From: Anaerolineae bacterium
GTDB taxonomy: Bacteria; Chloroflexota; Anaerolineae; B4-G1; SLSP01
Assembly: GCA_049974845.1 (NCBI GenBank)
Contig: JBNGCP010000006.1
Span: forward strand, 22,386-86,385
DNA length: 64,000 bases
Reading direction: 5' to 3'
The notes below the pieces were generated by a model that ran no database searches, was not told where the DNA came from, and saw only the letters and a program-made list of their open reading frames with translations. Both the position numbers and the translations under genes were made by a program. Below, in pieces: positions 1-64,000 of the stretch; the stretch's first letter is position 1, and every line of letters begins with the position of its first letter.

Positions 1-102
1 CAGGCCGCGAGCTGGGGCTGCGATTGCGGGAGCGAGCCCAACGACACTTCTCTTGGCGCCGTACCGCGTTGCACTTGACGCGGATCTACCGCTCTCTCTG
101 GC

Positions 103-2709
103 GTGAGCCAGGGCGACACCATACCTAGAGCACCGACGATGTACGCCCAGGTCTTGGTCTTTCAGCCCATCCGGCTCCGCCACTCGCCCTTTCTCGACTA
201 TGAAGTTCCGCAGTCGCTGGAACCCACAATGCGCCCCGGCGTGCTCGTCGTCGTGCCCCTGCAGACACGGGTCCTGCCGGGCATCGTGATGAGCCTCTCC
301 CAGGCGCCGTCCGTCCCGGACACCCGTCCGATCAAGAGCGTGCTCGATCCCGAGCCGGTGCTCGATGTCACGCGGCTGGGACTTGCTCGATGGATGGCCG
401 ATGCCTGGCTGGCACCGCTCCATCGCTGCGTACAGGCCATGCTGCCGCCGGGCATGCGTCCGCAGGCCTATCTGAAGCTGACCCCGCGGGTAAGTCACGT
501 CCCCCCTGATCTGCCGGCATCCGCGAGAGCGGTCTTGCAGCTCCTCATCGAACGCGGTCCTTTGAAGGGCCGCCAGGTTCGATCGGCGCTCAAGCAGGTC
601 GATCTGAGAAGGACTCGCCACTTTCTGGAGCGCCATGGATACATCCAAGTTGAACGTCTGCTGCGCCTCCCAAAGATACAGCCACGAGAGGTGCCAATGG
701 CAGAGCTGGCGGCGCCCAGAGAGCAATGGACCGAAGGGCTCAAAGGTCTGCAGTTGACGGACCTGTACCAGTCCATCCTCAACTTCTTAGAGGGCGAGGA
801 CCGGCCGGTGGAGATCAGCGTTGTGCGGGCCGAGACGGGCGCCGAGACCTACCACGTCCGAAAGCTGGAGGAGCGGGGTCTGGTCTCCACCAGCCGCCGT
901 GAGGTGTTGAGAGATCCGCTGGAGGATTTGGTCTTTATCCCCGATCGGGCGCCCTCGCTGACGCCGGGGCAGCAGGGCGTCTGGCGCGAACTAGAGGCGT
1001 TGCTGCAACCCGGGGCGGCACGAGGGCGGCCTGCGGCGTTCTCGGGCGTGCTCCTGCTCGGCGTTACAGGGTCGGGCAAGACGGAGATTTATATGCGGGC
1101 GGCAGCCGAGGTGCTGCGACAGGGCAAGCAGGCCTTGATCCTCGTGCCCGAGATCAGCCTGACCCCCCAGACGGTGCGCCGCTTTGCCGTGCGCTTCCCA
1201 GGCCGGGTAGGCCTGTGGCATAGTGGGCTAAGCGACGGCGAGCGCTTCGATACGTGGCGACGGGTGCGAAGCGGGGACCTCAGCGTCGTGGTTGGGGCCC
1301 GGTCCGCGCTCTTCGCCCCCTTCCCCAACCTGGGACTGATCGTCCTAGACGAGGAAGAGGACACCAGCTACAAAAGCGCTCGAACCCCCTACTACCACGC
1401 ACGAGAGACGGCGGAGAAGCTTGCCGCGCTGACCGATGCTCTCCTCGTGATGGGGAGCGCCACCCCCTCTCTGGAGGCCTACGCGCGGGCGCAGGAGGGA
1501 CGCTACCGGCTGCTTCGCTTGCCGGCCCGGATCATGAGCCATGCTCGACGCATCGCAGACTGGCAGCGGGTGCTGCACCTACCCCGCAGCCGCTATCGCC
1601 CCCTCTCTGAGGTCGTTCCACGGACCGCTCAGGGGATGATTTCGGAGGCGCCGGAGGGCGGCTCACAGGCAGTCACGATTCCACTACCACCGATTGACGT
1701 CATCGACATGCGGTCCGAGCTGCGCATGGGCAACCGCTCGATCTTCAGCCGCGCTCTCCAAGAAGCCGTGGATCAGGCTCTAGGGCGCGGCGAGCAAGTC
1801 GTCCTGTTTCTCAACCGCCGAGGTTCGGCGACCTACGTCTTCTGTCGAGACTGCGGGTGGGTCGCGGAATGCCCGAGATGTGATATCCCCCTGACCCAAC
1901 ATCGTCGGGCCGCGGCCCTGATCTGTCACCGGTGCGGATACCAGCGAGGAGTCGTCCAACGGTGTCCAGCGTGTGGATCGCATCGCGTGCGTGCCTTTGG
2001 ACTGGGCACGGAAGGCTTAGAATCCCGCGTCGCACAGCGGTGGCCCCGCGCCCGCATTCTCCGGTGGGATCGCGATGCGGCCCGCTCGCGCGGAGCTCAC
2101 GCCACGATTATGGGGCACTTCGCGCGGGGCGACGCCGATATCCTTGTCGGAACTCAAATGGTGGCGCGCGGCTTGGATATCCCCAAGGTGACCGTGGTCG
2201 GCGTGATCTCTGCTGACACAGCTCTGAATCTGCCCGACTTCCGGGCTGCGGAGCGCACCTTTCAGCTCCTGGCTCAGGTAGCCGGTCGTGCGGGGCGGGG
2301 CATCCTCGGCGGACAAGTGGTGATCCAGACGTATCATCCGGATCACTATGCCATCCAGTTCGCCGCATCGCATGACTACGAGGCATTTGCGCAACGGGAG
2401 CTCGCATTCCGCCGCACGGCGGGCTATCCCCCAGCCATTCGCCTGGCACGCCTTGTGACGGCACACCGCAACCCACAGAAAGCACAAAGGTCGGCCGAGC
2501 AGATGGCCGATCGACTGCGCGAGGCGCTGATTCGGGAAAGCCTTCCACCAACGGACCTTATCGGTCCGGCTCCGGCGTTCTTTGCCCGCGTTCGCGGGCG
2601 CTACCGCTGGCACATCCTGTTACGCAGCGTCGCACCGGCGGATTTCCTCCAGCCCATTGACATCCCACCCGGCTGGATTGTGGATATCGATCCTGTGGAT
2701 ATACTCTGA
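103..2709 (+). CDS. priA: Primosomal protein N' (PriA replication-restart helicase)
   Basis: The 868-aa ORF has a Walker A motif (GVTGSGKTE), DEAD-like helicase motifs and a C-terminal Cys-rich zinc-binding region (CRDCGWVAECPRCD...CHRCGY...CPACGS) typical of PriA. The true start may be the internal Met at 139. Confidence 0.9.
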   Translation: MSQGDTIPRAPTMYAQVLVFQPIRLRHSPFLDYEVPQSLEPTMRPGVLVVVPLQTRVLPGIVMSLSQAPSVPDTRPIKSVLDPEPVLDVTRLGLARWMADAWLAPLHRCVQAMLPPGMRPQAYLKLTPRVSHVPPDLPASARAVLQLLIERGPLKGRQVRSALKQVDLRRTRHFLERHGYIQVERLLRLPKIQPREVPMAELAAPREQWTEGLKGLQLTDLYQSILNFLEGEDRPVEISVVRAETGAETYHVRKLEERGLVSTSRREVLRDPLEDLVFIPDRAPSLTPGQQGVWRELEALLQPGAARGRPAAFSGVLLLGVTGSGKTEIYMRAAAEVLRQGKQALILVPEISLTPQTVRRFAVRFPGRVGLWHSGLSDGERFDTWRRVRSGDLSVVVGARSALFAPFPNLGLIVLDEEEDTSYKSARTPYYHARETAEKLAALTDALLVMGSATPSLEAYARAQEGRYRLLRLPARIMSHARRIADWQRVLHLPRSRYRPLSEVVPRTAQGMISEAPEGGSQAVTIPLPPIDVIDMRSELRMGNRSIFSRALQEAVDQALGRGEQVVLFLNRRGSATYVFCRDCGWVAECPRCDIPLTQHRRAAALICHRCGYQRGVVQRCPACGSHRVRAFGLGTEGLESRVAQRWPRARILRWDRDAARSRGAHATIMGHFARGDADILVGTQMVARGLDIPKVTVVGVISADTALNLPDFRAAERTFQLLAQVAGRAGRGILGGQVVIQTYHPDHYAIQFAASHDYEAFAQRELAFRRTAGYPPAIRLARLVTAHRNPQKAQRSAEQMADRLREALIRESLPPTDLIGPAPAFFARVRGRYRWHILLRSVAPADFLQPIDIPPGWIVDIDPVDIL

Positions 2710-2774
2710 CCCTTATAGGCCTGCTGTGTAGGCCTGCTCTCATCATCCCACATCAGCCCTTTCAGGGAGGAAAA

Positions 2775-4307
2775 ATGGTCGCCAACGCTCGTGAGATTCA
2801 GGGTCCCCGACGCTTCACCAAAGAGCAGATCATCAATGCCTGGTGTATGTATGATTGGGCGAACTCGGCGTTCGCAACGACGATCCTGGCCGCGATACTG
2901 CCAGTCTACTACAGTCTGGTGGCAGGGGCAACGTTGCCTTCGCCCGAGGTGGCAACGGCCTATTGGAGCCTTGGTCTCAGCCTGTCACTCCTGATCGTTG
3001 CCGTACTCTCCCCAATTCTGGGCACCGTTTCCGACGTCGTTCGGAGCAAGAAGCGCTTTCTGACGCTGTTTGCGGCGATGGGCATCACCGGCACGGCCCT
3101 GCTCGTCCTCGTCGACACCGGAGACTGGCTGTTAGCCTCCATTCTCTTTGTCCTGGCGCGCATCGGTTTCACCAGCGCCAACGTCTTCTACGACGCTTTG
3201 CTCCCTCACGTCGCCCAAGGGGAGGAACAGGATCGCGTCTCCGCAAAGGGATATGCCCTGGGTTACCTTGGCGGTGGTCTCCTGCTTGCCGTCAACGCCG
3301 CCATGGTCTCCTTCCTGCCCGGCACCTGGGGACCGCGCCTCTCCTTTGTGAGTGTCGCTGTATGGTGGGCGGTCTTTTCCATTCCCCTCCTCCGCCGTGT
3401 GCCCGAGCCCCTCTCGGCAACGGCGGATCTTGCGCCCGGCGAAAACGTGATCTCGGTGAGCTTCCGCCGGCTGGCGGACGTCTTCAAGGACGTCCGTCGC
3501 TACAAGGAGCTCTTCAAGTTCCTCGTTGCGTTTCTGATCTACAATGACGCCATCGGGACGATCATCGGTGTTGCCAGCATCTACGGCGCGGAGCTGGGCT
3601 TTGACAGTGTGCAACTGATTCTCGCGTTGTTGCTGGTGCAATTCGTGGGCATTCCCTTCAGCCTGATCTTCGGCCGTCTCCCCAGCAAATCAGAGCCACG
3701 GCGACCGATCTACCTCGCCTTCGTCGTCTACAACATGGTGGCGCTGCCGCTGGTCGGCGTCGTAGGCGCGCGGATGCTGCCCGAGCTCGGTCTCGGGCAG
3801 ACCCTGGGCCTGATTGGTGCTGTGGAAGCGGCGGGGATCCTCTTTTCGCTGCTGCTGGGTCGCGCGCTATTCTCCAGATTGGCCGCCATCCTCGACACGA
3901 AACGCAGCATTATCTTGGCCCTCATCATTTATGCCGTTATCGCAGTCTGGGGATACTTTCTACGCTCCGTCGTGGAGTTCTGGCTGCTCGCCTGGATGGT
4001 AGCCGTGGTCCAGGGCGGCAGCCAAGCGCTGAGCCGGAGCCTCTACGCTAGCCTCTCCCCGTCGGCAAAGAGCGGCGAGTTCTTCGGCCTCTTCGGCGTG
4101 ATGGAGAAGTTTTCGGCGATCCTCGGCCCGCTCCTCTTCGCTGCCGCCGCCGCGCTCTTCGGCAGCAGCCGCCCTGCGACCTTGAGCCTGATCCTCTTCT
4201 TCGCCGTCGGTGTTTTGCTTCTGCGGTCTGTCGATGTTCCGGCGGGCGTCAAGGTCGCGCGCGCAGAGGACGCCCGGAGCGCAGCCCAGATCGGGACGAC
4301 GCCATAG
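2775..4307 (+). CDS. MFS transporter, UMF1/Atg22-like family
   Basis: The 510-aa polytopic membrane protein starts MVANAREIQGPRRFTKEQIINAWCMYDWANSAF, which resembles the UMF1 MFS family. An RBS-like GGGAGG lies upstream. Confidence 0.75.
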   Translation: MVANAREIQGPRRFTKEQIINAWCMYDWANSAFATTILAAILPVYYSLVAGATLPSPEVATAYWSLGLSLSLLIVAVLSPILGTVSDVVRSKKRFLTLFAAMGITGTALLVLVDTGDWLLASILFVLARIGFTSANVFYDALLPHVAQGEEQDRVSAKGYALGYLGGGLLLAVNAAMVSFLPGTWGPRLSFVSVAVWWAVFSIPLLRRVPEPLSATADLAPGENVISVSFRRLADVFKDVRRYKELFKFLVAFLIYNDAIGTIIGVASIYGAELGFDSVQLILALLLVQFVGIPFSLIFGRLPSKSEPRRPIYLAFVVYNMVALPLVGVVGARMLPELGLGQTLGLIGAVEAAGILFSLLLGRALFSRLAAILDTKRSIILALIIYAVIAVWGYFLRSVVEFWLLAWMVAVVQGGSQALSRSLYASLSPSAKSGEFFGLFGVMEKFSAILGPLLFAAAAALFGSSRPATLSLILFFAVGVLLLRSVDVPAGVKVARAEDARSAAQIGTTP

Positions 4308-4480
4308 CCATAGACCCGTAGGCTCGGCACATAGCGATGTCATGAGCCAGATGGAACGGCACAGAGACCTGTCTCGCCTGTGACCCGCGTGCCTCCATCT
4401 GGCAAGGCCGGTGCGTCCCCTGGCGCGTCCGATATCGGCGTTTCTTGTCACCGATCTAAAAGACAGTAGAATGCCAGATT

Positions 4481-6097
4481 GTGATGAGTGATCAGGGAGA
4501 GCTTTCAGGAGAAGCGCGGCGCGTGACTCGCGCCGCGATTTTAATCTCCGTGGGCAGCATTGCCAGTCGAGCGCTAGGACTCGTGAGCGAGATGGCGAAG
4601 TCCTATTTCTTCGGCGCAGGGGGCGCCGTCAGCGCCTTTGACGTCGCATCCCAGGTTCCCACCATGCTCTACGACCAGCTTGTGGGGGGCATGCTCAGCG
4701 CTTCGTTGGTCCCGGTCTTCTCTGACTACGCGCGCTCGGAAGATCGCGAGGAGCTGTGGCAGGTCTTCAGTCACATCTTCACCATTTTGTTATTGGTGTT
4801 GGGAGCGATCATCGTGCTTCTGGAGATCGCCGCACCCGCCGTCGCACGGATTCTCGGGACGAAGTTACCGCCGGAGTACCTGGCCATGGCGACATCGATG
4901 ATCCGCATCACCTCACCCGCCGTCCTGTTTCTGAACATCGCGGGACTCCTCTCGGCGCTACTCTATGCTCTGCAACGCTTCCGGCTTCCGGCATTTACGG
5001 GCGCCGTCTACAACGCGGGTATGGTCCTGGTGATTGTGGCGTTGGGCACAGGGCCGCTAGGTGCGAAGACGCTGGCGATCGGCCTGCTGGTCGCGACTTT
5101 TGCCCAGATGGCAATACAGCTGCCAGGTCTACGGGGCCTGCGTCTGCGCCTACAACTGCCTCTCCCACTCCACCCGGCCCTTGGACAGGTCATCAGACTT
5201 TATCTTCCCATTGGCGCGGGACTGCTCGTCGACCTGTTCGCGAGAGGGCTGAGCTTCAACCTGGCGTCACGGACCGGACCGAGCGGCATTGCTTGGATGA
5301 GCTACGCCGCCAAGCTGATCCAATTCCCTCTGGGACTCGTGGTCACCGCAGTCTCCGTTGCCATCCTCCCGACGCTCTCCCGTTACGCCAGCGACGCCGA
5401 AGAGCCTGCCTTCAGCGCAACGCTCGCACAAGGCGTGCGGTTGGTGCTGATCTTGGTATTGCCGGCGGCGGTGGGCCTGCTGGTCATGGCCCAGCCCCTG
5501 GTGGCATTGCTGCTCCAGCGCGGCGCCTTTCAGCCCTCCGACACCCTGGCTACGGCGCACGCGCTGCGGTTTTCCATCCTGGGGCTGGTCTTCGCTGCCC
5601 TGGACACCCCGTTGATCTTTGCCTTCTACGCTCGAAAGGACACGTGGACGCCAGCGCTGGTCGGAATCGGGACGACGGTCCTCTATATCGGAATGGCGCT
5701 CGTGCCAACCCTGTTCCACGAGCCGCGCCTGTGGCAGCTGATTCTCGCCAATTCCCTCAAGCTTATGGCTCACGCGCTATTGATGCTCTATCTGTTTACA
5801 CGCAAAGTTGGGAGTCTGGGGCCTTACGGCGTCGGGCGAACCACGCTTCTGTCGTCAGGCGCCTCCCTCGCGATGGTCCCGCTGATGTTGGCTGTCCTGG
5901 GGGGATTACAGCCGCTCGTGCCGCCGGGCTCGCTGGGCTACCTTATCCGAATCCTTACAGCTACGGGGCTCGGGGGGCTTGTCTATCTCGGCCTGATGCG
6001 CATATTGGGCGTAGAAGAGCTCTCCTTGATCCGCCAGGCGTTGCGACGGCGCCCGTCTTTGGCTTCCGGACCCTTGCTCAGTCTTCGAAAGCAGTGA
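4481..6097 (+). CDS. murJ: Lipid II flippase MurJ (MviN)
   Basis: The 538-aa polytopic membrane protein has the MurJ-family N-terminus (ISVGSIASRALGLVSEMAKSYFFGAGGAVSAFDVASQVPTMLYDQLVGG). Confidence 0.85.
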   Translation: MMSDQGELSGEARRVTRAAILISVGSIASRALGLVSEMAKSYFFGAGGAVSAFDVASQVPTMLYDQLVGGMLSASLVPVFSDYARSEDREELWQVFSHIFTILLLVLGAIIVLLEIAAPAVARILGTKLPPEYLAMATSMIRITSPAVLFLNIAGLLSALLYALQRFRLPAFTGAVYNAGMVLVIVALGTGPLGAKTLAIGLLVATFAQMAIQLPGLRGLRLRLQLPLPLHPALGQVIRLYLPIGAGLLVDLFARGLSFNLASRTGPSGIAWMSYAAKLIQFPLGLVVTAVSVAILPTLSRYASDAEEPAFSATLAQGVRLVLILVLPAAVGLLVMAQPLVALLLQRGAFQPSDTLATAHALRFSILGLVFAALDTPLIFAFYARKDTWTPALVGIGTTVLYIGMALVPTLFHEPRLWQLILANSLKLMAHALLMLYLFTRKVGSLGPYGVGRTTLLSSGASLAMVPLMLAVLGGLQPLVPPGSLGYLIRILTATGLGGLVYLGLMRILGVEELSLIRQALRRRPSLASGPLLSLRKQ

Positions 6098-6102
6098 GAC
6101 TT

Positions 6103-7482
6103 ATGCACAGTACACACAATCCCGCGAAAGCAACCTCGAGTCTTCGCAAGAAAGCACGTTCTCTTTTGCGGCACGGTGCAGCCCTGCTGATCGTGGCGAC
6201 GCTGTTGATCGCAACCGGTTGTGGTCCGGCGGAGCTGCTGTCGGCAGAGGAACGCCAAATCATCGTTCTCTGGCATACCTTCACCGGCGCGGAAGCTGAA
6301 GCCGTGGAGACCCTGACCGATCGCTTCAATGACGCAAATCCCTGGCAGATCGTCCTGATTACGGAGTACCAGGAGGATCTGCTGGACAAACTCAGACGAC
6401 AAGATGCACCGGAGAGCCGACCCGATCTGATCACCATCTGGCCGAAGGATCTGCAGAGCTATGTCGCGTTGGATATGGTAGGCGTGCCTCCCACCCATTC
6501 ACCGGAGATAGCGGACGCGTGGGGCGATATCCTGCCGATGGCCGGCGCGCTCTACGAAGTCGATGGGGTTCCACAGGCGCTTCCTCTGGGGTTGGCGACC
6601 TATCTCGCATACTTCAACCTGGACTGGTTGGGTGATTTGAGTTATGACTCAGAGGTGGCGAACTGGGAGGACTTCCGCCGGACAGCTTGCGGTGCCACTG
6701 ACCCGTTGAGGGGTCAGATTGGCGTGGGCGTGCCGGCGCGAGCCAGCCTCCTGCTGGCATTCCTGGCAGCCAGCGGCTCGGAGATCGTCGGTGAGGATGA
6801 TTACTACCAGTTCTCCGACGAGTCCGGACGAGCTGCGGCCTCGGTCCTCCACGCCGTGATGAGCGCTGAGTGCGGCATGGTCTATCAGGATCGTGACGAG
6901 GGCCTGGCGCGATTGAGCAAGAGCTCAATGGCCATGATTGTGGAGTCGAGCGAATACCTCTCACAGGTTCAGCGCGCGATTCTGGCAGGCCGCAATTTTC
7001 AGTTAGGGGTCAGCCCCCTCCCGGGCTCGGCAGGCCCTGGCCCTACGCTCTGGTACGGCCCCGGCTTGATGATCTCCGCGCCGGAGGGGGAGCGCCAGGT
7101 AGCCGCGCTCAGGGCATTAGCCTGGTTCTTCTCGCCCGAATCGCAACGCTACTGGGGCCAGACCACAGAGTACATTCCCATCCGGCGCTCCGTCGTCGAG
7201 GCCGAGCTGGAGAGGATTGACCAGATGCCTCTGGTGTCTTCTGAGATCAGCCTCCTGGAGATCACCCTCAATGCAGCAGACAGCGGCGATTGGGTTGCAT
7301 GGCCTCAGGCCACGAACCGCATCGCCTGCCGTGCGGCGCTGTTGCGCGGGCTCCTCGCGCTACAGGAGATGGACGCCGACACTGATGCGTACGTCGAAAC
7401 GGCGGTCACCGCCTGTAATACCGGCGTAGGATTCCGGACGGAGCCCTCACCCTCCCCTACGCCGGATCCGGAGACCCCGTGA
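6103..7482 (+). CDS. ABC transporter extracellular solute-binding protein (sugar-type), lipoprotein
   Basis: This is the real part of long frame artefact 4756..7482. It starts at ATG 6103 with a lipoprotein signal (LLIVATLLIATGCGP) and has family-1 solute-binding features. There is no adjacent permease or ATPase. Confidence 0.7.
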   Translation: MHSTHNPAKATSSLRKKARSLLRHGAALLIVATLLIATGCGPAELLSAEERQIIVLWHTFTGAEAEAVETLTDRFNDANPWQIVLITEYQEDLLDKLRRQDAPESRPDLITIWPKDLQSYVALDMVGVPPTHSPEIADAWGDILPMAGALYEVDGVPQALPLGLATYLAYFNLDWLGDLSYDSEVANWEDFRRTACGATDPLRGQIGVGVPARASLLLAFLAASGSEIVGEDDYYQFSDESGRAAASVLHAVMSAECGMVYQDRDEGLARLSKSSMAMIVESSEYLSQVQRAILAGRNFQLGVSPLPGSAGPGPTLWYGPGLMISAPEGERQVAALRALAWFFSPESQRYWGQTTEYIPIRRSVVEAELERIDQMPLVSSEISLLEITLNAADSGDWVAWPQATNRIACRAALLRGLLALQEMDADTDAYVETAVTACNTGVGFRTEPSPSPTPDPETP

Positions 7483-8267
7483 ATCGTTACGAGCACTGGC
7501 TTCGCGTGGGATTGGACGCCGCGGAGGAAGCCGCGGCCTACGCACGACATGAGTGGCGCGCTAAACACGTCATCCATGAGAAGGGCTATCGCGATATCGT
7601 CACCGATACCGATCTTGCCATGGAAGCGCTCATCCTGGACCGCCTGCACGCCGCTTTCCCAGATCATGCGGTGACCTCCGAGGAAGCCGGCGTTGAGGCT
7701 AGTGACGCTCACGTGCGCTGGCTCATTGATCCCCTTGACGGCACAAGCAACTTCTCCCGGAACAATCCCAACTTCAGCACGGCTATTGCGGCTATAGAGG
7801 ATGGCGTGCCTGTCATTGGCATCATCTACGACGCCCTTCGCGCCCAGGCCTTCACGGCCTATGCCGGTGGCGGCGCCTACCTGGATGGAGAGGCGATCCA
7901 CGTCTCAGGGCAAACGGAGGTCGCCGAGGCGATCGTCAGCCTTGATGCACCGCGTGAGCCCCACCTGCGCCAACAGATGCTGACCTATATCGAGCGGTTT
8001 CTGGCTCGCGGTCGGACGATCAGGGCTCTGGGATCGGCGGCGCTGAACATGGCTTATGTAGCGACCGGCTGGGTGGATGGGTATTTCAGCGCTCACATGA
8101 AGCCCTGGGATCAGACAGCCGCAGTGTTGCTGGTTCGGGAGGCCGGCGGTGCCGTCGGCACGGTGTCCGGGAAAGCCTGGACGCCCTACAGCCCGGATCC
8201 CCTGCTGGCTGCGACCCCGACCCTGCTGGAAGCCATACGCTTAATCATAGGGGGGGAAAGCCCGTGA
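7479..8267 (+). CDS. Inositol monophosphatase family protein
   Basis: It carries the IMPase signature motifs WLIDPLDGTSNF and a Mg-binding DP(L/I)DGT, and is 262 aa. The GTG start overlaps the upstream stop. Confidence 0.85.
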   Translation: MNRYEHWLRVGLDAAEEAAAYARHEWRAKHVIHEKGYRDIVTDTDLAMEALILDRLHAAFPDHAVTSEEAGVEASDAHVRWLIDPLDGTSNFSRNNPNFSTAIAAIEDGVPVIGIIYDALRAQAFTAYAGGGAYLDGEAIHVSGQTEVAEAIVSLDAPREPHLRQQMLTYIERFLARGRTIRALGSAALNMAYVATGWVDGYFSAHMKPWDQTAAVLLVREAGGAVGTVSGKAWTPYSPDPLLAATPTLLEAIRLIIGGESP

Positions 8268-9418
8268 GACCTTGTGGCGATCATCGCCGCTTAGGCATAA
8301 GGGTAGGGCTCTGGTTGCTTGCCACAGCTCTGCTCTTTGCCGTAGCCCAGCCGATCCTTGCCCAAGACGATCCCCGCGGCCACTTTCTCGATCTACTCAA
8401 CCAGCTACGACTCAGCGAAGGGCTGGCGCCGCTGGGGAACTCCACGCTCCTCAACCAGGCCGCCCAGCGCCACGCCGAGGATCTGGTGACGCAGGGCGTC
8501 GTGACGCACGAAGGCTCGGATGGGAGCAGCTACCAACAGCGTATTCGCGAGGCTCGCTACCACGCATGGAACGACGGCCTGATGGTCGACGAGGTGCTGT
8601 GGACCGGATTGGGCACAGCCGAGGATGCCGTGATATGGTTTAGGAATAACGCCGAGTGGGCCGTTCTCACAGATCCCCGCTATCGTGAGGTCGGCATTGG
8701 CTACGCCGACGACCACGGGATCCGCTACTTCGTCGTCGATCTTGGGTCACGACCGGGCGTTCTTCCGATCTTTATCAACGACGGTGCTGAGACCACGGAG
8801 GCTCCCCAGGTCGCTCTTCGGCTGACCAATGAGGAGGCTGTGCCGCTGGGAGATGGTACCTGGATGGGTACAGCTATCGAGGTGCGCGTCAGCAATACAC
8901 CGGATTTTGATGGGCAGCCCTGGCAACCTTGGGAGCCCCTCCTCCCCTGGATGCTGTCCGGGCAGGAGCCAGGTGACTATGCCGTATATGTGGAGTTTCG
9001 CGATGGGGCGGCTCGCACAGCGATTGCCGAGGATCTCATCCGGCTGGTGCCGCCGGGCGAATCGCCTCCTACACCGACACCTTTCACCGATACGGGCCCA
9101 GTCACACCCTCATCCGAAGAGCCCACCGCCGCACCGGAGGCGACCGACGCGGCGCCATCCCCCGAGTTGACCCCGGCCTCGGCGCGACCGACAGCAGCGC
9201 CCCGCGATCCCATATCGTCAACGGGCGAGATCGCACTTCCCTCCGAATCTGAGACGTACGAGGGCCTGCTCACACCCTACCCCACATGGACACCGCTGGC
9301 CTCTGATGAGCTGGTTGCCGTGGAGAGAGAGCCGACCGATTGGCCCCTTCTCGCAGTCTTCGTACTGCAGGCCGTGGCCGTGTTGTTAGGAGCTGCGGCC
9401 TTCCTCAAGCGACACTGA
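8264..9418 (+). CDS. CAP/SCP-domain secreted protein with Pro/Thr-rich linker and C-terminal TM anchor
   Basis: It has a signal peptide, a CAP-like domain (LNQAAQRHAEDLVTQGVVTHEGSDG...), a PT-rich low-complexity region and a C-terminal hydrophobic helix. Confidence 0.6.
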   Translation: MRPCGDHRRLGIRVGLWLLATALLFAVAQPILAQDDPRGHFLDLLNQLRLSEGLAPLGNSTLLNQAAQRHAEDLVTQGVVTHEGSDGSSYQQRIREARYHAWNDGLMVDEVLWTGLGTAEDAVIWFRNNAEWAVLTDPRYREVGIGYADDHGIRYFVVDLGSRPGVLPIFINDGAETTEAPQVALRLTNEEAVPLGDGTWMGTAIEVRVSNTPDFDGQPWQPWEPLLPWMLSGQEPGDYAVYVEFRDGAARTAIAEDLIRLVPPGESPPTPTPFTDTGPVTPSSEEPTAAPEATDAAPSPELTPASARPTAAPRDPISSTGEIALPSESETYEGLLTPYPTWTPLASDELVAVEREPTDWPLLAVFVLQAVAVLLGAAAFLKRH

Positions 9419-9471
9419 GATATCCTTAACCCAACTGAAACGCAAAAGAATGCGTGCAGGATGAGAAACGG

Positions 9472-9507
9472 TGCTAGTATGAGACTAAGCGATTTCACAT
9501 ACTAGCA
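9472..9507 (+). terminator. Hairpin downstream of the CAP-domain gene (tgctagtatg...catactagca)
   Basis: A perfect 10-bp inverted repeat with a 16-nt loop sits 54 nt after the stop. A weak T tract follows. Confidence 0.35.
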
Positions 9508-9631
9508 GCGCTTCTGACGCATCTTGTTGGGCCGACGTCCCTGGCTTGTCATAGGGCCAGCCCGGCGAGCAACGCCAGCGCAGAGGCGGCAACTTGGTAC
9601 CTACTCCGATCTGGGAAAGGAGTCTCTACCT

Positions 9632-10660
9632 ATGAAGCGATGGCGTGGTCTTCTCCTCTTTGTGCTGGGGTTGATCCTTACAACGTTGGTGTGGCATCCT
9701 GTCGCCGCTGCGCCCTTGGCGGACACGACATACATCGTGCAGCCCGGCGATACGCTGACGCGCATTGCAGGGCGTTACGGGATTCCGGTGAGCCAGCTGG
9801 CTGCAGCCAATGGCCTGGGAGGGAACGCCTGGGTCTACGCAGGCCAGCGCCTGACCATTCCGACGAGTGCGCCTCTCAACCCCGCGCCAGCGCCCAGCGG
9901 CACGACCTATGTGGTCCAGCGGGGCGATACACTGATGAGCATTGCGGCCCGCTACGGTGTCAGCGTCAGCGAGCTGGCAAATATAAACGGCCTCCATTGG
10001 AACTCCTGGGTCTATGTCGGCCAGCGACTGACCATCCCAGGCGGGGCACCCGCTCCCGCACCCAGCCCCAATCCGGACCCACCTGCGACGAGCGATGGCT
10101 ACTACGTGGTCAAGGCCGGCAACACGCTCTTCAGCATCGCGCGCTGGTATGGAACCACCGTTAATGCGTTGCGCGTCGCGAATGGCCTGACATCGAACAC
10201 GATCTACGTGGGACAGCGGCTGAGGATTCCCGGAGGCGGCGATGGCACCGGCGACCCGCCGGCGCCCAGTCCACCCCCCGAACCCCGTCCGGGTCCCGGC
10301 ACCGGCGGCGAGAAATGGATCGACATCAACCTGAGCGCCCAACGCGTGACGGCCTACCAGGGCCAGACGGCGGTCTACTCAGCATTGGCCTCCACGGGGA
10401 CGTGGCGAACGCCGACGGTCGTGGGTACATTCCACGTCTACGCCAAATACCGGTACACACCGATGAGCGGGCCGGGATACTATCTCCCCAACGTCCCCCA
10501 TACAATGTACTTCTACCGCGGGTACGCGATCCACGGCGCGTACTGGCACAACAACTTCGGAACGCCGATGAGCCACGGCTGCGTAAATCTCTCGTTGCCC
10601 GATGCAGAGTGGTTCTATAACTGGTCCCCCATGGGGATCAAGGTCGTGAGTCACTACTGA
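9632..10660 (+). CDS. LysM-repeat L,D-transpeptidase (YkuD domain)
   Basis: It has three LysM repeats (YIVQPGDTLTRIAGRYG..., YVVQRGDTLMSIAARYG..., YVVKAGNTLFSIARWYG...) and a YkuD catalytic motif (HGCVNLS). It starts at ATG 9632 after an AAAGGAG RBS. Confidence 0.85.
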   Translation: MKRWRGLLLFVLGLILTTLVWHPVAAAPLADTTYIVQPGDTLTRIAGRYGIPVSQLAAANGLGGNAWVYAGQRLTIPTSAPLNPAPAPSGTTYVVQRGDTLMSIAARYGVSVSELANINGLHWNSWVYVGQRLTIPGGAPAPAPSPNPDPPATSDGYYVVKAGNTLFSIARWYGTTVNALRVANGLTSNTIYVGQRLRIPGGGDGTGDPPAPSPPPEPRPGPGTGGEKWIDINLSAQRVTAYQGQTAVYSALASTGTWRTPTVVGTFHVYAKYRYTPMSGPGYYLPNVPHTMYFYRGYAIHGAYWHNNFGTPMSHGCVNLSLPDAEWFYNWSPMGIKVVSHY

Positions 10661-10795
10661 TCGTCAGCCGGTTCAGGCCAACAACGCACCGGCGGGAGCG
10701 ACAGCGCTCCCGCCGGTGCGTTGTTGGAACTTTTTCGTCCTCTGATGCGTCATAAGAGTGAGTATGTTGAAGATCATTGACTTCGGAGGAGAGAA

Positions 10796-11263
10796 ATGTT
10801 GAAGCATAAATTGGCCTTCAGTCTGTTCTTAGGGTTGGGATTGGTCAGCCTATTGATACTTAGCGCGTGTCGCCCTTCTGACTTGGTAGATGGGGCGCCG
10901 CTGCCACCGGCGCCGACCGATGACGTACAGCCAGGCGGACAGGCCTTCATCGAGTCGTTGGATCTGATGATCCTGGAGTCCTTCCCGGTTCAGGTCAGGG
11001 CTCACATCACAGGGCATCTCTCGGACGGGTGCACAGAGATCGAGGCGATCCAGGTTGTGCGTGACGAGGACGCAAAGGCCTACACCATCACAATCGAGAC
11101 GTCGCGCGATCCCGAGGCGATGTGCACGCAAGCCCTGGTCCCCTTTGAGGAGACGGTGAATCTCGACGTTCAGGGCATGCCGGCAGGGACCTACACCGTT
11201 GTCGCCGACGATCAGACCGCTACATTCGAGCTTGCGGTAGACAACGTCATGCCGGAGGAATAG
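10796..11263 (+). CDS. Hypothetical lipoprotein
   Basis: It has a signal peptide with a lipobox (LLILSAC) and no recognisable domain. Confidence 0.5.
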   Translation: MLKHKLAFSLFLGLGLVSLLILSACRPSDLVDGAPLPPAPTDDVQPGGQAFIESLDLMILESFPVQVRAHITGHLSDGCTEIEAIQVVRDEDAKAYTITIETSRDPEAMCTQALVPFEETVNLDVQGMPAGTYTVVADDQTATFELAVDNVMPEE

Positions 11264-11370
11264 GCAGCAGACGCGACATCACAGAATTGCCTACGCGGCC
11301 CCGGGCGTTGCGTTTTGCGGGTCAAGCGAGACTAACACGCAGCTGCGGATCTCCATAGCACGTCGCTTTA

Positions 11371-13053
11371 GTGCGCTATGAAGTCCGCAGCTGCATTACT
11401 CTGGTCGACAGCGAATCCCCTTGGCGTCACTCTGATCCCCTGTACACTTGCGGTGTGAGAGGAGACATCCGCAGGTTACGCCTGATATCGATTGGCTTCC
11501 TCGTGCTGTTCACCTTCCTCGCGAGGTGCCAACCAGCAGCGCTGCCTCATAGCCCGCCAACTGCGACGCCGGGCCGTCTCATCCCCCTCTCCACCCTCGT
11601 ACCCGTCTCTCCTTCAGCGACCCGACTCCTGCCCGCCGCACCTACCGCAGTCCCCAGCGCGACGCCACCGCCGCAAGCCCCTACCCCCAAACCGTTGCTC
11701 GACATCTCTGACGCTGCAATCTCCAGAGTCTCGGTGGTGCCTGAGGTGAGAATGGAGATCGCGCTCGATGTCGCCCAACGACACATGCACGTGATCCAGC
11801 ACGTCCTGTTGGCCAACGGCAGCCGAGACCGCTGGCAGGAGATTGTCTTCGCCGTGCAGCCTGCACACGTGCCGGGGGTATTTGAGCTGACGGAGGCCCG
11901 AGTGACCACGCGCCGGCATCGTGGTGAGGCCACGACCACCCTGGATGGGATAATGCTTCACGTCGGGCTGCCGGCGCCGTTGTCGCCAGGTGAGCCGGTC
12001 TCGTTGACCCTGAGCTACGCGATGCACGTGCCCGCCATTGAACCGACCACCTGGCTGCCTGAGGGCAATCTAGGCGCCGGTGACCGAGTGTACCAGGCCG
12101 GGGATTGGCACCCGACGCTCGTGCCCTACCGCGACGGAGAGGGATGGGCGCAGTGGACGTATCATCGGGTCGGCGATCCTACGTGTTATCCGATAGCGAA
12201 CTATGACGTGCGCATCACGGCCCCCGCGGGGGTCGTGATCGCAGCCCCCGGTCGAGCCTCGCAGGAGGGCACGAAGCGACGATATCAGCTCGACCGGGCC
12301 CGATGCTTTGCGTTTCTCGCGAGTCCAGACTACGTGCGAATCGACGACAGCGTCGACGGCATCCCACTACAAGCGTACTATCTGCCCGAAAGTGCGGAGA
12401 GCGCACGCGCCCTCCTCGAGGTCACGACACAAGCCATCCGACTTTACAGCCGCCTCTATGGCCCTTATCCGACCGATGGACTCGTCATCGCGCAGAATGC
12501 CTATCGCGGCTCAATGGAATACACCGGCTTGATCAGTATGAGCGATCAGGCCTACGCAAGCCATGACGGGAGTCCGCGCTCACAGCTCGTGAGCTTGACG
12601 GCACACGAGGTCGCCCACCAGTGGTGGTATGGAGCGGTAGGAAACGATCAGGTTCACGAACCCTGGCTTGATGAGTCGCTGGCGAAGTATAGCGAGCTGC
12701 TGTTCTACGAGCGCTACCATCCAGAGCCGACCGATTGGTGGTGGGATACGCAAATCCACCGCTTCGAGCCTGAGGGGGCGCTCGATCGCGCCATCTATGA
12801 CTTCGACGACACGCTGACGTACATCCGACAGCTCTACGGCCTTGGCGCGCTCTTCATGCAAGATCTGCGTGAACTGATGGGCGACGAAGCCTTCTTCGAG
12901 TTCCTCAGGGACTATCGCCGATCCGGTGAGGGGCGACTGGTCAACGGCAACGTCTTCTTCACCACGCTCGATGCCCACGTCACCGGGGACGCCTCACCCA
13001 TCATCACACGCTACTTCAACACGCACCCCGGTGATCTCGAGACTCATCCCTAG
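11371..13053 (+). CDS. M1-family zinc metallopeptidase (aminopeptidase N-like)
   Basis: It has an HEVAHQWWY...19...E gluzincin motif (HExxH-x18-E) and a lipoprotein-like N-terminus. The start is uncertain. Confidence 0.8.
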   Translation: MRYEVRSCITLVDSESPWRHSDPLYTCGVRGDIRRLRLISIGFLVLFTFLARCQPAALPHSPPTATPGRLIPLSTLVPVSPSATRLLPAAPTAVPSATPPPQAPTPKPLLDISDAAISRVSVVPEVRMEIALDVAQRHMHVIQHVLLANGSRDRWQEIVFAVQPAHVPGVFELTEARVTTRRHRGEATTTLDGIMLHVGLPAPLSPGEPVSLTLSYAMHVPAIEPTTWLPEGNLGAGDRVYQAGDWHPTLVPYRDGEGWAQWTYHRVGDPTCYPIANYDVRITAPAGVVIAAPGRASQEGTKRRYQLDRARCFAFLASPDYVRIDDSVDGIPLQAYYLPESAESARALLEVTTQAIRLYSRLYGPYPTDGLVIAQNAYRGSMEYTGLISMSDQAYASHDGSPRSQLVSLTAHEVAHQWWYGAVGNDQVHEPWLDESLAKYSELLFYERYHPEPTDWWWDTQIHRFEPEGALDRAIYDFDDTLTYIRQLYGLGALFMQDLRELMGDEAFFEFLRDYRRSGEGRLVNGNVFFTTLDAHVTGDASPIITRYFNTHPGDLETHP

Positions 13054-13214
13054 GTTCACCCTAGACTGCCGCGTTTGTCAAAACAGTCAGACCTCTATAA
13101 TAAGGGACACGAAGCTGAAATCTGCGCAGTAGTCTATGGTTCCCCTTGTGCGTTCGGAGCGGTAGACCCTGCCAGAACCCTGCTGTTCACCTACAAAGGC
13201 GGCAAGATACAGAC

Positions 13215-14261
13215 ATGCTGGAGATCGATGGCGCATACGGCGAAGGCGGCGGGCAGATTTTGCGCTCGACGCTCACACTGTCGATCGTCACGGGCAAGGC
13301 CGTCCGCCTCTTCGACATCCGGGCCAATCGCTCGAAGCCGGGGCTCCGTCCGCAACACCTCACGGCAGTTCGTGCGGCGGCAGAGATATGTGAGGCCCGC
13401 CTAAGGGGCGATGAGCCTGACAGCCAATCCCTGACCTTCGAACCACAGGTCGCGGCGCGCTCGGGCACCTACCTCTTCGACGTGACCGATGCTGCCACCG
13501 GGGGCTCGGCGGGCGCGACGACCCTCGTCCTTCAAACGATACTGCTCCCCCTGGCGCTGGCTCCCGGCGCATCCGAGGTCAATCTCATCGGTGGCACAAC
13601 GGTGCCTTGGAGTCCGCCAGCGATCTACCTTGAGAAGGTCTATCTCCCAACGCTCTTTGAGATGGGCGTGCGGGCGAAGCTGGACCACCGCATCTGGGGC
13701 TACTATCCCCGGGGCGGTGGTGAGATGGTGACGGAGATCCGCGGCGATACCCACTTACGCGGCTACGATCTGACCGACCGCGGCAGCCTCCTGCGCGTAG
13801 AAGGGCTTGCTTTTGCATCTGGGTTGCCCTCACATATCCCACAGCGCATGGTGAATCGTGCGCGCTCCATCCTGAGCGATGCCGGTCTTGAGACGCACCT
13901 CAGGCCAGAACACGTTCCCTCTCCGGGCGTCGGAACCGGCCTCTTCTTGTGTGCACGCTATGAACGCGCGCAGGCAGGCTTTCTGTCGCTGGGCCGGCGA
14001 GGGCTCCCGTCAGAGGAGGTCGCCGAGATTGGGTGCCAAGCCCTCCTCGAACATCACCGAAGCGGGGCGGCTGCCGATCCATACCTCGGCGATCAGCTCG
14101 TGCTGCCCTTTGTCTTGGCGGATGGATCGTCGCAGGCCACCCTCTCCCGCGTGACACGCCACCTGCTGACGAATGTGTGGGTCGCCCGGCAGTTCGGATT
14201 TGAGGGTGTGACGGTCGAGGGAGAGATCGGGGACCCCGGGCGACTGCAGGTCACTGCGTGA
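13215..14261 (+). CDS. rtcA: RNA 3'-terminal phosphate cyclase
   Basis: MLEIDGAYGEGGGQILRSTLTLSIVTGKAVRLFDIRANRSKPGLRPQHL matches the RtcA N-terminus. Confidence 0.85.
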   Translation: MLEIDGAYGEGGGQILRSTLTLSIVTGKAVRLFDIRANRSKPGLRPQHLTAVRAAAEICEARLRGDEPDSQSLTFEPQVAARSGTYLFDVTDAATGGSAGATTLVLQTILLPLALAPGASEVNLIGGTTVPWSPPAIYLEKVYLPTLFEMGVRAKLDHRIWGYYPRGGGEMVTEIRGDTHLRGYDLTDRGSLLRVEGLAFASGLPSHIPQRMVNRARSILSDAGLETHLRPEHVPSPGVGTGLFLCARYERAQAGFLSLGRRGLPSEEVAEIGCQALLEHHRSGAAADPYLGDQLVLPFVLADGSSQATLSRVTRHLLTNVWVARQFGFEGVTVEGEIGDPGRLQVTA

Positions 14262-14372
14262 TGCCATACCCGGGCTACGACACCGGAGATGAGGTCTCAG
14301 GCACACGTGCAGAGCACACGCGCCTTTCTGAGTCAACCACCTTTCCCTATAGTCTAGAGTTGGAGCGACACA

Positions 14373-15368
14373 ATGCTTGAGGTCGTCTTTCTTGGGACAT
14401 CCGCATCCGCGCCGACTATCCAACGGGGACTCCCGGCGCAGATGGTGCTCTTCCGCGACGAACGTTTCCTGATCGACTGCGGCGAGGGCACACAACGCCA
14501 GATCCTGCGCAGCGGGCTGGGCTTCCGTAGGCTCAATCGGGTACTGGTCACCCATGGTCATCTCGATCACATTCTCGGCCTTGGGGGCCTCGTCTCCACC
14601 TTTGCGCGTTGGGAAGCCGTCGATGCTCTGGAGATCTACGGCGGACGACGGTCGCTCGACAGGGTCCACGACCTGATCTTCGGCGTCGTTCTGCGCGGAG
14701 CCCCTCCGCCCGTCTCCGTGGAGTTAGTCGATGTTGAGCCCGGCATCCTCCTTGAGAGCAGCGATTTCGAGGTCCGCGCCTTTGAGGTCCAGCACCGCGG
14801 GTCGGGATCTGTTGGATATCGGTTCTCCGAGAAGCCACGCCGACCGTTTCTGCCCAAGCGGGCCGAGGCGTTGGGCGTGCCTGCGGGCCCGATCCGTCGT
14901 GATCTGGTCCACGGACAGACGGTGACATTGACCGATGGGCGGGTCATCCGCCCCGATGACGTGCTCGGACCGCCCCGGCCCGGCCTCTCTATCGCGTTCA
15001 CGGGCGATATAGGTCGGGTGGACAACGTGGTTTCTGCTGTGGAGGGGGCGGACATTCTGGTCACCGAAGCGACGTATCTGGATGAGGATCGCAAGCTGGC
15101 GCGGCGTTTTGGGCATATCACTGCCAGGGAAGCCGCATGGCTTGCTCACGCCGCGGGGGTGCGCATGCTCGTGCTCAACCATCTCTCACAACGTTACCGC
15201 ATCCGGGCCATCCTTGACGAAGCTGAAGAGCTCTTCGAGCCGGTGGTCGTGGCGCGGGATTTCGACCGGTTCGCCGTGACCCGCGAGAAGATCACTCTCA
15301 CGAACCGACAGCTTGAGGAGGATACGGAGCTACTGGAGGAAGATATGCTGAACGAGCGTGAGCTCTAG
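14373..15368 (+). CDS. rnz: Ribonuclease Z (metallo-beta-lactamase fold)
   Basis: The HxHxDH motif (VLVTHGHLDHILGLG) and overall length fit RNase Z. Confidence 0.8.
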   Translation: MLEVVFLGTSASAPTIQRGLPAQMVLFRDERFLIDCGEGTQRQILRSGLGFRRLNRVLVTHGHLDHILGLGGLVSTFARWEAVDALEIYGGRRSLDRVHDLIFGVVLRGAPPPVSVELVDVEPGILLESSDFEVRAFEVQHRGSGSVGYRFSEKPRRPFLPKRAEALGVPAGPIRRDLVHGQTVTLTDGRVIRPDDVLGPPRPGLSIAFTGDIGRVDNVVSAVEGADILVTEATYLDEDRKLARRFGHITAREAAWLAHAAGVRMLVLNHLSQRYRIRAILDEAEELFEPVVVARDFDRFAVTREKITLTNRQLEEDTELLEEDMLNEREL

Positions 15369-15608
15369 GCGCAGAAGCGCGGAGCTGATCTCGATCAAGC
15401 AGAGTTACCGGATAAGCGCGGGCAGTCCACGCAGCACGCCACCGGTCCACTAGGGTAGGAAACGAGAGTTTGTCCTCCGGCGCTCGTTCCGAACGACGTG
15501 AGCGGTTGGACAACACCCGAGCGTCTGCTACAATATCGCAGGCCCCATCGTTTTTCCTAAGCTGAGGACGAAGCCGTCCAACACATAATCATCAAGGAGG
15601 AGTCTAAG

Positions 15609-16700
15609 ATGAAACGGCGAGTGCTTTTGTGGATCACCCTAATCCTCGTTGCATCAATTGCGCTGACGGCATGTGACGCAGGCCCTCAAGCCTCTGCAGG
15701 GCCATTCAAGGTGGCTTTTGTCTACATCGGCCCCCCTGGTGACCTTGGATGGACGTATGAGCACGATCGCGGTCGCCAAGTGGTCGAGGAGGCGTTCGGC
15801 GACGACATTGAGACCACCTACATTGAGAATGTGGAAGAAGGCCCCGATGCCGCGCGTGTGATTCGGCAGTACGCGCAAGAGGGCTACGACATGGTCTTCG
15901 CCACGTCATTTGGCTATATGGATCCCATGTATGAGGTCGCCGAGGAGTTTCCGGACGTGCTGTTCGAGCATTGTTCGGGCTTCAAGACCCGGGAAAACAT
16001 GGCGACCTACTTCGGCAGGATCTACCAGCCGCGCTATCTCGCAGGCCTCGTTGCCGGCAACATGACCGAAGCCAATAGCATAGGGTACGTGGCAGCTTTC
16101 CCGATCCCCGAGGTCATTCGAGGAATTGACGCCTTCACGTTGGGCGTTCGCGACGCCAATCCAGACGCCGAGGTCCGCGTGGTCTGGACCAACACCTGGT
16201 ATGATCCGGTTATCGAGCGTGAGGCAGCCATCGCCCTCCTCGACGCCGGGGTCGACATCATCACGCAGCATCAGGATACGACAGAGCCGCAAAAGGCAGC
16301 CCAGGAGCGCGGCGCGTTGAGCATCGGCTACGACTCCGATATGCGCAACTTCGTCGGCGATACGGTGCTGACCAGCCCGATCTGGAATTGGGGAACCTAT
16401 TACGTCGACACCATCGGCGCCGCGATGAGTGGCGATTGGGAGACCCACGAGTTCTGGGGCGGCCTGGAGGATGAGGTCGTCAAGCTGGCTGACTTCAGCC
16501 CGAAAGTACCTCAGGATGTCCGCGACCTCGTCGCTTCGGCGCGTGAGGACATCATCGGCGGCGATGACGTCTTCTGTGGGCCTATCACCGCTCAAGATGG
16601 CAGCACACTGGTGGCGGCCGGCGAGTGCATGAGCGACGCGGATATGCTCAACCTCAACGTCTTTGTCGAAGGTGTGGTGGGTACCATCCCGGAGCAGTAG
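15609..16700 (+). CDS. BMP-family ABC transporter substrate-binding lipoprotein (nucleoside-type)
   Basis: It has a lipobox (LTACD) and a BMP/PnrA-like sequence (AFVYIGPPGDLGWTYEHDRG). It is the first gene of a four-gene ABC operon. Confidence 0.8.
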   Translation: MKRRVLLWITLILVASIALTACDAGPQASAGPFKVAFVYIGPPGDLGWTYEHDRGRQVVEEAFGDDIETTYIENVEEGPDAARVIRQYAQEGYDMVFATSFGYMDPMYEVAEEFPDVLFEHCSGFKTRENMATYFGRIYQPRYLAGLVAGNMTEANSIGYVAAFPIPEVIRGIDAFTLGVRDANPDAEVRVVWTNTWYDPVIEREAAIALLDAGVDIITQHQDTTEPQKAAQERGALSIGYDSDMRNFVGDTVLTSPIWNWGTYYVDTIGAAMSGDWETHEFWGGLEDEVVKLADFSPKVPQDVRDLVASAREDIIGGDDVFCGPITAQDGSTLVAAGECMSDADMLNLNVFVEGVVGTIPEQ

Positions 16701-16716
16701 ACCGGAAACGATACGG

Positions 16717-16751
16717 GAGCGGAACCGTGCGTACTCAACCCGGTTCCGCTC
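16717..16751 (+). terminator. Intra-operon hairpin (gagcggaaccg...cggttccgctc) followed by a T-rich tract
   Basis: An 11-bp perfect inverted repeat lies 17 nt after the solute-binding-protein stop and is followed by tctggtttcc. It may be an attenuator between the binding-protein and ATPase genes. Confidence 0.45.
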
Positions 16752-16882
16752 TCTGGTTTCCACAACTCAAACAGGGGGCATCAAGCCTAACCCAGGGCAG
16801 GTTCTGAAGGCTCGCCTTGGGTCTTGAGCATAAGGTGCTCGGGCACAGGCACAGTCACGCTGCTATGGACAATGGTAGAGCG

Positions 16883-18448
16883 ATGAACAAGAGCCAAGCC
16901 GTGCTTCGGATGCACAACATCACGAAGCGGTTTCCCGGTGTCGTGGCCAACGATGGCGTGGACCTTGAGCTCTATCCGGGCGAAGTTCTCGCCCTGCTGG
17001 GCGAAAACGGAGCGGGCAAGACCACGCTGATGAACATCTTGGTCGGGCTCTACCGCCCTGACCTCGGCGAGACCATCGTCCGCGGGGAACGGGTGGAGAT
17101 GCACTCGCCTCGTGATGCGGCGGCGTTGGGTATCGGCATGGTGCATCAGAACTTCATGCTGGTGCCCACGATGACCGTCGCCCAGAACATCGTTCTGGGC
17201 ATGAAGGACCTTCCGTTTGTGCCAAATATGCGCGAGGTCGAGCGAGAGATCCGCGAGCTCTCCGAGCGCTATCATCTCCAGGTAGATCCCCGAGCCTATG
17301 TCTGGCAGCTAAGCGTTGGCGAGCAGCAGCGTGTCGAGATCCTTAAGCTCCTCTACCGCGGCGCCGACGTGTTCATCCTCGACGAACCCACAGCCGTCCT
17401 GACACCGCAGGAAGCAGAGGAACTGGGTCGGGTGCTCGAGCTTATGCAAGCCGAGGGTAAATCCACCATCTTCATCACCCACAAGATGGGCGAGGTGATC
17501 AAGTTCTCCGACCGGGTTTGCGTGCTCCGCCAGGGGAAGGTCGTAGCCGTGATGCGCACGGAGCAGACGAACCCCCGCGAGTTAGCACGTCTGATGGTCG
17601 GCCGAGAGGTATTGTTCCGCCTGGACAAGAAAGAGGCGAAGCCCGGGGAAGACGTGCTGGTCCTGCGCAATGTTCACGCCGATAACGACAAGGGGCTCCC
17701 GGCTCTGCGCGGCGTCTCCTTCACCATCCGCCAGGGCGAGATCCTTGGGATCGCCGGCGTCGCAGGAAACGGTCAGCGGGAACTGGCGGAGGTCGTGACA
17801 GGGCTGCGCGAGGTCAAGAAGGGTGAGATTCTGATCCATCATCGAGACCTCACCAACTGCACACCGCTGGACGCCATCAAGTCGGGCGTCAGCCACATCC
17901 CGGCGGATCGTATGGGCATGGGAACTGTCGGTGACATGGCCGTCGCCGACAACATCGCGATGAAGGGCTACCGGTTCCCACCGTTGGGCACGCGGGGGTT
18001 GATCAACCGGCAGCGCATTCTCGACTTCGCGCGCTCTATGATCCAGATCTTTCAGATCTCCACGCCGACACCCAGCACTTACGTGAAGTTCCTCTCTGGC
18101 GGGAATATCCAGAAAACCATCCTGGCTCGCGAGATCGACGCATGCGCGGGGCTGTTGGTGGCCGTCTATCCCTCACGGGGCCTGGACGTCGGAGCCACCG
18201 AGGCCGTTCGCCGGCGGTTGCTGGAGCAGCGCGACGGGGGGCGTGCCGTCCTGCTGATCTCAGAGGATCTCGACGAGTTGCGCACCATCGCGGACCGCAT
18301 CCTCGTCCTGTATGAGGGACGCGTGATGGGTATCTTGCCGGCTGAGACAGCCGAGACCGAGACGCTGGGCATGATGATGGCCGGTGCCGAGGCAGACGAG
18401 ATTACCGCCGACTGTGTCGGGGACGCCGATCAACCGGTCGCGAGCTGA
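16883..18448 (+). CDS. ABC transporter ATP-binding protein, duplicated ATPase domains
   Basis: It has two Walker A/ABC signature sets (GENGAGKTTL, LSVGEQQRV, LSGGNIQK). Possible starts are ATG 16865 or 16883; the track start at 16817 is a TTG. Confidence 0.85.
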   Translation: MNKSQAVLRMHNITKRFPGVVANDGVDLELYPGEVLALLGENGAGKTTLMNILVGLYRPDLGETIVRGERVEMHSPRDAAALGIGMVHQNFMLVPTMTVAQNIVLGMKDLPFVPNMREVEREIRELSERYHLQVDPRAYVWQLSVGEQQRVEILKLLYRGADVFILDEPTAVLTPQEAEELGRVLELMQAEGKSTIFITHKMGEVIKFSDRVCVLRQGKVVAVMRTEQTNPRELARLMVGREVLFRLDKKEAKPGEDVLVLRNVHADNDKGLPALRGVSFTIRQGEILGIAGVAGNGQRELAEVVTGLREVKKGEILIHHRDLTNCTPLDAIKSGVSHIPADRMGMGTVGDMAVADNIAMKGYRFPPLGTRGLINRQRILDFARSMIQIFQISTPTPSTYVKFLSGGNIQKTILAREIDACAGLLVAVYPSRGLDVGATEAVRRRLLEQRDGGRAVLLISEDLDELRTIADRILVLYEGRVMGILPAETAETETLGMMMAGAEADEITADCVGDADQPVAS

Positions 18449-18471
18449 GGGCATCGAGGAGTCCTGGACCT

Positions 18472-19593
18472 ATGAGGCTGATTCTTAAGAAGCGAGAGTC
18501 CATCTCCCGGCGCGCCGCCATTCTCGTGCCAGTCATCTCTTTCATCGTCTCCCTGCTCTTCGGCGCTGTCCTCCTGGCATTGTCGGGCGCCAATCCCTTT
18601 GTGACCTACGCCGCGATGTTTAGTGGGGCCTTTGGCTCGGTCCACGGTTTGAGTGAGGTCCTGGTCAAGTGCATTCCCCTCATCCTCACCGGTTTGGGCG
18701 TCGCCCTTGCCTTCCGCATGCGTTTTTGGAATATTGGCGCTGAGGGACAGTTGACGATGGGTGCAATAGCCGCCGCTGGTGTCGCGCTCTTCTGGTCGCA
18801 GAACTTGCCCGTCTGGACGCTTCTCCCTCTCTCGGTGCTTGCCGGATGCGTGGCAGGGGCGCTGTGGGCCGGCATCCCGGCCATCCTCAAAGCCGCCCTA
18901 AACGTCGATGAGACACTGACGACGCTGATGTTGAACTACGTCGCCGTCCTCTACTCCGAGCACCTCTACTACATAGCTTGGCGGGCTCCAAACTACAACT
19001 CAGGGACCGAGCGTATTCCTGAGGCCGCGTGGCTACCACGGATCGTAGGGCGCGCGCACGCCGGGCTCTTCTTTGGGCTCGTGCTGGCGTTGCTACTCTG
19101 GGCCGTTCTCCGGTACACACGCTGGGGTTTCGAGCTCAAGATCATCGGCTCCAATCCCAACGCGGCTCGATACCTCGGCATCAACATCGCCCGGAACATC
19201 GTGGTCACGCTGCTGATCTCCGGCGCCATCAGTGGGCTCGCGGGGGCCGTGGAGGTGCTGGGGCTGGCGCGCCGCCTTCAGCAGGGGATCTCCGTAGGCT
19301 ATGGATACACGGCGATCATTATCGCCTGGATGGCGCAGCTGAATCCCTTTGGGGTAATCCTCGTCGCATTCCTTATGGCGGCGCTCTTGGTCGGCGGCGA
19401 CCAGATCCAGATACGGATGCGCCTGCCGGCCTCGGTGGGCGTCGTGCTCCAAGGCATGTTGCTTCTTCCAATGTTGGCGGGCGGGCTCTTCAAGGAATAT
19501 GCGCTGCAGCTCAAACTCCCTGGAGCGGTTCCGAAGACCGCGGAAACTGAAGAAGGAGAGACCGGTGAGGCCGTGGAGGGGGCAGCGCTATGA
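18472..19593 (+). CDS. ABC transporter permease (BMP-family system)
   Basis: It is a 373-aa polytopic membrane protein. The 4-nt overlap with the next permease gene suggests translational coupling. Confidence 0.8.
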   Translation: MRLILKKRESISRRAAILVPVISFIVSLLFGAVLLALSGANPFVTYAAMFSGAFGSVHGLSEVLVKCIPLILTGLGVALAFRMRFWNIGAEGQLTMGAIAAAGVALFWSQNLPVWTLLPLSVLAGCVAGALWAGIPAILKAALNVDETLTTLMLNYVAVLYSEHLYYIAWRAPNYNSGTERIPEAAWLPRIVGRAHAGLFFGLVLALLLWAVLRYTRWGFELKIIGSNPNAARYLGINIARNIVVTLLISGAISGLAGAVEVLGLARRLQQGISVGYGYTAIIIAWMAQLNPFGVILVAFLMAALLVGGDQIQIRMRLPASVGVVLQGMLLLPMLAGGLFKEYALQLKLPGAVPKTAETEEGETGEAVEGAAL

Positions 19594-20552
19594 ATAGCAT
19601 CTTCGCGCTCCTTACTTCGATCCTCACCATCACCCTGCGGGCCGGCACCTCCTTGATCTACGCGACGATCGGCGAGACGTATACCGAGCGCTCCGGGATT
19701 CTCAATCTGGGCGTCGAGGGCATGATGCTGCTGAGCGCAGTCAGCGCCTTCGCCACCGCTTACTACACCCACAGCGTCTGGCTGGGATTGCTCGTGGCGA
19801 TGGCGGCCGGAGCGCTCCTCGCCGCGATCCACGCTTTTCTGACCGTCACTATGCGGGCGAATCAGGTCGTGAGCGGCCTCAGTATCACCCTCTTCGGCAC
19901 GGGGCTGGCAAGCTTTCTCGGCGAGCGGCTGGGACCGGCATCGAACAACCACAGCCTGGTGGGTCTGGTGGGCCCCCGCTTCTCACCGATAGAACTTCAG
20001 GTGATGAGCGAGGTGCCGGTGTTAGGCGCGCTGTTTGAGCAGGATCTGCTTTCCTATTTTCTCATTCTATTGGTGCCCGCTGCCTGGTACTATCTCTACA
20101 GGACGCGGGAGGGGCTGAACCTCCGCGCCGTCGGTGAGAGCCCGCAGACCGCCGATGCGATGGGCATCAACGTGATCCGCACACGCTACCTGTACACGAT
20201 TTTGGGCGGCACGCTGGTGGGCTTCGGGGGCGCGCATTTGTCATTGGCCTATACGCCCGGTTGGGCAGAGAATATCACCGGGGGCCGCGGCTGGATCGTC
20301 ATCGCGCTGGTGATCTTCGCGATGTGGAATCCCGCTCGGGCGGTCTTGGGAGCGGTGCTCTTCGGAGGGATCAACGCCGTGCAGTTCCGCCTCCAGGCTG
20401 GCGGCACGACGATACCCTCTGCGTATCTGAATATGCTGCCGTATCTGGCGACGATACTGGTGCTCATTGTGATGACGTGGTGGGAGACGCTGAGCCACCG
20501 CATCGGTGCGCCAGCCGCCTTGGGCACATCGTACATGCGCGAGGAGAAATGA
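19590..20552 (+). CDS. ABC transporter permease (BMP-family system)
   Basis: It is a 320-aa polytopic membrane protein and the second permease of the operon. Confidence 0.8.
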   Translation: MNSIFALLTSILTITLRAGTSLIYATIGETYTERSGILNLGVEGMMLLSAVSAFATAYYTHSVWLGLLVAMAAGALLAAIHAFLTVTMRANQVVSGLSITLFGTGLASFLGERLGPASNNHSLVGLVGPRFSPIELQVMSEVPVLGALFEQDLLSYFLILLVPAAWYYLYRTREGLNLRAVGESPQTADAMGINVIRTRYLYTILGGTLVGFGGAHLSLAYTPGWAENITGGRGWIVIALVIFAMWNPARAVLGAVLFGGINAVQFRLQAGGTTIPSAYLNMLPYLATILVLIVMTWWETLSHRIGAPAALGTSYMREEK

Positions 20553-20642
20553 CCTGGAGTAGGCTGGTCAAAACAGGCAGGAGCTATGAACGAAACACAT
20601 AATCGGATACCCTCGCACTGGCGCCCTTAGGCGACGTCCCGC

Positions 20643-21086
20643 ATGTGCTTTGTCTGCGGTCGAGAGAACCCTGTGGGTCTGCATGTGCAGTTCTATGAGG
20701 ATCCCGAAGCACAGCAGGTCGTCGTACCGTTGGTGATCCCCGACCGCTACCAAGGATATCCGGGCATCGCCCACGGCGGCATCCTGGCCACGCTTCTGGA
20801 TGAGACGGCGGGGCGGGCTTTGATGATGATATCCGAGGACGATCCTTTCTGGGTCACCGCCAAGCTCGAGCTGCGCTATCGGAAACCCACGCCAACGGAG
20901 ACGCCGTTACAGGTCGTGGGATGGGTCGTGAATCGTCGTCGCCGCACCGCCGAGGTAGCAGGCGAGATTCGCCTTGAGGACGGCACCGTCACAGCCGAAG
21001 CGACGGCGTTGGTCGTCTGTCCCTCTGCCGAGACGCTCCAGCAGTGGGAGCAGGAACAGCAGTACTGGCGGGTTGAAGACGCATAA
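20643..21086 (+). CDS. Hotdog-fold thioesterase (PaaI/YbgC-like)
   Basis: The motif GIAHGGILATLLDETAGRA is typical of PaaI-type hotdog thioesterases. Confidence 0.7.
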   Translation: MCFVCGRENPVGLHVQFYEDPEAQQVVVPLVIPDRYQGYPGIAHGGILATLLDETAGRALMMISEDDPFWVTAKLELRYRKPTPTETPLQVVGWVVNRRRRTAEVAGEIRLEDGTVTAEATALVVCPSAETLQQWEQEQQYWRVEDA

Positions 21087-21166
21087 CGCCACACAACACC
21101 CGATCGCGCGTGCTCATGGCGTAGTCACGCCGTCGAATCGGCTGGCGCACAAGAGAGGAGAGCGAG

Positions 21167-22015
21167 ATGTTACGCAATCTTAAGCACTACAGGCGCCCCA
21201 GCTCCATTGAGGACGCTGTGGCGCTGGTTCAGTCCAGCCCAAACGCCGTCTATCTGAGCGGGGGGGCATGGACGGTTGCGCAGGGAGATCCCACCCTTGA
21301 GATGGTCGTCGATCTCCAGGACCTGGGCCTCGACTACATTGAGGCCACCTTGGAGGATATCCGTATCGGCGCTACGGCGTCGCTGCAAGCCGTCATCGAC
21401 CACGCAGACGCCGGCAGTCTCGCGCAGGGACTTCTGAGCTCCGCCATAGGCTACGTGCAATCGCGCAACCTACGGGAACAGGGATCGGTGGGCGGTACCC
21501 TGATCACGGCAGGCCCGGCCGATCCACTGACGACGGCGCTGTTGGTCCTGGATGTGCAAATGTTCTACGCCGACCCGGTCGTGCACAAGGCCCCTTTCAT
21601 GAGCTTCGTCGCCTACCGCAATCGTCTGATCAACACACAGGTCTTGCTCACGGAATTGCGGATCCAGCGACCGCCAGCGCGAAGCGCGACAGCATTCGAG
21701 GTCGTTGGACGCTCGCCAAAGGATAAACCCATCGTCTGCGCTGCGGCGTACATTGAGGTCGATGAGGGTCTCCCGGCAGCCGTGCGCATCGCCGTCGGTG
21801 GCGCGCACGTCCGCCCCACGCGCCTGCACAAGACCGAGCACATGCTGCGGGGACAGCTCCTGAGCCGTGAGCGGGTTGCCCACGCGCTGAAGCCGGCCCT
21901 GGAGGAATTGGAGCCGGTAGCTGACTTCTTGGGCAGTGTCGAATACCGCCTGGCGATGGCTGAGGTCCTGGCACAGCGCGCCATCGTCAAAGCGTGGGAG
22001 GCCGCCCGTATCTGA
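21167..22015 (+). CDS. FAD-binding subunit of a molybdopterin dehydrogenase (CoxM/XdhB-like), orphan
   Basis: It is 282 aa with a CO-dehydrogenase medium-subunit-like FAD-binding pattern (YLSGGAW...LQDLGLDYIE...). No large or small subunit genes are adjacent. Confidence 0.55.
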   Translation: MLRNLKHYRRPSSIEDAVALVQSSPNAVYLSGGAWTVAQGDPTLEMVVDLQDLGLDYIEATLEDIRIGATASLQAVIDHADAGSLAQGLLSSAIGYVQSRNLREQGSVGGTLITAGPADPLTTALLVLDVQMFYADPVVHKAPFMSFVAYRNRLINTQVLLTELRIQRPPARSATAFEVVGRSPKDKPIVCAAAYIEVDEGLPAAVRIAVGGAHVRPTRLHKTEHMLRGQLLSRERVAHALKPALEELEPVADFLGSVEYRLAMAEVLAQRAIVKAWEAARI

Positions 22016-22085
22016 CAACATCCCAGGCCCAACCTGTAGCCCGGGCAGTATAGCGTGAGAACCCAATTACTGTGAGAGAGGTGAT

Positions 22086-22991
22086 ATGACCGAGGAACAG
22101 GAGGAGCGCAAGCCGCTAGGAGAGACCTACGGCGGTCAGGCTGTGATTGAGGGCGTCCTGATGCGTGGCAAGTACAACGCCGCCATTGCTGTGCGGCGAC
22201 CCGACGGCGAGGTGATCGTCAAGCACGAATCCTTGGGAGCCCTATACCACGGGCCGATCAGCAAGATCCCTTTTCTGCGGGGTATCCCGATGCTCTGGGA
22301 TTCGCTGGGGTTGGGGATGCGAGCGCTCTTCTTCTCCGCTGAGATCGTCGGTCAGGAGGAGGATCCGGAGTTCTCGATGTCCGGCGGCCTCGGCTTGGCC
22401 ACCGGCGCGTTCTCCCTGCTCCTGGGGATCGGCCTCTTTATGATCCTTCCGTCATTTATTGCCGGCCTGCTCGTGAAGGAGCGGGCCTTCGCCTTCAATC
22501 TCGTCGAGGGTCTGATACGCCTCATCCTCCTGGTCGGCTACATCGCGGCGATCGGGCGGACCGCGGAGATCCGGCGCGTCTTTGCCTATCATGGGGCTGA
22601 GCACAAGACGATCAACGCTCACGAGGACGGCGCGCCCCTGACGGTCGAAGGGGTACGCCCCTACTCGCGCCAGCACGCGCGATGCGGCACGGCCTTCTTG
22701 TTGACCGTCGTGCTCATCTCGGTGCTCGTCCTGTCGCCCCTGGGGCGTCCCTCGCTCCTCCTTCGCGTGGCCTCGAGACTCGCCTTGCTCCCGGTCATCA
22801 CCGGCATCTCCTACGAAGTGCTGCGTTTTACAGGACGTCATAAGGAGAGCCCCCTGATCCGCGCCCTCATCGCGCCCAATCTGGCTCTGCAACGGTTGAC
22901 CACCCAGGAGCCCGACGACTCGATGATCGAGGTCGCCATCTTGGCCCTAAAGGCTGTGCTCAAGGGCGAACGAGAGGCAGTGCAAGCCTAG
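22086..22991 (+). CDS. DUF1385 (YqhQ-like) membrane-associated protein
   Basis: It has the conserved YHGAEHKTINAHE segment and hydrophobic helices. Confidence 0.6.
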   Translation: MTEEQEERKPLGETYGGQAVIEGVLMRGKYNAAIAVRRPDGEVIVKHESLGALYHGPISKIPFLRGIPMLWDSLGLGMRALFFSAEIVGQEEDPEFSMSGGLGLATGAFSLLLGIGLFMILPSFIAGLLVKERAFAFNLVEGLIRLILLVGYIAAIGRTAEIRRVFAYHGAEHKTINAHEDGAPLTVEGVRPYSRQHARCGTAFLLTVVLISVLVLSPLGRPSLLLRVASRLALLPVITGISYEVLRFTGRHKESPLIRALIAPNLALQRLTTQEPDDSMIEVAILALKAVLKGEREAVQA

Positions 22992-23131
22992 GGCATCCCG
23001 TTCACGAACGATCTGGACCCGCGACGCGTCACGGGCAGACGCAATGGGCCAGGTTGCGCATAGGCTACCCCGCCAAATGGCCCTCCCTACTCCAGACCTG
23101 TCGATTATCATGCCGACAATATCGGATTGGG

Positions 23132-23188
23132 GAGACGCTAGCATACCGCATCGCAGCTTCCATCGCGCTTCGGGTATGCTAGCGTCTC
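23132..23188 (+). terminator. Strong hairpin in long intergenic region (gagacgctagcatacc...ggtatgctagcgtctc)
   Basis: A 16-bp perfect inverted repeat with a ~25-nt loop lies 140 nt after the DUF1385 stop and 270 nt beyond the stop of the minus-strand methyltransferase gene. Confidence 0.4.
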
Positions 23189-23458
23189 GGTCTTTCCCAG
23201 GCCTCTCAGAGCGCAGCTGGCAAGGGATGTGTGTGGGGGTGGAACATCGTGATACCGGATCCGCCCAAGCGACGTGACAGAAAGGCTCTCCTGTACGTAG
23301 AAGAGCTGAAACATCGGATCCTCGCCGATCCAAGCCTCCCCGCTCGCTATGATGGACGTCATTGAGGCTGGGCTCTGGCGCCCGGTCCAACAGGAGCTAG
23401 AAACGCGGGGATTCACCGCCAACAACTTCGTCTGGTGGGCCTTCGACCCCCAGCACGC

Positions 23459-24202
23459 CTAAGGCTTGTGCGCGCGGATGAGAAAGAAGGGCAGGTGCGC
23501 GACCTGCGACCACGGCCCCGAACGAGTAGCGGCAGCACTCCGGATCTCAGCCAACCTCGACCGCTCTTCCACCGTCAGAGGCAGGTCCTCAAGGTAGTCA
23601 AAGCGCGAGAGAGCGGGCGGAAAAAGGGTATCGAAGAGCGAGATGTGCACGCTAAACCCTCGCTCCGCGAGAAGCCCGGGCAGCTTTCGACCGACATAAG
23701 GATCGGCGCCGGCACGCGTCAGCGCGCTGATCCATAGCGGACGGCTGCGGATCTCAGGTGGATGCTCGATCATCCCATCGTAGTCGGGTTCCAGCGCGAC
23801 GAAGGCCCCGCCGGGCTGCAACACGCGCCAGATCTCATCCACCGCGAGGGACAAAGGGCTGACCCACAGCAGGGTCACCTGCGAGAACACCAAATCAAAG
23901 ACCCCATCGGCGACCGGCAGCCGGGTGGCATCCGCGGCAAGCTTCGAGGTCCCCCTGGGACTCTGCCACGATCGCAGCGCCGCAAACGCAAGGTCTAATG
24001 CGACCACCCGCCCCCGCGACCGTCGTCGAAGCTCCGCAGCAACCGTACCGAACCCAGTCCCGAGGTCGAGAACGCGGTTGCGGCGAGCCACGTGGACCCG
24101 CCGCAACAAAACCGACCGAGCCGGCGCAAGCCATTCAGCCTGCTGTGCCATCAGCGCCGGCTCCGGCAGCGCAAAGCTGAGGCCGCTATTCATTCGCGCC
24201 AA
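23459..24202 (-). CDS. Class I SAM-dependent methyltransferase
   Basis: It has the SAM-binding motif I (VLDLGTGFGTV) and motif post-I (VVALDL). It is the last gene of the minus-strand rSAM cluster. Confidence 0.75.
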   Translation of the reverse strand: MARMNSGLSFALPEPALMAQQAEWLAPARSVLLRRVHVARRNRVLDLGTGFGTVAAELRRRSRGRVVALDLAFAALRSWQSPRGTSKLAADATRLPVADGVFDLVFSQVTLLWVSPLSLAVDEIWRVLQPGGAFVALEPDYDGMIEHPPEIRSRPLWISALTRAGADPYVGRKLPGLLAERGFSVHISLFDTLFPPALSRFDYLEDLPLTVEERSRLAEIRSAAATRSGPWSQVAHLPFFLIRAHKP

Positions 24203-24208
24203 CGCACG

Positions 24209-26113
24209 CTAACGTCCGCCCCCCGCGCAGGCGCAGGCACACGCACAACCGGCGCAGGCGCACGCGCAGCTGCTGCGACCACCACCACCGCTCCCGCCGC
24301 TGCTCTTTGAGGCCTTGGACATCGCCTCAAAGACGTCACCGGTGACACGATCGACGCCACTAAGGTCGACGAAACCACCCTTAGCACCGGGGATGTTCAT
24401 CGAGCCAGGCAGAACCGCCGCAGCCATGCTGCCCATCGTCGTCTCCGCCCAACCGGAAAAAGAGGCCGCGACGTCGCCGAAGGAGGTCCGCCCCCCGCCA
24501 CTGGGGCGCGCGGTCGGCGCCCCGCCGCCGGCGCCCGAGGTCACGGGTCCGCCGGTCGGGCGCGCCCACATGGGCCAGTAGTGGTAACCTCCATGCGTCA
24601 AGACCGTCGGGTAATTGTCGTTCATCATAACCCAGGGCAGATACTTATCGAGGTATTGCTCGCGTTCCCGGACCTCACCCATCTGTCTGGCTTGCTCCAT
24701 CGCCCGCGAGATCACGCGTTCGTAGTACTCCCGGGTCTGCGCGAGGTCGAACCCCTCCATCTTGGCAGCGGTGGACGTGATCAGGCCCTCCATCGCGGCG
24801 GTGAAATCAATCTTCTCCACCGGCTTGTTCGGATTGCGCTCCAACTGATCCAGGAAATCTTGCTCGTAGGCGTGAATGACCGTGCCCGCCTGTTGAGCCG
24901 CCGTTTGACGGGCATTGTGGCGCTTCTTCTTCGAGCGTCGCAGGTCGGGATCGTCCCACATCTTGAATGCATCGTTGACCTTCACGGTCAACGGATCCGG
25001 CTTCACGAGCGTCACGATGCCTTTTTCCAGCAGACCAAACATGGCCAGGGTGAGAATCTTGTGGAGCGGCAACTCCAACAGGATGGCAGCCTCAGGTGCC
25101 GTGAGCCCGCGCTTGATACCGCCACCCTCCACCTGGGCGATGGGTGGCAGATAGTCGTGGGGCTTTTTCTTCAGACGGACTTCATTGAAGATGACAAGCG
25201 CAATCAGCACCGGAATAGCTGGCAGCATCAGAATGGGCGCAGCAAAGAAGAGCAGGATCGCGCCGCCCGCGAGGATAGCAAAGACGGTGCAGCCCGTCCC
25301 GCCCGAGAACCGGAAGAAGAGCAAAGCCAGGAGGCCCACATTGATGGCCCCAAGGATGAGCCGGGCGCCGGGATTGTCGGCAAGCCACCGGTTCACCAGT
25401 TCGATCAACGTCATGCGCTCGACGCGTGTCATCACCCGCTGCGGGAAAGACACCCCGACCATGCGCGGCCCTGTGAGGCTGACATCCTCCCATTCCCAGA
25501 GGACAACGGTGTGGCCCTGGAACAAGGCCCTGTCTGTAAAGGGCTCCTGCTGATAAAGGGCTTCCTCCGGTTCCACGCCTTCAGGCAAGTGAACGGCGAT
25601 TGCAAGCTCGCTCGCACCACGAACGGATTCCTCGTCAAACCAGGTGGGCGTGATGCGGAACGAGGCAAAATCTCGGTTCGTCGTGTCCTGATAGACCATA
25701 TCCGGCATCGTGGCCTCGAAGTGGAGCGTCGCCGTCTCACCCGGTGAGATGGCCATTTCGCGCAGGTGAATCTCGACGCCGATGTCGACATACTCGGAGG
25801 TCCGAATATCGTTCAAGGTGACGCCATCGATGCTGGCTGTCATGTTGTCGATAGTGTAGTCCCTGTGCGGCAGACCAATGTCGACAATGTCGATGGGCGA
25901 TCCCTGGTTTTCGAACGTGATGTCATAGACCAACCGGGCCGAGGCATCGGGTTGGACGTAGACCTGCAATTCCATTCTCGGCACAGCGAACACGTAGCTC
26001 TGTGCGCTTGCCGGATGGATGCTCGCCCCCAGCAACACAAGCACGACAAAGAGTGACACTACCAAAGAGAGGCGTTTAGACATATCCGTGTTCACCTCCG
26101 TGCGATGCTCCAT
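24209..26113 (-). CDS. Large membrane protein A, DUF2207-like architecture, with C-terminal Gly-rich/Cys-Ala tail (…GGSGGGGRSSCACACAGCACACACAGGGR)
   Basis: It is 634 aa with a signal/TM, a ~230-aa extracytoplasmic domain, a TM cluster, a ~300-aa cytoplasmic domain (YHYWP) and a Gly-rich segment ending in a 7-Cys alternating Cys-Ala tail. It is a paralog of 26140..27915. Confidence 0.7.
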   Translation of the reverse strand: MEHRTEVNTDMSKRLSLVVSLFVVLVLLGASIHPASAQSYVFAVPRMELQVYVQPDASARLVYDITFENQGSPIDIVDIGLPHRDYTIDNMTASIDGVTLNDIRTSEYVDIGVEIHLREMAISPGETATLHFEATMPDMVYQDTTNRDFASFRITPTWFDEESVRGASELAIAVHLPEGVEPEEALYQQEPFTDRALFQGHTVVLWEWEDVSLTGPRMVGVSFPQRVMTRVERMTLIELVNRWLADNPGARLILGAINVGLLALLFFRFSGGTGCTVFAILAGGAILLFFAAPILMLPAIPVLIALVIFNEVRLKKKPHDYLPPIAQVEGGGIKRGLTAPEAAILLELPLHKILTLAMFGLLEKGIVTLVKPDPLTVKVNDAFKMWDDPDLRRSKKKRHNARQTAAQQAGTVIHAYEQDFLDQLERNPNKPVEKIDFTAAMEGLITSTAAKMEGFDLAQTREYYERVISRAMEQARQMGEVREREQYLDKYLPWVMMNDNYPTVLTHGGYHYWPMWARPTGGPVTSGAGGGAPTARPSGGGRTSFGDVAASFSGWAETTMGSMAAAVLPGSMNIPGAKGGFVDLSGVDRVTGDVFEAMSKASKSSGGSGGGGRSSCACACAGCACACACAGGGR

Positions 26114-26139
26114 CAGAACCCAACGCTATACCCCCGACC

Positions 26140-27915
26140 TCAGCGCCCGCCACCGGCACAGGCACAGGCGCAGGCGCAGCCTGCGCACGCACAGGCACAA
26201 CTGCTCCCCGAGCCTCCCCGCGAGACGGTCACACCAGTGGACGGTTTGCTGAGCGTGGTCGGCAGAATGGCAGCTGCCATCCCGCCCATCGTCGTCTCCG
26301 CCCAGCCGGCAAAGGAAGCCGACACATCACCAAAGGTGGTGGACGGTCGCCCTGATCCACCCGAGACAGCCCCTCCACCGATGCTACTTCCGGCAGTGCT
26401 CACCGTACCGCGAGCTTGTCGCGCCCACACGGGCCAGTAATGGTAACCGCCCAGCCTCAGGGCCGGCCTGTAGTTCGGCCGCATCATGACCCAAGGGAGG
26501 TACTTATCGAGATAGGCCTCACGCTGCTCGATCTCGCCAATGCTCGCAGCCTGCTCCATCGCACGATCGATCACCCGACGATAGTACTCCTGGGTATCGG
26601 AGAGATCGAAACCCTCCATCTTCGCTGCGACGCCGTCGACGAGCTTCTGCATCGGGTTGACGACGGGCAGCTCCTTGACCGGCTTGCCGGGATGGACCTC
26701 GATCAGGTCCAGGAACGGATGCTCGTACTCGTGGATCACGGTGCCCTTCTGTTGGGCCACCTGACGGCGATAGCGCTTCCGGCTCTCCGCGTCCTTTAAT
26801 TCGGGCTTGCCTTCCACCTGAAAGTCGTCGACGACCTCCAGGGTGAGAGGATCTGCATCAGTCTGGCGCACGAGTCCCTTTTCCAGCATTCCAAAGACCA
26901 CCAGCCCCAGCACCTTGGTTAGGGGCAGCTCCAGGACGATCGCGGCTTCCGGAGCCGTAAGTCCGCGCTTGATGCCGCCGCCCTCAACTTGTGCGATCGG
27001 GGGAAGATAGTTGGGTTTGAGGCCGCGGATGACGGCGCGAACGATGACGAAGATAAAGAAGGCGGGAATGGCAACGGGCAGACAGAACATAAGGATCGCC
27101 CCGATCACGGGAAGCACCCCGCCCAACCATCGTCCAAGCAAATCCCAGAAGGTGACCTCAATGACGTTGGTCATGCCACGTCGGGGGAACGAGACGCCCA
27201 CCCGATAGGCCTCCGTCAACCGGATGTCCTCGTACCGCCAGATCGCCACGACTCGCCCCTCATCGTCCAGCACCTTGTCGTCGAAAGGCTCATCCTGGTA
27301 GAGAACCTCGTCGAGCTCGATACTCGGCAGCGTCCTGACCCGAATCTCGACGTCACTCGTGCCCTGCACGAGTTCGCCGTCGAACCAGGTTGGCGTGATC
27401 TGCAGGGAAGCGTTCTCCTCGTTGGTCGTATCGGCATAGACCATCTCAGGCGAGTCAAACTCGAGATGCAGTGTCCCCGTCTCGCCCGCCGGAATAGCGT
27501 ACGGCCCTAGATGGATCTCCACGCCAACGTCGATGTATTCTGAAGGGCGGATGTCCGACACCGGATTGCCGTCGATCGTCGCCACCATCTGATCGACGTC
27601 GTAATCGGCGTTCGGCGTGCCGATATCCACAATGTCGATGGGATCTCCGGAGTTCTCGAACGTGATGTCGTAGACGATGTGGGCGGAGCCATCGGGTTGT
27701 ACAGTTGCACTCAGCAATAGCTCGGGCACGGCGAAGCGGTAAGTCTGCACGTAGGGGCGCGCCAGAACAGTGCCGGCGCCCGAGCCGAGAAGACCCAGGA
27801 GCACAGCCAAGGCCACGACCAGCGCCACAGCCCGCCTTCTGATCGTCGGGGCCACCGTCCTCTCGCGCGTGTCCACCCTTCCGTGGGAGTGTCTATGACC
27901 GGCTGGTCGGGTCAT
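26140..27915 (-). CDS. Large membrane protein B, paralog of A, with identical C-terminal tail SSCACACAGCACACACAGGGR
   Basis: The track ORF extends to 27933, but the probable start is ATG 27915..27913. That ATG overlaps the TGA of the upstream rSAM-like gene by 1 nt. It has the same domain order as protein A; the last 21 aa are identical although encoded by different codons. Confidence 0.7.
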   Translation of the reverse strand: MTRPAGHRHSHGRVDTRERTVAPTIRRRAVALVVALAVLLGLLGSGAGTVLARPYVQTYRFAVPELLLSATVQPDGSAHIVYDITFENSGDPIDIVDIGTPNADYDVDQMVATIDGNPVSDIRPSEYIDVGVEIHLGPYAIPAGETGTLHLEFDSPEMVYADTTNEENASLQITPTWFDGELVQGTSDVEIRVRTLPSIELDEVLYQDEPFDDKVLDDEGRVVAIWRYEDIRLTEAYRVGVSFPRRGMTNVIEVTFWDLLGRWLGGVLPVIGAILMFCLPVAIPAFFIFVIVRAVIRGLKPNYLPPIAQVEGGGIKRGLTAPEAAIVLELPLTKVLGLVVFGMLEKGLVRQTDADPLTLEVVDDFQVEGKPELKDAESRKRYRRQVAQQKGTVIHEYEHPFLDLIEVHPGKPVKELPVVNPMQKLVDGVAAKMEGFDLSDTQEYYRRVIDRAMEQAASIGEIEQREAYLDKYLPWVMMRPNYRPALRLGGYHYWPVWARQARGTVSTAGSSIGGGAVSGGSGRPSTTFGDVSASFAGWAETTMGGMAAAILPTTLSKPSTGVTVSRGGSGSSCACACAGCACACACAGGGR

Positions 27916-29222
27916 CACCCACCTCGGGCCCATCCTTCTGGATCACGCGGGCACGCAGCCGCGCAAATGGCAAGGCCAGGGCAGACCTCGCAGCGGGTCG
28001 GCGCCTCCACGCGCTCGCGATAGTCGCGAAAGACCGCGTCGTTCCAGATCGTGTCCCATGAGTCCCGCAGAAGGTTACCCGCACTCCGGTAGGGCCCACG
28101 GGGTGGGATGACCTCACCGGTGGGCTCGATGCGGACGGCCACGTCCCCAGAGCATCGCGGCCCCTGCAGAATCTGGTCCATCAACGACCTGTTTGGATCC
28201 CTTTCCACCGGCGGATCCCAGATGAACCGTGCGTTGGCCATATCAGCGGTCTCCTCGACGGTCGCAGCCACCTGAGCCATGCCCTCGCGGCTGAAGATAC
28301 CCTCGGCCCGCGCGAGCTGTGGATCCGTCGTCGGATAAGCGATAAAGGAGAGATTGTCAGCGCCATTCGCGATGAGCACGTCCACCGTCGCGTTGATGCG
28401 ATCGAGCGTCGCCTGGACCAAGGGGATCTCGGCCACCGCCGCGATCTGATAAGTCTCCAGCCAATCGAGCACGCTCTGTGCCATAAGGAAATCGCCCTCG
28501 CCGCAGAGGCTATCGTGAATCTCTTGGTCGGCCGCAGCATAGAGGAAGGTCACGTGGTCGACGCCGGTCTGACGAAGGTCGGGCAGGAATCCTTCCACGG
28601 CCAAGGTTGTCGCACGTCCCCTGACACCGGCGATCATGCCCAGATCTTCCGCTCGCTCCACAACCCTTAGCACATCGGTCGGCTCACAGCCGTATGGGAC
28701 GAGGATCGTCACGTGCGGGATCCCCACTTCCCAAAGGCGGTCGAGAATGGGTATAATCACCTTCGGCTCCACCAGTGGCACCGTCGCCTGCAGCGGAGCG
28801 ATGAGCTCGGCAGCATAGGGGGAGAGCGAGGCATCCTCCAGATTGAAGACCGGATACGTATCACCGGGCGCCCTAAGTCGCTCAATGAGAGCGTGCACCT
28901 TCGCGATGTCCCCGCGTACGATCTCCTCCTTGGCGCCGGAGAAGTGCGCTCTCAACCTCTCAACGATCTCGTCGGGGGTTCGGCCCTCAAGCAGGCCCTT
29001 GGCAATGACCACACCCGACGCCGTCAAACGAGCGGCAGCCATCGCGTTGGCGATCAGCATCCCGCTGCCATCCTTCTCCACCCGCAGGTGGAATCGGGCA
29101 AACGCGTCGTCGGTCTCCTGCATCACGTGATAGAGCCCGGGCTCTACGGGCGCGGTGGGTTCGGCGCGCTCAAAGGACAGCAAGCGCTTCAACCAGTCCT
29201 GGGCCATAGACGACCTCCTCAC
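27915..29222 (-). CDS. Degenerate radical-SAM/SPASM-like protein (CxxxCxxC lost, SPASM Cys cluster retained)
   Basis: It is 435 aa and aligns along its length with the 30581..32086 rSAM protein (PGLY...RV.EDGSG N-domain, IPHVTIL core). Where the paralog has YACNNACPHC it has no Cys triad. It retains the C-terminal GPRCSGD...CEVCPGLAICAAACP cluster. Confidence 0.65.
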   Translation of the reverse strand: MRRSSMAQDWLKRLLSFERAEPTAPVEPGLYHVMQETDDAFARFHLRVEKDGSGMLIANAMAAARLTASGVVIAKGLLEGRTPDEIVERLRAHFSGAKEEIVRGDIAKVHALIERLRAPGDTYPVFNLEDASLSPYAAELIAPLQATVPLVEPKVIIPILDRLWEVGIPHVTILVPYGCEPTDVLRVVERAEDLGMIAGVRGRATTLAVEGFLPDLRQTGVDHVTFLYAAADQEIHDSLCGEGDFLMAQSVLDWLETYQIAAVAEIPLVQATLDRINATVDVLIANGADNLSFIAYPTTDPQLARAEGIFSREGMAQVAATVEETADMANARFIWDPPVERDPNRSLMDQILQGPRCSGDVAVRIEPTGEVIPPRGPYRSAGNLLRDSWDTIWNDAVFRDYRERVEAPTRCEVCPGLAICAAACPRDPEGWARGG

Positions 29223-29225
29223 AAC

Positions 29226-29942
29226 CTATGCTTGTTGGGGTTGTTGGTATTTTCTTTCGAACAGATCGGGCTCGTAAGCCGCACGTCGCCCCGGACATTC
29301 CCCCCGCGGGCAGAGCTGGCAGCTCTCAAACCGCTCCTCCGTCGGGAATCGAATGCCGGAGATGGTCTTGTTTGGGATCATCAGAAAGCTCTCGGTCAGC
29401 TGCACCCCAATCGCCGCCTCGGGATCCCCGAGAATCCGGAAAAGGGGACGCTGCTGCCGGATCGGCCAATCGGCCAAGGAGCCCGGAGCCATCGTCGACG
29501 TGCGTCCCAAGGCATAGCACTCGTACAGATGGGCGTTAAGCGCCTGCGTCGCCGCCCCCAGCGCGGCCTCCTTGATCGCGTCAGCCCAGTAACGATAGAG
29601 CATATCGTCGAGGCCGTCACTCCAGGTCTGCAGTTCCGCCCCGCACGTGGCGATATAGACGAAAACCCGATGAGCCACCGCAAGGTTGACTCGCAATACG
29701 CGGCTGTGCAGCCTCACGCCGTCGACGGTCACACTCTCGTCGGACCTGTCGTCGACGTAGGCGAGCTTGTACATGGCCTTAGGCCTGGCGATCGCCGCGG
29801 CTGTCTTGAGCAGCCCGGCAAACTCGGCAAGCTGCTGGCTGCCGTCCTTGAGCCTCAGACGTTTGGCCAATGAGCCAAGGTCAGGCTGAAAAACAATGTC
29901 ATCGAGTATGTAAGGTCTCTCGCCGTTATCGATTGCGTTCAT
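29226..29942 (-). CDS. MetH activation-domain-like (AdoMet-binding) protein with C-terminal CxxCxxxxC motif
   Basis: It is 238 aa. The segment LTESFLMIPNKTISGIRF and the preceding PGSLADWP resemble the conserved core of the B12-dependent methionine synthase reactivation domain (E. coli LTESFAMWPGASVSGWYF). The C-terminus is SCQLCPRGECPG. Confidence 0.5.
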   Translation of the reverse strand: MNAIDNGERPYILDDIVFQPDLGSLAKRLRLKDGSQQLAEFAGLLKTAAAIARPKAMYKLAYVDDRSDESVTVDGVRLHSRVLRVNLAVAHRVFVYIATCGAELQTWSDGLDDMLYRYWADAIKEAALGAATQALNAHLYECYALGRTSTMAPGSLADWPIRQQRPLFRILGDPEAAIGVQLTESFLMIPNKTISGIRFPTEERFESCQLCPRGECPGRRAAYEPDLFERKYQQPQQA

Positions 29943-29986
29943 TGTTGTCTGCTATGGTTCCGTTCTGTGCGTGAAAGGTTCTCGGG

Positions 29987-30523
29987 TCACGATCGGTGGG
30001 CCACCAACAGCCCTCGAATCAGGGCCAACAGCCCCAGGCCGATGAAGAGGATCGGCCACCCGATGAAGTCCAGGCCAAGACCGCTGATATTCAGGATCAG
30101 TTCAAAGAAGACCAGGCCCACGAGAAACATGATCAGCCCGATGTTCACCAGGGTCGAACCGGTCCGTATGGCGCTCTCCCTACGCTTGCTCCAACCATAG
30201 AGCATCTCTGCCAAGCCTATACCAGTTGGGGTGATCAGCGCCCACACGTAGGCCCAACTGGTCCAGTGCCCTGTGACACTTTGATAGAGCAGCACCAATC
30301 CTACCATCGTGACAATCCCGCTCAACATTGCGAAAGGCTCACTCAAGGGCGTATCGGCGGCAAGGGCGAAGAGGAAGATCAAGACGCCGGGCAGAATGAC
30401 AAAGAAGGGCCACAGGAAAGCGCCGATGTTGAGCTGCAAAAACTGCCCGACCAGGGCCAGGACCCCCAGGACGATCAGAGCAATACCGAGTGCCCGAACA
30501 AACGCTCTTGGTCCCTCAAACAT
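29987..30523 (-). CDS. Integral membrane protein (5-6 TM), unknown function
   Basis: It is a 178-aa, very hydrophobic protein inside the rSAM cluster. Confidence 0.55.
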   Translation of the reverse strand: MFEGPRAFVRALGIALIVLGVLALVGQFLQLNIGAFLWPFFVILPGVLIFLFALAADTPLSEPFAMLSGIVTMVGLVLLYQSVTGHWTSWAYVWALITPTGIGLAEMLYGWSKRRESAIRTGSTLVNIGLIMFLVGLVFFELILNISGLGLDFIGWPILFIGLGLLALIRGLLVAHRS

Positions 30524-30580
30524 GCCTTTCCTCCTGCGTGATTTGGAAACCCGGCATCCAAAGCGCCCCGCGAACCTGCC

Positions 30581-32086
30581 CTAGCGTCGCGTCCCCGTCA
30601 GGACGCCCTCCTGTGTCGCAGATCGATCGTCGGTGAATGACACGACGCGGCCCGACCCCCGTCGGGTAGGGCGAGAACACCCGCGCTCAGCCGCCCGAAT
30701 CCCGGCCCGCGCTTCTCGCTCCAACCGGCATCCCCCCCCGCACATCTCCAGGTCCGGACAATCCCAGCAGGCCTCCGGCAACCCCGCGGCTTGCGGGTCC
30801 TCCTCACGATTTCGGAAGCTGAGGAAGAGCTCGCTATTCCATATACTCTCCCACGGATCGGCAAGGATGTTGCCTGCGGTGACGTAGTAAGACTGACAAG
30901 GGAGGACGACGCCGTTGGGCTCGATGCAGATCGAGTATTCGGCTGCATTGCAGCGCTTGGGCGGCAGGCCCAGCGCCACCGGGGACAAGCGGCAGTAGTC
31001 GGTCACCGTGTACCAGAGGAACCGCATGTTGAGCCGCTCGGCCTCGTCCCTCACCGCAGCGAGCAGGGCCGCCATGTCCTCAGCCGGAATGGCAGCGGGC
31101 GTACTCGTCCCTCCTCCGGCATGGATAATACCGTTCATCGCGAAGGTCTGTAGACCTAACTCATGGAGAAACCTGACGGTATCGAGGACGTGATCCTGAT
31201 TTTGCCGGGTAACGGTCGTATTGGTGATGGTGTGTATGCCGGCGTCCAGCGCGCTCTGAATCCCCGCAACCGTCTCTTCGAAAGCGCCCTCCACACCCAC
31301 CATCTCATCATGGACGGAGCGGTAGCACGACTCCAGCGTGATCTGCACGTGGTTGAGCCCTGCTGCTGCCAGCGAGGTCGTCAACACTCGATCCGCGAGG
31401 CGACGTCCGTTGCTGTTCATGCCGACGATCAGACCGAGTCCGTCGGCATACCGAACCAACTGCGCCAGGGCGGGATGGAGTGTCGGCTCACCGCCGGTCA
31501 GGATGACGTGAGGAATGCCGATGTCCAGGATCCGATCGAAGACCCGCATCCAGTCGCGCGTGGTGAGCGAAGCCATCGCGAACCGTTCCTGCTCGTTATA
31601 GCAATGTGGGCAGGCATTGTTGCAGGCATAGGTGAGCGCGACGTCCACCTTATAGGGCGCCGTGACGGGCGTGCTGAAGATCGGCTGAAAATCCACAAGC
31701 GGCCCTAGGGCGCACGTCGGACAGATATTGTCGGTCTCTCGCAAACGCCGAACCATATCATACATCGTGGCGACCGCCTCCGAGAGCTCTCCTTTCGTGA
31801 CACCGCGGTACCGACGAATCATCCGGTCTCGCGCCTCGGCCTGCGGGACGTCGTCCAGCGCTAGCTTGACCATCTCGACGGCAGTCGCATTAAGATGGAT
31901 CACGTCGGTGACGTCGATAAAGAGCACGCCCGAGCCATCCTCGTTGACGCGTAGATGCACGCGGCGCTGCCCCCCGTCCAAGACCAAGGGATAGCTGTAG
32001 AGGCCGGGAGCCATTGCCACCGACCCAGGCTGCAACAGAGCCCGGACGGTAGTCATCAGACGATGCCACTCCGACGATAGATTCAT
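30581..32086 (-). CDS. Radical SAM/SPASM-domain maturase with N-terminal extension
   Basis: It has the canonical CxxxCxxC (YACNNACPHCYNE), a GGEPTL SAM-binding motif and a C-terminal SPASM region (CQSYY...CWDCPDLEMCGGGC). The ~120-aa N-terminal domain is shared with the degenerate paralog. Confidence 0.85.
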   Translation of the reverse strand: MNLSSEWHRLMTTVRALLQPGSVAMAPGLYSYPLVLDGGQRRVHLRVNEDGSGVLFIDVTDVIHLNATAVEMVKLALDDVPQAEARDRMIRRYRGVTKGELSEAVATMYDMVRRLRETDNICPTCALGPLVDFQPIFSTPVTAPYKVDVALTYACNNACPHCYNEQERFAMASLTTRDWMRVFDRILDIGIPHVILTGGEPTLHPALAQLVRYADGLGLIVGMNSNGRRLADRVLTTSLAAAGLNHVQITLESCYRSVHDEMVGVEGAFEETVAGIQSALDAGIHTITNTTVTRQNQDHVLDTVRFLHELGLQTFAMNGIIHAGGGTSTPAAIPAEDMAALLAAVRDEAERLNMRFLWYTVTDYCRLSPVALGLPPKRCNAAEYSICIEPNGVVLPCQSYYVTAGNILADPWESIWNSELFLSFRNREEDPQAAGLPEACWDCPDLEMCGGGCRLEREARAGIRAAERGCSRPTRRGSGRVVSFTDDRSATQEGVLTGTRR

Positions 32087-32316
32087 AATTCTCTATGTAT
32101 GTTTACGTACAAAGCGGCGCCGGGTTGCAGCTCGGCCTTGACACAGAGCACCCCCGAGCCGTAACCGAGGCTGCGCCAACCTTCCCCCCAGCGATGTCCC
32201 CGACGTCTAAGTCGGCATTAACGGACTGATCCACCTGTTGAACGCGAGAGAAAAACGGAGGAGATGGGGGTCACCGCGTTGGCAGGAGCGCGACAGAAAG
32301 AGCACGAGCGCAGCGT

Positions 32317-32724
32317 TCACCACTTTGGGGCTTCTTCGATCTGGTAAGAGGCCCCACAGTACGGACACTCGACGAAAATGGCGCCCGCCTTGACCTCAAG
32401 GTTGCCCTTGCTCAGGGCGCCGCCACAGGACCGACACTTCAGCTGCTCTAGCTGAACATCGCCCGACAGGTCGATCTTCTGTACGTGGGTGTGTTCCTCA
32501 TGTTTGGGGCGAACGCGCGTCAGATAGATGAGCACGCCGGCCGCAGCGAAAAGGATCAGACCGACGACGATGCGTATAACCTGTCCCTGCGATCCCACCA
32601 CAAACATAAACCCGAAAAAGGCCACCACCGCGGCAATCAGGTAGGTCAAGAGCTCCATCGCGTTCTCCTCCACAGGCGTTTTGGGTTGCAGCAGGTAGTA
32701 TAGTCGATCCGCCATGCTCGTCAA
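32317..32724 (-). CDS. Small membrane protein with C-terminal zinc-ribbon (CxxC-x15-CxxC)
   Basis: It is 135 aa with two TM helices and then CRSCGG...CPYCG. It is the first gene of the minus-strand cluster; its start may be the internal Met (MELLTYL). Confidence 0.55.
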   Translation of the reverse strand: MTSMADRLYYLLQPKTPVEENAMELLTYLIAAVVAFFGFMFVVGSQGQVIRIVVGLILFAAAGVLIYLTRVRPKHEEHTHVQKIDLSGDVQLEQLKCRSCGGALSKGNLEVKAGAIFVECPYCGASYQIEEAPKW

Positions 32725-32816
32725 CGATCAGCCCAGTGAGATACAGCAGCGGGGGGGTCAGCAACCTCCCCGCAATCCCTGCGTCACACAGGCAGATGAG
32801 CCGAAGTCTCCCCGTG

Positions 32817-33979
32817 TCAGGAACCACCGGGTTTGCTGCGGAGGCCTGCCAGCGCGGTCACAAAACCCAGGAACAGGGCGGCGGCACCCGTGAGGTAGGG
32901 CAGGCTGAGATGCAGATCGAAGGCGTAGCCGGCGCAGAGGGGGCCGATCACCCTCGCGAGGCTGATCGCGGTGTTCCCCATCCCCATCATCGCGCCCTGT
33001 TGCCGCGAGGCCCGCTTGGAGACAAGCGCCAGCAGCACCAAGTAGCCGGCGGCCCCTGCGATCATCGAGCCCTTGGCCACGCTGGCCTCGCCGAAGCGCT
33101 TCGTGAGCGGGCCTGTCAGCAGCCCCTTTCCGAAGGTCGTGACGACGCCGACGACCACGAGGATCGTGTCCACGCGCTCGGGTCCGAAGCCAAACCTGTC
33201 GGCCGCATAGAGGCCAAAGACCGCCTCGAAGTTGGCCAGGCCGAGGCTGGCGATGAAGAGGAGCAGAAGCGTAAATCCCACGGGGCCGGTGAACGCTTCC
33301 CAAAGCCGCCGCGGGTCCAGCGCAGGCTGCGTCGCAGCTTGCGCCGCGACAGCCTCTGCGGTCGCGAGCCCGTCGCCTTGAGCAACGTCACGCGACGAAA
33401 CGGAGGTCCGGGGCGTCTCAGGCAGGAGGAGCATCACCAACAAGAGGCCAACAAAGGCCAACGCCGCCCCGATGAAAAACGGGAGCGAGAGGGAAGCGCC
33501 CCCGAGCCAACCGCCCAGGCCCGGTCCCAGGATCACGCCCAGGCCGGCCGCCGATCCGAGGGCGCCAATCCCGCCACCGCGATCCTCCTCCGAGGTCGTG
33601 TCACTGACGTAGGCCATGGCCGTGGGCATCGTAGCCGCGGTCAGCACACCGGAGAGCGCGCGGGCGCCGATGAGCATCCACAGCTTGTGCGCCAACCCCA
33701 TCAACACCATTGACAGCCCATACCCGAAGATGCCGACCGCGAGCACGCGCTTGCGCCCGATGCGGCCCGACCAAGCCCCCCACATCGGCGAGAAGAGAAG
33801 CTCCGTCAGGGCAGCCACCGCCACCAGGATCCCCATCGCGCTGCCGCTGCCCCCCAACGCCTCGATGTAGAGTAGAAGGGGAAGATGGGGATGATGACGC
33901 CGTAGCCCAGCATCACGACGACGAGGACGAAGGAGAGGATGATAAGTGAACGCTGCTCAGTCCGGCTTCCCGCTGTCAT
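32817..33979 (-). pseudogene. MFS transporter disrupted by a 5-bp tandem duplication (GTAGAGTAGA at 33867-33876)
   Basis: ATG 33979 encodes an MFS N-terminus (…GYGVIIPIFPFY) and then shifts frame. The frame containing the 346-aa ORF 32817..33857 continues …IEALGGSGSAMGILVA. Removing one TCTAC copy restores FYIEALGG. Confidence 0.65.
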
Positions 33980-33997
33980 CGCGTCTTCCTCCTCAGC

Positions 33998-35331
33998 TCA
34001 GGCGGGGGTCGCCTCGGCACCGTCCTCGAGGATGACCTCGCCCGCATCGCCGTCGACGGTGACGGTCATCCCGCTTTGAATGCGCTTCGTAGCGACGCCG
34101 GTGCCCAGGACAGCAGGGATGCCGTACTCACGGGCGACGATGGAGCCGTGGCTCAGCGGCCCACCGATGTTGGTGACGATGCCCGAGGCCATCGCGAAGA
34201 GCGGCGTCCAGGCTGGCGTGGTGACGTCCGCCACGAAGATGTCCCCGTGCTGCATCTGATCGAAGTCCTCGGGACCGTGCAGCACCCGCGCGCACCCCGT
34301 CACCCGGCCCGGGCTGGCGCCGAGCCCTTGAGCGCGGTCTCTTTCTGTTCCTCCGCGCTTGTCGGGACGTAAGCGTCCGTCTTGAGGCCCATCACCCGTT
34401 CCTTGTACGGCAACTGTGGCGGAGGCGTGACGCGCTTCTCGGCGCGCCACGTCATCTTTCGCTCCTTAACGCGCTCTGCGTACGTCCCCAGCGGCTCATC
34501 GCGGTCGAGGGCGGCAGCTGCGGTCTCCACTTCGTCCCGCTCAAGCCAGAAGATGTCGTCCGGCGCCTCAAGCGCTCCGGCGTCGACCATGCGCTGACCC
34601 AGCTCCTGCAACATCTGTCGGATGTAGGGATAGGCCAGACCGATATCAAAGATGCTGTCCTCACGCACCACTGTGAAGGTCTGCGCCCATTCCAGTGTCT
34701 TGTTGAAGATTTTGCGTCTCAGGCCACCAACCCTCTCCCGCACCGCCGCGATCGCCTCCTCGCGCTCCTCGCGCAGTCGCTGCTGGCGCGCATAGGGGTT
34801 CTGCCCCTCACCCCGAAGGAAGATGATGAAAGTTCGCAATGGTGGGGTCGGGTCGTCAGCCGGGACGGGTTTGGCGAAGTCAAGATCGTAAATACTGTGC
34901 CCGTACTCGTCCAGATAGGCTCGGAAGCGCTCTAACCATCCCTGCCACGGATCGGCGCGGACGCCGGAGGGAACACCCTTGTGCTTCAGCCCATCTACCA
35001 GCTCGGAGATCAGGGCACGTGTCAGGTAAGCCGTCAGACCCTCATACTCCCGGCACCATTCGGCCAGATCGTAAAGCGCTTTCTCCGCCTGGATGGGCAG
35101 GCTGTCCGCACCGAGGAGGAACGTCGGTGCCGGCGGATCCTGGGCGCCCTTGCGCTTGATCAGCTTCTGGTAGACTGTCGTGAAGAGCATCTCGGAGCCT
35201 GCAGCGATTCCAAGGGTGTCGACCTGCAGCGCGGTGATGGCGCGGGCCTGCACGATGGCGAACTCTCCCTCGACCATCGCCCACTCGATATCACGGGGGT
35301 CGCCGAAGAGCTCCTCGATCTCGCGGCCCAA
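33998..35331 (-). pseudogene. PEP-utilising enzyme (PEP synthase/rifampin-phosphotransferase-like) remnant, N-terminally truncated and frameshifted
   Basis: The 343-aa ORF carries the end of the ATP-grasp/PPDK_N domain (DIEWAMVEGEFAIVQARAIT). The 150-aa ORF carries the PEP-utiliser mobile domain (GGPLSHGSIVAREYGIPAV). The two are joined by a -1 shift at a G-run (ctcaagggctcggc versus expected ctcaaggggctcggc). About 330 N-terminal residues are missing. Confidence 0.65.
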
Positions 35332-35339
35332 CCGCTGAG

Positions 35340-35489
35340 CAGCGTGGTCTTGCCGAAGCCCGCCGGTGCGGAGATCAGGGTCAGGCGACGACGACGGCCC
35401 AGATCCAGTTGGGCCGTCAGGCGGGCGCGCTCGACGAGCCTGGCTCGTACGGGCGGGACCACGATCTTGGTGCTCAGGAGTGAGTCCAT
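35340..35489 (-). pseudogene. N-terminal fragment of a LuxR/MalT-family ATPase regulator
   Basis: MDSLLSTKIVVPPVRARLVERARLTAQLDLGRRRRLTLISAPAGFGKTTLLSGWAA includes a Walker A motif. It then reads out of frame into the PEP-enzyme remnant; the frame offset at the junction is +2. Confidence 0.55.
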
Positions 35490-35739
35490 CAGGCTCCGAC
35501 TTCTGCTTAGTGCCTCATCACGCCACCTAGCGCTCCAGAATGCCGGCCCGCGACGGAGAACTCATAGGATCGCCGGGAAGACAGAGAGCCGCACGCTCGT
35601 TGTCTCGGTCCCAGTATAGAGCAAGTAGCACGTCAATCAAGACGCGCTCCTGTGCGGCATCGCGAGGTGTCAGGACACACAGCAGTGCCCGGCAGGACCA
35701 AGGCTTGGTCCTGCCGGGCATCAAACGGAAGTCGGTGAT

Positions 35740-37050
35740 CTAGTTCGCCGGGTTCAGCGTGCGACCAACGAAGAGCAGCGCGCCGGTCTCGATATCGCGA
35801 ATCAGGAAGATAAAGGGGCGGTCCACCGTCATCTCCACCGGCTCCTCGGGCATCGCCGAGGTCAGGCCGACGACGACGGCAGTCGCCGCCGCTGCCTCGG
35901 TGCCCTCCTCATCCACGGAGACGAAAGCCTGGTGGAGCACATCGGTAATCATCAGCTCCCGCCGCTCGTTTATGCCGGAGAAATCAGCCTCCTCAGTGAA
36001 GGCCACGGGCATGCCCAGCTCCGATAGCGCATCGGTCAGGCTGAACTTCGATGAGAACTCGAATCGGGGCATCGCCAGGTTGACGCGCTGGCTCTGCAGT
36101 GCGCTGAGGATCGAAGCCAGCTTCTCGCGGTCGAGGTCGCGTTCAAAGTCGGCGAACTCCCCGGAATCCGGCAGCAGGATCACCATCGACAGCTCGCGCC
36201 CGTCATAGGGAAGCTCGACTGCCTGATAGCCGTCCCCCGCCGTATAAGCAAAGCGTTCAGTTTGGCGCATCATCGGAACCTCAACGGAGCTCCCATCGAG
36301 AAGGTAGAAGGGGCCGTCTTCGGTCCGGCTCTCCTCAAAGGGCTCGGCCCAGGCAGCGTTGAAGTAGATTGCGTTGGTGAGGACCAGTCGGGTGAAGGCA
36401 TCGAGCACGCCTTGGGGGATCAGATCCTCGATCCGTCCCTCGGTCTGTTCGCTGACCCAGGCGTTGATCGTCTGGCGGGCCCCTTCGGCGTCTTCGACGA
36501 AGTCCACCAGGCGCAAACCTGCGCCGTAGTTCCGGGCGAGCGTGTCGAGGAAGGCCTGCTCGAAGTCGTAGCCTTGTTGGCCCCACAGCGCGTTGACGAC
36601 GTGCAGTCGGAAGCCCTCACCGTCCTTGCCCTTGGCGTCCTCCCCACGCGCACTCAGAATCAGATCGAGCTGATTGAATGCAGCGTGAAGCTCATCCTGA
36701 GGCAGCGTGAAGTGGAGCGTATCCGCCATCTGGGACTCCGTCTCACCGCGCGCGCCGGCATACGTCATCGCGAGCGCCACCGAGATGCTGTGCGGCGAGA
36801 GGAACAGGTCGTCCTGCGACCGATCCGCCAGGTAACGATACAGTTCCAGGGCAAAAGCCTGGTTATCCTCCACGAGCCGCGCAAGCGCCTGTCCGCTGAC
36901 GTCCGGCTCGGCGATGCGCGACGCGTCCGAGGCCGCTAAAACGATCTTGTCTCCCATAGCGTTGTCACCCAATGGATTGAGCCCACACCCTACAAGTCCA
37001 AGAAGGACCACTAGCCATACAAAGCGTTTCACATAAGTCTGCATGTGCAT
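35740..37050 (-). CDS. Serpin-family protease inhibitor, lipoprotein
   Basis: It has a lipobox (LGLVGCG), serpin motifs (NAIYFNAAWAEPF; hinge and RCL region GTEAAAATAVVV; C-terminal PFIFLIRDIETGALLFVGR) and is 436 aa. Confidence 0.8.
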   Translation of the reverse strand: MHMQTYVKRFVWLVVLLGLVGCGLNPLGDNAMGDKIVLAASDASRIAEPDVSGQALARLVEDNQAFALELYRYLADRSQDDLFLSPHSISVALAMTYAGARGETESQMADTLHFTLPQDELHAAFNQLDLILSARGEDAKGKDGEGFRLHVVNALWGQQGYDFEQAFLDTLARNYGAGLRLVDFVEDAEGARQTINAWVSEQTEGRIEDLIPQGVLDAFTRLVLTNAIYFNAAWAEPFEESRTEDGPFYLLDGSSVEVPMMRQTERFAYTAGDGYQAVELPYDGRELSMVILLPDSGEFADFERDLDREKLASILSALQSQRVNLAMPRFEFSSKFSLTDALSELGMPVAFTEEADFSGINERRELMITDVLHQAFVSVDEEGTEAAAATAVVVGLTSAMPEEPVEMTVDRPFIFLIRDIETGALLFVGRTLNPAN

Positions 37051-37212
37051 AACCTCCCGCAGCTCCAGGAATTGATCTCATCATTCGTGATCGCATCAGT
37101 GATGATGCCATCACTCTATAGACGCGGGAGAAGCAGCATAAGTTCCCCGGATGGTTCCGCATCGCTGACAGCTGGTTCTATCCATCGCGTTCCACAGCCA
37201 ACACCGAGCTGG

Positions 37213-37830
37213 TTAGGCAAGCGCCGGATGCCCGGGGGCGGGCATGCAGATGATCTCCAGGAACCGCAGATCGAAGAAGGTCTGCGCATGGGTGGGACGC
37301 AGCACCACCGCCGTGTCAGCCCCTTGTCCGGTTCCACTTACTGCGATCAGGGGTTCCGCCGTAGGCACGAGACCCGCATCCGAGGCCATCAGCGCGATCT
37401 CAGCTGCGACCTTCATTCCCTCACCGAAGAGACGAAGGGTAAAGGCGATGATCTCCTCGATCTGATACGTATCCAGCTTCTTCCGCACGGCACGCCCGAC
37501 CCCGCCGAAGGCGTGGGTGGCGGTAAGCACTTTTCCACCTGCGCCCTCGATGCGCTCGCAGACAGCGCGGTCGTGCTCAACGTCATAGGGCTCGCGAAAA
37601 CCGGCGGAATGCGTCACCGCGATGACGTCCAGGCCGCTTAGAGTCTGCACCGCCTGCAGGCCGGTGGCGCCACTGGTGGTGGCGACCAAGACAGTCTGAA
37701 TGCCCAGGGCCTTGGCCCGTTCTGCCACGAGGGCCAACGTTCGCTCCGTGTTAACCGGCCCTGACTCGGCGAAATAAACGGTCTGGCTCACAAGCTCGTT
37801 CACATGTCCCTCCTTAAGTTCTGGTGCCAT
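37213..37830 (-). CDS. Stand-alone pyruvate-kinase C-terminal alpha/beta-domain-like protein
   Basis: It is 205 aa and resembles the PK_C domain (…GIQTVLVATTSGATGLQ…IAVTHSAGF…). Confidence 0.5.
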   Translation of the reverse strand: MAPELKEGHVNELVSQTVYFAESGPVNTERTLALVAERAKALGIQTVLVATTSGATGLQAVQTLSGLDVIAVTHSAGFREPYDVEHDRAVCERIEGAGGKVLTATHAFGGVGRAVRKKLDTYQIEEIIAFTLRLFGEGMKVAAEIALMASDAGLVPTAEPLIAVSGTGQGADTAVVLRPTHAQTFFDLRFLEIICMPAPGHPALA

Positions 37831-38016
37831 CAGATGTGATGCATCAACTCAACACCCCGGCTCCGATCATCGTCGACAACTAGAGTATAAGGTCTGCTTG
37901 AGGCTCGTCAAAGTCTCATGTTTCACTTGCCACTTCTTCAGCCCACGATGCTTATGTGGTATGATAGAGCCGATTTGAGTTTGCGATCCCTAACGAATCA
38001 CAGGAGGCAAGTGCCT

Positions 38017-38901
38017 ATGTCGAAATTCGAGGCCGCCTTGGCTACAAACAAGATCCTGATCGCCGACGGGGCGACCGGCACGATGCTGCAACAGGCCGGC
38101 TTGCCCGCAGGCGCAGCGCCGGAGCGGTGGAATCTGGAGAACCCCGACGCAGTCCGGGCGCTGCACCGCAGTTACATCAAAGCAGGCGCGGATATGATCC
38201 TCACCAACACGTTTGGTGGCTCTGCCGTTCGTCTGAAGCGAGAGGGATTGGCCGAGCGGGCAGCGGAGATCAACCATGCCGCTGCGCGCCTCGCCTGCGA
38301 GGTTGCCGGGGAGACAACGCTGGTGGTGGGCGACATCGGACCCACGGGCGAGATGCTGGCGCCGTTGGGCACGCTGAGCTACGAGGATGCGCTGGCCGCG
38401 TTTGCTGAGCAAGCCGCGGCCCTCGCTGAGGGTGGCGTCCACGCCATCCTCGTCGAGACGATGAGCGATCTGAACGAGGTCCAGGCCGCCATCGAGGGCG
38501 TCCGGCAGGTCACAGATTTGCCTCTGTTGGTGACCATGAGTTTTGATACCAAGGGACGTACGATGATGGGTGTGAAACCGGAGCAAGCGGCCAAGACCCT
38601 GCACTCACTGGGCGTCGACGTCATAGGAGCAAACTGCGGCCGAACGCTGAGCGAGACGCTCGAAGCGGTTCAGAAGATGCGCGAGGCTGTGCCGGAGGCC
38701 GTCCTGATGGCGAAGCCTAACGCAGGGCTCCCTCATGCTCAAGGCAGCGAGCTCGTATATGACGTCACACCAGCGGTCATGGCGGACTACGCACGACGCT
38801 TCGTCAAGCAGGCTGGCGTCAAGATCTTTGGCGGTTGCTGCGGCAGCACACCCGAACATATTCAAGCCGTGGCCGAGGCGCTTAAGTCCAATACGACATA
38901 G
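38017..38901 (+). CDS. Homocysteine S-methyltransferase-domain protein (Hcy-binding/MmuM-like)
   Basis: ILIADGATGTMLQQAGL…ADMILTNTFGGS and the C-terminal GGCCGSTPEHI Zn/Hcy motif match the family. It starts at ATG 38017 after an AGGAGG RBS. Confidence 0.75.
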   Translation: MSKFEAALATNKILIADGATGTMLQQAGLPAGAAPERWNLENPDAVRALHRSYIKAGADMILTNTFGGSAVRLKREGLAERAAEINHAAARLACEVAGETTLVVGDIGPTGEMLAPLGTLSYEDALAAFAEQAAALAEGGVHAILVETMSDLNEVQAAIEGVRQVTDLPLLVTMSFDTKGRTMMGVKPEQAAKTLHSLGVDVIGANCGRTLSETLEAVQKMREAVPEAVLMAKPNAGLPHAQGSELVYDVTPAVMADYARRFVKQAGVKIFGGCCGSTPEHIQAVAEALKSNTT

Positions 38902-39119
38902 GCCTTCCACGACTCATTGCGAGCCTAAGACGCCATGCTATAATCGCGTTGCTGGCGAATTCATCACACACCGAAAGCATCAGGCCAAGCACGACCGTCT
39001 CATATTTGGGCCGATCGCGATCATCGCTCCCGCTTCGCGCCATCTGTATCCTTTAGGTGGGGCAATCACCTTCCAGCCTCACCACCCACAGCCAGTTCGT
39101 TAGAACAGGAGGACGTAAG

Positions 39120-39806
39120 ATGCGCTACGAGATTCACGGCACCGTGATGCAAACGCTAGACGTTTACCTCTCCCAGGGTGAGTCGATGTACACCGAATCG
39201 GGGGGTATGGCCTGGATGAAGGGTAACGTCGAGATGAAGACGGATACGAAGGGTGGTCTTATGGCCGGGCTCGGCCGTAAGCTCGCAGGTGAATCCCTTT
39301 TCATGACGACCTATCGAAATCAGGGGCCAGGGGAAGCGCTGGTGACCTTCACCCCGGAGGCGCCCGGTAAGGTTCTTCCCATCAAACTGGGCGAGAATCA
39401 GAGCATGATCTGCCAGCGAGATGCCTTTATGTGCGCCGAGAGCGCCGTGAGCCTCAGTATTCACTTCCGCAAACGGCTCGGGACTGGCTTCTTTGGCGGT
39501 GAGGGCTTCATCCTACAGCAGATCGCCGGACCGGGCTACGCCTTCCTTGAGATCCCAGGGGAAGTGCGGGAGTACTCCCTGGCTGCAGGCGAGACAATGC
39601 GCATCGACCCAGGCCACATCGCGCTTTTTGAGCCTTCCGCCAACTATGATATACAGATGGTCAAGGGCTTGACCAACGTCCTGTTCGGCGGCGAGGGGCT
39701 CTTCCTGGCAACAGTCACCGGACCGGGTCGGATCTGGCTGCAGAGCCTGCCGCTGTCGAATCTGGCAGGCAAGCTGGCCAAGTATCTTCCGACGAAATCA
39801 TCTTAG
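39120..39806 (+). CDS. AIM24/TIGR00266 (DUF124) family protein
   Basis: MRYEIHGTVMQTLDVYLSQGESMYTESGGMAWM is characteristic of the family. An AGGAGGA RBS precedes it. Confidence 0.65.
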   Translation: MRYEIHGTVMQTLDVYLSQGESMYTESGGMAWMKGNVEMKTDTKGGLMAGLGRKLAGESLFMTTYRNQGPGEALVTFTPEAPGKVLPIKLGENQSMICQRDAFMCAESAVSLSIHFRKRLGTGFFGGEGFILQQIAGPGYAFLEIPGEVREYSLAAGETMRIDPGHIALFEPSANYDIQMVKGLTNVLFGGEGLFLATVTGPGRIWLQSLPLSNLAGKLAKYLPTKSS

Positions 39807-40163
39807 CTCGAGCATCTGGGGCACTGTCCACTACATAACATCGGCTTGCACGGGAAGCGTAGGGATCCCCGACCCTGGGGATCCCCAGCTCCCTGAAGCA
39901 CCTTCACAACTGAATGATGGTCGTGCCCTTCCCTCGTTATCGACAGAGAAGGATTAGGGCGCTCCGAGCTATCGGGGTATGTAGCGTCTGCCGTCCTCAG
40001 GGCTCATATACTTTATTCCTAGACATTCCCGAGCCCTTTAAAGAAGAGCTACGGCACCGCGACGACACAGGTCAGTTACGGCAGAAGCTCTGTGCTGTCC
40101 GTGCCTACGTGGTGGCCCATATCTCTGCGGTGGCATATCTGTTGTACAAAGGAGTAAGGCATT

Positions 40164-41018
40164 ATGGTTAAGATTGTAGGCGATACCACATCCGGTCTGT
40201 CCGAATCGTTGGCGGAAAAGTACGCCATCCCCATCATTCCCCAAATCATCATCTTTGGCGAGGAGTCTTATCTCGAGAGTGTCGAGATCACCTACGACAC
40301 CTTTATGCAGAAACTCAAGACGGCTACCCAGCTTCCGAAGACCGCGGCGCCCCCACCGGAGCTTTTTGCCGAGGTCTTCGAGCGTTTTGCGCCCACAGCT
40401 GAGCCCATCGTCTGCGTACTGCCGTCGGCAATCGTCAGCGGCACGGTACGGTCGGCGACCGTTGGGTTGCAGATGGCGCTAGAGCGCGGCGCTGAGAACC
40501 TCGATGTCCGCATCATCGACACCAATCTCATCGCCAGCCCTGTGGCGACGCTCTTGCGCCTGGCGGCTGAATGGGCGGAGCAAGGGGAGAGCGCGGACAC
40601 CATTGAAGCGCGGGTTAAGGAAATGAGTGCCCGGGGCAAAATCTACTTCCTCGTGGACACCCTCAAGTATCTGGCGATGGGTGGACGCATCGGTGGCGCA
40701 GCCGCGCTCTTGGGCAGTGTCCTGCAAGTGAAACCGGTGCTGACCTTCAAAGAGGGTCGGATCGACACCCTAGAAAAGGTGCGCACGCACAAACGAGCGA
40801 TCGACCGACTCAAGCAATTGGTCGTCGATCAGATCGCCCCCGGCGATCAGGGGTACCTTAGCATCATGCACGCCGCAGCGGAAGAACAGGCGCAAGACTT
40901 GGTCGTCTACTTCCGCGAAGAACTAGGACTCGATGACATTCCGGTCCGGGCGGTCCCCCCAGCCGTCGTGACCCACGGTGGGCCGGGTGTCCTAGGCGTG
41001 GGTTTCTTCACCGAGTAG
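40164..41018 (+). CDS. DegV-family fatty-acid-binding protein
   Basis: MVKIVGDTTSGLS…, the length (284 aa) and the DegV-like pattern support the call. Confidence 0.75.
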   Translation: MVKIVGDTTSGLSESLAEKYAIPIIPQIIIFGEESYLESVEITYDTFMQKLKTATQLPKTAAPPPELFAEVFERFAPTAEPIVCVLPSAIVSGTVRSATVGLQMALERGAENLDVRIIDTNLIASPVATLLRLAAEWAEQGESADTIEARVKEMSARGKIYFLVDTLKYLAMGGRIGGAAALLGSVLQVKPVLTFKEGRIDTLEKVRTHKRAIDRLKQLVVDQIAPGDQGYLSIMHAAAEEQAQDLVVYFREELGLDDIPVRAVPPAVVTHGGPGVLGVGFFTE

Positions 41019-41022
41019 TACC

Positions 41023-42141
41023 ATGAAGGTCCACGCTGTCAACACGCGCAACGCCGCGGACGTCCGCGCCTTCGTCCGGCTGCCCTTTACGCTCTATGCC
41101 GACTGCGAGCAGTGGACGCCGCCTCTCGTCTCCAGTGTCAAACTGGCCCTCAACCGAAGTCGACACCCTTTCTATAACCACTCCGATGCGGCGTTCTTCC
41201 TCGCCAAACAGGATGGGCAGACCGTTGGGCGCATCGCTGTCCTCGAAAATCGTCGCTACAATGACTACAACAACGCCAAGGTCGCCTTCTTCTACTACCT
41301 CGACCTCGTCGACGATGCCGAGGTCGCGGCGGGCTTGATCGAGGCGGCGGCAGGTTGGGCTCGCGAGCGCGACCTGGACACACTATTAGGGCCCAAGGGT
41401 ATGCTGCGATCAGACCCCTACGGTGTCCTGGTCGAGGGCTTTCAGTATCTGACCGGCATGGGCCTCCCCTATAACTACCCCTATTATGCCCGCCTCCTGA
41501 CGGGGATGGGCCTTGAAAAAGAGGTTGACTACCTGTCGGGCTATATGACGGGACAGCAGGAGCTTTCGGAAAGGCTCTTCGATCTGGCAGAGCGAATCAA
41601 GCAACGGCGAGGATTCTGGATCAAGTCTTTCTCCACCAAACGCGAGCTGCGCAGTTGGCTCCCGGACATCCAGGGGGTGAACAACAAGGCCTTCACACAG
41701 GTTTGGGGTTACTATCCCATTGACGAGGCCGAAGCACAAATGATCGCCGATCAGCTGCTGATGGTATCGGATCCCCGGCTTATGAAAGTCGTCATGAAAG
41801 GGGATGAGATCGCCGGGTTCGCCTTCGTCTTCCCCGATGTCGCCAGAACATTGCAGGCCACCGGCGGGCGGCTATGGCCCTTCGGCTGGATCCGTTTGCT
41901 GATCGCGCTCAAGCGCACAAAGCGACTGCTGGGCAATGGCATCGGCCTGTTGCCTAAACATCAGGGAATGGGGGCCAGCGCGTTGCTCTACGTCGACCTC
42001 CACGACACGCTCCGCGCCCGTGGTGCAGAGCACCTCGAGATCGTCCAGGTCATGGAGACGAATCTTAAGAGCCTCAGCGACATGAACGCGCTGGGCGCGA
42101 ACTGGCACAAACGCTATCGAGTGTACCGGCTTGCGCTTTGA
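41023..42141 (+). CDS. GNAT-like acyltransferase-fold protein (putative)
   Basis: It is 372 aa with weak resemblance to N-acyltransferase-fold proteins. It lies between degV and an MFS gene. Confidence 0.4.
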   Translation: MKVHAVNTRNAADVRAFVRLPFTLYADCEQWTPPLVSSVKLALNRSRHPFYNHSDAAFFLAKQDGQTVGRIAVLENRRYNDYNNAKVAFFYYLDLVDDAEVAAGLIEAAAGWARERDLDTLLGPKGMLRSDPYGVLVEGFQYLTGMGLPYNYPYYARLLTGMGLEKEVDYLSGYMTGQQELSERLFDLAERIKQRRGFWIKSFSTKRELRSWLPDIQGVNNKAFTQVWGYYPIDEAEAQMIADQLLMVSDPRLMKVVMKGDEIAGFAFVFPDVARTLQATGGRLWPFGWIRLLIALKRTKRLLGNGIGLLPKHQGMGASALLYVDLHDTLRARGAEHLEIVQVMETNLKSLSDMNALGANWHKRYRVYRLAL

Positions 42142-42160
42142 TCTTGGCAAAGGAGTCTAT

Positions 42161-43636
42161 ATGACAGAGCAAGCAGACAAGGTTCCCCGCCTGACGAAAA
42201 TCGTCTACGGGACAGGCGATTGGGGCATGGCGGCCTTCAACACCCTTCGCCAGATCTTCTACGCAATTTTCCTGACCGATGTCGTGGGGCTGGAGCCCCG
42301 CCTCGCTTCCTTCGCTGCGGTCATCGGGGTGCTTTGGGACGCCATCAACGATCCGTTGGTCGGCGTGTGGAGCGATAAGTTGCGTACGCGGTGGGGACGC
42401 CGGCGCCCCTTCCTTCTCATTTTCGCGGTGCCCTACGGCCTGGCGTTCCTGCTCCTCTGGTGGGCGCCGCCTTGGGAGAATCAGGTTCTGCTGATGATCC
42501 ACGTGATGCTTGCTTATGCCATCAGCGACACCTTCCAGACCCTCGTCGTGGTGCCCTTCCACGCCTTGACACCGGAGATGACCTCGGACTATGACGAGCG
42601 CACGTCGCTGGCAAGCTACCGGATGTTCTTCAACTTTCTGGCCTCCCTTGCCGGGGGTGTGGCCGCGCCAATGATCGTCGACGCGACGCTGGCAGCCGGG
42701 GGAACCCAGCAACAAGGGTATCTGCTAGCCTCAGCCGTCTTCGGGGCGACCTCAATCCTTCCCTATCTTCTGATCTTCTTTACCGTGCGGGAGAAGGCTC
42801 AGCCCCAACAGCAGACCGAGATGGTCTCCCTCCGCCAGACGATCCGTAAGGCTTGGGAGAACGTGCCCTTTCGCTACGCCACGGCGCTCTACGTGCTCAA
42901 TTGGGTGACCTTCGACCTAGTCGCCTCCGTGCTCCCCTTCTTCATTGTCTACTGGGTCGCCCAGGGAAATCTGCTGCTGACGGTACCGGGCCTGGGTATG
43001 CCGGTGGAGTCAGCGGTGCTGGGCATCATGGCCGTCGTCGCCCTGCCGGCGCTCCCGCTCTGGTTCTGGATGGCCCGGCGTCTGGGAAAGCGCATCGCTT
43101 ATATGATCGCCATCGCCTTCTGGGCGTTGATCATGCTAGCGCTTAACTTCCTGCCCCCGATGCAGATTGGGCTGGTGCTAGGGATGGCCGTGCTGATGAG
43201 CTTCAGCTATTCCGCCGCTCATATGCTCCCCGACGCGATCTTCCCCGACGTCATCGATTGGGACGAGCTGCGCACGGGGGAGCGCCACGAGGGCATCTAT
43301 TACGGCGCCAAGAACTTCATCCGCAAACTGACGACCGCGCTGGCGATCTTTCTCGTGCTTCAGGTGCTGGGTTGGTTGGGATATCAGAAACCGCCAGACC
43401 AGGCCACCCTCTTCATGCAGCCAGCCGCCGTCGTCCTCGGCATTCGTATCTTGATCGGTCCGGTGGCGACGCTCCTTCTCGTCAGTCTACTCATCGTGAC
43501 CTGGTTCTATCCGCTCAATCGCCGGCGCTACCAGCGGGTTCAGCGGCTGCTGGCGCGGCGCCAGCGACGCCAGACCACCATCGAGACTGCTGTCCCCTCA
43601 ACCTTGAACCTGACCTCTCAGCGTGTCAGAGATTGA
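42161..43636 (+). CDS. MFS transporter, glycoside-pentoside-hexuronide (GPH):cation symporter family
   Basis: KIVYGTGDWGMAAFNTLRQIFYAIFLTDVVGL and the DxxxxGxxSD…RWGRRRP motif are typical of GPH transporters. It has 12 TM helices. Confidence 0.75.
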   Translation: MTEQADKVPRLTKIVYGTGDWGMAAFNTLRQIFYAIFLTDVVGLEPRLASFAAVIGVLWDAINDPLVGVWSDKLRTRWGRRRPFLLIFAVPYGLAFLLLWWAPPWENQVLLMIHVMLAYAISDTFQTLVVVPFHALTPEMTSDYDERTSLASYRMFFNFLASLAGGVAAPMIVDATLAAGGTQQQGYLLASAVFGATSILPYLLIFFTVREKAQPQQQTEMVSLRQTIRKAWENVPFRYATALYVLNWVTFDLVASVLPFFIVYWVAQGNLLLTVPGLGMPVESAVLGIMAVVALPALPLWFWMARRLGKRIAYMIAIAFWALIMLALNFLPPMQIGLVLGMAVLMSFSYSAAHMLPDAIFPDVIDWDELRTGERHEGIYYGAKNFIRKLTTALAIFLVLQVLGWLGYQKPPDQATLFMQPAAVVLGIRILIGPVATLLLVSLLIVTWFYPLNRRRYQRVQRLLARRQRRQTTIETAVPSTLNLTSQRVRD

Positions 43637-43706
43637 GATCTTGAGAGGCCCCACCGGAGCACGTGAGCCATGCCAAACAGCCCTCACGTCACTCTGAGGA
43701 GAGTCT

Positions 43707-45068
43707 ATGCCTGACCCAAGGCCTGAGATGAGCACGTACCGCAATGAGCGCGCCTACGAGTTCTGTCCCGGCTGTAGCCACCGCCTGATACTGGATGCGC
43801 TCGATCGCGCCCTTGTCCGCCTCGCTTGGGATCCGGCCGAGATCGTCATCGTCAGCGATATCGGCTGTGTGGGCTTGTCCGACCAATACTTCGTCACCAG
43901 TGGATTCCACGGCTTGCACGGACGGAGCCTGACGTACGCCACCGGCGTCAAGCTGGCGAACCCGGCGCTCCACGTGATTGATCTCATCGGTGACGGTGGC
44001 TGCGGTATCGGCTGTGCTCATCTCGTCAGCGCGGCCCGGCGCAATATCGGCGTCACCACCCTCGTTTTCAACAACCTCAACTTCGGGATGACGGGGGGCG
44101 AACACAGCGTCACGACCCCGCCCGACACCAGGACCACAACCACACCCTGGGGCAACCCTGAGGCCCCCCTCGACATCGCCCAGACCGCTGCCGCCAATGG
44201 CGCAGGCTATGTCTGGCGAGGGACGGCCTTTGACGCGGAGTTGGAGGACCAGATCGTCTCTGCTCTTACCCATGAGGGATTCGCGCTCCTCGATATCTGG
44301 GAGCTCTGCGTTGCCTATTACGCTTCGATCAACCGTGTCGGCCCGAAAGACCTGACGTGTATGATGGAGCAGCTTGGGCTGCGCAGAGGCCTCATCCAGA
44401 AGACAGATCGAGCTGAGGCGACAATAGCCTTTGGCGAGGCGTGGGCCTCGCGGCGCGGAGAGGCGTCGTCGCTCTCCCAGCCCCTCGAAGTGCGCTTCTC
44501 GACCGACCTGAGCGACACGGCCTCCGTCGTGATCGCAGGCTCGGCCGGCGCCCATATTCGCACGGCTGGACGCCTCCTCGGGGTCGCCGCCACGCTATCC
44601 GACCTCTGGACGACCCAGCGGGATGAGTATCCGGTGACGGTGCGCTCCGGGTACAGCATCAGCGAGGTGCTCCTCAGTCCCCAGCCTATCCACACCACCG
44701 CCACTGAAGAGATCGATGCCCTTTTCATCCTCTCTGAGCGGGGCTATCAGAAGGTCGCCAAGGACGTGGGGCGCGTGGCCCCGGGAGGATGGCTCTTCCT
44801 GGCATCGGATCTCGTGAGGAGCGTCGACGTGCCACTGCCCGACGGTGTCCATCTCCGCTTGCTCGAACTCGATGCGCTCAAGGGAATCGCCTCCTCCAGT
44901 CTGGCGTTGGCGGCAGTAGCAGCGGGTGCAGCTTTCCTGGGCTACCTGGCCCCAGAATCCCTCATCGAGGCTGCCGCTCAACTCAATCCCGCTTACGCTG
45001 ACGCCAACCAGCGGGCCGTACGCAGGGCCCTCGCTGCCCAGGATACCGTCATCATTGCCCGCCAGTGA
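43707..45068 (+). CDS. 2-oxoacid:ferredoxin oxidoreductase beta (TPP-binding) subunit fused to a gamma-like domain, orphan
   Basis: It has the Cys motif FCPGCSH and a TPP motif (GDGGCGIGCAHLVSAARRNIGVTTLVFNNLNFGMTGGE). The C-terminal ~200 aa resemble a POR gamma-like domain. No alpha subunit gene is nearby. Confidence 0.6.
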   Translation: MPDPRPEMSTYRNERAYEFCPGCSHRLILDALDRALVRLAWDPAEIVIVSDIGCVGLSDQYFVTSGFHGLHGRSLTYATGVKLANPALHVIDLIGDGGCGIGCAHLVSAARRNIGVTTLVFNNLNFGMTGGEHSVTTPPDTRTTTTPWGNPEAPLDIAQTAAANGAGYVWRGTAFDAELEDQIVSALTHEGFALLDIWELCVAYYASINRVGPKDLTCMMEQLGLRRGLIQKTDRAEATIAFGEAWASRRGEASSLSQPLEVRFSTDLSDTASVVIAGSAGAHIRTAGRLLGVAATLSDLWTTQRDEYPVTVRSGYSISEVLLSPQPIHTTATEEIDALFILSERGYQKVAKDVGRVAPGGWLFLASDLVRSVDVPLPDGVHLRLLELDALKGIASSSLALAAVAAGAAFLGYLAPESLIEAAAQLNPAYADANQRAVRRALAAQDTVIIARQ

Positions 45069-45289
45069 AACGCCGCCTCCATCCAGGTTGACAAAACCTC
45101 GGTCTTAGCTAACATATCTGTTTGGCCCTAGCGGTCACCAGTTCGCCTTATCCAGAGAGCGAAGCACCATAGGGGAACCACCAACCTTTGGTCGGCTTTG
45201 CTCTCTTCGCATGGTGTTGTCCAACAGCGTATTCGAGATTTCTAATCTCACGTTACGCATACAGCACGTCTCATTAGGAGGATGGATCT

Positions 45290-46249
45290 ATGATTGATGT
45301 CACCAACCTATCAAAGTCCTATGGTCCTATCCGTGCCTTAGAGGAGGTCACCTTTCGGATCGACACGGGCGAGATTGTCGGCTTGCTCGGCCCCAACGGC
45401 GCCGGCAAGACGACGCTGGTCAAGATCCTGACGGGCTATCTCCAGCCGGATCAGGGGACCGCGACGATTGACAATCTGGATGTCCAGGAGCATACCCGCG
45501 AGGTCCAGGCTCGGATCGGCTATCTTCCCGAAACCGCGCCCCTCTACCCCGAGCTATCGGTCCAGGCCTATCTGCAGATGATGACCGACCTGCGGATGAT
45601 CCCAGAGGAAGACCAGCTGGCTCACGTCTCCGAAGCCGTCTACGCGACCGGCCTCGAGGAACACCTGACGCGGCCCATCGGGGAGTTGAGCAAGGGATTC
45701 CGGCAGCGGGTGGGACTGGCACAGGCCATCATCCACCGTCCCAAGCTATTGATCCTGGACGAGCCCACGGTCGGGCTGGATCCCACACAGATCGTGGAGA
45801 TCCGAAACCTGATTCGCCGTCTGTCACAGCACAGCACCGTTCTCTTCTCCACCCACATCCTCTCCGAGGTCGAGGCCCTCTGCGACCGCGCCATCATCCT
45901 AATCAACGGCCGAATCAAGGCCGATGCCCGGCTTGCAGAGCTGGCGGCGACCTCCAATGCCGTGCTGGTGTTGGATCGTCCGGTCTCCGGCGCCGATAAC
46001 CTCCTCAAGGGGCTAGAGCAGGCGCGCGGCGTGAGTCCGTTCGAGTCCACGGACGGTCATCCCGCCTACAGAGTCCTGGGGAAGCCCGCGTTGAGCGACA
46101 ACCTGACGCCCGCGATCTATGAGCTGGCGCGGGAGCAGGCGTGGCCGGTACGGGAGCTGCGCAGGGACATCCGCACACTGGAGACCGTTTTCAATGAGCT
46201 GGCTATGGCGACCGAGGAGGATCGGTCGCTCGTGGCGGAGGTGGCATGA
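45290..46249 (+). CDS. ABC transporter ATP-binding protein (ABC-2/GldA-like)
   Basis: It has Walker A (GPNGAGKTT), a signature (LSKGFRQRV) and Walker B (LLILDEPT). Confidence 0.85.
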   Translation: MIDVTNLSKSYGPIRALEEVTFRIDTGEIVGLLGPNGAGKTTLVKILTGYLQPDQGTATIDNLDVQEHTREVQARIGYLPETAPLYPELSVQAYLQMMTDLRMIPEEDQLAHVSEAVYATGLEEHLTRPIGELSKGFRQRVGLAQAIIHRPKLLILDEPTVGLDPTQIVEIRNLIRRLSQHSTVLFSTHILSEVEALCDRAIILINGRIKADARLAELAATSNAVLVLDRPVSGADNLLKGLEQARGVSPFESTDGHPAYRVLGKPALSDNLTPAIYELAREQAWPVRELRRDIRTLETVFNELAMATEEDRSLVAEVA

Positions 46250-49197
46250 TGAAATCCTGGATTCGACAGACCCTGACGGTAACCCGGAAGGAGCTGCGCG
46301 GCTACTTCGGGTCGCCCATGGCACTGATCTTCATCGGCACCTTCTTAGCGGCCACGCTCTTCTCCTTCTTCTGGGTCGAGACCTTCTTCGCGCGCGGCAT
46401 CGCCGACGTGCGCCCGCTCTTCCAGTGGATGCCGATCCTGATGATCTTCTTGGTGGCAGCCCTCACGATGCGGCAGTGGAGTGAGGAGGAGCGTTCGGGA
46501 ACGCTGGAGATTCTTCTGACGTTGCCTGTCTCCAAGACGCAACTCGTGTTGGGCAAGTTCCTGGCTGTCGTCGCGTTGGTCGCGGTCGCGCTTGGGTTGA
46601 CGATCTTTCTGCCCCTGACCGTCTCGCTGTTGGGCAACCTGGACTGGGGCCCCGTATTCGGTGGGTACCTGGCCGCGCTCTTGCTGGCTGGCGCCTATAC
46701 GGCCATCGGGCTCTTCATCTCCTCGCGCACTGACAATCAAATCGTGGCTCTGATCTCCACCGCGCTTCTATGCGGTCTCTTCTATCTGATCGGATCTCCA
46801 GGCGTCACCGACTTCTTCGGCAGTGAGGTCGGGGAGCTCTTGCGTGCCCTCGGTGCCGGCAGCCGCTTCGAATCGATCCAGCGTGGCGTTATCGATCTGC
46901 GGGACCTCGCGTATTACCTTACGCTTGCAGGGATCTTCCTGACGTTGAATGTGCTCTCGCTTAAGGCCAAGGGCTGGAGTGAAGGGGAGCAGACGCTGCC
47001 GAAGCGACGGAGCGTCGCGATCACCTCAGCGCTTCTGGCCGTGAACCTCGTGGTGGTCAACGTCTGGCTCTTCCCGCTGCGCCGGCTTCGCGTCGATCTG
47101 ACCGAGTATAACGAGTACACATTGTCATCGACGACACGCGAGCTGCTGAGCAACCTGCAGGAGCCACTGCTCATTCGGGGATACTTCAGTGAGAAGACAC
47201 ATCCTCTGCTGGCCCCCTTGGTGCCGCAGGTTCGCGACATGCTGCAGGAATATCGGGTCGCCTCTGGCGGAAAGGTGGAGCTTGAGATCATCGATCCAGC
47301 CGAGGATCCCGAGAAGGAGGCCGAGGCCTATCAGGTCTACGGCATCAGGCCGACGCCGTTCCAGGTCACCGGTCGTTACGAAGCATCGGTGATCAACTCC
47401 TACTTCGATATCCTGATTCAGTACGGCGACCAGAGCGCGACGCTCACCTTCAGCGATCTGATCGAGGTCGAGTCCACGAGCAGCGGGGGCGTCAACGTCC
47501 GCCTGCGGAACCTGGAGTACGACCTCACCAGCAATATCAAGAAGGTCGTCTACGGGTTCCAAAGTGCCGACGCGATCCTGGCCTCTCTTACAGAGCCACT
47601 GGAGGTCAAGGTTTATGTCACACCGGACACGTTACCCGAACAACTGGCTGCGGTGCCGGAAACCATTGAGACGGTGCTTCAGGACTTCGCGGACCGTTCT
47701 GGCGGCACCTTCACCTACGAGTTCGTGGACCCCGATGCTCCTGACAGTGGCATCACCCGTCAGGAGCTCTACGATCGCTACGGGTTGCAGCCGCTGATGA
47801 CCTCGCTCTTCTCCGACCAAACCTACTACCTCTATATGGTAATGGGATCGGGGGAACAGACACAGGTCATCTATCCTCAGGGTGAACTGACCGAAGCGGA
47901 TATACGCAGGGCTGTTGAATCCGCGCTCAAGCGCTCCTCTTCGGGTTTCCTGGAGGTCGTCGGGCTCTGGACGCCGCCAAGCACGACGATGGATGTCTAC
48001 GGTCAGCCGCAACAATCGCTCTCGTCATGGGAGCAGCTCCGTCAGACCCTGCAGCAGGAGTATGAGGTACGCGACATCGACCTCAGCACCGGCGGGGTCG
48101 CTGCGGACGTCGATGTGTTAGTGCTCATCGGCCCTGAGGATCTGGATGACAAAGCGCGCTACGCCGTGGATCAATACCTGATGCGTGGGGGCACCGTCAT
48201 CGTCGCCGCGGGCAACATGGCGATCAGCTACGATCAGATGACTGGCGGCTTGGGCGGTCGCGCCGTCGAGAACGGGCTGCAGGAGATGCTGGAGCATTAC
48301 GGCTTCACGGTCAAGGATGCGCTCGTGCTCGATAGACAGAACGAGCCCTTCCCCTTGCCGGTTGTCCGACAGGTAGGCAACTACCAGGTCCAGGAGATTC
48401 AGGCGCTGGATTACCCCATGTTTGTGGACGTCCGGTCTGACGGTATGGCTGAGGGCAACCCTATCGTCGCCGGTCTGACAGCCGTGACTCTCAACTGGGC
48501 GTCGCCCATCGAAGTCGACGTGGCGAAGAACGCGGACCGCGACGTGACCGTGCTGATGAAATCCTCGCCGGAATCGTGGCTCCGGGAGGACTTCAATATC
48601 CAGCCCGACTTCGAACTCTACCCCGAGACCGGATTTGCGCAGATAAGCGAGACCCGGCCCTATACGCTCGCGGTGGCCGTGCAGGGCTCTTTCGAGTCAT
48701 ACTTCAAGGATCAGCCATCGCCGCTAGAAGTCGCGGAGGAGGAAGTAGGCGAGGGTACACCTACACCAGAGCCGATCATCACAGCGGGCACCATCGAGCA
48801 GTCGCCCGAAACCGCCCGGCTCGTCATCATCTCCAGCCGAGAGTTCGTGGACGATGTCATCCTTGAGCTCTCTCAGACGATGAGCGGCAATCGCTACCTG
48901 AACAACCTCAAGCTGGTACAGAATGCCGTCGCCTGGGCTGTTGAGGACACGGATCTGCTCAGCATACGCAGCCGCGGCACCGAGTCTCGCGTCCTGATCC
49001 CATTGGAGGAGAGTGAGCAGTCTTTCTGGGAGGGCGCAAACTACGTCTTGGCGCTGCTCTCTGTCGTGGGGATCGCAGCCGTCAGCAGTGTGCGTCGACG
49101 CAACGAGATGCCCATCGAGCTGCTTCCGCCGGAGGAAGTGGGATACAAGCCCCGCTCCGCTAGAGCCAAGACAGCGCCCAAGGAGGTGGACGCATGA
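46246..49197 (+). CDS. Fused ABC-2 permease (GldF-like) and GldG-like large periplasmic protein
   Basis: It is 983 aa with an N-terminal 6-TM ABC-2 permease, a large extracytoplasmic region and a terminal TM helix. The start overlaps the ATPase stop (ATGATGA). Confidence 0.7.
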   Translation: MMKSWIRQTLTVTRKELRGYFGSPMALIFIGTFLAATLFSFFWVETFFARGIADVRPLFQWMPILMIFLVAALTMRQWSEEERSGTLEILLTLPVSKTQLVLGKFLAVVALVAVALGLTIFLPLTVSLLGNLDWGPVFGGYLAALLLAGAYTAIGLFISSRTDNQIVALISTALLCGLFYLIGSPGVTDFFGSEVGELLRALGAGSRFESIQRGVIDLRDLAYYLTLAGIFLTLNVLSLKAKGWSEGEQTLPKRRSVAITSALLAVNLVVVNVWLFPLRRLRVDLTEYNEYTLSSTTRELLSNLQEPLLIRGYFSEKTHPLLAPLVPQVRDMLQEYRVASGGKVELEIIDPAEDPEKEAEAYQVYGIRPTPFQVTGRYEASVINSYFDILIQYGDQSATLTFSDLIEVESTSSGGVNVRLRNLEYDLTSNIKKVVYGFQSADAILASLTEPLEVKVYVTPDTLPEQLAAVPETIETVLQDFADRSGGTFTYEFVDPDAPDSGITRQELYDRYGLQPLMTSLFSDQTYYLYMVMGSGEQTQVIYPQGELTEADIRRAVESALKRSSSGFLEVVGLWTPPSTTMDVYGQPQQSLSSWEQLRQTLQQEYEVRDIDLSTGGVAADVDVLVLIGPEDLDDKARYAVDQYLMRGGTVIVAAGNMAISYDQMTGGLGGRAVENGLQEMLEHYGFTVKDALVLDRQNEPFPLPVVRQVGNYQVQEIQALDYPMFVDVRSDGMAEGNPIVAGLTAVTLNWASPIEVDVAKNADRDVTVLMKSSPESWLREDFNIQPDFELYPETGFAQISETRPYTLAVAVQGSFESYFKDQPSPLEVAEEEVGEGTPTPEPIITAGTIEQSPETARLVIISSREFVDDVILELSQTMSGNRYLNNLKLVQNAVAWAVEDTDLLSIRSRGTESRVLIPLEESEQSFWEGANYVLALLSVVGIAAVSSVRRRNEMPIELLPPEEVGYKPRSARAKTAPKEVDA

Positions 49198-50171
49198 ACC
49201 GTCATCAACAGATCCTATTAGGCGCTTTGGTCGTCCAGGTGATCCTGAGCATGGTTATGTTATGGCCCCGACAGGTCACCTCGGAGACAGGCGAGCCTGT
49301 CTTCCCGGACCTCAGCGCCGAGGACATCATCGCACTGACGATCGTGGACAACCAGGGTCAGGAAATCGCCCTTCGGAAGGTGGATGATACGTGGGTGCTC
49401 CCCGAGGGGGGAGACTACCCGGCCAAAGAAGAGTCGATTACCCCGGTGTTGGAGAAGCTGACCGCGCTCTCCACATCGACGTTGGTGGCACGCACCGACG
49501 CCAGCCACATCCAGCTTCAGGTTGACAGCAGCAACTTCCAGCGACGTCTGGACTTTGAGACTGCGGGCGGCGACACCTATACCATCTATCTGGGATCGGC
49601 GCCGCGTTACACCGCGACGCATTTCCGGGTTGCAGGCCAGTCCGAGACCTATCTGACGACAGAGCTCTCGAGCTGGGAGGTCACCACCCAGCCAAACAGC
49701 TGGGTGGACACGGTCTACACGAGCATCGATCAGGAGACCCTCACCAGCGTAAGCCTTGAGAACGCCAACGGCACCTTCACCTTTGTGAAAGATGGCGAAG
49801 ACTGGACGCTGGCCGATCTTGAGGATGACGAGACCATTGCAGCGGGCAAAATCAACGCCATCGTGCGAAACGCCAGTAGTCTCTCTCTGCAGGCTCCACT
49901 GGGTAAGGAGGAGGAACCCGGCTACGGCATGGATGCGCCAAACGCTGTGGTCACCCTGGAGACGGAGGATGGGGGCACCCACATCCTCAAAGTGGGCGCC
50001 CTCGACGAGGAGAACAACGGCTACATCGTCAAGTACTCCGACTCGCCCTACTATGTGCGCGTCGCGCAGTACAACGTCAGCGCCATGGTCGAGAATAGCC
50101 GTGAGGACTTCCTCACCGTGGAGCCCACACCAACGCCTGAAGGAGCCGAGGCACCGGGCGACACGCCCTAA
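49194..50171 (+). CDS. DUF4340-domain protein (GldG-system partner)
   Basis: It has an N-terminal TM anchor. It follows a GldG-like gene, which is the conserved arrangement. Confidence 0.55.
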   Translation: MNRHQQILLGALVVQVILSMVMLWPRQVTSETGEPVFPDLSAEDIIALTIVDNQGQEIALRKVDDTWVLPEGGDYPAKEESITPVLEKLTALSTSTLVARTDASHIQLQVDSSNFQRRLDFETAGGDTYTIYLGSAPRYTATHFRVAGQSETYLTTELSSWEVTTQPNSWVDTVYTSIDQETLTSVSLENANGTFTFVKDGEDWTLADLEDDETIAAGKINAIVRNASSLSLQAPLGKEEEPGYGMDAPNAVVTLETEDGGTHILKVGALDEENNGYIVKYSDSPYYVRVAQYNVSAMVENSREDFLTVEPTPTPEGAEAPGDTP

Positions 50172-50187
50172 TCGAACATCGCAAAAC

Positions 50188-50209
50188 GGCCCCCTCCGCG
50201 GAGGGGGCC
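50188..50209. terminator. Bidirectional intrinsic terminator between convergent genes (ggccccctccgcggagggggcc)
   Basis: A 22-nt perfect GC-rich palindrome is flanked by A-rich (caaaac) and T-rich (gcttta) tracts. It lies between the DUF4340 stop (50171) and the malQ stop (50227). Confidence 0.65.
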
Positions 50210-50226
50210 GCTTTATGGCTGGTGCG

Positions 50227-51753
50227 TCACATCCACGTCGGGCGTTCCTGCGCCTCCTCAGGCTCCTTCCGCCCATACGTGAGGGCCATCTCGTTGAGCT
50301 TCTCGATATGCTCCGGCCTGATATCCTCTGTCTTGAAGCGCCACGTCCAATTGTCGCCGAACTTGCCCGGTGTGTTCATCCGGCCCTCGGTACCCAATCC
50401 CAGGACATCCTGCAAGGGCACAATCGCGAGATCCGCGACGGACCGGTAAGCGAGTCGCATCAGAGCCCAGTTGATGGGTTCGTCAGTTGGACCGAGATAG
50501 CGGTGGCAAGCCTCTAGCTCCTCCTTTTCACGGCTCTCGTACCATCCCACGGTGGTATCGTTATCGTGGGTTCCCGTATAGATGACGGAATTATGCTCGA
50601 CGTTGTGCGGGAGATAGGGGTTGCCCGCGTCGGTGGCGAAGGCAAAGTGCAACACGTTCATCCCCGGGAAATCAAACCGGTCGCGTAGCTCGAAAACATC
50701 CTCCGTGATGTGTCCCAGATCCTCGGCGATGATCGGAAGCTCGCCCAAGGCGGCCCGAACCGCCTCGAAGAACGGCGCGCCGGGACCTTTCTCCCACTCT
50801 CCGTTGATCGCTGTGTCCTCGTCCGCGGGGACAGCCCAGTAAGCGGCGAATCCTCGGAAGTGGTCCAGGCGGACAATGTCCACCGTAGTGAGGATCTGCT
50901 CGAAGCGCCGTGTCCACCAGCGATAGTCGTTCTCCTCAACGACGTCCCAGCGGTAGAGGGGGTTCCCCCACAACTGGCCCGTTGCGCTGAAGTAGTCAGG
51001 CGGAACGCCTGCCACCTTCGTCGGAGCTAGATCGTCATCCAGATAGAAAAGCTCGGGATGCGCCCAGACGTCCACGCTATCGTAGGCCACGAAGATCGGA
51101 ATATCACCCACGATCTGGATGCCGTTCTCGTTAGCAGCCTGCTTGAGCCCCTCCCACTGCCGGAAGAACTGGAACTGGTAATAGCATTGAGCAAAGACGA
51201 CATCGTCCAGCCGCTGACGCCACGCCTGCAGGACCTCTGGGTCACGCTTGACTAATCCGGGCTCCCAGGTGTTCCAAACGGCCCCGCCATGGGCCTCCTT
51301 TAGCGCCATAAAGAGGGCAAAGTCCTCAAGCCAATCACTGTTCTCTTCGCAGAAATAGTTGAAAGCCGCGCGCCGGTCGCCATGCTCGGACGTCCGAAAC
51401 GTTCTGGCGGCTTGTTGAAGCATCGCGGTTTTGAAGGAGATGACCGCGCCAAAGTCGACCTTCTCCTCAGGGAAATCCGGCGCCAAGGCCAGCTCTCGCC
51501 GGTCGAGATCGCCCTCGTCCGCTAGCTTTGCGAGGTCGATCAACATTGGATTGCCCGCAAGCGCGGAGAAGCACGCATAGGGAGAGTCGCCGTAACCCGT
51601 AGGGCCCAAAGGCAGGATCTGCCACAACGATTGCCCGCTCTCGACCAACATATCCACAAATTCATAAGCATGGGGTCCGATCTCACCGATACCAAAGCCA
51701 CCGGGCAGCGATGTGGGATGCAACAGGATGCCGGCTGAACGTGGGAAACGCAT
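50227..51753 (-). CDS. malQ: 4-alpha-glucanotransferase (amylomaltase)
   Basis: The real start is ATG 51753 (MRFPRSAGILLHPTSLPGGFGIGEIG…). The 662-aa track ORF includes a non-coding N-terminal extension. The protein has GH77 features. Confidence 0.85.
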   Translation of the reverse strand: MRFPRSAGILLHPTSLPGGFGIGEIGPHAYEFVDMLVESGQSLWQILPLGPTGYGDSPYACFSALAGNPMLIDLAKLADEGDLDRRELALAPDFPEEKVDFGAVISFKTAMLQQAARTFRTSEHGDRRAAFNYFCEENSDWLEDFALFMALKEAHGGAVWNTWEPGLVKRDPEVLQAWRQRLDDVVFAQCYYQFQFFRQWEGLKQAANENGIQIVGDIPIFVAYDSVDVWAHPELFYLDDDLAPTKVAGVPPDYFSATGQLWGNPLYRWDVVEENDYRWWTRRFEQILTTVDIVRLDHFRGFAAYWAVPADEDTAINGEWEKGPGAPFFEAVRAALGELPIIAEDLGHITEDVFELRDRFDFPGMNVLHFAFATDAGNPYLPHNVEHNSVIYTGTHDNDTTVGWYESREKEELEACHRYLGPTDEPINWALMRLAYRSVADLAIVPLQDVLGLGTEGRMNTPGKFGDNWTWRFKTEDIRPEHIEKLNEMALTYGRKEPEEAQERPTWM

Positions 51754-51910
51754 GGGCCCTCCCTTCGAGCTACTCAGAGTTGGGCTTACTATACTCTCTA
51801 TGCCTAGGAAGCACAAGAGACATGCAACCGTGAGGCCTGATCTGCGCCTGCTCCCTATGCCGACCGGGGAGCGCTGACAAGCTCCCCGGTCGTAAGATCC
51901 TGCCTCGGCA

Positions 51911-53014
51911 CTATGCGTCGACGTTGATCTCGACTTCGCGTCCAGTCTCCTGACTTCGGTAAATCCCGTCCAGAATCGTCTGCACGTAGAGCGATTCCTC
52001 GGCCGGAACCGGCGACGGCAAGCCCTCCGCAACGGCCCGGGCGAACTCGACGCACTCCAACGCGTGAGGCTCCATCGGATCCCGCGTGAGCTGCAATGTG
52101 CGGTTATAGAGCTGCCGCGTCTCGTAGTTATTGGAGAGGAACTTGGCGTCGGGCCATTCGCAGCCACCCTGCGTCCCGTACAGCCAGATCTTGGCGGCTT
52201 CGCCATCGACGTCATGGTGCAGCAACCAACTCACCTCGAGCACCAGCGTCGCCCCGGTATCGAAGCGCACAAAGGCCGCGGCGAAATCCTCCACGTCCAT
52301 ATCCTCCGGCACCAACGTCTGGCCCCACGCCGAGAAAGCCCCCGGATGATGAGCCAGCGCCGCTTTGGCGACGCCGCTGACCGCAATGGGCTTCGGATGC
52401 CCCATCAACCACAGAGTGAGATCCAGGATGTGCACCCCGATATCGATCGTCGGACCGCCCCCGCTATGCTCTTTGTAGACAAACGTGGGACGGACAGGCA
52501 ACCCACTTCGGCGTAGCATCCAGCTCCGCACGTGATAGACGTCGCCGAGCGCCCCCTGATCAATCTCCTCCTTGACGGCTTGCGACACGCCACGAAAACG
52601 GAAATGCTGCGCCGTCATCAAGAGCTTACCGGAGCGATCCCTGGCTTCGATCATCTTGCGGATGTCCGCGGGTGTCGGCGCCAGGGGCTTCTCACAGATC
52701 ACGTGCTTACCGGCATCCAGCGCGGCGACCACCTGCTCGGTATGGTACATATTCGGGGTACAGACATCGACAATATCGATCTCGGGATCCTCGATCAACT
52801 CCAGCGGATCGGTGGTGAGCTTGGACACGCCATAGGTGCCGCCCCACTCCGGCAATATCTTGGGATCAATATCGCATCCGGCTGTGATTTCCGTATACTC
52901 CGACGCGATCCAACCGGGAATATGCGTGCGGGCGATGCCACCGAGCCCGATGATGCCGACGTTCAGTTTCTCAGACACACTTGACCTCCGTTTGCTTGAT
53001 TGAGATTTGGCCAT
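51911..53014 (-). CDS. Gfo/Idh/MocA-family NAD(P)-dependent oxidoreductase
   Basis: It has a Rossmann motif (VGIIGLGGIARTH) and the EKP motif (ICEKPLA). Confidence 0.8.
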   Translation of the reverse strand: MAKSQSSKRRSSVSEKLNVGIIGLGGIARTHIPGWIASEYTEITAGCDIDPKILPEWGGTYGVSKLTTDPLELIEDPEIDIVDVCTPNMYHTEQVVAALDAGKHVICEKPLAPTPADIRKMIEARDRSGKLLMTAQHFRFRGVSQAVKEEIDQGALGDVYHVRSWMLRRSGLPVRPTFVYKEHSGGGPTIDIGVHILDLTLWLMGHPKPIAVSGVAKAALAHHPGAFSAWGQTLVPEDMDVEDFAAAFVRFDTGATLVLEVSWLLHHDVDGEAAKIWLYGTQGGCEWPDAKFLSNNYETRQLYNRTLQLTRDPMEPHALECVEFARAVAEGLPSPVPAEESLYVQTILDGIYRSQETGREVEINVDA

Positions 53015-53161
53015 TCGCTACGTACCTGACGACGCACCCAGTTTACGCGGGGTCCGAAGGGGAGCAAGTGCCCAGGATGCTTAGGGGGGCACGGTGTTGC
53101 CGATAGGCACCGGTAGGCTAGAATAGATGCGCTGAGCATAGCTCACTGAGAGGGGGAAACC

Positions 53162-53968
53162 ATGATCAGCTTTCTAGAGCAGTTCCCGGTGATTGTACAA
53201 GCGCTCCTCGCCACGTCCTTTACGTGGTTTGTGACGGCGGTGGGCGCTTCGGCGGTCTTCATGACCAAGGAGATCGACCGTCGCATTCTGGATCTCATGT
53301 TGGGTTTCGCAGGGGGCGTGATGATTGCCGCCAGCTTCTGGTCTCTGCTGGCGCCGGCGCTGGAGATGTCGACGGAGAGCGCGCTGCCCCAATGGGTGCC
53401 GGTCGCGATCGGGTTTTTGCTCGGTGGCGCATTCCTGAGACTTCTAGATCGTATCCTGCCGCACCTGCATGTCGCCGAGGATCAGCCGGAGGGCCTGAAG
53501 GTCACCTGGCAACGCATCACGCTCTTGGTCTTGGCGATCACGCTGCATAACATCCCCGAAGGGCTCGCGGTCGGCGTGGCGTTTGGTGCCGCAGGCGCGG
53601 GGATCCCCGGCGCCTCAATCGCAGGTGGCCTGGCCCTGGCGTTGGGGATTGGCATACAGAATTTCCCTGAAGGGCTCGCGGTGGCGATGCCGTTACGGAC
53701 CAGCGCTGTGTCACCCCTGAAGAGCTTCTGGTACGGTCAGCTCTCGGCGATCGTAGAGCCAATCGCCGGCGTGCTCGGCGCGGCGGCGGTCCTGCTTGTT
53801 CGGCCAATCTTGCCGTACGCCATGGCGTTCGCGGCCGGCGCGATGATCTTCGTCGTGGTGGAGGACCTCATCCCAGAAGCGCACGCCGAAGGCAACGTGG
53901 ACCTGGCGACCTTGGGCGTGATGTTGGGGTTTACCGTGATGATGATCCTCGACGTGGCCCTGGGTTAG
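53162..53968 (+). CDS. ZIP-family divalent metal (zinc) transporter
   Basis: It has the motif HNIPEGLAVGVAF twice (FPEGLAVAMP). Confidence 0.8.
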   Translation: MISFLEQFPVIVQALLATSFTWFVTAVGASAVFMTKEIDRRILDLMLGFAGGVMIAASFWSLLAPALEMSTESALPQWVPVAIGFLLGGAFLRLLDRILPHLHVAEDQPEGLKVTWQRITLLVLAITLHNIPEGLAVGVAFGAAGAGIPGASIAGGLALALGIGIQNFPEGLAVAMPLRTSAVSPLKSFWYGQLSAIVEPIAGVLGAAAVLLVRPILPYAMAFAAGAMIFVVVEDLIPEAHAEGNVDLATLGVMLGFTVMMILDVALG

Positions 53969-53998
53969 GCGGGATACCGATAGCGGAATCGAGGCGTT

Positions 53999-54682
53999 AT
54001 GGCGGAGAGAATCCTTGTGGTAGACGATGAAGTGCAGATCGTGCGGGTGGTGCGCGGCTATTTGGAGCAAGCAGGCTATCAGGTCGCAACGGCCAGCAAC
54101 GGCCAAGAGGCCCTCTTTATCGCGCGCGAGCGCAAGCCCGCGCTGATTATCTTGGACCTGCAGATGCCGAAGATGGACGGGCTGGAGTTCACACGACGCA
54201 TCCGCGCGGAGCAGCCCGATGTGGCCATCATCATGCTGACGGCCCGTGTGGAGGAGATGGACCGCATCCTAGGGCTGGAACTCGGTGCCGATGACTATGT
54301 GACCAAGCCTTTCAGCCCCCGAGAGCTTGTTGCCCGGGTGCGCGCCGTGTTGCGCCGCACGCAGAGCGAACCCTCCTCCCCCGAGGTCCTTGAGGCGAGA
54401 GGCTTGGTGCTCGACAGGGGGCGACGCGAGGTCCGTAAGAACGACGAGGTGATCGATCTGACTCCCACGGAGTTCGATCTGCTCGCCGTCCTGATGAGCG
54501 CACCAGGCCGCGCCTACTCGCGGTCGGAGCTCCTGGAAGAGATCCAGGGCGTCGCCTTCGAGGCCTACGAACGGACCATCGATGTCCACATTAAGAATCT
54601 GCGCCAGAAGATCGAGGAAGATCCCGCCGATCCACAGTATATCGGCACCGTTCGGAGCGTTGGTTACCGTTTCGAGGATTAG
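53999..54682 (+). CDS. OmpR-family response regulator
   Basis: It has a receiver domain (ILVVDDE…LDLQMPKMDG) and a winged-helix C-terminus (YIGTVRSVGYRF). Confidence 0.85.
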   Translation: MAERILVVDDEVQIVRVVRGYLEQAGYQVATASNGQEALFIARERKPALIILDLQMPKMDGLEFTRRIRAEQPDVAIIMLTARVEEMDRILGLELGADDYVTKPFSPRELVARVRAVLRRTQSEPSSPEVLEARGLVLDRGRREVRKNDEVIDLTPTEFDLLAVLMSAPGRAYSRSELLEEIQGVAFEAYERTIDVHIKNLRQKIEEDPADPQYIGTVRSVGYRFED

Positions 54683-54703
54683 GCGCTTGAGGCAGCGCGT
54701 GCT

Positions 54704-56116
54704 ATGAACCTCTATCAAAAGGGGCTGCTGGCCTTCGCCAGCGTTATCCTCATCGCGATTGCGACGGTCGCGGTCGTGGTAGGGCACCAGACGGAGACGG
54801 CCTTCCGTCGCTACGCCATGCTCTACAGCGGCCGAACCCAGATGCTGGCGGAGGCATTGGTCGCCTACTATGAGCAGCAGGGAAGCTGGGAGGGTGTCCA
54901 AGCGGCGCTCCCGCAGTTGGCCGTGCCGGGGCAGGGACAGGGACGGCACGGCGCCCCCGAGAGTGCTGGCGACGGGGAGATCAACTATAGAGTCGCCGAT
55001 GCACAGCGGCGCGTCGTTGCACGCACCGAGGGATCGCCGGAGGGAGAGCTAAGCCCCTCGGAAGCCAGTGCCGCCCTGCATCTAAGCCTCGCGGGTGAGA
55101 CCATCGGCTATCTGATGCTTGAGACACAGGGCGCCATGACCGCTTCCCTGGACGCCCCGGCTGTTGAATTCCTCTCAAGGTTGCGCTGGGCCCTGGCCTT
55201 GGGCGGCGGTGTGGCCTTTCTCGCCGCCCTGCTCTTGGCCGGGCTGTTGACGCGCAGCATCGTAGCCCCGGTGCGGACGCTGAGCCAGACCGCGGAGACC
55301 ATCGCGGAGGGCCACTTCGACGCCCGAGCGGTCGTCAGCGGTGAGGACGAGATCGCACAGCTTGCCGCGACCTTCAATCAGATGGCCGCTAGCCTGGAAC
55401 GCGCGGAAGCGGCGCGGCGTGCTCAGACAGCAGACATCGCGCACGAGCTTCGTAACCCGCTCGCCGTGCTGCAAAGCACGCTGGAGGCCCTCGCCGACGG
55501 GATCGCTCCGCCTACACCCGATAACATCGAACCGGCCTTGGATCAGGTTAAGACCCTCAACCGGTTGGTCGAGGATCTGCGGACCCTGGCGCTGGCCGAC
55601 GCCGGTCAGCTCAAGCTCGACCGGCAGCCCGTCGATATGCACCAGCTTATCGGGCGCGTGATCGACGCCCACAAAGACACCTTCAGAGCACAGCATCTGA
55701 CTCTAACCCTTGTCACAGAGGCAACCGGGCCCACGCCGAACGTCGTGGAGTCAGCAGAGGCCGCACCGGTGGTCCCCGCCGATTACGCGCGCCTGACACA
55801 GGTGCTTAACGACATTCTCAGCAACGCTGTGCGTTACGTCCCAGCTGGCGGGCAGGTGCGCATCTCCGTTGAAGCCCAGGCCGATGGCGTCGTCGTCTGT
55901 GTGGCCGACGACGGTCCGGGCATTCCGGAGGCGGCCCTTCCACGGCTCTTCGAGCGCTTCTGGCGCGGGGAGCCCTCCCGCAGCCGCGTCACCGGCGGCT
56001 CAGGATTGGGCCTGGCTATCGCCGATCAGATTATCCAAGCTCACCACGGCCGGATCTGGGGCGAGCCCACGCCGGGCGGCGGATTGACGATCTGTTTCTG
56101 GCTACCCGAGAAGTAA
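54704..56116 (+). CDS. Sensor histidine kinase (TM-HAMP-HisKA-HATPase)
   Basis: It has an H-box (IAHELRNPL), an N-box, and G1/G2 motifs (DDGPGIP, GGSGLGLAI). Confidence 0.85.
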   Translation: MNLYQKGLLAFASVILIAIATVAVVVGHQTETAFRRYAMLYSGRTQMLAEALVAYYEQQGSWEGVQAALPQLAVPGQGQGRHGAPESAGDGEINYRVADAQRRVVARTEGSPEGELSPSEASAALHLSLAGETIGYLMLETQGAMTASLDAPAVEFLSRLRWALALGGGVAFLAALLLAGLLTRSIVAPVRTLSQTAETIAEGHFDARAVVSGEDEIAQLAATFNQMAASLERAEAARRAQTADIAHELRNPLAVLQSTLEALADGIAPPTPDNIEPALDQVKTLNRLVEDLRTLALADAGQLKLDRQPVDMHQLIGRVIDAHKDTFRAQHLTLTLVTEATGPTPNVVESAEAAPVVPADYARLTQVLNDILSNAVRYVPAGGQVRISVEAQADGVVVCVADDGPGIPEAALPRLFERFWRGEPSRSRVTGGSGLGLAIADQIIQAHHGRIWGEPTPGGGLTICFWLPEK

Positions 56117-56307
56117 CGGCGCCCACCCCTTAGGCGCGACGAGCCGGGCGAGGCCTTACAACCGGGCTCGTCCTTTATCATCCCCACATCGTTTCTTCAT
56201 CGGATCTTCATACACGAGCGGTATGATCCACACGTGATCGGAAAGCACCACGGCTGGCGCGTAAGGTGCCTTCGACGAATAAGATTTTGCAGATTGGGAG
56301 AAGATAG

Positions 56308-56646
56308 ATGAACAAAACGCAGTTGAACTACTGGCTTGACATCGTGATTGGCCTGGCTTTTGTCCTGGCCGCCAGCACCGGTCTCGCATTCCTCTTTATG
56401 GGAAGCGGCGGATATCAGGGAGGGCGAAACCTCAGCTATCAGGCTGCGTTTCTGGGCCTCTCCCGCGACGTGTGGAAAGATCTCCACACCCTCAGCAGCC
56501 TGGTGATGACGGCCGGTGTGGGGCTGCACCTCGTGTTTCATGCGAATTGGATTGTTTGTGTCACCAAGCGTATGGTGGCCCGGATGCGAGCGCGAAAGCC
56601 GACAGCGCCCCGGGCCTTCCCTGCGAAAGCAGGAAGAAACCTGTGA
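56308..56646 (+). CDS. DUF4405-like small membrane protein
   Basis: It is 112 aa with MNKTQLNYWLDIVIGLAFVLAASTGLAFLF and a second TM helix. Confidence 0.5.
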   Translation: MNKTQLNYWLDIVIGLAFVLAASTGLAFLFMGSGGYQGGRNLSYQAAFLGLSRDVWKDLHTLSSLVMTAGVGLHLVFHANWIVCVTKRMVARMRARKPTAPRAFPAKAGRNL

Positions 56647-56699
56647 TATCGCCGCGTAAAGGGCGGGTCACATTCCTCATCTGAAAGAAAGAGACTGAG

Positions 56700-57338
56700 A
56701 TGATCAACATTCTGAAATACGGACTCGTAATTACGTTGTTGGTCGTGCTGATCGGAGGCACGGTCTATATCCTGGCACGCCCTCAGGAGGCCAGCGCTGA
56801 TCCGGTCGCGCGTGGCGTCCGGGCGTCTGAGGACGCAGCAGCGGCCCCGGGCCAGGGCTGGGGCAGATCCGGAGACCGCGACGCCGTGGAGCGTCCAGCT
56901 CCCCGGAGCGCCGACAATGGGATACGCCAGGGCGCGAATGCCGCACAAAGTGGGGCCGCACCTGACGGCGCTACGCGCGGCAGAGGCCCGAACAACGCCG
57001 ATCAGATGAGCCGTGGCTTGGGTGACGGACCGCAGGCCGCCGCCGAGGCCCCCGCATGGGAGACCATTGAGGGCATTGTCCTGGAATCAGACAACGAACT
57101 CACGGTCGATACGAGCTCTGGCAGCATCGTCGTTGGTCTAGGCCAGCAGTTCTACCGCGATGAGATGGGCTTCACCGTGGGTGAGGGCGACAGCGTGCGC
57201 GTGAGTGGCTTCTATGAGGATGGCGAGTTCAAGGCCGGCACCGTGGAGAACCTCACGACCGGCGATACGATCACATTAAGGGACGAAACAGGGCGCCCTA
57301 TGTGGGCCGGGCGGGGAAATCTGGCTAACCGCCCCTAA
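56700..57338 (+). CDS. Hypothetical secreted/membrane-anchored protein
   Basis: It has an N-terminal TM/signal and a low-complexity Ala/Gly/Arg-rich region. No domain was recognised. Confidence 0.45.
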   Translation: MINILKYGLVITLLVVLIGGTVYILARPQEASADPVARGVRASEDAAAAPGQGWGRSGDRDAVERPAPRSADNGIRQGANAAQSGAAPDGATRGRGPNNADQMSRGLGDGPQAAAEAPAWETIEGIVLESDNELTVDTSSGSIVVGLGQQFYRDEMGFTVGEGDSVRVSGFYEDGEFKAGTVENLTTGDTITLRDETGRPMWAGRGNLANRP

Positions 57339-57387
57339 CGACATCAACGTACGTCAGTCCACAAGCGATGCTCGAAGCGGCACAGGG

Positions 57388-58386
57388 CTATCGGGTGTGG
57401 CGCGTCACCTCGTCGCTGACGGCATCGAGCTCCGTCACTTCATCCTCCGTCAGCCGCCAGCCCACAGCTCCGGCGTTGGATCTCACGTGACGCGCGTTCT
57501 TGGCCCCGGGAATGGGAACCGTGCCTTTGCAGAGGGTCCAGTTCAGGGCCACCTGAGCCGACGTCTTGCCACCGTGGGCCTCGCCGATCTCCCGGATCCG
57601 TTGGACCAGCGGCTGTACCTCTCGAAGATAATCCGGTGGATATCGCCACCGTCGAATCTGACGCGGCGGGTTGTCCGGCGTGTACTTCCCCGTCAGGATC
57701 CCCATCTCCAAGGGGCTGTAGGCGATCAGCGTCACGTTGAGGTCGCGGCAGAGCTGCAGGACGCCATTGTGCTCGGGCTCTCGATGAAGCAAGCTATAGT
57801 GAACCTGATTCGAGGCCAGCACGACGTCGCGTTCCGCGAGCGTGGCGTGCGTGCGTCCCATCTGCTGTGCGCTATAGTTTGACGCGCCCACCGCCCGCGC
57901 CAGACCGGCCTCCACAGCGTCGGCCAAGGCGTGGGCCCACGTTTCGACCGGCACCGGCGGCAGCGGGAGGTGAATCTGATACAAGTCCACCTTGTCCAGT
58001 CCCAGGCGATTCAGGCTGCTCTTCAGAGCCCGAGGCAGCGAGGACCGCGTCAGCCGCCAGGGGAAGGGCACGAACTTGGTCGCGATCGTCGGGCGCGTCC
58101 CGGTCTCCGACATAAACTGCCCTAGCAGCTTCTCCGACTGCCCCAGCCCGTACATCTCCGCGGTGTCGAAGAAGTCGAGCCCCCCCTGAAGAGCCACCTC
58201 GTACGCCTCCCGAAGGTCGCGGTCAGAATAGTCGCCACGCCCGTATCCCCATATCCATCGATCACCCCACGCCCACGCCCCGATGCCCATCGGAGGAATC
58301 TTAATGCCCGTCGCTCCTAGAGCGACACGATCGTCACCAGATATCTCCATCATAGCCTCTCTTTCAGGATCGAAAGCCGTCTCCAA
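57388..58386 (-). CDS. Aldo/keto reductase
   Basis: It carries AKR signatures (GIGAWAWGD; FFDTAEMYG; IGASNYS). Confidence 0.8.
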   Translation of the reverse strand: METAFDPEREAMMEISGDDRVALGATGIKIPPMGIGAWAWGDRWIWGYGRGDYSDRDLREAYEVALQGGLDFFDTAEMYGLGQSEKLLGQFMSETGTRPTIATKFVPFPWRLTRSSLPRALKSSLNRLGLDKVDLYQIHLPLPPVPVETWAHALADAVEAGLARAVGASNYSAQQMGRTHATLAERDVVLASNQVHYSLLHREPEHNGVLQLCRDLNVTLIAYSPLEMGILTGKYTPDNPPRQIRRWRYPPDYLREVQPLVQRIREIGEAHGGKTSAQVALNWTLCKGTVPIPGAKNARHVRSNAGAVGWRLTEDEVTELDAVSDEVTRHTR

Positions 58387-58485
58387 GGATCCATCCTCCC
58401 GCCGCTTAGCGAGATCACCGTCAAATACAGCCTAGCACATCAGCAGCGGATGTCAATGTATCGCACATATATTGACGACTTATAT

Positions 58486-58514
58486 TTGACACGCCCTGAA
58501 GCCCATGGTATTAT
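58486..58514 (+). promoter_or_regulatory. Near-consensus sigma-70-type promoter (TTGACA-17-TATTAT) overlapped by direct repeats TATATTGAC/TATATTTGAC
   Basis: TTGACA lies at 58486-58491 and TATTAT at 58509-58514, about 110 nt upstream of the MerR/B12 regulator start. The tandem repeat at 58469-58491 is a plausible CarH/LitR-type operator. Confidence 0.5.
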
Positions 58515-58622
58515 AGGGGCGAAATTCGGTTAATGGAATCCCGTGGAGGATTTGCTGAGAGCGCTTGGGACTGATTGAAGCAGTCCTGGGCATGCGCACA
58601 AAGCGAGGGGAAAGAGGGAAAA

Positions 58623-59609
58623 ATGAACCAGGAGGAACCCATCTATAACATTGGCGTCGTGTCGCGTATGACGGATATACCCGCCGCGACGTTGCGCGTA
58701 TGGGAACGGCGCTATGACTTCCCCGACACGGCGCGGACCGAAGGGGGACATCGGCTGTACAGCGAGAAAGACATCGAGCGCATCCGCTGGGTCAAAGCCC
58801 GGGTTGACGAGGGCATGCAGACCCGACAGGCAGTCCGCGCCCTGCGGACCTTGGAGGAGGAGGGGACCTTCCCGGAGCCGCCGCGCGGGATCAGCCAGTC
58901 GCCATTGCCCAGCCTTCAAGGGGGGCCGGATCCGGAGGCAGATGTCGATACCTATCTTGAGTTGCTGCAAGGGAGACTGAGCGACGCCCTGGTGCAACAC
59001 GACATAGCGCGCGCCGACGGCATCTTTGACGAGGCCCTGGTCCTCTACACACCAGAGGAGATCATGCTCCAACTTATCCGCCCGACGCTCACCGAGATCG
59101 GCGAGCAGTGGTTTGAGGGGAAGATCACCATCGGGACGGAGCACCTGACGACGAGCTATCTCCGCCAGCGCCTCATGGTCTGGCTCCGCATCGGTCCTCC
59201 GACCTTCTCGGTACAGCCCACGGTCTTGGCGTGTGCGCCCGGGGAATACCACGAAGGAAGCCTGATGATCTTCGGGGCGTTGATGCGACGTCGGCGGTGG
59301 CCCATTGCCTACCTGGGTCAGTCCATTCCACTTTCGGATTTGGCGGAATTCGCCAAGAAAGCCGACCCGCTCTCCATCGTGCTGGTGGCGATGACCGAAG
59401 AGCCTGCCGAAGCGATGGCCTCGTGGCCTGAGCACTTCCCGGATGTTGCCAAGCGCGGGCGACCTATCTTTGCCTTTGGCGGCAGGGTCTTTAACGAGGA
59501 GCCGGAGTGGCGGGCCCGCATTCAGGGCCTCTTTCTGGGCGCGACCTTGACCGAGGGTGTCGAGACATTGGAACGCACGCTGCGGCGCTACACACCGCCG
59601 CTGGAATGA
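58623..59609 (+). CDS. MerR-family transcriptional regulator with C-terminal cobalamin-binding domain (CarH/LitR-like light-responsive regulator)
   Basis: It has a MerR HTH (YNIGVVSRMTDIPAATLRVWERRY…GHRLYSEKDIERIRWV) and a C-terminal B12-binding-like domain (VLACAPGEYHEGSLMIFGALMRRRRW). It starts at ATG 58623. Confidence 0.7.
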   Translation: MNQEEPIYNIGVVSRMTDIPAATLRVWERRYDFPDTARTEGGHRLYSEKDIERIRWVKARVDEGMQTRQAVRALRTLEEEGTFPEPPRGISQSPLPSLQGGPDPEADVDTYLELLQGRLSDALVQHDIARADGIFDEALVLYTPEEIMLQLIRPTLTEIGEQWFEGKITIGTEHLTTSYLRQRLMVWLRIGPPTFSVQPTVLACAPGEYHEGSLMIFGALMRRRRWPIAYLGQSIPLSDLAEFAKKADPLSIVLVAMTEEPAEAMASWPEHFPDVAKRGRPIFAFGGRVFNEEPEWRARIQGLFLGATLTEGVETLERTLRRYTPPLE

Positions 59610-59677
59610 GAGGCCCCGGCAAATCGATCAACGTCTCGACCCCGAGCGAGAGAGGGGTTCGCCGCTTCAGGGCCGTC

Positions 59678-60163
59678 CTAGAGGAGCGTTTTCGGGTCGG
59701 GTATCGTATCGGGTTCCAGCAGCGTCAGAACGTCGGCGTACCCCTCGGCCGTCATGGCCATCGGCTTGACGGACCGAACTTGCTGCAGCGCTTGCTCGGG
59801 AGATTTGCCTTGATAGGTGATCAGATATCCCGCCAGGATCGCCCCGGTTCTGTCCTGACCGGCGTAGCAATGCACCAGCGTCGGCCGATCGGCCTCCATC
59901 TGCTCGTGAATAAAGGCCCATACCGGCAATGCCTGGTAGATAAAGGCCTTCCGCATGCCGACCGAATAGAGCTTCACCGGCGGAAACTCCGCCCTGTAAT
60001 GGACAAGACCGTACGGCGTAAGATCGCCGATCGCCTCTTCAGCGGGTAAGGAGATCACCACGCGGATTCCGCCGGCATAGAGAGCCGCTGGATCCCAGGG
60101 ACGCAGCCCAGGGCCAGGTCGTCCAGCCAATAGGCGATCGATGATCCAGTAGACGTAGCGCAT
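59678..60163 (-). CDS. Dual-specificity/tyrosine protein phosphatase
   Basis: It has a CX5R P-loop (HCYAGQDRTG) and is 161 aa. Confidence 0.75.
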   Translation of the reverse strand: MRYVYWIIDRLLAGRPGPGLRPWDPAALYAGGIRVVISLPAEEAIGDLTPYGLVHYRAEFPPVKLYSVGMRKAFIYQALPVWAFIHEQMEADRPTLVHCYAGQDRTGAILAGYLITYQGKSPEQALQQVRSVKPMAMTAEGYADVLTLLEPDTIPDPKTLL

Positions 60164-60322
60164 GAGGCGATTCTACCTGCTGGCCTTTTTCTGTCAACGA
60201 TGCTCGTCAAGGACGAAAACGGCTGCTTCGAAAAAGAGAGCACCCGATCAAACGGCGAGCAGAGAGACAGTCTGTGTCCTCTTGGCGCGACAGTGACGAT
60301 GAGAGCTTTGGGGGGAGGGTAA

Positions 60323-61732
60323 ATGATGGAAACCGCAATCTGGTGGATACGCCGGGACCTGCGCCTGCGTGATAACCAAGCCCTAAAACAGGCAATGGAT
60401 GAAGCCAACGCGATCGTGCCTCTCTTCATCCTCGACCCAACTCTGTTAGCCTCACCCTATGTGGGCGACAAACGCCTCGCCTTTCTCTTCGACGGGCTGC
60501 GTGCCCTCGACAAGAGCCTGCGCGAGCGCGGAAGCCGGCTCGTGATCCGCCGTGGCGACCCGGCGTCGGTCCTCTCCAGCCTGAAAGACGAAACCGACGC
60601 GGGTGCGATCTATGCCGAGGCCGATGTATCGCCCTATGCGCGGCAGCGCGACGCGCGGGTCGCGGAAACGCTGCCCCTGCACCTGACCAACGGGCTCACA
60701 ATCCACCCCTATGACGCAGTCCTCAAGGACGATGGCGATCCCTACATCGTCTATAGCTACTACAGCCGTACTTGGAAAGCGCTGCCCCTGCCGGACCCCG
60801 GCGAGCTCACCGAACCACCGAAACGAATCGCTACACCTGAAGGCCTTTCATCAGAATCCGTCCCTGAATCGCCACAGTTGCCGGCGTCGGTCCCCTTCGT
60901 AGCCGGTGAGGAGGCCGCGTTGGAGCGTCTGAGGGCCTTCACGGAGGAGGGGATCGAGCAGTACGCCGCCAGGCGGGACCGCACGGACCTAAACGGCACG
61001 TCGGGGCTTTCACCATTCTTGCGCTTTGGCATGCTCTCCGCGCGACGCGCCGCCGTGGCCGCCCTTGAGGCGAAGGCCGCCGCCGAATCCGAGAAGGCGC
61101 GCCAGGGCGCGCAGACGTGGCTCGACGAGTTGATCTGGCGCGAGTTCTACATCTCGATTCTCTTTCACTTTCCCGGGGTTCGAGAGCACAGCTTCCGCGA
61201 GACCTATCGCGACGTCAAGTGGGAAAACGATCCCGACGCCTTCGCCGCGTGGCAGGAGGGCCGAACCGGCTATCCCATCGTCGACGCCGCGATGCATCAG
61301 CTCCAAGCGACGGGCTGGATGCACAACCGCGCGCGCATGATCGTTGCCGCGTTTTTGACCAAAGACCTGCTGATCGACTGGCGATGGGGAGAGAAGCACT
61401 TTATACAGCATCTGATCGACGGCGACCCGGCGGCCAACAACGGGGGGTGGCAATGGTCCGCCGGCACGGGCACCGATGCCGCGCCCTATTTCCGCATCTT
61501 CAACCCGGTGCTACAGGGCGAGAGACACGATCCGCACGGGGACTACATCCGACGTTGGGTGCCGGCGCTGGAGAAGGTGCCGAAGAAGTACATTCACGAG
61601 CCTTGGACCATGCCTGAGGAGGCGCAGGAGGAAAGCGGCTGCCGAATTGGCCACGACTATCCGGCCCCAATCGTGGACCATCAGGAAGCGCGAGAGCGGG
61701 CGCTGGCAGCTTACAGGCGGGCGCGCGACTAG
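60323..61732 (+). CDS. phr: Deoxyribodipyrimidine photolyase / cryptochrome family (FAD-binding)
   Basis: It has an N-terminal photolyase domain ([16 protein letters not shown]) and FAD-binding-domain motifs ([33 protein letters not shown]…NNGGWQW). Confidence 0.85.
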
Positions 61733-61787
61733 CCTCAACGGCTGGCTGCAGCAACTCACCATCGCCGGCGCGGATAGGGGGTATGCG

Positions 61788-62588
61788 ATGAAGACAACAC
61801 GACACGTGCTGCCAAGGCTCCTCGCCGTGGCATTCGGCATTCTGGTGCTCCTCGTCGGCGGTTTCGTGCTGTGGGGAAGCACGCCGCTCGGCCCGACAGA
61901 GGCGGCTTTGACAGCGCTGAACTCCGATGAGGCGGTCGAGGTGATGGACGGCCCATGGCTCACGTTCCGGCCGACCAAGGCCGATACGGTGACCGGCCTG
62001 ATCCTCTATCCCGGCGGAAGGGTGGATCCACGCTCCTACGCGCCTCTGGCGCGGGCCATCGCCGCCCGCGGACACCTGGTCATCGTGATACCGATGCCCC
62101 TCAACCTGGCGGTCCTGGCGCCCGATCGCGCCGATGGCGTGATGGCCGCTTATCCCTCGGTGGCGACATGGGCCGTGGGCGGACACTCACTGGGCGGGGC
62201 AATGGCGGCGCGCTATGCCGATCGCCACGAGGATGTCCTCGATGGCCTGGTGCTGTGGGCAGCGTATCCGGCCTCCTCCAACGACCTCTCGAACCACGAC
62301 CTGGCGGCGCTCTCCATCTACGCGACACAGGATGGGCTGATGACCGTGCAGGAACGCACGGACTCGGAAGCACTCCTGCCCGCCAACACCTGCTGGGTCG
62401 TAATTGACGGTGGCAACCACGCGCAATTCGGCGACTATGGTGCGCAGCGCGGTGACAACCCCGCGTCGATCTCCAAGTCCGAACAGCATGCGGAAGTCGT
62501 AGACGCCACCGCGTCTTTCCTCAGGCAGCTCGGCGGCAGCGAGAGTCCTGAGGCGCTGATATGCTCGCAGATCGGAGGTGCTCCGTGA
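61788..62588 (+). CDS. Alpha/beta hydrolase-fold protein
   Basis: The real start is ATG 61788 (MKTTRHVLPRLLAV…). It has a nucleophile-elbow-like GGHSLGG. The upstream part of track ORF 61476.. is a frame artefact. Confidence 0.7.
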   Translation: MKTTRHVLPRLLAVAFGILVLLVGGFVLWGSTPLGPTEAALTALNSDEAVEVMDGPWLTFRPTKADTVTGLILYPGGRVDPRSYAPLARAIAARGHLVIVIPMPLNLAVLAPDRADGVMAAYPSVATWAVGGHSLGGAMAARYADRHEDVLDGLVLWAAYPASSNDLSNHDLAALSIYATQDGLMTVQERTDSEALLPANTCWVVIDGGNHAQFGDYGAQRGDNPASISKSEQHAEVVDATASFLRQLGGSESPEALICSQIGGAP

Positions 62589-63559
62589 AGCCGTGGCTGC
62601 GATTCCTGCTGATAGGCCTCGCCATCGTTCTAGCCCTGCTGCTGATCGGCCCGTTCTTGATTCCCGTACCGCCGCTGGAGGACACGGTCCCACCAGAGCA
62701 GCTCGCCGATCCCGACAGCCGCTTCGTCGAGGTCGACGGCGTCACCTTCCACTACAAGCAGGAAGGCGAGGGAACGCCCGTCCTGCTGCTGCTCCACGGC
62801 TTTGGGGCGAGCACCTTCTCCTGGCGCGAGGTGATGACCCCGCTGGCACAGATCGGCACGGTGATCGCCTTTGACCGTCCTGCGTTTGGCCTGACCGAGC
62901 GTCCAATGCGCGATACCGAAATGTGGCCCGGCTATAACCCCTACGATTACGAGGCGCAGCCGCGCCTGACGATCGGCCTGATGGATGCGCTAGGCGTCGA
63001 GTCCGCCATCTTGGTGGGGAACTCAGCCGGCGGGACCGTCGCGATGCTGGCGGCGCTGGCGTATCCCGAGCGCGTCGAGGCCCTGATCTTGGTCGATGCC
63101 GCGGTCTACGCCGGAGGGGGCACGCCCGCCCTTGTCCAGCCTCTGCTGAACACGCCTCAGATGCGTCGCCTGGGCCCCCTCATTGTACGCCGCATTCGCG
63201 ACTGGAGCGTTCAGTTCGGACGCTCTGCCTGGCACGATCCCGACAGGATTGCCCCTGAGTTCTGGGAGGGCTACCAGCGACCGCTGAGGGCCGAGAATTG
63301 GGACCGCGCGCTCTGGGAGCTTACCAGCAGCTCGCGCCAGCCCAACCTGCCGGACCGTCTCGATGAGCTGACGCTGCCGACGCTGGTTATAACCGGGGAT
63401 GACGACCGTATCGTCCCGACCGAGCAGAGCGTACGCCTGGCGGGCGAGATGCCCAACGCCGAGCTCGTGGTGCTCGCAAGCTGTGGACACATTCCTCAAG
63501 AGGAGTGCCCCGGCCCCTGGCTGGAGGCGGTGACCGCATTCATCGATCGGCTGCCATGA
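62585..63559 (+). CDS. Alpha/beta hydrolase (haloalkane dehalogenase/epoxide hydrolase-like fold)
   Basis: It has HGFGAS and the GNSAGG nucleophile elbow. The probable GTG start overlaps the upstream stop (GTGA). Confidence 0.7.
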   Translation: MKPWLRFLLIGLAIVLALLLIGPFLIPVPPLEDTVPPEQLADPDSRFVEVDGVTFHYKQEGEGTPVLLLLHGFGASTFSWREVMTPLAQIGTVIAFDRPAFGLTERPMRDTEMWPGYNPYDYEAQPRLTIGLMDALGVESAILVGNSAGGTVAMLAALAYPERVEALILVDAAVYAGGGTPALVQPLLNTPQMRRLGPLIVRRIRDWSVQFGRSAWHDPDRIAPEFWEGYQRPLRAENWDRALWELTSSSRQPNLPDRLDELTLPTLVITGDDDRIVPTEQSVRLAGEMPNAELVVLASCGHIPQEECPGPWLEAVTAFIDRLP

Positions 63560-63657
63560 TGTACAAGACGGACGCGGCGCAGGCCGCAGAGCCGTGACAC
63601 CTCGGTTCTTGCCTTTTCCCCGCTTGTGCCCATACTTGTAGCCGCGTGAGGTGACCA

Positions 63658-64000
63658 TGAAGGCGAAAATCCTTAGTCAGAACGAAGAAGCCATCCTAGG
63701 CGTTGAGCGCTACTGGCTCACGCGGCTTCAGGTTGCGCTGGCACAATTCCCGGCGACGCCTGAGGATCGCGAGGCCCTGGAGCGATCGGTGCGCCAGCTC
63801 GACGAGATCTTTCTTATCGTCGTCGTCGGCGAGTTCAATGCCGGAAAATCGGCGTTGATCAACGCGCTCTTTGGCGAGCCCCTCCTAGAAATGGGCGTAA
63901 CCCCGACAACGACCCGCATCCATCTGCTCAAACACGGCGAGAGTGTGGAGCGGGTGGCAGTCGAGGCTGAGGTGGACGTCTACACGCTGCCGGCGCCCAT
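63658..64000 (+). CDS. Dynamin-family GTPase, 5' partial (runs off window end)
   Basis: It starts at ATG 63658: MKAKILSQNEE…FLIVVVGEFNAGKSALINALFG (G1/P-loop)…TPTTT. There is no stop within the window. Confidence 0.65.

What the first reader, a model, noticed from the sequence alone, without database searches (positions are those of the whole stretch)
27915..29222. Catalytically degenerate rSAM paralog that keeps its SPASM cluster and is translationally coupled to a tail protein
The 435-aa protein is collinear with the canonical rSAM/SPASM enzyme, sharing the N-domain, the TIM-barrel core (GIPHV[TI]L) and the C-terminal Cys-rich SPASM-like region. It has no CxxxCxxC where the paralog has YACNNACPHC. 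Its TGA overlaps the probable ATG of tail protein B (TGATG at 27913-27917), which implies coupled translation and 1:1 stoichiometry. Pseudo-enzyme rSAM partners are rare. This one might serve as a scaffold or chaperone, or as an auxiliary-cluster electron conduit for the active paralog.
Basis: seen in the sequence. Interest (0 to 1): 0.7.

Follow-up and report, generated by a model that had tools for sequence, protein, structure and literature searches.

The report
Inactive radical-SAM paralog for Cys-Ala tails
This gene encodes a well-conserved copy of a radical-SAM peptide-modifying enzyme that has lost its catalytic iron-sulfur site, and it most likely acts as a non-catalytic helper in an undescribed pathway that modifies an invariant cysteine-alanine tail on membrane proteins.

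Summary
The ORF is real, but its likely start is ATG 29207, giving 430 aa. It is collinear with the neighbouring rSAM/SPASM enzyme (27% identity, E 1e-36). Its predicted fold matches the RiPP maturases SkfB and SuiB. A 22-residue deletion removes the CxxxCxxC loop, and the SAM-binding motifs are degenerate. No ortholog has the motif. The gene is under strong purifying selection (dN/dS about 0.09-0.12).

"Keeps its SPASM cluster" is only half right. CX2CX5CX3C is invariant in close orthologs, but two of the seven SPASM cysteines are gone. Several lineages, a sister pseudo-clade and a natural fusion protein have lost these cysteines entirely. That argues against electron conduit as the core role.

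The TGATG overlap exists but is conserved in only about 4-6 of 22 loci.

The gene belongs to a widespread unannotated cassette: zinc-ribbon protein, active rSAM, pseudo-rSAM, one or two membrane proteins ending in invariant CACA(CA)GCACACACAGGGR, and a methyltransferase. A fusion of the pseudo-rSAM to the tail protein supports physical association.

Best reading: a non-catalytic docking or scaffold subunit. It is a new variant of a kind already annotated, the pseudo-SAM/SPASM proteins.

The parts
27915..29207 (-). Pseudo-rSAM/SPASM gene (430 aa plus stop). It comprises an RRE-like N-domain, a degenerate radical-SAM barrel and a partial SPASM region.
28872..29150 (-). RRE/PqqD-like peptide-recognition domain (residues about 20-112): four strands followed by three helices.
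   Evidence: Pfam PqqD 19.6 bits, below the gathering score of 23.4. NCBIfam lasso PqqD chaperone E 3.8e-5. Secondary structure E24-31, E36-43, E49-53, E57-61, H63-73, H78-88, H94-112. The FHLRV..DG.G.L..N block is shared by all four paralog clades.
28764..28778 (-). Site of the 22-residue deletion that removed the CxxxCxxC cluster loop (residues 144-148).
   Evidence: Paralog alignment. The AF2 model has a 3-residue turn between strand 140-144 and helix 148-161. 0 of 115 aligned orthologs have Cys at these columns.
27951..27992 (-). Retained CX2CX5CX3C motif (CEVCPGLAICAAAC; C406, C409, C415, C419).
   Evidence: Translation. Invariant in 115 of 115 close orthologs. Present in 29 of 30 complete orthologous ORFs in the fetched loci.
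28152..28154 (-). Cys352, the first SPASM cysteine. It is 92% conserved among close orthologs and absent in distant ones (L021, L022).
27913..27917 (-). TGATG: the stop codon of the pseudo-rSAM overlaps the probable ATG of tail protein B by one base. GAGG lies 6 nt upstream.
   Evidence: Sequence. The overlap is conserved in only a minority of orthologous loci.
30581..32086 (-). Active RRE-rSAM-SPASM enzyme (CNNACPHC, GGEPT, full SPASM cysteine set).
   Evidence: Pfam Radical_SAM 4.8e-25 and SPASM 6.4e-10. 97 of 98 orthologs carry CxxxCxxC, and the one exception is masked sequence.
26140..27915 (-). Tail protein B (591 aa). It has a signal peptide, an outer beta-rich domain, TM segment(s), a cytoplasmic domain and a C-terminal CACACAGCACACACAGGGR (26140-26199 with stop).
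   Evidence: 52% identical to tail protein A. No Pfam or NCBIfam family.
24209..26083 (-). Tail protein A (624 aa as deposited) with the same invariant C-terminal tail (24209-24268 with stop).
   Evidence: AF2: beta-sandwich 32-214, helices 238-306, helical domain 329-486, low-confidence tail. All 120 listed homologs end in CACAGCACACACAGGGR.
23459..24202 (-). Class I SAM-dependent methyltransferase, the last gene of the cassette.
   Evidence: Pfam Methyltransf_11 2.1e-18. Conserved downstream of the tail gene in most loci.
32317..32724 (-). 135-aa membrane protein with a C-terminal zinc-ribbon-like CxxC...CxxC, the first gene of the cassette.
   Evidence: Conserved upstream of the active rSAM or the tail gene in both cassette types. 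Only weak zinc-ribbon hits.
29226..29942 (-). Accessory 238-aa protein with a weak match to the MetH activation (SAM-binding) domain and a C-terminal CxxCx4C. It occurs only in a subclade of loci.
   Evidence: Pfam Met_synt_B12 23.8 bits, below the gathering score of 25. Present in L001-L007, L015, L020, L067, L098 and L114.
29987..30523 (-). Accessory 178-aa polytopic membrane protein. It occurs only in the closest loci.
   Evidence: L001, L015; L098. No family hit.

Best explanation
The gene encodes a pseudo-enzyme. It is an old paralog of the neighbouring RRE-rSAM-SPASM maturase that has lost the radical-SAM [4Fe-4S] site and the SAM-binding motifs. It has kept the peptide-recognition (RRE-like) N-domain, the barrel scaffold and the SPASM beta-hairpin.

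It most likely works as a non-catalytic docking or presenting subunit. It would bind the cytoplasmic C-terminal region of the co-encoded membrane 'tail' proteins, and probably the active paralog too. The active rSAM/SPASM enzyme and then the methyltransferase could then modify the invariant seven-cysteine (Cys-Ala)n tail.

In this window's subfamily the retained CX2CX5CX3C probably still holds one Fe-S cluster or a metal, in a structural or accessory redox role. That is not the conserved core function.

What is shown: loss of the catalytic site, the fold, purifying selection, conserved synteny, and a natural fusion to the tail protein. What is inferred: binding of the tail, cooperation with the active paralog, the chemistry done on the tail (probably thioether or other Cys/Ala-directed radical chemistry), and cluster occupancy.
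For: - Loss of catalytic site: a 22-aa deletion removes the CxxxCxxC loop. GGE becomes VPYGCEP and is not conserved in orthologs. NSNG becomes VRGRA. The motif is found in 0/120, 0/30 and none of about 50 representatives.
- The gene is functional: dN/dS is 0.085-0.118, like the active paralog at 0.036-0.121. 40 columns are invariant across 43 sequences, including Planctomycetaceae and Armatimonadetes MAG relatives.
- RRE retained in both paralogs.
- Linkage to the substrate gene: the pseudo gene lies immediately upstream of the tail gene in 22 of 22 genome loci. The same holds in 9 of 9 type-1 loci retrieved independently by the tail DNA motif. A pseudo-tail-methyltransferase trio occurs without an adjacent active rSAM in L013, L014, L021 and L081.
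- Fusion: P0292 (948 aa, 2 cluster members from NCBI and JGI) joins pseudo residues 1-335 to a complete tail protein. It lies between the active rSAM and the methyltransferase, and no SPASM remnant is found in the other frames.
- A sister pseudo clade (type-2 cassette) has no cysteines for any cluster yet is retained in 33 of 35 type-2a loci. The unrooted NJ topology ((act1,act2),(ps1,ps2)) fits one old duplication.
Against: - No binding or activity data exist, and no heteromer model could be run.
- The active paralog has its own RRE, so the need for a second one is unexplained.
- Type-2b loci mostly lack a local pseudo gene (8 of 10). In L056 and L095 the cassette is flanked by unrelated housekeeping genes. 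The helper is therefore not universally required, or it is encoded elsewhere.
- The invariance of CX2CX5CX3C and of several Arg, His and Asp residues in the close subfamily would also fit a cluster-dependent or other catalytic role.
- The fusion is a single lineage. A search seeded with it found no second one.
Confidence: 0.5

Rival explanations
1. Redox partner or electron conduit. The remaining auxiliary-type Fe-S cluster shuttles electrons to or from the active rSAM/SPASM enzyme during repeated thioether-type turnovers on the seven-Cys tail.
For: CX2CX5CX3C is invariant in 115 of 115 close orthologs and C352 is 92% conserved. Pfam SPASM scores above its gathering threshold. For the thioether-forming rSAM/SPASM enzyme PapB, re-activation after each turnover needs intermolecular electron transfer, probably through the second auxiliary cluster (PMC10470005).
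Against: Two of the seven canonical SPASM cysteines are gone, and a further Aux-I-position Cys of the active paralog is Arg. The motif is lost altogether in L048, in about 10 cluster representatives and in the fusion protein. The whole type-2 pseudo clade has none (0 of 42). Yet all of these genes are kept in the cassette.
Confidence: 0.12
2. Neo-functionalised enzyme. The barrel has a new, non-radical-SAM activity on the tail, for example acid-base, metal- or cluster-dependent chemistry on Cys/Ala residues, or cluster or metal delivery to the Cys-rich tail.
For: There are many invariant polar residues in the barrel and hairpin that the active paralog does not share (R196, R351, R370, R397). 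Purifying selection is strong. Pseudo-enzymes defined from sequence sometimes retain relocated catalytic residues (general knowledge).
Against: No known catalytic motif was detected by Pfam or NCBIfam. The residues that distinguish this clade are not shared with the type-2 pseudo clade, which occupies the same place in the cassette.
Confidence: 0.2
3. Post-modification handler. It binds the already modified tail, acting as a product chaperone, regulator, or protector against premature oxidation or disulfide formation, rather than presenting the unmodified tail.
For: The pseudo-tail-methyltransferase module can be separated from the active rSAM. A fusion to the tail protein exists.
Against: Nothing distinguishes this reading from the presenting model. 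The RRE domains of characterised systems bind unmodified precursor segments (established for PqqD-type RREs; background knowledge).
Confidence: 0.12
4. Decaying pseudogene, or an annotation or sequencing artefact that hides a normal rSAM.
For: None beyond the missing motif.
Against: The deletion is in-frame and shared by all orthologs. dN/dS is about 0.09-0.12. The family spans several phyla, with 141 cluster representatives at E <= 1e-30. The ATG start has a good SD, and no upstream extension is possible because the upstream gene's stop codon is at 29226-29228.
Confidence: 0.01

Closest known systems
NCBIfam TIGR04347 'pseudo-SAM/SPASM protein' and TIGR04304 'GeoRSP system SPASM domain protein' (also, from memory, TIGR04150 pseudo-rSAM of the GG-Bacteroidales system)
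   Same: These are rSAM/SPASM homologs without a working radical-SAM Cys triad. From memory of the family descriptions, at least TIGR04304 and TIGR04150 are encoded beside a true rSAM/SPASM maturase and its target. The concept is the same, and like this protein they have no experimentally shown function.
   Different: The window protein does not belong to them. TIGR04347 gives no hit at E <= 10, and the L022 ortholog scores 27.6 bits against a cut-off of 525. TIGR04304 scores 11 bits against a cut-off of 300. This family carries an N-terminal RRE. Its presumed target is the C-terminus of a roughly 600-aa membrane protein rather than a short peptide.
RRE-rSAM-SPASM/twitch RiPP maturases with solved structures: SkfB (6efn), SuiB (5v1q), CteB (5why/5wgg), PqqE (6c8v)
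   Different: Those proteins are active enzymes with CxxxCxxC and SAM-binding motifs. Here the cluster loop is deleted, the GGE and ribose motifs are degenerate, and the cysteines at Aux-I positions are largely replaced.
Stand-alone RRE chaperones PqqD and MftB
   Same: The proposed job is the same: a non-catalytic protein that binds the substrate and cooperates with an rSAM/SPASM enzyme. There is weak PqqD-family similarity in the N-domain.
   Different: PqqD and MftB are proteins of about 90-100 aa that supply the RRE their enzyme lacks (background knowledge). Here the helper is a full-length degenerate enzyme, and the active enzyme has its own RRE.
PapB-type thioether-forming rSAM/SPASM enzymes (ranthipeptide and sactipeptide synthases)
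   Same: They offer a plausible model for the chemistry of the active paralog on a Cys-rich substrate. They also show why an extra Fe-S protein could help turnover (PMC10470005).
   Different: No modification of the (Cys-Ala)n tail has been shown. The substrate is a large membrane protein, and the acceptor residues could only be Ala or Gly.

Membership tests
Radical SAM superfamily (PF04055) | [quoted passage not shown] | tested here: not met
   The loop is deleted. The motif is absent from 0/120, 0/30 and none of about 50 representatives.
Radical SAM superfamily (PF04055) | SAM-binding motifs (GGE; ribose motif on strand 4) | tested here: not met
   GGEPT becomes VPYGCEP, and orthologs have VERDCNE, VRPEAPA or ALPDVRK. 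NSNG becomes VRGRA.
Radical SAM superfamily (PF04055) | Partial TIM-barrel fold of the rSAM core | tested here: met
Radical SAM superfamily (PF04055) | Match to the family HMM | tested here: not met
   No PF04055 hit at E <= 0.01 for the window protein. A few orthologs carry a precomputed PF04055 hit.
SPASM domain (PF13186 / TIGR04085) | Match to the domain HMM above the curated threshold | tested here: inconclusive
   Pfam 23.9 bits, above the gathering score of 21.5. NCBIfam TIGR04085 19.9 bits, below the cut-off of 27.
SPASM domain (PF13186 / TIGR04085) | Seven-Cys pattern CX9-15GX4C ... CX2CX5CX3C ... C that ligates two auxiliary clusters | tested here: not met
   5 of 7 cysteines are present. 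The Gx4C Cys is Pro (99 of 115 orthologs) and the terminal Cys is absent. A further Aux-I-position Cys of the active paralog (C387) is Arg.
SPASM domain (PF13186 / TIGR04085) | Actual binding of auxiliary Fe-S cluster(s) | not testable with these tools
   This needs iron and sulfide analysis, UV-vis and EPR on purified protein.
PqqD-like RiPP recognition element (PF05402) | HMM match, and a winged-helix-like fold of a three-stranded sheet plus three helices | tested here: inconclusive
   PF05402 19.6 bits, below 23.4. NF033530 23.8 bits, below 70. The predicted secondary structure of residues 24-112 fits the fold. Peptide binding was not tested.
Curated pseudo-SAM/SPASM families (TIGR04347; GeoRSP SPASM protein TIGR04304) | Score above the family cut-off | tested here: not met
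   TIGR04347 is not detected for the window protein. TIGR04304 scores 11 bits against 300.
Curated pseudo-SAM/SPASM families (TIGR04347; GeoRSP SPASM protein TIGR04304) | Defining idea: an rSAM/SPASM homolog without the Cys triad, encoded next to a true rSAM/SPASM paralog and its target | tested here: met
   Synteny with the active paralog and the tail genes is seen in most loci.

The most novel reading that the evidence does not exclude
The cassette is an undescribed protein-maturation pathway. In it an invariant seven-cysteine (Cys-Ala)n-Gly-(Cys-Ala)n-GGGR tail on a bitopic or polytopic membrane protein is converted into a new structure, for example a ladder of thioether cross-links or a built-in metal- or cluster-binding site. 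The conversion would be carried out by an rSAM/SPASM enzyme together with an obligate, substrate-holding pseudo-rSAM paralog. That would be the first case in which a degenerate radical-SAM protein is shown to be a required subunit for modifying a full-length protein.
Probability: 0.3. Interest if true: 0.8.

Novelty: new variant of a known kind. Interest (0 to 1): 0.55.

Why it matters
Pseudo-rSAM partners are annotated in a few curated families, but as far as I could find none has a demonstrated function. This family offers an unusually clean test case. It has an active and an inactive paralog side by side and an obvious, invariant and short target sequence. It also shows natural variation in which the Fe-S motif is kept, partly lost or fully lost, and a natural fusion to the substrate protein.

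The target is a 17-19-residue Cys-Ala tail that stays identical between proteins only about 26-36% identical elsewhere. It belongs to no Pfam or NCBIfam family. The chemistry installed on it is therefore likely to be new, and it is widespread in Anaerolineae from sludge, sediment and soil metagenomes.

Tried and rejected
- Alternative start or sequence error hiding a CxxxCxxC: rejected. The upstream gene's stop codon is at 29226-29228, the deletion is internal and in-frame, and all orthologs share it.
- Decaying pseudogene: rejected on dN/dS.
- PDB sequence-profile search with the ortholog alignment found nothing at E <= 0.01. Only fold comparison worked.
- The afdb50 library was not available for the tail-protein model, so the fold of the tail protein's domains was not compared with anything.
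- Literature searches found no paper on this family or on the tail. Terms tried were pseudo-rSAM, pseudo-SAM, GG-Bacteroidales, pseudoenzyme plus radical SAM or SPASM, and Cys-Ala repeat. The Haft and Basu 2011 paper is not held.
- A search seeded with the fusion protein, looking for more fusions, returned only itself and one tail protein.
- Looking for a stand-alone RRE gene replacing the pseudo-rSAM in type-2b loci found only unrelated housekeeping genes.
- Membership of TIGR04347, TIGR04304 and the ACGX system: rejected on score.
Full report
**Observation**

The ORF at 27915..29222(-) is real. Its GTG start lies inside the Shine-Dalgarno GAGGAGG (29214-29220). The ATG at 29207 follows that SD by 6 nt, and the resulting 430-aa protein is identical to a deposited MAG protein named 'SPASM domain-containing protein [Anaerolineae bacterium]' (P0001). 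I use 430-aa numbering throughout.

BLASTP against the rSAM/SPASM enzyme at 30581..32086(-) gives 27% identity over 473 columns, E 1e-36, collinear end to end. Pfam finds SPASM (23.9 bits, gathering score 21.5) and a sub-threshold PqqD match (19.6 bits). It finds no Radical_SAM domain. The neighbour has Radical_SAM at 4.8e-25 and SPASM at 6.4e-10. TGATG at 27913-27917 is present, with GAGG 6 nt before that ATG.

**Fold**

An AlphaFold2 model built on 38 sequences is confident (pLDDT 83.7, pTM 0.83). Its best structural neighbours are RiPP maturases with an N-terminal recognition domain and a SPASM or twitch extension:
- Foldseek: SuiB E 1.6e-12, SkfB 5e-10.

The protein is therefore a true member of this fold family, not a chance look-alike.

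**What is lost and what is kept**

I aligned active and inactive paralogs from many loci. In this protein a 22-residue deletion removes the whole CxxxCxxC loop. In the model, strand 140-144 connects to helix 148-161 by a 3-residue turn. GGEPT becomes VPYGCEP and is not conserved among orthologs. The NSNG ribose motif becomes VRGRA.

In the SPASM part:
- The Gx4C cysteine is Pro.
- The cysteine of the active paralog at the Aux-I position (C387) is Arg359.
- The terminal cysteine is absent.
- C352 is 92% conserved.
- CX2CX5CX3C (C406, C409, C415, C419; 27951-27992) is invariant in 115 of 115 close orthologs.

At most one auxiliary-type cluster seems possible. Whether it is bound cannot be tested here.

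**Family and selection**

- 584 homologs have E <= 1e-5. The top 120 are >=56% identical, and none has CxxxCxxC.
- A profile search of 1.84 billion cluster representatives finds 141 at E <= 1e-30.
- About 50 full-length (>=390 aa) representatives are of the pseudo type, and none has the motif at the rSAM position. About 10 of them also lack CX2CX5CX3C. True rSAM enzymes appear only below about 230 bits.
- In the fetched loci the split is clean. 30 complete type-1 pseudo ORFs have the rSAM motif in 0 cases and the SPASM motif in 29. 42 type-2 pseudo ORFs have 0 and 0. 98 active paralogs have 97 and 98, and the single exception is masked sequence.
- dN/dS against three orthologs is 0.085-0.118, like the active paralog.

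**Context**

The gene sits in a conserved cassette on the minus strand:
- a zinc-ribbon membrane protein (32317-32724);
- the active rSAM (30581-32086);
- two accessory genes found only in a subclade (29987-30523 and 29226-29942);
- the pseudo-rSAM;
- tail protein B (26140-27915);
- tail protein A (24209-26083);
- a methyltransferase (23459-24202).

22 genome loci share this order. They come from Anaerolineae and from Planctomycetaceae, Armatimonadetes and 'Zipacnadum' MAGs.

Every tail protein ends in CACA(CA)GCACACACAGGGR. All 120 listed homologs of tail protein A end in CACAGCACACACAGGGR. The codons vary synonymously, so selection acts on the protein. These proteins match no Pfam or NCBIfam family.

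An AF2 model of tail protein A shows an N-terminal helix, a confident beta-sandwich (32-214), three long helices (238-306), a helical domain and a low-confidence C-terminus. By inference the tail is cytoplasmic, and therefore reachable by the rSAM proteins.

**A second cassette type**

In Anaerolineaceae-type loci the tail is CACACACAGCACACAGGGR. The order is zinc-ribbon, tail, active rSAM, second paralog, methyltransferase. That second paralog also lacks CxxxCxxC. It keeps GGEPT but has no SPASM cysteines at all, because it is truncated after the hairpin.

An NJ tree gives the unrooted topology ((act1,act2),(ps1,ps2)). This fits one old duplication followed by different decay paths. Long-branch effects cannot be excluded.

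**Unbiased co-occurrence**

I scanned metagenome contigs with a back-translated tail motif alone and recovered 120 loci. Almost all carry real tail genes.
- Type-1 tails have the pseudo gene immediately upstream in 9 of 9 loci with enough sequence.
- Type-2a loci have their pseudo paralog in 33 of 35.
- Type-2b loci have it in only 2 of 10. In L056 and L095 the three-gene core is flanked by unrelated housekeeping genes.
- Conversely, L013, L014, L021 and L081 hold pseudo, tail and methyltransferase without an adjacent active rSAM.

The genes thus form separable modules. The helper is common but not always local.

**Coupling**

A stop/start overlap of the pseudo and tail genes is seen in the window, L001, L008 and L022, and possibly in L007 and L020. 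Elsewhere the gap is about 1-158 nt. Tight operon linkage is conserved. The overlap, and any strict 1:1 stoichiometry inferred from it, is not.

**A natural fusion**

P0292 (948 aa) is in a cluster with two members, one from an NCBI assembly and one from a JGI assembly. It joins pseudo residues 1-335 directly to a complete tail protein that ends GGGCACACAGCACACACAGGGR. In locus L155 it lies between the active rSAM and the methyltransferase, with 4-nt overlaps on both sides. No SPASM remnant is found in the other reading frames.

This supports a physical association between the pseudo-rSAM and the tail protein. It also shows that the Fe-S motif is dispensable for whatever the two do together. 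It is one lineage only.

**Mechanism**

The features shared by all pseudo lineages are the RRE-like domain, the barrel scaffold and the SPASM hairpin (EP.G.V.P ... GN.L.D.W..IW). They are not any set of cluster ligands.

I therefore favour a non-catalytic docking or presenting subunit for the tail region that works with the active paralog (confidence 0.5). The electron-conduit idea is chemically reasonable: PapB needs intermolecular electron transfer through an auxiliary cluster (PMC10470005). But it cannot be the conserved function. It may be an added role in this subfamily (0.12). A new non-radical activity (0.2) and a product-handling role (0.12) remain open.

**Comparison with known families**

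NCBIfam already holds pseudo-SAM/SPASM families: TIGR04347, the GeoRSP SPASM protein TIGR04304, and from memory TIGR04150. The kind is therefore known. This protein scores far below their cut-offs. It also differs in carrying an RRE and in being tied to a large membrane protein with a Cys-Ala tail. I found no paper on this family or on the tail in the held library.

**Verdict**

This is a new variant of a known kind. The most interesting aspect is the cassette and its invariant tail rather than the pseudo-enzyme alone.

Noticed in passing
window 24209-24268 and 26140-26199 (-): Both large membrane proteins end in the identical 19-residue tail CACACAGCACACACAGGGR. The last 17 residues are invariant in all 120 listed homologs, and in loci where the rest of the protein is only about 26-36% identical. 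The codons vary synonymously. There is no Pfam or NCBIfam family and no literature hit. This is arguably the more surprising feature of the region.
   Followed up: partly
L023-L034 and most of L035-L154 (e.g. L024 3168-4373, L028 2342-3589): There is a second cassette type with the permuted tail CACACACAGCACACAGGGR. Its pseudo-rSAM paralog keeps GGEPT but has lost both the CxxxCxxC and every SPASM cysteine. In metagenomes it is more common than the window's type.
   Followed up: partly
L155 486-3332 (protein P0292): A natural fusion joins the pseudo-rSAM (RRE plus barrel, SPASM part deleted) to a complete Cys-Ala-tail membrane protein. It lies between the active rSAM and the methyltransferase. 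The protein's cluster has two members, one from an NCBI and one from a JGI assembly.
   Followed up: yes
L056, L083, L095, L116 (type-2b loci): These loci hold a minimal three-gene form (zinc-ribbon protein, tail protein, active rSAM) with no pseudo-rSAM or methyltransferase nearby. In L056 and L095 the checked flanks hold unrelated housekeeping genes. The missing genes may lie elsewhere in those genomes.
   Followed up: partly
window 29226-29942 (-): A 238-aa protein has a weak match to the SAM-binding activation domain of cobalamin-dependent methionine synthase (23.8 bits, below the gathering score) and a C-terminal CQLCPRGEC motif. It is inserted between the active and inactive paralogs only in a subclade of loci. 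Its role is unknown.
   Followed up: no
window 33998-35331 (-): A PEP-utilising enzyme gene appears split into two ORFs in different frames that overlap by about 150 nt. The 343-aa ORF has a PPDK_N fragment and the 150-aa ORF has the mobile domain. This is a probable frameshift, either a pseudogene or a MAG assembly error.
   Followed up: no
window 22086-22991 (+): A DUF1385 gene is convergent with the cassette. It is conserved at this position in the closer Anaerolineae loci (L001-L004, L007, L015, L020, L038, L047). This is probably just local synteny.
   Followed up: no
window 35740-37050 (-): A bacterial serpin with a signal or lipoprotein-like N-terminus (Pfam Serpin 8.7e-120). It is unrelated to the cassette.
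   Followed up: no
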